Shown here: one piece after another, positions 1 to 22,146 of the stretch
Position numbering within the stretch: position 1 is the first letter of the stretch
Layout of the letters: the number at the start of each line of letters is the position of its first letter
Origin: a bacterium
GTDB taxonomy: Bacteria; Zhuqueibacterota; Zhuqueibacteria; Zhuqueibacterales; Zhuqueibacteraceae
Reading direction: 5' to 3'
NCBI GenBank assembly: GCA_044869275.1
Contig: JBIOXB010000109.1
Span: forward strand, 1 to 22,146
Length of the DNA stretch: 22,146 nucleotides
Program-made: the position numbers and the translations under genes
Notes under the pieces: generated by a model
What the model was told of the DNA's origin: nothing
Database searches by the model: none
The model's input: the letters and a program-made list of their open reading frames with translations, nothing else

Positions 1-4
1 ATGA

Positions 5-424
5 ACAAATTTACGCAAACCACAAGGGCCTTTTCAATTACTATCAGCAAAAACCGCAAGAAAGTTCAATAAAATCGCGGTTAAAACGCCAAGTCAGAAA
101 GTTGAGTCAATAGTCTGCAAACATGGAAGAACTACAGGCTATACTGAAGGTATTGTTTCAGATGTATCTCTGGATGTGGAGATTCAAATGGATCACCACA
201 ACTCAACTAAAGTGTTATTTGAGGACCAGATACGAATCGACAGAATCGATCCGTTCAACTCATTTGCTGAGCCAGGTGACAGTGGCTCATTAGTCGTCAG
301 CAAATCCGACCACCAAGCAGTAGGGCTATATTTCGCCGGTCCGCAAGATGGGAAATTTGAATATGGTATTGCCAATCATATCGGCGATGTACTGAAAGAA
401 TTGGAAATTGAAATCTTATTGTGA
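5..424 (+). pseudogene. C-terminal fragment of a trypsin-like (S1/Nal1-like) serine protease
   Basis: Frame open from 5 to the stop at 422-424. Reads VCKHGRTTGYTEG (from 113) and PGDSGSLVV (GDSGS at 275-289), then AVGLYFAG. In-frame TGA at 2-4 and no His/Asp-bearing N-terminal half, so the gene is broken within this window. Confidence 0.7.
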
Positions 425-434
425 GTATGACGAT

Positions 435-659
435 ATGACTGAATCATTGAACGAGGTCAAAAAACGCTTGCGATGTCAATATTTAAGCAGCAGATCAGGC
501 ATCCATGGGTTGGGGATCAGCTCCACTGAAAACGCGATCAAGGTTTACATGCATTCGGATACAAGCATTGACCAACAAGCTCTTTTGCGCCAAATTAAGA
601 AAGATGCCGTCCCATACAAGGTAATTGCTATTATTGAAGAGCCGCCCTCGATTGCTTAA
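435..659 (+). CDS. 74-aa hypothetical protein, paralog 1 (resembles the prodomain of Nal1-like proteases)
   Basis: ATG at 435, 10 nt after the protease stop. Ungapped alignment to 959-1183 gives 42/74 identical residues (hand count). Confidence 0.75.
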   Translation: MTESLNEVKKRLRCQYLSSRSGIHGLGISSTENAIKVYMHSDTSIDQQALLRQIKKDAVPYKVIAIIEEPPSIA

Positions 660-958
660 CAATTATCTTTGAAGTCCTTGGCAAGCCGGCAACTATTATT
701 GGCACTGCAAAAATCAAGTGATGCCTCATGAGTTCGCTGTCTCGATCCAATTACTCAAAACGTAACCTTGCTCTAGGTCTTGTTGCAGTTTTTTTCATCA
801 CCACTTCCATTTTGTAAAGTGATTTATGTTGACTAATTTATAAGCGCTGAGTATATTTATATTTGACACATAGCAGAATTGCTCATGGTTATGAGAGACC
901 TCTGAACTGCAAAAGAGTTCCTAAGCAATTTCGTTTGCTTCTTAAAGTGAGCGACGAC

Positions 959-1183
959 ATGGTTGACTCATTAGATGACGTCAAAAAGCGCCTAAGGAGG
1001 CGATACCTAAATGGTAAACTAGGTATCCATGGGCTGGGGATTAGCCCATCCGAGAACTCGATCAAAATCTACCTGCATCGAGACAAAAATGTGAACCAAA
1101 AAGAGCTTTTGGCCAAAATTGAGGAAGAGGCCGCTCCTTATAATGTAATTGCCATTTTTGAGGAGCCGCCACTTCTTGCGTAA
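959..1183 (+). CDS. 74-aa hypothetical protein, paralog 2
   Basis: ATG at 959; same length as paralog 1. Shares VKKRLR..YL....GIHGLGIS..EN.IK.Y.H and PY.VIAI.EEPP. Upstream context also similar (gtgagtatgacgatATG vs gtgagcgacgacATG). Confidence 0.75.
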   Translation: MVDSLDDVKKRLRRRYLNGKLGIHGLGISPSENSIKIYLHRDKNVNQKELLAKIEEEAAPYNVIAIFEEPPLLA

Positions 1184-1607
1184 TTGAAAGCCTCCTTGGG
1201 TTAAGCAGGCACGTAATTGCGATCTTCGAACCACTGCAAAAGGTGGAGAGTTAGGGTATTATTTTTTTGTGTGGAACTGCTTAACTATAGCACGCATATT
1301 CACTCACTCTCAATGAAATTCTCACAACCGCAAGCGCAGCGTTTTGAATTTGCCAGTTCTATCAGTCTACTTCGTGAACCCCACAATAATTGCTCGCGCC
1401 TCCCCAGATCCTTCCGTTTTTCTAAGAAGAATAGATCGCTGCAACTGGGATAGCATCCTTTTTTGCTGTGCTCCGGCTTGAATTCCATTTTTTCTGTCAG
1501 CAGATAAAGCGCGCGACGCCTGTAAAACGAGTTAGACCATCATCCCTCTTGGCTGTCCCTGCCCGTTATCGAACATTCGTGGCGGTCTGCCGAACAAATA
1601 AATTTAC

Positions 1608-1636
1608 TTGAGAAATCCCCAACATTCTCATATCTT
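1608..1636 (+). promoter_or_regulatory. putative sigma70 promoter
   Basis: TTGAGA-17 nt-TATCTT, about 170 nt upstream of the 1807 gene. Confidence 0.4.
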
Positions 1637-1806
1637 CTCCATAAACCCAAGCTCAACCAATCGCGATTCAAAATTCTGACCAGGGGAAATGCAGACTTTA
1701 ACCGAAGAAACATCGACCGAGATGGAGGCGATGCTCATCTGAACGGGTTGAAAATTTTACACCATGGGAAAAGGTCAATTTAACCGTCAAGGAACAGGAT
1801 CACCGC

Positions 1807-3339
1807 ATGTTGCATTTGAGGTATAAAGTTACTTCCGCCAGCTTGTTTCTGCTTCTGTTCAACGAAATGGCGCAGCCGCAAAACGCGACGCCGCCCATGC
1901 TGCCGCGCAAGGCGTTCAATAAAATCGGCAATTTCCAGGCAACGTATTACAGTATGGTAGACGAAAGCCAGCAGATTTTTGCCAGCGCGCGCAAAGACGC
2001 CACCTTACGGGATGAGAGCGGCATGCCGATCACGGCGGTTTCATCTGCCTATAAAGCCAAGCTGGAGATCGAAGGAGTAGGCAAGCTCGCAGATGGTCGC
2101 GTGGTCAGCTTTGCGGGTTTTAGGAAGACCACGGGCAATGGCACAGCCGGTAATGGCAGAGAGGCTTACTATCAAGTCGTCCAAAATGCGCCGTTCGGTT
2201 TCGGTGTCGAGAATTACAGACTGATGCCGTACCGCACGATGGCGGTGAATCCCAGGCAAATATTGATCGGCAGTGTTTTGTTCGTTCCGCAAGCATACGG
2301 CGTGATGTTGCCGGCGGGTGAGATTCATGATGGCTTCTTTTTTGCGCATGATGCCGGCCGCGCAATTCAACAGGGCCGAATCGACTTGTTCGTGGGCGAT
2401 GAAGACGATCAGGACAACAGTTTCTCGCGGTCGCCGCGTCTGCGCCACCCGAAGGAAATCGACGTCTATCTGGTGCAAGAGCCGCTGGCAGGTGCTTTGC
2501 GCCGGCGCTATAGGGAGGATTTTGAGTATGCGCCGCGGCCCGGGTTGCATGAAATGCTCGCCAAATCCCTCGACCAGTTCTTGCGCGAAGTGAGCGGCCG
2601 CGAAAAGGATTTGAATCGCCGCCTCGCCATCTACTCTGAGCGCGCGAAAGGCACGCCCTATGCGCTGTTCTGTTTGGGCGAGGGTCCGGCGGGGAAATAT
2701 GACCGCGACCCTTTGCTGGATTTTTCCCGTGTGGATTGCATGACGTTTTGCGAGCAGATTTTGGCCATGACGGTCTCCGCTAATTACGAAGAAATGTTTG
2801 CAAATCTACTGCGCCTCCGTTACCGCGGCGGCGAAGTCGGCTTCACCACGCGCAATCACTATACGCACGCGGACTGGGTGCCCAACAATGGCTGGCTGCT
2901 CGCCGACGCGACGGGTGAAATCGGTGGCAACTACTGCGCCCAGATGAGCAAAGTGATCGATCGCCCTGCCTTTTTTCGCAAACTCGGCCTGCCGGACAGC
3001 GAGCTGGCCGGCGTGCAGGCCGCACAGAACATGGAGATCAAATACATCCCCACGGAACATTTGCCGGCCATCAAAGACAATCTGCGCGGCGGCGAGATTG
3101 CGAGTATCATTCAAAAAACACCGGGCATTTTTTCAGCGCACATGGGCTTCATTATTCGCGATCGCTATGACAACGTTCTATTCCGCCACGCTTCTTCCCG
3201 GCCGGAAGCGAATCAAGTCACGGACGAGTATTTTGACGATGCGATTGCGCAAATTAAACAGAGCGGTAATCGCGTGGGCATGGCGTTCTTTCGCTTGCGG
3301 CAAGATTGGGTCGCACTGGAACGTGCCCATGAGCCATGA
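1807..3339 (+). CDS. secreted peptidoglycan hydrolase fusion: 3D domain + DUF1460 (AmiA-like NlpC/P60 amidase)
   Basis: Signal-like N-terminus. 3D motifs FQATYY, MAVNP..I.IGS and AHDAGRAIQQGRIDLFVG. DUF1460 motifs GTPY...LGEG...DRDPL.DFSRVDCMTFCE, LRYRGG.V.F..RNHY...DW and SAHMGF. Confidence 0.85.
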   Translation: MLHLRYKVTSASLFLLLFNEMAQPQNATPPMLPRKAFNKIGNFQATYYSMVDESQQIFASARKDATLRDESGMPITAVSSAYKAKLEIEGVGKLADGRVVSFAGFRKTTGNGTAGNGREAYYQVVQNAPFGFGVENYRLMPYRTMAVNPRQILIGSVLFVPQAYGVMLPAGEIHDGFFFAHDAGRAIQQGRIDLFVGDEDDQDNSFSRSPRLRHPKEIDVYLVQEPLAGALRRRYREDFEYAPRPGLHEMLAKSLDQFLREVSGREKDLNRRLAIYSERAKGTPYALFCLGEGPAGKYDRDPLLDFSRVDCMTFCEQILAMTVSANYEEMFANLLRLRYRGGEVGFTTRNHYTHADWVPNNGWLLADATGEIGGNYCAQMSKVIDRPAFFRKLGLPDSELAGVQAAQNMEIKYIPTEHLPAIKDNLRGGEIASIIQKTPGIFSAHMGFIIRDRYDNVLFRHASSRPEANQVTDEYFDDAIAQIKQSGNRVGMAFFRLRQDWVALERAHEP

Positions 3340-3403
3340 GGTTCTGCCGAACCGCCTTCACGGGCCATGGCGTGACCATCGTGAAAATGGCAACTCCCCG
3401 TAG

Positions 3404-5011
3404 ATGAAGAGCTTTTACCTTCGACTCTTTGCCCTGCTCTTGATTTTTTGCACGGCGGCGCGCACGCAAGACGGCTATGTGCGCCAGCCCGGTTACGATG
3501 TTTGGCATTATGATCTTGCTCTCGACATTTCCGAGCACGGCAATGACGTTCGCGGCGAGGCCACGATCAGAATTGTTGTGCGCGAAAGCAACTCTTCCGA
3601 ACTGCGCCTTGATTTGAAAAAGATGAGCGTCGCGGCGGTCAGAATCGCGCAGCAAGCGCTGCCTTTTAAATATGACGGTTACACTCTTGCGGTTGTGTTG
3701 CCGGCGGGATACAAATCGGGCGATACCCTGCAACTCGCGATTTCCTATTCCGGTACGCCTCAAGATGGGCTGATCATACGCAACAACAAGTTCGGCCGGC
3801 GCGTGATGTTTGCCGACAACTGGCCGGATCGCGCGAGCTTTTGGTTTCCGGCAATCGACCATCCTTCCGACAAGGCCACGGTCGATTTTCGCCTCACCGT
3901 TCCCGCGCATTTGACCGTGGTGGCAAACGGTTTGTTGCAGGAGGTGCGAGCCTCCCGCCCCGAACACAAAACCTGGCACTGGCGGGAGCGCACGCCGATT
4001 CCGACTTATTGCATGGTCTTCGGCGCAGCGGAATTTGCCGTCGGCTCCCTTGCCCCCGGCACATCGTTCCCGGTCAGCTATTATGTCTTTCCGGAAGAAG
4101 CGGCACACGCGCAACAGAATTTCGGACGTGTGCCGGAAATGATTGACTTCTTTACCAAGAGGATCGGCGAGTTTCCCTATGAAAAATTGGCGCTGGTGCA
4201 GTCCGTCACACGCTTCGGCGGCATGGAAAATGCCAGTGTGGTTTTCTTCGCGGAGAACAGCTTCGGCAAAGATCTCAATTTCGAGGGTACCACGGCGCAC
4301 GAGATTGCGCATCAGTGGTTTGGCGATGCGGTCACGCCCGCGGGCTGGCAGCACCTCTGGTTGAGTGAAGGCTTCGCCACTTATGGCGAGGCTTTGTTTT
4401 ACGAGTACACCGACGGGCCGGAAAAATTTCGCGAAAAGATGGCGGCGCGCCGAGAAACTTATCTACAATTTGCCCAACAGCATCCGCACGGCCGGGTGCT
4501 CGAGGCGGGGATCACCGATTATATGCAGTTGCTCAACGCCAGCAACTATTCCAAAGGCGCGTGGGTTCTGCACATGCTGCGGGAATTCGTGGGTGAGGAA
4601 AATTTCTGGCTAGGCTTGCGCACGTATTATGCGCGTTTTCGCAACGATAATGCGACCACCGATGATCTGCTTGTGGTCATGGAAGAGGTGAGCGGCGATT
4701 CACTGAAATGGTTTTTCAAACAATGGCTCGAACAACCCGGCCATCCGCAGGTGCAAATTTCGTGGCAATGGCATCCCCTCGCTTCGAGCCTCGAAGTCAC
4801 GCTGCGGCAAACGCAGGAGGAGCATTATGATCGCTTGCCCATCGAAATCGGCTGGCAGGCTGGCAGCGAAAATGGGCTTGAGCATATGGAGATGGTTCAA
4901 AGCGAGCAAAAAATGCGCATCAAGGCACCGCGCATGCCGGATCGGATTGTGGTTGACCCTCAGGTGAAAACGTTGATGGCTTTTAAATTGATGGATGCAG
5001 GTGCGAATTAG
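3404..5011 (+). CDS. secreted M1-family zinc aminopeptidase
   Basis: Signal peptide, GGMEN exopeptidase motif, HEIAHQWFG...WLSEGFATY (HEXXH-X18-E), YSKGAWVLHMLR. Confidence 0.93.
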   Translation: MKSFYLRLFALLLIFCTAARTQDGYVRQPGYDVWHYDLALDISEHGNDVRGEATIRIVVRESNSSELRLDLKKMSVAAVRIAQQALPFKYDGYTLAVVLPAGYKSGDTLQLAISYSGTPQDGLIIRNNKFGRRVMFADNWPDRASFWFPAIDHPSDKATVDFRLTVPAHLTVVANGLLQEVRASRPEHKTWHWRERTPIPTYCMVFGAAEFAVGSLAPGTSFPVSYYVFPEEAAHAQQNFGRVPEMIDFFTKRIGEFPYEKLALVQSVTRFGGMENASVVFFAENSFGKDLNFEGTTAHEIAHQWFGDAVTPAGWQHLWLSEGFATYGEALFYEYTDGPEKFREKMAARRETYLQFAQQHPHGRVLEAGITDYMQLLNASNYSKGAWVLHMLREFVGEENFWLGLRTYYARFRNDNATTDDLLVVMEEVSGDSLKWFFKQWLEQPGHPQVQISWQWHPLASSLEVTLRQTQEEHYDRLPIEIGWQAGSENGLEHMEMVQSEQKMRIKAPRMPDRIVVDPQVKTLMAFKLMDAGAN

Positions 5012-5120
5012 GTACCCGGCTTCATTCAGTTTTTTTGTTTTCTAAGCACACCACGCGCACAACGTGAAGGACCAATCCCGCATGGACGAGCAAGTTCGAA
5101 TTCTCGCTCCCGGAGGAACA

Positions 5121-5909
5121 ATGCAGCTCACCGGTCACATCAACGAAGATCAGGTGATGGCGTTGTATCTCGGCAACTTGTCGTCGGAGGAAGAGCAGCG
5201 CCTGAACCGTCACGTTTCGGACTGTTCCACGTGCCGCCGCGAATTCTCCCTGTATCGTGAAATGTTGACAGGTGTGGAAACACTGGCGAAAGAAATGGGC
5301 GGGCCCAAACACGCACCGCTCCTGCGCACGGCGATCCGGCAGCAAATGCGGGGGCGGCAGATTTTCTATGACTTGCTCTTTCATCCGCTGGTTGGGCCGT
5401 TGTGGGTGGCGTCGAGCATAAAGGGCGTGTGCCTCGTGAACTTCTCCGATCACACGCCTTTCGAGATCGAAGAAAACTTGCGGCAGTTGCAGCCCGAAGC
5501 CTGGCTTGTGCGCGACCGCCAGGCCACAGCAACACTGGTTGAAGAATTGCGGGAATATTTGCAGCGCCGGCGGAATCATTTTTCCGTGCCCATCGATTGG
5601 CGCTTCGCCCCTGCTGGGTTCCAGCGACAAGTCTTGGAATTCGTCAGTAGAATTCCGTATGGGCAAGTCTACACCTACGGCGAAGTCGCCGAGATTCTGC
5701 AGCAACCCAAAGCCGCGCGTGCCGTAGGGCAAGCGCTGGGCAGCAATCCGATTCCCCTCGTCATTCCTTGCCATCGCGTCGTAGCTGCCGGCGGAAAGCT
5801 TGGCGGTTTTTCTGCGGGCACGAATATCAAGCGCCGCCTGCTGGAATTGGAAGGCGTACGCTGGCCGAACTTTTCACGCCAGGTTGATTTGTTTGCACGA
5901 TTACCATGA
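5121..5909 (+). CDS. ogt: methylated-DNA--protein-cysteine methyltransferase with N-terminal zf-HC2 (anti-sigma-type) zinc finger
   Basis: IPYGQVYTYGEVA, AARAVGQALGSNPIPLVIPCHRVV (active-site PCHR), KRRLLELEG. N-terminal YL.G.LS.EE...L..HVSDCSTC. Start placed at ATG 5121 behind GGAGG. Confidence 0.9.
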   Translation: MQLTGHINEDQVMALYLGNLSSEEEQRLNRHVSDCSTCRREFSLYREMLTGVETLAKEMGGPKHAPLLRTAIRQQMRGRQIFYDLLFHPLVGPLWVASSIKGVCLVNFSDHTPFEIEENLRQLQPEAWLVRDRQATATLVEELREYLQRRRNHFSVPIDWRFAPAGFQRQVLEFVSRIPYGQVYTYGEVAEILQQPKAARAVGQALGSNPIPLVIPCHRVVAAGGKLGGFSAGTNIKRRLLELEGVRWPNFSRQVDLFARLP

Positions 5910-6106
5910 TAGCCGGCCATGCCGTATGCATGGATAAAAGCATCTGCTTAACGGGCTTCGCGCTCCTGGGTCCATTCGCTTTGGCACTGTGTAATTTTTT
6001 GCTACAACGTTGGGGCCAGCCAAAATCGTAAAGCTTACCGCAGTCAAAAACAGCTTGCAAGTACAACATTTTCTGTGACCACATGGTCGCGTTTAGTCAT
6101 TTACTT

Positions 6107-6122
6107 TGGCAGGCACTTTGCA
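6107..6122 (+). promoter_or_regulatory. putative sigma54 (-24/-12) promoter
   Basis: TGGCAGGCACTTTGCA matches TGGCA-N6-TTGCA with exact GG-N10-GC spacing, about 140 nt upstream of the 6263 gene. Confidence 0.55.
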
Positions 6123-6262
6123 AATAAGAAGTTGAGTTTGTGATGGCTAAAATGGTGATCATAGGTTACCTCAGTTATTTGTTACCGCTACAATGCACCA
6201 AGGTTTCGCAGTAACAGGATGAGCCCAAGATACTCCGGTCAAACACAATCATGGAGAAAATT

Positions 6263-7579
6263 ATGCGAAAACAACTTGGATGGGTGTTTCTCGCTTTTCT
6301 GTTCGCGAGCTTCATCTTATCCACTCCTCTGCGCGCGCAATCCAATTATTCCTCATATGGCAGCTGGTTGAACAATCAAGGGATGGTTACGGGCGGCATC
6401 GGCCTCTCGACGATCAATGGCAACTCTTATTTCACCATGAATTTTCGCCCCGAGCTCGCCTTCGGCAAATTCGGCATGGGTTTGGACATCATGCTACGCT
6501 TCGATTCCGAAACCGGGGATTTGCGCGCAGGAGATTGGGACGACAGCTATGATTGGTTCCGGGTATTGCGTTACGTGCGTTACGGCTTCAAGCAGAATCC
6601 CGATCCAGTTTATACGCGGCTGGGCGCGTTGGACAATGCGCGACTCGGTCACGGCTTCATCATGAATTACTACAATAACCAAATAATTTACGACGAGCGC
6701 AAGCTCGGCATCGAATTCGATTATGATTTCGGCATCGGCGGCTTCGAGTTGATGACCAGCAATCTAGGCCGGGCGGAAATCTTCGGCGGGCGGCTTTACT
6801 ACCGGCCCTTGCAACTCGTCACGAATGCCGCCATTTTGAAAAACTTTGCCATCGGCGCCACCTATGCGACCGACATCGATCCTGATGTCAATCGCAAAAC
6901 TGAAGATCGCGTATCGGTTTTCGGTTTCGACGCCGAGCTGCCCATCATCAAAACGAAGGTTTCAAAACTGGCGATTTACGGTGACGCCGCCAAGATTGTG
7001 GATTTCGGCTCCGGCCAGGCTGTGGGCGCGGAGTTTCAAGTCTTCAATCTGAGCGGGTTGGTCAACTTCGGTGCACAGTTGGAAAGGCGTTTTATCGGAA
7101 AGGGCTTCCTGCCTTCCTATTTCGGTCCCTTTTATGAGCTTGATCGCTCCGATCCCGACAGCAGCCGGCAAAACCAACTGACGCTGCAAACGTCTTCCAC
7201 ACGTGGCACCTATGGCAGATTGTATGGCAGTATTCTCAATCTCGTCAATCTCCTGGGAAGCTACGAGCGCACCGACGGTGCGCCACAAAGCGGACTGCTG
7301 CATGTCGAGGCTTCCATACCCAATACCCTTCCCAGCTTCGCAGCACGCGCCAGTTATGACGATAAGGGGGTCGACAAATTCTCGGATTTGTTTAACATGG
7401 ACGAGAACTCGGCCGCACGCGTGGGACTGGGCTACAAAATGACGCCATACTTGATTTTGTATCTCGACTACATTTGGACTTTCCAACCTGATCCTGCCCG
7501 CCCGGGCGAGTACAAAGTGCAAAAACGCTTTGAACCGCAATTGGCGCTGTCGTATACGTTTCCTGTGGGCGGCAGATAG
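6263..7579 (+). CDS. secreted hypothetical protein, probable outer-membrane beta-barrel
   Basis: Signal peptide ending LRA-Q; many Gly/aromatic-rich amphipathic strands; C-terminal LALSYTF. ATG 6263 follows GGAG (alternative ATG 6251). Confidence 0.7.
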   Translation: MRKQLGWVFLAFLFASFILSTPLRAQSNYSSYGSWLNNQGMVTGGIGLSTINGNSYFTMNFRPELAFGKFGMGLDIMLRFDSETGDLRAGDWDDSYDWFRVLRYVRYGFKQNPDPVYTRLGALDNARLGHGFIMNYYNNQIIYDERKLGIEFDYDFGIGGFELMTSNLGRAEIFGGRLYYRPLQLVTNAAILKNFAIGATYATDIDPDVNRKTEDRVSVFGFDAELPIIKTKVSKLAIYGDAAKIVDFGSGQAVGAEFQVFNLSGLVNFGAQLERRFIGKGFLPSYFGPFYELDRSDPDSSRQNQLTLQTSSTRGTYGRLYGSILNLVNLLGSYERTDGAPQSGLLHVEASIPNTLPSFAARASYDDKGVDKFSDLFNMDENSAARVGLGYKMTPYLILYLDYIWTFQPDPARPGEYKVQKRFEPQLALSYTFPVGGR

Positions 7580-7584
7580 TGCCG

Positions 7585-7680
7585 GATGGAGAACGGGGGA
7601 TTGAGGATAGAGGATCGAAAATCGAGAATTGCATTCAGGATGCTTTTGTCAACACGATCTTCTATCCTCGATTCTCAATC
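7585..7680. repeat. inverted array of degenerate heptamers (RATNGAG)
   Basis: Left arm GATGGAG AACGGGG GATTGAG GATAGAG GATCGAA AATCGAG (7585-7626). Right arm CACGATC TTCTATC CTCGATT CTCAATC (7653-7680) consists of reverse-complement units. Confidence 0.8.
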
Positions 7681-7705
7681 TTCAAGACAAAAATATGGTG
7701 CTCTC

Positions 7706-8473
7706 GTGCGTGTTCATTTCCCCTCGCGGGACAAAATCCGCAGCAGCTTGGCCCAACTTGCGGAGGGCGTGCTGTCATTGGTCTATCCCCCGCAGTGTGC
7801 CGCTTGTCTGAAGTGTGAACAAGCTCCTTCCTGCCGTTTTCTTTGTGAAGATTGCTTGGCCCGCGTGATCCGAGCTGAAATTCCCGCAGTACGCTTGTGG
7901 CAAAATGTGGAGGAAATCGCTCCGGGAAGGCGCGCTTGTGCATGCGATCTTGCGGCATGGTTTTATGAGGACAGCATGATGGCACTCATTCCGCGTATGA
8001 AATATCAGAACCGCCCAGCCATTGCAAGAGTTTTTGCCGAAATTGCCGCCGCGCGTCTAGGAGAACTGGTAAATACGGTTTTATCTTCTGCTGCAAAAGC
8101 GGCACCGGTCTTGGTGCCTGTGCCCCTGCATTCCCGCCGCCAAAGAGAACGCGGCTACAATCAAAGCTGGTTGATCGCTCGTACCTTCAGCAGGGAATGG
8201 AAGTTTGAAATGCAGACTTGGGCGTTGCGGCGGACGCGCTTCACGCGGTCGCAGGCTAAACTCAACGCCGCCGAGCGCGTGAAAAATGTGCGCGATGTCT
8301 TTGCAGCAGCCCGTGTCGAAAAACTTTCCGGAAGAACGGTGCTTCTGGTCGATGATGTGATCACCACCGGCGCGACGGTTGCATCGTGTGCGGGGACTCT
8401 ACTGCAAGCCGGCGTTTCACAAGTGATCGCCGTGGCGCTGGCGCGCGCAGGGCGGGATTTGATGTTGATGTGA
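7706..8473 (+). CDS. comF: ComF family protein (zinc ribbon + phosphoribosyltransferase-like domain)
   Basis: VYPPQCAAC...LCEDC, VPVPLH..R.RERGYNQS, LLVDDVITTGAT. Start uncertain; GTG 7706 chosen because 7586-7705 runs through the heptamer repeat. Confidence 0.88.
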   Translation: MRVHFPSRDKIRSSLAQLAEGVLSLVYPPQCAACLKCEQAPSCRFLCEDCLARVIRAEIPAVRLWQNVEEIAPGRRACACDLAAWFYEDSMMALIPRMKYQNRPAIARVFAEIAAARLGELVNTVLSSAAKAAPVLVPVPLHSRRQRERGYNQSWLIARTFSREWKFEMQTWALRRTRFTRSQAKLNAAERVKNVRDVFAAARVEKLSGRTVLLVDDVITTGATVASCAGTLLQAGVSQVIAVALARAGRDLMLM

Positions 8474-8562
8474 AAATATAATCGTTACGCCGGATCATGC
8501 GAGCCGCCGATACAATATCGATCCAAACCCGGCGAATAAAGAATGTAGATATAATAGCCCAC
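8469..8562 (-). pseudogene. 5' fragment of a GIY-YIG nuclease copy
   Basis: Reads VGYYIYILYSPGLDRYCIGGSHDPA*RLYFH. Premature TAA at 8485-8487; similarity to the intact copy ends at the comF stop codon. Confidence 0.85.
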
Positions 8563-8580
8563 CCTGCCCTCCAAAACAAA

Positions 8581-8605
8581 GAAACCCAGATTCATCCTGG
8601 GTTTC
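8581..8605 (-). terminator. intrinsic terminator-like hairpin (repeat copy)
   Basis: Minus strand GAAACCCAG-GATGAAT-CTGGGTTTC followed by TTTGTTTT. Confidence 0.65.
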
Positions 8606-8609
8606 ACCT

Positions 8610-8673
8610 TGGCTCCCGAGGCAGGACTTGAACCTGCATCCCGAAGCTTCGGGATAACAGCCGCCCGCTCTGC
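8610..8673 (-). pseudogene. tRNA-Asn-derived fragment (D-stem 3' half to CCA) with palindrome substitution
   Basis: GCAGAGCGGGCGGCTGTT-ATCCCGAAGCTTCGGGAT-GCAGGTTCAAGTCCTGCCTCGGGAGCCA; palindrome at 8638-8655. Confidence 0.85.
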
Positions 8674-8937
8674 TCAAATCTGCCCTTCCAACTCTCCCCG
8701 AATTACCTTACCTATCAATTCTCTACTTTTTTGCCGCTTCAACCAGCGCTCCAGTCTTTGTGCTTCAGCTTTCGTGGCCAGTGCTTTCGAAAAAACCATT
8801 TGCCACGGGCGACCGCGCTGCGTCCAACCTTTACGCGAAGTATTGTGAAAATGCAATCGTTGTGCCGGATCATGCGAGCTGCCGATATAATATCGATCCA
8901 AACTCGGCGAATACAGAATGTAGATATAATAGCCCAC
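8674..8937 (-). CDS. stand-alone GIY-YIG nuclease (UPF0213/SLX1-like), 87 aa
   Basis: YYIYILYS..LDRYYIGSS.D...RL..HN.....WT..GRPW..V.......AEA..LE..LK. GTG start at 8937 with GGAGG upstream. The TGA stop directly abuts the tRNA fragment. Confidence 0.92.
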   Translation of the reverse strand: MGYYIYILYSPSLDRYYIGSSHDPAQRLHFHNTSRKGWTQRGRPWQMVFSKALATKAEAQRLERWLKRQKSRELIGKVIRGELEGQI

Positions 8938-8955
8938 CCTGCCCTCCAAAACAAA

Positions 8956-8982
8956 GAAACCCAGATTCATCCTGAGTTTTTC
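8956..8982 (-). terminator. terminator-like hairpin, weakened variant
   Basis: Minus strand GAAAAACTCAG-GATGAAT-CTGGGTTTC-TTTGTTTT; carries a C>T change and 2 extra A relative to the other two copies. Confidence 0.55.
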
Positions 8983-8986
8983 ACCT

Positions 8987-9050
8987 TGGCTCCCGAGGCA
9001 GGACTTAAACCTGCATCCCGAAGCTTCGGGATAACAGCCGCCGGCTCTGC
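8987..9050 (-). pseudogene. tRNA-Asn-derived fragment with palindrome substitution
   Basis: Same as 8610-8673 apart from two substitutions (including T-loop TTC>TTT); palindrome at 9015-9032. Confidence 0.85.
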
Positions 9051-9103
9051 TCAAATCTGCCCCACCCAGCGAATATACAATGCAGATAGAATAGCCAGTC
9101 CAC
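9051..9103 (-). pseudogene. internally deleted GIY-YIG copy
   Basis: Degenerate 5' end (GYSICIVYS vs GYYIYILYS) joined directly to the 3' end GGGCAGATTTGA of the intact gene. Confidence 0.75.
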
Positions 9104-9121
9104 CCTGACCTCCAAAACAAA

Positions 9122-9146
9122 GAAACCCAGATTCATCCTGGGTTTC
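9122..9146 (-). terminator. intrinsic terminator after tRNA-Asn
   Basis: 9-bp stem GAAACCCAG/CTGGGTTTC plus T-rich tail, 4 nt after the CCA. Confidence 0.7.
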
Positions 9147-9150
9147 ACCT

Positions 9151-9226
9151 TGGCTCCCGAGGCAGGACTTGAACCTGCAACCTAGTGGTTAACAGCCACC
9201 CGCTCTGCCGGTTGAGCTACTCGGGA
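9151..9226 (-). tRNA. tRNA-Asn(GTT)
   Basis: 76-nt cloverleaf: acceptor TCCCGAG/CTCGGGA, anticodon arm GGTGG-CTGTTAA-CCACT, T arm GCAGG-TTCAAGT-CCTGC, encoded CCA. Confidence 0.97.
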
Positions 9227-9274
9227 GTAGCTATCTCTCTTGAAATCTTCTTAGCGTCATTCTTACTGCGTTCT

Positions 9275-9338
9275 TTGAACCTGCATCCCGAAGCTTCGGG
9301 ATAACAGCCACCCGCTCTGCCGGTTGAGCTACTCCGGA
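9275..9338 (-). pseudogene. 5' tRNA-Asn-derived copy with palindrome substitution, 3' end missing
   Basis: TCCGGAGTAGCTCAACCGGCAGAGCGGGTGGCTGTT-ATCCCGAAGCTTCGGGAT-GCAGGTTCAA, then similarity stops; palindrome at 9285-9302. Confidence 0.85.
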
Positions 9339-9351
9339 ATATACAAATCTA

Positions 9352-9381
9352 ATAATACGACAACTTACCACAAAAAGTCAA
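9352..9381 (-). promoter_or_regulatory. putative sigma70 promoter of the tRNA-Asn locus
   Basis: Minus strand TTGACT (9381-9376)-18 nt-TATTAT (9357-9352), 13 nt upstream of the first tRNA-like copy. Confidence 0.65.
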
Positions 9382-9468
9382 TACTTAAAATTCGCCGTCA
9401 TATTCTTTAAGAATCAGCACGATGGGCTGCGTAATGCTTGTTCGCATGTGACGGCATGAAAACGCGGG

Positions 9469-9987
9469 TTATGGAAAATTGCGCAGCAAAGTTTTCACCA
9501 ACACGACGCAGGTCGAATCCGTGCACGAAGTGTTTACCACTTCATTCCCAGGCACCTTGGCTTGGATGGAACCGAAGTTCGTAGCGTAATCATTTTGGCG
9601 CCATTCCAGGAGATAGGCGGCCCAACGTCCGGCATCAATGCGTGCCGCCACTTCGGCCTGACTTTTGGCCACTGCCCCGGCGGATGCGCCACCGGGAAGT
9701 CTTGCACGACCCACCGTCCACACGACCCCGGCCTGCGCATGGATGGCCTTCTCACCCAGCTCTCGGCGGAATGCGATTTCGTCCGGCTGTTGCACGATGC
9801 GATCCTGTAGAGCGATCAAATTCTGAACTTCAGTCGCGGTGAGAGACGCAATATTCGCTTGCGGCGGATTTTGTTCGACACCATAATTGACCTGGCTCGT
9901 TTCTGTCTGATGAGACTGGCTTTGATCACCTTGCCGTTGACAGGCACTCAGAATCACCAAACAAACAAAACAAAACGAATAGCGCAT
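9469..9987 (-). CDS. hypothetical lipoprotein
   Basis: MRYSFCFVCLVILSA-C lipobox followed by a Q/S-rich linker. Start moved to ATG 9987. Confidence 0.7.
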   Translation of the reverse strand: MRYSFCFVCLVILSACQRQGDQSQSHQTETSQVNYGVEQNPPQANIASLTATEVQNLIALQDRIVQQPDEIAFRRELGEKAIHAQAGVVWTVGRARLPGGASAGAVAKSQAEVAARIDAGRWAAYLLEWRQNDYATNFGSIQAKVPGNEVVNTSCTDSTCVVLVKTLLRNFP

Positions 9988-10058
9988 AGCAAGATTCTTT
10001 CCCAGCTTGGAATTCAGCCCTTCATTACTTAGATTCGAACGCACGCACATTGCCTCAC

Positions 10059-10154
10059 GGGAATGGATGGGAGCCTGGTGGCCTCCGCGGTCTTCAAAAC
10101 CGTTGCTCCGCCATACACATGGCGGAGGGTGAGTTCGATTCTCACACGTTCCCG
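10059..10154 (+). tRNA. selC: tRNA-Sec(TCA)
   Basis: Anticodon arm GCGGT-CTTCAAA-ACCGT (TCA at 10094-10096), extended D stem around TGGT, long variable arm CTCCGCCAT/ATGGCGGAG, T arm GTGAG-TTCGATT-CTCAC, 8-position acceptor stem, discriminator G. Confidence 0.93.
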
Positions 10155-10388
10155 CTCATTTTCCTTCATGCACAATTCCGTAATTTGCCGCGCCCAGCCG
10201 TACAAGCTTGTGATTGCCGGCCTCCATTCACCCCTGACCCTACGGTAAATAATTGTTAGTACCACATAGCAAATCACTTGCACCAGATTCATCGGACCAT
10301 ACTAAGTGCGGTCAAAACAGTATTGAATAAGATCGCTTGACCGTAAAAGCTAATGATCGCCAGGTCCAAAAAGTTGGCTTTGAGTTTT

Positions 10389-10404
10389 TGGCCGCCTTTT
10401 TGCA
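10389..10404 (+). promoter_or_regulatory. possible sigma54 promoter
   Basis: TGGCCGCCTTTTTGCA with GG-N10-GC spacing, about 100 nt upstream of ATG 10506; weaker -24 match than the 6107 site. Confidence 0.3.
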
Positions 10405-10505
10405 AGGTAATGGAACAGCATGTCAAGCCAGGATAATGCTTGCAGAGCTCATCAGCGCACCGCCAAGGTTTTCAGGACAAAAATCAACGAGAAAAGGACG
10501 TTCTT

Positions 10506-11018
10506 ATGAAACCGCAAACCGCTTCCACGAATGGAAATGCGCATGTTGCGCCGGCCTGTGTGATCGTCATTCTCTTCCTGTCGTCCGTTTCCCCAAGTCT
10601 GGCACAGAACTATGCAATTGTTCAGCACCATCGTTACTTTGCCCTCGCTGGCGAAGGCTTGACTGCCGATATGCCGGCAAGCTCTGTTGAAGCAGATGAA
10701 GACGAGTTCCAGGCCGAGCTAGCTCCCACAGAAGAGATTTCTTCGAACAAGATGGCGGGCAAGCCAGCCGGCACGCTTCCATGCGAGGCACTCGGCGGCT
10801 TCCAGGAAAGCGACACCATCCTTTCTGCTCCCCGGGCCACGCCTGCTCCCTCAGAGGTGGAAGCCACCAGCGCAGAAACCGATCCTTTCTTGGTGGGTGA
10901 AATCCAAACTGTACAGCGCATGATTCGATTGATGAAGCTGAAAGAAGAAATCATGCTGCATAAAGCGCGCTTCGCGCAAGAGTTGGCGGATTTGCAGCAG
11001 AAGATTGCAAACCAATGA
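10506..11018 (+). CDS. secreted hypothetical protein (acidic low-complexity middle, C-terminal coiled coil)
   Basis: ATG 10506 after AAGGA; hydrophobic stretch ending SLA-Q; heptad-rich C-terminus. Confidence 0.55.
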   Translation: MKPQTASTNGNAHVAPACVIVILFLSSVSPSLAQNYAIVQHHRYFALAGEGLTADMPASSVEADEDEFQAELAPTEEISSNKMAGKPAGTLPCEALGGFQESDTILSAPRATPAPSEVEATSAETDPFLVGEIQTVQRMIRLMKLKEEIMLHKARFAQELADLQQKIANQ

Positions 11019-11142
11019 GCGGCAACGGAAAAGTTTGCCTGCTGCTGTCATGCGTTTTCTGAGCGGGCCTCGAGTCAAAACCAGGCATCACCGTTTGACA
11101 TGCCGGCCATCGCGCCGGGATGACTTTTTATTCGCGAGCGGG

Positions 11143-12507
11143 CTACTGCGTGCGCAGCTTCTGTGCCTGCCTTTGCGCTTCTGCTTTCAGCGGCGTATCC
11201 ACCTTCGCTCCGATAACCGCATCCAAATGCGAAGCCGCGCGCTCCACCTGCCCCAGGCGTGCTAACGCGAGCGCGAGATAGTAATGCGCGATCAAGTTCG
11301 AGCGATTCTGCTTCACGGCGCGCTCCAGATGCTCGAGGGCGTCGGTGAATTGGTTCAGCTTGATCAGATTCTTAGCCCAAAGCGACAAGAGCACGGAATC
11401 GGACTTGCCCTGTTCATGCGCTTTCGCCAGGGCCTGCACCGCCTCTACCGATCGATCTAAAACGTCGTACGCCGTGCCCAGTTGTTTCAGATATAGCGCT
11501 TTGCCAGGATTGAGCTTGCTGGCCTGGGTGAAAGCCTTTGCGGCTTGATCCGGAGCGCCCGCCCGCAGCGAGGCCACCCCCAATGCCGCCCACACCTGAT
11601 CGTCTTCCGGTTTTCTCTGGAGGTACTTTTGGTACATGCGCGCCGCGGTCTTGTAGTCGGAATAGAGAAAAGCCTTGTAGCCCTCGGCGTACAAGCTTTC
11701 AAGATTGGCGGTCGGCATTTTGCCGGTATCCACGCTGGTGGCGACAATACCGCGCTTGGCGTGATTGGCCAGTGCGCCGTGTTGATCGAGGTCGATGACT
11801 TTGCGATAATTGGCATTCGCGTTTTCGGTGTCGCCCAGCAGTGAATAAATCTTCGCCACGCCGAAATAGGCGCGCACCTCCTGGGGCGACAACTCAATGG
11901 CGCGCTGAAAGCTGGCAATGCCTTGCTGATACTTTTTCAAAATGCTGTAAACCGCGCCAATATTCAAATGCGCCAGCGCGTTGCGCGGATTGAAAAAAGT
12001 GCTTTCCTTGAGATGGACTTCCGCTTCTACAAATTTGCGCAGCTTGAGCAATATCGTGCCGAGAATTAGATGCGCGCGATGGTAAATCGGGCACACGGCG
12101 AGACAATGCCGCAGATTTTCAACCGCTTCCGTGTAGTTCTTGTTCTCGAACGAAGCGATGCCAAGATTGAAATAATACTCCGGATCGTTCGGATTCAACG
12201 CGACCGCCTGCACCCACTTGGTAATGGCTTTGGCAAATTCCTTTTGCCGCGCTTGCGCCAGCGCCTCCTGATGCAATTTCTCGGCATCGACATTCGCAGA
12301 CGGAGACTGCCACCGTAATTCCGCTTTGTTGTCGAAAATGTTGACTTCCAGCTTTCCTTTGTTGCTGTAGCGCCGCTTCAGAAACTCCTCGATCACCGCC
12401 GGATCGGATTTGGCGGAAAGCAAATCTTGGATTTCGGGGTCGAGGTGGCGCAAATCGGAAAGTGAGATCGTCGCTGTAATCGATTTGGGGGAAGATTGAG
12501 GATTCAT
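11143..12507 (-). CDS. tetratricopeptide repeat protein
   Basis: Repeated A...P......Y..LG patterns throughout (roughly 10 TPRs). Confidence 0.9.
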   Translation of the reverse strand: MNPQSSPKSITATISLSDLRHLDPEIQDLLSAKSDPAVIEEFLKRRYSNKGKLEVNIFDNKAELRWQSPSANVDAEKLHQEALAQARQKEFAKAITKWVQAVALNPNDPEYYFNLGIASFENKNYTEAVENLRHCLAVCPIYHRAHLILGTILLKLRKFVEAEVHLKESTFFNPRNALAHLNIGAVYSILKKYQQGIASFQRAIELSPQEVRAYFGVAKIYSLLGDTENANANYRKVIDLDQHGALANHAKRGIVATSVDTGKMPTANLESLYAEGYKAFLYSDYKTAARMYQKYLQRKPEDDQVWAALGVASLRAGAPDQAAKAFTQASKLNPGKALYLKQLGTAYDVLDRSVEAVQALAKAHEQGKSDSVLLSLWAKNLIKLNQFTDALEHLERAVKQNRSNLIAHYYLALALARLGQVERAASHLDAVIGAKVDTPLKAEAQRQAQKLRTQ

Positions 12508-12622
12508 TCAAACAAAAGGGAAAGCTTCCCGTCAATAGTTTTCTGGGTGACAGTTACATTCATAAATAACGAAACCGGCGTTAGCCGATTCGGCATGTTC
12601 GCCTGAGAGTTTTTCTCGGGCT

Positions 12623-12699
12623 TGGTGCGCCAGGGGGGACTTGAACCCTCAGCCTTTGGCTCCGGAGGCCAACGCTCTGTCCAGTTGAGCTACTGGCGC
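12623..12699 (-). tRNA. tRNA-Arg(CCG)
   Basis: 77-nt cloverleaf: acceptor GCGCCAG/CTGGCGC, anticodon arm TTGGC-CTCCGGA-GCCAA, encoded CCA. Confidence 0.96.
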
Positions 12700-12709
12700 G
12701 AGTCTCTGC

Positions 12710-12780
12710 GCAGAGAGCACGGTGCGGAGGGCATAGCATGTAGTGTGAAAACGCTATGCGCTCTGCGCCTGGCGCTCTGC
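12710..12780. repeat. inverted array of degenerate heptamers (GCAGAGC type)
   Basis: GCAGAGA GCACGGT GCGGAGG GCATAGC (12710-12737) facing GCTATGC GCTCTGC GCCTGGC GCTCTGC (12753-12780). Confidence 0.75.
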
Positions 12781-13641
12781 AGCGATTACTGTGTTTTGCA
12801 TCAGCATGATGATCGTCATCGGGCCGACGCCGCCGGGGACCGGCGTGACGGCTGCAGCACGAGTTTGCGCCGCATCGAAATCAACATCTCCCACCAATCT
12901 AAAGCCTTTATTCGACGAGGCATCTGGTATCCGATTGACGCCGACGTCGATCACGACCGCGCCCTCGCGGATCATCTCAGCCTTCACGAACCTTGGCCGG
13001 CCAATCGCCGCGACCAGCACTTCGGCAGAAACAGTGATTTGGGCAAGGTTTTTTGTCGCGGAGTGGCAAACCGTGACCGTCGCATTTGCACGCGGCTGTT
13101 TTTGCATCAGCCATATGGCGAGCGGCATGCCGACAATAGCGCTACGGCCGATAATCACAACATGCGTGCCGGTGAGTGAAAATCCGCTGCGCACGATCAA
13201 TTCCCGCACACCCGCCGGTGTACACGGTACGAACGTTTCTTCTCCCAGTTGTAGCCGCCCGCGGCTAACGGGGTGAAAGCCGTCAACGTCCTTTTCCGGA
13301 AGAACGGCGGCGTAGACACGAGACGCATCTACATGTTCCGGCAGCGGTGATTGCACCAATATGCCGTGAACCTTATCCTCAACGTTTAGCTGCGCGATCG
13401 CTGCCAGTAATTCGGTTGTAGCGATCCTTTTATCGAGGCGCACCACGCGCGAATACATGCCGAGGCTGTCGCACATTTTGGCTTTAGCAGCAACATAGAC
13501 TTGCGAGGCTGGATCATCTCCCACCAGTACTGCGGCCAGTCCCGGAACGACGCCCTTTTGTTTCAAAAACTCAATACGCTGGATGAGCTCGGACTTTATT
13601 TGCTCGGCAATTCTCTTGCCGTCAATGATTGTTGCAGCCAT
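12754..13641 (-). CDS. folD: bifunctional methylenetetrahydrofolate dehydrogenase/cyclohydrolase
   Basis: IIDGK, YV..K, KDVDGFHP, PCTP.G, GRS.IVG.P, TPVPGGVGPMT. Start at ATG 13641. Confidence 0.97.
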   Translation of the reverse strand: MAATIIDGKRIAEQIKSELIQRIEFLKQKGVVPGLAAVLVGDDPASQVYVAAKAKMCDSLGMYSRVVRLDKRIATTELLAAIAQLNVEDKVHGILVQSPLPEHVDASRVYAAVLPEKDVDGFHPVSRGRLQLGEETFVPCTPAGVRELIVRSGFSLTGTHVVIIGRSAIVGMPLAIWLMQKQPRANATVTVCHSATKNLAQITVSAEVLVAAIGRPRFVKAEMIREGAVVIDVGVNRIPDASSNKGFRLVGDVDFDAAQTRAAAVTPVPGGVGPMTIIMLMQNTVIAAERQAQSA

Positions 13642-13679
13642 GAAAAATTTTGATTCGCAAAGATGGAGAGATATCAAGC

Positions 13680-14477
13680 TTACGCCAAGCACAAACGTTC
13701 AACGCCCACCGCCTGGGCGGTCGCCTTGTCTATTCTAACCACCAACGCACACAAACGCGGATTTTCCGTTGCCGGCTCGAAGCGCATTGGGATTTGGCGC
13801 ATGAACCGTTTGATCGCAATTTCCGTACGCATGCCGATCACCGAATCGAATGGTCCGGTCATGCCGGCATCCGTTATATAGGCCGTCCCCTTGGGCAGGA
13901 TGCGTTCATCCGCGGTTTGCACGTGCGTATGGGTGCCGATCACGGCGCTGACGCGGCCATCGAGATGCCAGGCGAGCGCCATTTTTTCCGCGGAGGCTTC
14001 CGCGTGCATATCGACGATGATGAATTTCGTGGTTTCGTGCACATGCCGGAGAATCGCATCGGCCACGCGGAACGGGCATTCGATCGAATACAAATACGTG
14101 CGGCCTTGTAAATTGAGCACTGCTGCTTTGGCGTCACCAGGCAGATCGATGATCACATAACCCCGGCCCGGATTTCCGGCAGGATAATTCGCGGGCCGCA
14201 AGACGCGCAAATCTTTCTGCCAGATTTTGAAAATCTCAGGATTGTCCCAAATATGATTGCCACCGGTGATGACGTCGACACCGAGGCCGAAATACTCCTT
14301 GGCAATCGCTTCAGTTAAACCCTTGCCATTGGCGCCGTTCTCGCCGTTCGCAATAATCAAATCTGGGAGATATTTTTCCCGCAACGAAGGCAACAGGCGC
14401 GCGGTAATATCGAGTCCTGGCTTGCCGACGATATCGGCGATGAACAGCACGGTCCAAGTTTCCGAGTCCCTTAACAT
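13680..14477 (-). CDS. ymdB: YmdB-like metallophosphoesterase (TIGR00282 type)
   Basis: DIVG.PG, NGEN, TGGNH, RPANYP, DMHAEASAEK, GTHTHVQTAD, TDAGMTGP; conserved position after rny. Confidence 0.93.
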   Translation of the reverse strand: MLRDSETWTVLFIADIVGKPGLDITARLLPSLREKYLPDLIIANGENGANGKGLTEAIAKEYFGLGVDVITGGNHIWDNPEIFKIWQKDLRVLRPANYPAGNPGRGYVIIDLPGDAKAAVLNLQGRTYLYSIECPFRVADAILRHVHETTKFIIVDMHAEASAEKMALAWHLDGRVSAVIGTHTHVQTADERILPKGTAYITDAGMTGPFDSVIGMRTEIAIKRFMRQIPMRFEPATENPRLCALVVRIDKATAQAVGVERLCLA

Positions 14478-14544
14478 GCGATTCCACGCGCTTCATTCAA
14501 ACCAAAGGAATATAGGCCAAAATTGCAAATATTCAAGGGAAAAA

Positions 14545-16113
14545 TCACTTCGCAAAATCCACCGCGCGATACTGCCGCACGATCGTGACGCGAATTTGGC
14601 CAGGATAATGCACGCTGTCTTGAATCTTGCGCGCAATATCAACCGCCATCTGTTCGGCGCGCGCATCGTCAACCTTGGCGTGCTCGACGATAATGCGCAT
14701 CTCCCGGCCGGCCTGCAAGGCGTAAGTATTCAATACCCCGGGGAAGGAATTGGCAATGCCTTCCAACTGTGACATGCGCTGGAAGTAGCTTGCCAGCGCA
14801 TCCTTTTGTGCGCCGGGGCGGCTGATGGAAATCTCGTTGGCTACGCCGACGATAATCGTCGCGGCGGTGAGCGCTTGCCCCTCGTGGGGCAGCTTGTTGG
14901 CGAACAGGATCGCGTTCTCTACCGTCTCGTTTTCGCCGTAACGCCGCGCCAATTCCGCGCCCAATTCTGCCGCGCTCGATTCGCTTTCTTTTTCCACGGC
15001 GTTGCCGATTTCATGCAACAGGGCCGCGCGCTTGACGAGGTGCGTTTCCAGACCCAATTCTGCGGCAATGATGCCCGCCAATATCGCGGTTTCGGTGCTG
15101 TGCTGCAGCAGGTTCTGTCCCATGCGGGTGTGATATTTCAACTTTCCCAGCAGCCGCACCAATTCCAGATGCAAGCCGTGCAGTCCGGTTTCGAGCAAAG
15201 CCTGTTCGCCCGCTTCGCGCATCCATTCTTCCACTTCGCCGCGCGTTTTTTGAATCACTTCCTCAATGCGGCCGGGGTGAATCCGGCCATCGGTGATCAG
15301 CCTTTCCAGTGACAATTTCGCGACTTCCCGGCGAATCGGATCGAAGCCCGAAATCATGACCACGTCGGGTGTGTCATCGATGAGCACTTCGATGCCGGTT
15401 GCACCTTCGAACGCGCGAATGTTGCGGCCTTCGCGGCCGATGATGCGGCCCTTCATGTCGTCATTCGGCAGCCGCACCAGAGACACCGTGGATTCCACGA
15501 TATGCCCGATGGCCGTGCGCTGAATCGCCTGCACGATGATCTCTTTGGCTTCGCGATTGGCGACCATGCGCGCTTGATCTTTGATCTCTTTGACGGTCTG
15601 TGCCGCCTCTTGTTTTGCGATCTCCAGAAAATTGTTGAACTGCAGGCGCCTGGCCTCTTCATTGGTCAGGCCGGAAATCTGTTCCAGGCGCGCGTTCTGC
15701 TCGCGCATCAAGCGTTCCAACTCCTGATGTTGGAGCTGCAAGTTTTTGTCACGCACGCGCAGGCTTTCCTCGAGCTGCGTCAGTTCCTGCTTCTTCTTGT
15801 TGAGCAAATCGACCTTGCGGTCGAGATTCATTTCCCGATTCGCGAGCTGGCTCTCATTCTTTTGCAATTGCTGCAAGCGATTCTTGCTCTCCTGCTCGAA
15901 TTCCTGGCGCTTCTGAAAAAGTTCCTCGCGCGCTTCCAGCAGTTTTTCCTGTTTGAGATTTTCAGATTCTTGCTGCGCTTCGGCGGAAATTTGCTTGATG
16001 TATTGTTCGGCGCGGGCGATTTTGTCGCGCGCCAGCTTCTGTCGCAACAGCCATCCGAGCAGAAAACCGGCGCCGGCACATACCGCACCGGCCACGATCG
16101 TTACGATCGTCAT
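14545..16113 (-). CDS. rny: ribonuclease Y homolog with degenerate HD domain
   Basis: N-terminal TM helix, coiled coil, KH domain (KGRIIGREGRNIR..E..TG....IDDTP), DGRIHPGRIEE, C-terminal QAGRE.R...YPGQI.VT..R. ATG 16113 behind GGAGG. Confidence 0.95.
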   Translation of the reverse strand: MTIVTIVAGAVCAGAGFLLGWLLRQKLARDKIARAEQYIKQISAEAQQESENLKQEKLLEAREELFQKRQEFEQESKNRLQQLQKNESQLANREMNLDRKVDLLNKKKQELTQLEESLRVRDKNLQLQHQELERLMREQNARLEQISGLTNEEARRLQFNNFLEIAKQEAAQTVKEIKDQARMVANREAKEIIVQAIQRTAIGHIVESTVSLVRLPNDDMKGRIIGREGRNIRAFEGATGIEVLIDDTPDVVMISGFDPIRREVAKLSLERLITDGRIHPGRIEEVIQKTRGEVEEWMREAGEQALLETGLHGLHLELVRLLGKLKYHTRMGQNLLQHSTETAILAGIIAAELGLETHLVKRAALLHEIGNAVEKESESSAAELGAELARRYGENETVENAILFANKLPHEGQALTAATIIVGVANEISISRPGAQKDALASYFQRMSQLEGIANSFPGVLNTYALQAGREMRIIVEHAKVDDARAEQMAVDIARKIQDSVHYPGQIRVTIVRQYRAVDFAK

Positions 16114-16268
16114 TACTCCTCCACTATAAAAGCAAAAACCCCGATTCCAAGACCGGCACGAACACGAGGCCATTACGTGCGCGAAATCGCGCACGGCGTC
16201 ACGTTGCGTGCAGACCTTGCAACCGGGGTCAGGCGGCTATCCCGCCCAAGCGGGATTACACGAGAGGT
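16114..16268 (-). other. structured intergenic region at the usual 6S RNA (ssrS) position
   Basis: Lies between zapA and rny and contains several hairpins (ATCCCGC/GCGGGAT, CGTGCGCGA/TCGCGCACG). A canonical 6S rod could not be confirmed by eye. Confidence 0.35.
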
Positions 16269-16562
16269 CTATTCTTTCAAATTCTCATTCAACACAGTGG
16301 ACAAACGATCGGCCTCGGACTCCATACGGCGCACGAGGGCGGCTTTTTCATCACGCTCCCGAAAAAGTTCGTCAGCGATGTTCAACGCGGCCAGTATCGC
16401 GACCTTCAGTGAAGACTTCGCGGTGGTGTTCTGATCCACTTCTCGCATCTTGCGATCCACGTACTCCGCTATGCGTCGAATATATTCAACGTCAACATCG
16501 CCGCGAATGGGATACTCCGTCCCATAGATATTCACTTTCAAAACCGTGCCTTCAGGACACAT
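16269..16562 (-). CDS. zapA: cell division protein ZapA
   Basis: VNIYGTEYPI...EYI..IAEYVD.KM.......KVAILAALNIADELF. Confidence 0.93.
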   Translation of the reverse strand: MCPEGTVLKVNIYGTEYPIRGDVDVEYIRRIAEYVDRKMREVDQNTTAKSSLKVAILAALNIADELFRERDEKAALVRRMESEADRLSTVLNENLKE

Positions 16563-16624
16563 GATGGGATAGACGAAAAATCTTCAAATGAGAATGTGCA
16601 ACGCGACCTTAAATTGAATAACAG

Positions 16625-16906
16625 CTACAACTGCAACTGCAATTCTTCCAGCTTCGCCAGCATGTCTTCAACTTTGTTGCGAATTTTTTCCTCCCGCTCG
16701 CGGAGCTGCCGGGTTTCTTCAGAACGCTCATTGACATTGCTCATCTCGGCTTGCAGACGGGCGAACTGTTCATCTCTTTCCTGGTGTTGCTGCTCCAAAG
16801 CGCTGAGGCGCTGGCGCAAATCTCTGTTCTCGGCTTTGAGTGTTTGAATGACCTTGACCGCTTGTGCGATTCTATGTTCAAGCGCATCGAACTGCTGCAG
16901 ATCCAT
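16625..16906 (-). CDS. zapB: ZapB-like coiled-coil protein
   Basis: MDLQQFDALE.RI..AV..I..LK.EN..L; entirely coiled coil; directly upstream of zapA. ATG 16906 behind AGGAG. Confidence 0.7.
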   Translation of the reverse strand: MDLQQFDALEHRIAQAVKVIQTLKAENRDLRQRLSALEQQHQERDEQFARLQAEMSNVNERSEETRQLREREEKIRNKVEDMLAKLEELQLQL

Positions 16907-17001
16907 GACTGGGCTCCTGGTCAATGCGTGGCGTCACGCAATCTGAATCGGAATGTATGCTGCAATATAAAGAATTGCGAGCAAATTCAAACAAGTTTTT
17001 T

Positions 17002-19383
17002 TTAGGTCCGCAATATCGCGCCGCATTTTTCCGCCAGCGCTGCCAGGATTTGACTCAGCCATCCTTCCGCTTCCTCATCGCGCAGCGTGCAATCGGGAGC
17101 ACGGAAGATCAATGAATACGCCAGACTCTTCTTGCCCGCCGGCACTTGATTGCCGGTGTAGAGATCGAACAATTCGACTTTTTCCAAAAGCGGCCCGCCA
17201 GCGGATTGAATGATAGAGGTCACCGTCCCGGCCGGAGTGGCAGCGTCGAGCACAATCGCAAGATCGCGTTCCACAGCCGGAAATTTGGGAATAGGTTGTA
17301 AGGTCTTGTTCCGGTCGCGCAACGCCGCAAAATCGGCGAGGTTCAGCTCAAAGGCCATTACCGGCTCTTCAACTTCCAGCGCACGCGCAAGCTGGGGTTT
17401 GAGGTGTCCGGCCCAACCTAGTGTTTTCTCTCCGGCCGTGATTTTCCAGCCGGTGTCGACGATATGATGCGCAGACAAAGGTTCGAATTGCGGCGCCGGC
17501 AAGGACGTTTTTTGCAACAAGCTTTCCACCGCGCCCCGAATGTCATGCACCGCCAACTTCGGTGCTGCGCCGCGCCAACTGCGCCACTCCACCGCGCCCA
17601 CGGCCACGGCGCCGAGATGCGGTTCTTCTCTGATTTGCAGGTCGGCGGTTTTCCAAAAAACCGAACCGATCTCATACAACCAAACGTCCTTGTTTTTGCG
17701 ATTCAGATTGTAGGCCAGCGCCTGCAGAAGGCTCACCGCCAGCACCGGCCGCAACATCGACAACTCTTCATTCAAAGCATTGAGCAAAGGCAGGGCTTGC
17801 ATCCCGGGCGCGAGAAACATTTGTGCCTGTTTGGCGGAAATCAAATCGAAAGTACTGGCTTCGTCATAACCCAAGCCCGTCATGGCCTGGCGCATGGCTT
17901 CCAGAATCTCCTCTTCGCGATCTTCCGGGCTGTCGATATTCACGCGTGAGTACAGCTGCTCGGGAATATGATCGTAGCCATGAACCCGCCCGATCTCTTC
18001 GATCACATCAATTTCGCGCACCAAATCCGGGCGAAAAGTCGGGGCGGTAACCTGCCAGACCGCCTTCTGCTTCGCAACTTTGCATTCCAGACCCGTCAAA
18101 ATTTTCTGCATGCGCGCCGTGGGAATCCTGGTGCCCAGGATGCGCTCGGCACGCTTGGGACGCAGGGAGATCTTCAGCGGTTTGAGGGGGTGAGGATAAA
18201 CGTCGATTGCCCCGCGTGTGATTTCACCGCCGGCAGTCTCCTGCATCAATTGCGCGGCGCGATTCAATGCGAAGGGAATGCCATTCGGATCGGTGCCACG
18301 CTCGAAACGCCGCGCGGCTTCAGAGGCCAAGCCACAATGCTTCGCGGTGCGGCGCACGCCACGCGGCGTGAAATATGCGGCTTCGATCGCCACATGCCGC
18401 GTCCCTTCGCTCACTTCCGAATTCAAGCCGCCCATCACGCCGGCCAGGGCGACTGGCTTGGCGCCGTCGCAAATCAGCAAATCATTTTCACGCAATTCAT
18501 GCTCGCGGCCATCGAGCGTTTGAAATTTCTCCCCCTTACTCGCCGGGCGCACAATGATCTTGTGCTTTTCCAGCCGGTCATAATCGAAGGCATGCAAAGG
18601 CTGCCCAGTTTCCATCATCACGTAATTGCTGACATCAACCAGATTGGAAAGCGCACGAATGCCCACGGCATGCAAGCGTTTTTGCATCCAGGACGGCGAG
18701 GGCTTGACTTCAAGATTGCGCAAAACACGCACGGCATAACGCGGACAAGCATCAACTGCTTTGAAGCTAACGCTCAGAAATTTTTCGGCTTTTTCCTGGC
18801 TCTCCCGTAAACGGATTCGGGGCAGCCGCAAACGTGAATGGGTGAGCAGAGCCACTTCACGCGCAATGCCGATGAGGCCGAGCGCATCCGGGCGATTGGG
18901 GGTGACCGCGATATCAAACACCCAATCCTGTTCGAGAACGTCGCGCAAGGGCTGGCCCGGCCTACTCTCATGATTGAGCACGAGAATTTTGTCCGCCTCC
19001 TGCGAAAGATCGAGCTCTTTTTCGCTGCAAATCATTCCAAAAGACGTGACGCCGAGAATGGGCTTGGGTTCGAGGCGCAAACCATTCGGCAGCACGCTTC
19101 CTGGTGGTGCCACGGCGACGAGCTGGCCAGCAGCCACATTCGGCGCACCGCAAATCACCTCCAGGCTTGCAGCGCCCACATCGACGCGGCACAACTTGAG
19201 ATGATCGGACTGAGGATGAGGCTGGCAGGCGAGAACCTTGCCAACCACAATCCCCGGCAACGGTGGCACGGTGGCGGCAAAATCTTCGACCTCAAAACCC
19301 AGCATCGGAAGCTGATCAGCGATTTCTTCCGGCGCGAGCGGGGTCTCGACAAATTCGCGCAGCCAGTTATAGGTGAATTTCAT
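17002..19383 (-). CDS. pheT: phenylalanine--tRNA ligase beta subunit
   Basis: [62 protein letters not shown]. Confidence 0.98.
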   Translation of the reverse strand: MKFTYNWLREFVETPLAPEEIADQLPMLGFEVEDFAATVPPLPGIVVGKVLACQPHPQSDHLKLCRVDVGAASLEVICGAPNVAAGQLVAVAPPGSVLPNGLRLEPKPILGVTSFGMICSEKELDLSQEADKILVLNHESRPGQPLRDVLEQDWVFDIAVTPNRPDALGLIGIAREVALLTHSRLRLPRIRLRESQEKAEKFLSVSFKAVDACPRYAVRVLRNLEVKPSPSWMQKRLHAVGIRALSNLVDVSNYVMMETGQPLHAFDYDRLEKHKIIVRPASKGEKFQTLDGREHELRENDLLICDGAKPVALAGVMGGLNSEVSEGTRHVAIEAAYFTPRGVRRTAKHCGLASEAARRFERGTDPNGIPFALNRAAQLMQETAGGEITRGAIDVYPHPLKPLKISLRPKRAERILGTRIPTARMQKILTGLECKVAKQKAVWQVTAPTFRPDLVREIDVIEEIGRVHGYDHIPEQLYSRVNIDSPEDREEEILEAMRQAMTGLGYDEASTFDLISAKQAQMFLAPGMQALPLLNALNEELSMLRPVLAVSLLQALAYNLNRKNKDVWLYEIGSVFWKTADLQIREEPHLGAVAVGAVEWRSWRGAAPKLAVHDIRGAVESLLQKTSLPAPQFEPLSAHHIVDTGWKITAGEKTLGWAGHLKPQLARALEVEEPVMAFELNLADFAALRDRNKTLQPIPKFPAVERDLAIVLDAATPAGTVTSIIQSAGGPLLEKVELFDLYTGNQVPAGKKSLAYSLIFRAPDCTLRDEEAEGWLSQILAALAEKCGAILRT

Positions 19384-20402
19384 GCAAACTGCCGTAAAAA
19401 ACGAAGATCATTGTCATAAAACAGGCGAATGTCATCGATGCCGAACCTGCGCATCGCCAGGCGCTCGATGCCCATGCCCCAGGCAAAGCCGGTGTACTTT
19501 TCGGAATCGATGCCCAAACGTTCGAGCACCGCCGGGTTGACCATACCGCAGCCCAGTAATTCCACCCAGCGCTGCTTGGAGGGGAACCACACATCCAGCT
19601 CAGCACTGGGCTCGGTAAATGGAAAATAACTCGGGCGGAAACGGAGTTTCAAATCACGGCCGAGCAGCTTGTGCGCAAACGCAAACAGCACGCCTTTCAA
19701 ATCGGCCATGCTCACGCCCTCATCCACCCACAAGCCTTCGACTTGATGAAAAACCGGCGAATGCGTGGCATCGGGCGCGTCTTTGCGAAACACGCGGCCA
19801 GGGGCAATAATACGAATCGGCAGCGCTTGTGCCTCCAAGGTGTGCACCTGCACCGGCGAAGTATGCGTGCGCAGCAGGTAAGTTTCGCCCTTTGGGCCCG
19901 CAGGATGGGAAATATAAAGGGTGTCTTGCAGATCGCGGCTGGGGTGATCGGCAGGAATGTTCAGCGCTTCAAAGTTGTAGAAATCGGTTTCGATGAGCGG
20001 ACCGCGAGCGACGCAAAATCCCATGCCGACAAAAATCCTTTTGATCTCATCCAAAACCTGGAGCATGGGATGTCGTACGCCGAGGCGGCGGCGAATGCCC
20101 GGGAGCGTCAAATCGACTTTGGGCGCGAGCACCGTAGCTCCGCCGATGTTTTCGGATTTGGCGGCAAGCGCCGCTTCCATCGCGTTGCGCAACTCATTCA
20201 AGCGCTGGCCCAGGCGTGGGCGTTCAGAGCCGTCGAGCTCACCCAGCTTCTTGAAGAAATGCTGAATCTCCCCCTTGCGCGCGAGGAATTGGATGCGTGC
20301 GGCTTCCAGATCCTGCGCGGTTTTGAGGGTTTGCATGTGCGCTTCGAAACGGTGTTGCAGGCCATCCAGCTCTTGCAAGAGGGACTCCAGCACTGCGCTC
20401 AT
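19380..20402 (-). CDS. pheS: phenylalanine--tRNA ligase alpha subunit
   Basis: [66 protein letters not shown] overlap with pheT. Confidence 0.98.
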
Positions 20403-20749
20403 CTGGCCTGCGCGAGCTGAACGAGATCGTTGAAAGCCCGGGGGTCGCGCACGGCAAGATCCGCCAGAACTTTGCGGTCGAGATCGACGTTCTTTTTCTT
20501 AAGACCGAACATAAAGGAGGAATATGTCATGCCCGCGGCGCGCACGGCGGCGTTGATGCGTACAATCCATAATCGGCGAATGCTGCGGCGGCGGTTGCGG
20601 CGGTCACGATACGCATAGGTCAAACCCTTTTCATACGTTTCGCGCGCGCTGCGCAACAAACGGCTTTTGCCGCCCCAACTGCCCTTGGTTTTTTTGATCA
20701 ACTTTCTCCGCCGGCGATGCGAGGCTACGGAGTATTTTGAACGAGGCAT
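20399..20749 (-). CDS. rplT: 50S ribosomal protein L20
   Basis: MPR..., [37 protein letters not shown] 20749; ATGA overlap with pheS. Confidence 0.97.
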
Positions 20750-20886
20750 ATGATCACAACCTTTCTTTGGCTTAAAAAATCCCCTTGCCATCCCGAACAA
20801 ATCTTGTACGCTGAGGGCCAAATGCCCAGGCCGGCCAAAATTCTTTCAGAATGACGGGGAGAGTTGTTTGATGTTGCACTTGAAGA

Positions 20887-21084
20887 TCACTTCAATCCCA
20901 GCATGCGCTTCACGGCCGGTTCATCCGCCGGATGGACGAGTGTGGCGCCGCGCAAGTGGCGCTTTCGCTTTTGATCCTTGCTGGTGAGGATATGGCGATG
21001 CCCGCTGCGGCGGCGCTTGACTTTGCCCGTAGCCGTAAGCTTAAAGCGCTTTTTCGCGCCCCGATTGGATTTCAACTTTGGCAT
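20887..21084 (-). CDS. rpmI: 50S ribosomal protein L35
   Basis: MPKLKS..GAKKRFK.TATGK.KR....RHILT.K..KRKR.LR. ATG 21084. Confidence 0.97.
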
Positions 21085-21094
21085 AAACACCTTT

Positions 21095-21610
21095 CTATTT
21101 CTTGACGAAGTAAATGACCAAATTTCTGCCCTCCATGATGGGCTCACGCTCCGGCTTGGCAACATCCGACAGCAATTCGATGAGCCTCTCCACTATCGCT
21201 CTGCCAAACTCCTGGTGCACCATTTCGCGCCCGCGGAACGTGACCGTCGCCTTCACTTTGTCGCCCTCTTGCAGAAACGTGCGCATATGCTTGGCTTTAA
21301 ACTCGAAATCGTGCTCCTCGATTTTGGGCCGAAAACGGACTTCTTTGACTTGGATGGTAGCCGACTTTTTTTTGCTGGTCTTTTCCTTTTTGCTGAGCTC
21401 ATACTTGTATTTGCCGAAGTCCATAATCCGGCACACAGGCGGCTCAGCAGTCGGCGCCACTTCGACCAAGTCGAGCCCGGACGCTTCTGCTTTGGCGAGG
21501 GCTTCGGAAACTGATACGATTCCCACCTGCTCGCCATCAGCTCCCACCAATCGCACTTTCGGAACGCGAATTTGCGTGTTAACGCGAATGAATTTCTTCG
21601 GAGACGTGAC
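21095..21610 (-). CDS. infC: translation initiation factor IF-3 (non-canonical start)
   Basis: RVN..IR...VRLV...[49 protein letters not shown] lies 7 nt upstream of GTC at 21610-21608. Confidence 0.95.
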
Positions 21611-21690
21611 TGCGTTTCTCCTTGACGAACTGGGTTTTTGCAGGAAAAATCCTTTCTACGTCAGTTCCTGCCCGCAGCAACGGGAGGAAC

Positions 21691-22146
21691 TCATGAGTTA
21701 CTGTCTTGAGTTTGCTTGTTGGCAATTTCTGCGCGCAATTTCTCCGTCAATGCTGCGAGCGGCATGGTGCCCAAATCTCCGGTCTTGCGCTTGCGCACGG
21801 CCACGAGCTGTTGCTCGGCTTCCTTCGCTCCGACGATAACCATATAGGGAGCCTTGTGCATTTCCGCGTCGCGAATTTTGTAGTTGATTTTCTCCTGGCG
21901 ATCGTCGAGATGGCTGCGTATCCCCGCCTCCTGCAGTTCGCGCACGACCGTCCGCGCATACTCCAACTGCGCATCCGTGATCGACATGACGACCGCCTGC
22001 ACCGGCGCCAGCCAGAGTGGAAATGCGCCGGCGTAATGCTCGATCAGAATACCGATGAATCTTTCCAACGAGCCGAAAGGCGCGCGGTGAATCACGACCG
22101 GACGATGTTTCTTGTTGTCACTGCCCACGTATTCGAGGTTGAAACG
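21691..22146 (-). CDS. thrS: threonine--tRNA ligase, C-terminal part (runs off the window edge)
   Basis: RFNLEY...D....RPVVIHRAPFGSLERFIGILIEHYAGAFPLWLAPVQ plus the anticodon-binding domain. Confidence 0.97.
   Translation of the reverse strand, partial: RFNLEYVGSDNKKHRPVVIHRAPFGSLERFIGILIEHYAGAFPLWLAPVQAVVMSITDAQLEYARTVVRELQEAGIRSHLDDRQEKINYKIRDAEMHKAPYMVIVGAKEAEQQLVAVRKRKTGDLGTMPLAALTEKLRAEIANKQTQDSNS

Follow-up and report, generated by a model that had tools for sequence, protein, structure and literature searches.

The window, that is, the whole 22,146-nucleotide stretch of DNA that was analysed, carries on its minus strand an array built on a tRNA-Asn gene, which reads promoter, 5' tRNA-Asn fragment, intact tRNA-Asn and then 2.3 tandem units. 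A sigma-70-like promoter (TTGACT, 18 nt, TATTAT; 9352-9381) is homologous to the promoter before tRNA-Asn in G001, a genome of the same genus (compared with locus L076), and the 5' tRNA-Asn fragment (9275-9338) occupies the expected native start of the tRNA relative to that promoter. This fragment comprises tRNA positions 1-37, the first copy of an 18-nt perfect palindrome, ATCCCGAAGCTTCGGGAT (9285-9302), and the T arm up to its tenth base. A 48-nt spacer (9227-9274), for which no similarity to anything was found, leads to the intact tRNA-Asn(GTT) at 9151-9226, which Rfam scores as a tRNA at 68.6 bits and which is 100% identical to the tRNA-Asn of G001. There follow, again on the minus strand, a terminator-like hairpin with a T tract (9122-9146); a GIY-YIG remnant (9051-9103) in which, as read from the letters, about 12 first codons are fused to about four last ones; a 3' tRNA-Asn fragment (8987-9050) that runs from position 19 to CCA, with the palindrome at 9015-9032 in place of positions 38-48; a second, weakened terminator-like hairpin (8957-8979); the intact gene for an 87-aa GIY-YIG nuclease (8674-8937), with a GTG start and GGAGGG upstream; a second 3' tRNA-Asn fragment (8610-8673, palindrome at 8638-8655); a third terminator-like hairpin (8581-8605); and a truncated GIY-YIG copy (8471-8562). 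The nuclease gene lies between the palindromes at 9015-9032 and 8638-8655, and a comF-like phosphoribosyltransferase gene on the plus strand (7586-8473) is convergent with the array. Another hairpin of the same type, ATCCCGCCCAAGCGGGAT, lies elsewhere in the window (16239-16256).

The order and places of these elements are those given in an initial annotation of this DNA, and so is the exact reuse of one boundary: at 8674/8673 and again at 9051/9050, GCAGAGC directly follows the nuclease stop TGA. The resulting unit of 377 bp, with a repeat spacing of 375-377 bp across the array, holds a terminator, the 87-aa GIY-YIG gene and a 3' tRNA fragment that keeps an intact T arm, the acceptor 3' strand and CCA, with the terminator next. 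The tRNA copies had been described as disrupted by a palindrome; the palindrome is there, but as a substitution and not a plain insertion, since positions 38-48 are swapped for ATCCCGAAGCTTCGGGAT in all three fragments and 11 tRNA bases become 17. The gene copies comprise one intact, one internally deleted and one truncated GIY-YIG. The deleted copy had been recognised as such, to which we add that the remnant is out of frame with its stop; the premature stop of the truncated copy is also present (TAA at 8487-8485), and its homology stops at the junction with the comF stop codon. With copies that are 93-98% alike and only one intact gene, the duplication did not happen recently. Each nuclease gene is separated from the tRNA by terminator-like hairpins, so that expression would need read-through. 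As previously noted, there is no integrase, transposase or reverse transcriptase; none of the 11 large ORFs in the window encodes one, and the GIY-YIG gene is the only gene in the insert. No second copy of the cassette was found in the genome to which the window belongs (G000), where the other matches are three distant small GIY-YIG genes.

Sequencing runs were compared as contigs and unitigs, the depths being those of unitigs and not true depth. In run X1 the flanks have depths of 11-14, the GIY-YIG body 12.1 and the repeated segments 28-46. The copies differ by point changes and the unitig depths fit the assembled copy numbers; therefore the array is no assembly artefact, which the initial annotation had already thought unlikely. 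Parts of the array were also found in runs X2-X4, and one X4 contig joins comF at 8468 to the nuclease gene at 8717. Between the window and the X4 strain, nine of the 13 listed differences in the gene are synonymous, and the nuclease gene appears to be under purifying selection.

Among the tRNA-Asn loci in relatives, 27 of 29 are bare. G001 offers a clean empty site with the same promoter and an identical tRNA, which has a lipoprotein-like gene on one side and a lipA-like one on the other and points the opposite way from that in the window; contig C230 of G000 begins within a lipA homologue. Within a set of 41 genomes, G000 is the sole one with this nuclease subfamily. It had been proposed that relatives would show an empty comF-tRNA-Asn site. 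Their tRNA-Asn sites are indeed empty, but the link to comF did not hold: none of 19 comF loci in relatives holds any tRNA, and comF-tRNA-Asn was rejected as a conserved site. The junction between comF and the array is, to judge from these comparisons, a rearrangement point that is not conserved in relatives.

The 87-aa protein matches Pfam PF01541 (GIY-YIG) over residues 3-72 with an E-value of 1.7e-15, while no NCBIfam family matched. In an alignment of 18 homologues, Y6, Y9, Y17, G19, R27, H31, N32 and E63 are invariant, and we take Y6, Y17, R27, H31 and E63 to have the catalytic roles that are assigned in I-TevI and UvrC. The structure model is a single compact domain (pLDDT 93.5). The closest solved relatives by sequence are the UPF0213 structures 1zg2 (E 3.7e-11) and 1ywl (1e-10), followed by Slx1 (1e-6 to 1e-4); the top 10 Foldseek matches are all UPF0213, Slx1 or HIGLE, and the model superposes on Slx1 with a TM of 0.6-0.66, an rmsd of 2.3 Å and 30-34% identity. 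Slx1/UPF0213 proteins (BH0048, EF2693) are thus the best matches in both sequence and fold, although we know of none tied to tRNA genes or private hairpin repeats, and Slx1 has a RING/PHD domain and needs Slx4. Seg and I-TevI enzymes have an added DNA-binding domain for site specificity, and SegB is a larger multi-domain protein. The window protein shares with Seg-type homing endonucleases the GIY-YIG domain and its conserved Tyr, Arg and Glu, but stops 15 residues past the catalytic domain, and the added DNA-binding domain is absent. As sequence and model together indicate, the protein amounts to an Slx1/UPF0213-like catalytic domain on its own, lacking the DNA-binding domain that classical homing endonucleases have.

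A different comparison is offered by the Ssn enzymes (cd10448), whose ssDNA cuts fall beside the hairpin repeats on either side of their own genes (PMC11893778; SsnA, Neisseria meningitidis, Chenal 2025 Nat Commun). As portrayed there, an Ssn enzyme is a single-domain GIY-YIG protein of about 90-110 residues, its gene lies between copies of a GC-rich hairpin, and that hairpin recurs tens to hundreds of times elsewhere, all of which recalls what is seen here. Each of the three further small GIY-YIG genes in G000 has its own, different GTCA-hairpin; that of the C33 paralogue equals the published NTS at 27 of 28 positions, and the 87-aa protein is 33% identical to this NTS-flanked paralogue. The phylogeny sets the protein among tRNA-linked nucleases, across a branch with support 94/91 from the NTS-flanked paralogues of its own genome, which makes membership in Ssn proper doubtful. 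The 13 sequences with the tRNA-Asn/ATCCCG context form a clade (support 100/99) that spans Calditrichota, Fidelibacterota, Planctomycetota and G000, and two of the 27 rows on the tRNA-linked side (L032, L033) lie away from any tRNA. Five partial or near-duplicate rows were left out of the tree, and groups were labelled by the context of the locus, except for L006 and L030, which were labelled by similarity alone.

Beyond the initial annotation, the palindrome proved to be a dispersed repeat as well, with 113 copies in G000 against none for a reversed control, and its GTC...C grammar resembles that of Ssn NTS/SRM sites. The dispersed copies follow the pattern GTC + A-T-(T)-C-C-C-G...C-G-G-G-(A)-A-T + C, and GTC directly precedes the hairpin on its 5' side in 71 of the 113. 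Flank positions of the GTC...C type are those that matter most for SsnA, according to PMC11893778. The agreement with Ssn is not complete: the published SRM search motif, taken as a regular expression from the Methods of the same paper, matches none of the 113 hairpins, and the hairpins beside the nuclease gene, unlike the dispersed ones, lie in partial tRNA-Asn copies with GTT...G flanks; the main text of that paper does not mention tRNA. The dispersed hairpins are often paired in inverted orientation, and both G000 and G001 contain copies of a MITE-like element of roughly 130 bp with slots for such hairpins. In the hairpin alignment 97.5% of cells are paired and two inner pairs covary, with a covariation score that was reached by none of 500 shuffles. 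G000 has 63 occurrences of the oriented form GTC-hairpin-C, G001 has none and the 39 other relatives have 0-9, and among the 41 relatives genome-wide spread of the hairpin is confined to G000; five other genomes that carry the nuclease subfamily have 8-39 hairpins each, with controls at 0. The spread of the hairpin is therefore correlated with the nuclease, through one within-genus contrast and the counts in five genomes.

These observations bear on an explanation that we think unlikely, in which the protein is a SegB-type free-standing homing endonuclease that would cut dsDNA near the anticodon stem of tRNA-Asn, the cassette being copied by break repair and the palindrome remaining as an immunity scar. 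Such a system should show a GIY-YIG domain next to a tRNA gene and a conserved target that is occupied in some relatives and vacant in others, as is the case here (27/29 loci empty, and G001 clean). The substituted segment is also the same in every fragment, as a destroyed target predicts, and SegB itself lies among tRNA genes and drives tandem amplification (PMC13096335). Yet nothing about an immunity scar requires a hairpin that is conserved and covaries, or one that sits at more than 100 other sites, and the intact tRNA by the gene would remain cleavable. The protein, moreover, has only 87 residues and consists of a bare catalytic domain without a DNA-binding domain, and its score for T5orf172 is 18.9, under the cut-off of 20.

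The combination of nuclease subfamily, hairpin and tRNA-Asn junction also occurs in Calditrichota, in Fidelibacterota, in a Brocadia MAG and in at least 45 metagenome loci. A search for related loci, seeded with an alignment of seven protein sequences, gave 16 genome loci; the junction TGTTATCC(C/G)...GG(G/A)A(T/C) is present at 12 of these, the hairpin being intact in 11 of the 12, and ARAGORN predicts a tRNA-Asn at nine of the 16. A scan of metagenomes for the junction matched at least 120 stretches, of which 80 were fetched and 45 were of the tRNA type. Among the matches listed, a GIY-YIG gene lies on the same strand in 39 of these 45 loci, two or more tandem copies are found in eight of the 45, and the inner hairpin has 31 distinct sequences across the metagenome loci. 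The other 35 fetched matches were not of the tRNA type and were set aside before the association was counted; five of them hold a GIY-YIG. About 13 of the 35 matches outside the tRNA type belong, among those listed, to one unrelated family, the leader hairpin of a gene starting MNQQPDKITALYCRL.

Across phyla, then, the nuclease subfamily shows the tie between small GIY-YIG genes and duplicated, palindrome-bearing tRNA-Asn segments that the initial annotation had proposed to look for. Copy-number variation, another of its expectations, is seen in an array that differs between strains and in the tandem arrays that recur at L005, L007 and L011, at L017 (with six units) and at metagenome loci. It had also named a one-off local duplication as the outcome that would speak against its proposal. 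The same junction recurs across phyla together with the gene, and the cassette is not a one-off. To the idea that the array is a local duplication or an assembly artefact without wider meaning we accordingly give almost no credence: 10 of the 16 related genome loci lie at contig ends, which does indicate that such regions assemble poorly, but the copies in the window bear distinct mutations, the unitig depths fit, and the design recurs in dozens of unrelated assemblies.

At L011 the T arm of the fragment behind a subfamily-A gene differs from that of the resident tRNA, a mismatch that suggests a foreign origin, with the T arm travelling with the gene. This, too, has to be weighed against a further explanation, which we regard as quite unlikely, that the protein is a domesticated Ssn-like host nuclease acting on dispersed hairpins, for example to restrict incoming ssDNA, and that its place at tRNA-Asn and its duplication are incidental to hairpin-prone recombination. 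Such a role would suit a genome in which the small GIY-YIG genes number four and are each paired with a separate hairpin family, that of C33 so nearly equalling the published NTS; it would also suit a gene that is apparently under purifying selection and an array that adjoins the competence-related comF. The adjacency to comF is nevertheless unconserved (0/19 loci), the cassette is absent at 27 of 29 relatives' loci, a foreign T arm accompanies the gene in L011, and several phyla share the exact tRNA-Asn/hairpin junction along with the gene.

The hairpin-bearing tRNA pieces might instead act as RNA, either as a 3' processing or stabilising element of the nuclease mRNA or as a tRNA-like decoy, with the repeats kept for that role. 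In the fragments the T arm, the CCA and the 3' strand of the acceptor are indeed retained ahead of a terminator, and covariation in the hairpin suits RNA as well as DNA. We nonetheless hold this to be highly improbable, given that the 3' fragments are without the acceptor 5' strand and therefore have no acceptor helix, that an Rfam search scored none of the fragments as tRNA (E up to 1), that 5' fragments with the same core also occur upstream of the tRNA, and that the same hairpin is found in more than 100 unrelated contexts.

Since distant bacteria have the same package while close relatives lack it, it is likely to be a small selfish DNA cassette. The tie between subfamily and tRNA, the empty sites, the recurrent arrays and the strain differences likewise fit the earlier description of a minimal selfish element, with a single gene, that lives on a tRNA gene. 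On balance we lean towards a horizontally acquired, tRNA-nested cassette of nuclease plus hairpin, which would use its tRNA-derived arms for homologous recombination, both to insert itself and to multiply. The nuclease is probably the partner of the hairpin, beside which it would make a putative ssDNA cut, as Ssn does at NTS. In the proposed unit, the T arm and acceptor 3' strand are followed by the terminator, the nuclease gene, the D arm with the 5' strand of the anticodon stem, and the hairpin. A crossover in the T-arm/acceptor region, through either integration of a circle or break repair, could bring such a unit into a tRNA-Asn gene; the product would be an intact tRNA, behind it the nuclease gene, and last a 3' fragment with the hairpin, just as the locus is laid out. 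Unequal recombination between the direct repeats of about 130 bp (the tRNA 3' part plus terminator), perhaps stimulated by cuts of the nuclease, would then lead to gain and loss of tandem copies, and the same activity may seed the hairpin into GTC...C slots across the genome. GIY-YIG enzymes hydrolyse DNA and do not join strands; hence insertion must rely on host recombination. A carrier for transfer between phyla was not found, nor were relatives of the 87-aa protein in viral contigs, where two peptide patterns were used.

The closest known systems are Ssn/NTS and the phage enzyme SegB. Like SegB of the T-even phage tRNA cluster, where a tRNA-plus-segB segment is amplified in tandem through short homologies (PMC13096335), the window has a GIY-YIG gene among tRNA sequences and tandem amplification of tRNA and nuclease; unlike it, the array has hairpin-substituted tRNA fragments, and SegB is phage-borne, whereas the two peptide patterns gave no viral relative of the window protein. 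REP/BIME-RAYT and IS200/IS605 systems also combine scattered small hairpins, often in inverted pairs, with one flanked, dedicated nuclease gene, but here that gene is a hydrolytic GIY-YIG, and the window, when searched, held no HUH/Y1 transposase. An intact tRNA and a partial copy delimit the insert in integrase-mediated islands as well (as outlined in bioRxiv 10.1101/2022.07.05.498093); the present insert, in contrast, is about 0.3 kb and without an integrase, its partial copy is altered by a hairpin, and its fragments flank the tRNA on either side and are repeated in tandem. A literature search, with the supplements of the Ssn and SegB papers outside its scope, did not find small GIY-YIG genes nested in hairpin-substituted tRNA fragments described.

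Tentatively, and with less confidence than in the account of this one locus, we suggest that tRNA-nested GIY-YIG cassettes may form a distinct and widespread class of minimal mobile elements, in which a bare, hairpin-specific nuclease of 85-90 residues would cross between phyla with conserved tRNA genes serving both as universal homology arms and as safe harbours, and would then overwrite genomic hairpin slots with its own hairpin, so that repeats would proliferate by a hydrolytic route apart from those of transposases and integrases. If this is true, an 87-residue enzyme and an 18-base hairpin would be among the smallest self-propagating genetic units in bacteria, and a near-universal tRNA gene sequence would be exploited to enter unrelated genomes while the tRNA is left unbroken. 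It would also join the hairpin-specific ssDNA nucleases of the Ssn type with the SegB-driven kind of tandem amplification at tRNA genes. The cassette explains tRNA loci that break metagenome assemblies, as well as partial tRNA genes in annotations, and hints at new ssDNA nucleases, specific for sequence or for structure, whose sites are distinct. The two congeners, one with the nuclease and over 60 additional hairpin copies and the other without, provide a natural experiment on the spread of REP-like repeats.

The array has the structure that the initial annotation described, with the same order of elements. Read on the minus strand, a sigma-70-like promoter (9381-9352) precedes a 5' tRNA-Asn fragment (9338-9275), a 48-nt spacer, the intact tRNA-Asn(GTT) (9226-9151; Rfam, 68.6 bits), a terminator hairpin (9146-9122), a GIY-YIG remnant that carries an internal deletion and is out of frame (9103-9051), a first 3' tRNA fragment (9050-8987), a weakened terminator (8979-8957), the intact GIY-YIG gene of 87 codons (8937-8674), a second 3' tRNA fragment (8673-8610), a terminator (8605-8581) and a third GIY-YIG copy with a TAA after 25 codons (8562-8471). 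The homology of this third copy ends at the stop codon of a comF-like gene (7586-8473) that is convergent with the array. At 8674/8673 and again at 9051/9050, the nuclease stop TGA runs directly into GCAGAGC (tRNA position 19), and this reused junction defines a unit of 377 bp. Each of the three fragments has lost the 11 bases of tRNA positions 38-48 (anticodon-stem 3' strand and variable loop) and carries 17 others in their place; joined to the A of the anticodon loop, these make up the perfect palindrome ATCCCGAAGCTTCGGGAT. The rest of the window consists of housekeeping genes, and its 11 large ORFs include no recombinase and no reverse transcriptase, in keeping with the reported absence of integrase, transposase and reverse transcriptase. 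A tRNA-SeC(TCA) lies at 10059-10155, 830 bases upstream of the tRNA-Asn locus and on the opposite strand.

As a check on the array, contigs of four public sequencing runs (X1-X4) were aligned to the region. The array copies are 93-98% identical and carry their own point changes. The depths in X1 (11.2 and 14.3 in the flanks, 12.1 over the unique body of the nuclease gene and 28-46 over the repeated pieces) fit one intact gene with three to four tRNA-3'/terminator segments; these point changes and depths speak against the assembly artefact that the initial annotation had considered. In X4, which comes from another study, a 93-96% identical strain has comF (position 8468) fused directly to the nuclease gene at position 8717, apart from six intervening letters of other sequence. 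Strains thus differ at the far end of the array. Inside the gene, 9 of the 13 listed differences from the X4 strain are synonymous, and the remaining four changed positions fall in three codons (I18V, Q46E, R61S); this mostly synonymous pattern suggests that the nuclease gene is maintained by selection.

A protein search of species-representative genomes returned 16 loci, at which ARAGORN called tRNA-Asn beside the gene in nine cases, tRNA-Met in one and no tRNA in six. BLAST and motif searches identified a common junction in 12 of the 16 (one, L012, is decayed), composed of GGCTGTTAT, CCCG, about six bases, CGGGA(T/C) and the T arm; the hosts are Calditrichota, Fidelibacterota/Marinimicrobia, a Candidatus Brocadia MAG and unclassified MAGs. 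A contig end lies within about 450 bases at 10 of the 16 loci, as is expected because repeats break assemblies. The tRNA fragments take two forms: a 3' form, which runs from about position 19-27 to the 3' end and directly follows the nuclease stop codon, and a 5' form, which starts at position 1, takes in the T arm's first half and lies upstream, preceding the intact tRNA in the window, L004 and L010 and the nuclease gene in L014 and L016. The unit is in tandem in L005, L007 and L011, and in a Bacteroidota MAG (L017:126-2320) six 352-bp units, each consisting of a terminator, a related GIY-YIG gene and a tRNA-Met fragment with its own substituted hairpin, stand in tandem behind a tRNA-Met(CAT). 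The L011 array (1300-2320) is a composite behind one tRNA-Asn, in which two copies of a different GIY-YIG subfamily, with the ORF ending inside the tRNA D-arm copy and the hairpin TCCGGCGGCTGCCGGA, are followed by one copy of the window subfamily. Behind this window-type gene, the fragment differs from the resident tRNA-Asn in its T arm and acceptor strand, which is direct evidence that such a fragment can move together with the gene.

Scanning metagenome contigs with the junction motif gave at least 120 matching stretches, of which 80 were examined. Among the matches listed, 45 of the 80 are tRNA-type (hairpin, then T arm), 39 of these 45 have a same-strand GIY-YIG gene within 700 bases and 8 have two or more near-full copies; the other 35 lie in unrelated contexts, with a GIY-YIG gene still present in 5. 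An unrelated recurring family containing GGCTGTTATCCCG...CGGGA (L116, L129, L131, L142, L144, L162, L164, L165, L171, L172, L174, L188) has a leader hairpin just upstream of a gene beginning MNQQPDKITALYCRL. The association in 12 of 16 genomic loci and 39 of 45 listed tRNA-type metagenome loci ties the nuclease to tRNA duplications, and an artefact or one-off local event, the outcome that the initial annotation had named as fatal to its proposal, is hardly credible.

The cassette is patchily distributed. Among the 29 tRNA-Asn loci from 40 same-class relatives, 27 are bare, two hold another GIY-YIG subfamily, with another hairpin that takes the place of the anticodon-stem 5' strand, and none carries the window-type cassette. 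In the congener G001 the tRNA-Asn is identical, its promoter is the same (TTGACT...TATATT) and a terminator comes straight after the tRNA, with no fragment, hairpin or nuclease gene at the locus; since this promoter precedes the 5' fragment in the window, the 5' fragment occupies the native tRNA position. Of the 29 best GIY-YIG loci in relatives, 9 have a tRNA (Asn, Met, Pro or Lys) next to the nuclease gene, and all nine contain partial tRNA copies in which a GC-rich hairpin replaces part of the tRNA. The empty comF-tRNA-Asn site that had been predicted is thus borne out for the tRNA, which is cleanly empty in G001, but comF is not conserved as its neighbour, none of 19 comF loci in relatives containing a tRNA. 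The tRNA-Asn is also inverted relative to its lipoprotein-gene neighbour between the window genome and G001, and together these observations place the cassette locus at a rearrangement point, or synteny break. The lipA-like gene that flanks tRNA-Asn in G001 (L076:1622-2518) forms the very start of a window-genome contig (C230:1).

In 15 distinct junction sequences 97.5% of hairpin cells are paired, the two inner pairs vary in both partners (A-U, C-G, U-A), 10 cells are changed on both sides, and none of 500 shuffles matches the observed covariation score; shifting the partner by one column reduces pairing to 31-59%. The 45 tRNA-type loci among the metagenome matches listed contain 31 different inner sequences, nearly all self-complementary. 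Judged by this covariation, the junction hairpin is selected as a hairpin. A role as RNA, to which such pairing might also be referred, appears very improbable, and the same hairpin type is dispersed as DNA repeats: ATCCCG-N4-8-CGGGAT occurs at 113 sites in the 6.67-Mb window genome and the reversed pattern at none. GTC-hairpin-CTT accounts for 62 of these sites and TTC-hairpin-GAA for 18; GTC flanks the hairpin on both sides at 7 and is combined with another 3' flank at 2, the window tRNA fragments contribute 3, and the remainder are singletons. Many dispersed copies lie in a MITE-like element of about 130 bp with inverted ends TTGACAATGTTAAGTT (e.g. C163:5744-5890 and C200:15869-16015) and two hairpin slots, GTC[hairpin]CTTCCC ... 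GGGAAG[hairpin]GAC. The same element occurs in G001 (103 end-motif matches, against 77 in the window genome), where slot 1 holds a different hairpin, ATGCTGTAAGCAT, in all six copies examined (L109-L114), whereas many window-genome copies hold the ATCCCG type; the hairpin module looks to have been exchanged inside a conserved element. The window genome contains 63 copies of the oriented motif GTCATCCCG-N4-8-CGGGATC, G001 has none and each of the remaining 39 relatives has 0-9, and among these 41 genomes the window nuclease subfamily is found in the window genome only, so that nuclease presence and hairpin spread coincide. Five further genomes bearing the subfamily have 8-39 ATCCCG-type hairpins each, and controls have none.

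The 87-aa protein matches Pfam GIY-YIG (E 1.7e-15), scores slightly below the cut-off for T5orf172 and matches no NCBIfam family. Invariant in 18 homologues are Y6, I7, L8, Y9, S10, Y17, G19, R27, L28, H31, N32, P44, W45, A59, E63, K67 and K70, of which the Tyr, Arg and Glu residues correspond to the catalytic set of I-TevI and UvrC. The AlphaFold model (pLDDT 93.5) is a single bare catalytic domain; by both sequence and fold its nearest solved structures are UPF0213 BH0048/EF2693 and Slx1, with UvrC and I-TevI much more distant. A profile built from seven close relatives and searched against 1.84 billion proteins matched 9030 representative proteins at E <=1e-3, 1425 at 1e-10 and 4 at 1e-30. 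Three profile matches of about 205-214 aa with two GIY-YIG stretches each (P0023, P0034, P0053) are probably tandem units that gene callers joined through the tRNA fragment. In a tree of 46 small GIY-YIG rows, from which five partial or near-duplicate rows were left out and in which group labels were assigned from locus context, all 13 tRNA-Asn/ATCCCG rows form one clade (100/99), the tRNA-Lys rows another (100/98) and three tRNA-Pro rows a third (100/100). All tRNA-linked rows fall on one side of a 94/91 branch, where only L032 and L033 have no tRNA; the other side holds 19 rows, none tRNA-linked, including the three remaining small GIY-YIG genes of the window genome. The L032 (1-300, reverse strand) and L033 (1480-1790) genes follow a formylglycine-generating-enzyme-like gene and are bounded by short direct repeats (…ACCCTGTGA…).

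The closest published parallels are partial. Ssn proteins are single-domain GIY-YIG proteins (CDD family cd10448) whose cleavage is restricted to single-stranded DNA beside a repeated hairpin (NTS or, in more degenerate form, SRM); the repeat flanks the nuclease gene and is also dispersed genome-wide, cutting depends most on the three bases 5' of the palindrome and binding on the C immediately 3' of it, and the authors likened NTS-ssnA-NTS to an insertion sequence (Chenal et al. 2025, PMC11893778), in a main text that does not mention tRNA. The window hairpin system shares the NTS/SRM grammar there described without being a clean Ssn member: the published SRM motif matches 0 of the 113 window-genome hairpins, the gene-adjacent hairpins in the window are flanked GTT...G, and the protein stands apart in the tree from NTS-flanked paralogues, being 33% identical to the one on C33. 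The three other small GIY-YIG genes of the window genome (C33:35390-35644, C53:30316-30552, C98:22155-22382) are each flanked by their own GTCA-hairpins; those of the C33 gene agree with the Neisseria NTS as published in 27 of 28 positions, and NTS-like sites number 44 in this genome. A domesticated Ssn-like host nuclease at an incidental location we think improbable. SegB, a phage GIY-YIG homing endonuclease among tRNA genes, drives tandem tRNA-plus-segB amplification via microhomology, and segB is enriched near phage tRNAs (Chihara et al. 2026, PMC13096335). It offers a functional parallel to the cassette, but SegB is a phage protein, and two peptide patterns found no relative of the window protein in viral contigs. 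A classical double-strand homing endonuclease, the reading closest to this parallel, is unlikely, if less so than a domesticated nuclease. The arrangement is not described in the available text of a 2006 GIY-YIG survey (PMC1564403) or of a partial-tRNA-gene paper (bioRxiv 10.1101/2022.07.05.498093), and full-text literature searches found no published description. The element is best filed as akin to Ssn-type nuclease/hairpin systems and to free-standing GIY-YIG genes at tRNAs, a proven member of neither.

We consider it most likely, with modest confidence, that the cassette is a cognate nuclease-hairpin pair in a tRNA-recombining mobile unit. The putative nuclease and the hairpin would form the cognate pair, the enzyme probably nicking single-stranded DNA beside the hairpin. 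The mobile unit would be a circularly permuted tRNA segment around the gene, in the order T arm and acceptor 3' strand, terminator, gene, D arm and anticodon-stem 5' strand, hairpin. A single crossover with the resident tRNA-Asn within the T arm/acceptor, through integration of an excised circle or break repair, would leave an intact tRNA, the gene and a hairpin-bearing 3' fragment, and a crossover in the 5' half would give the mirror layout of L014 and L016. Near identity across phyla could let the tRNA serve as a portable homology arm, and the host would retain a working tRNA. The direct repeats of about 130 bp would then permit unequal exchange and excision, such that arrays may grow, decay (as in the deleted and truncated window copies) and differ between strains. 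The one-gene selfish tRNA element amplifying by nick-induced recombination that had been proposed is thus supported in part: recurrence, patchiness and tandem arrays are observed, and the nicking step is inferred. The interest of such an element would lie in its minimal size, in tRNA genes serving as its universal arms, and in the contrast within one genus, between the window genome and G001, by which the nuclease is tied to the spread of a repeat.
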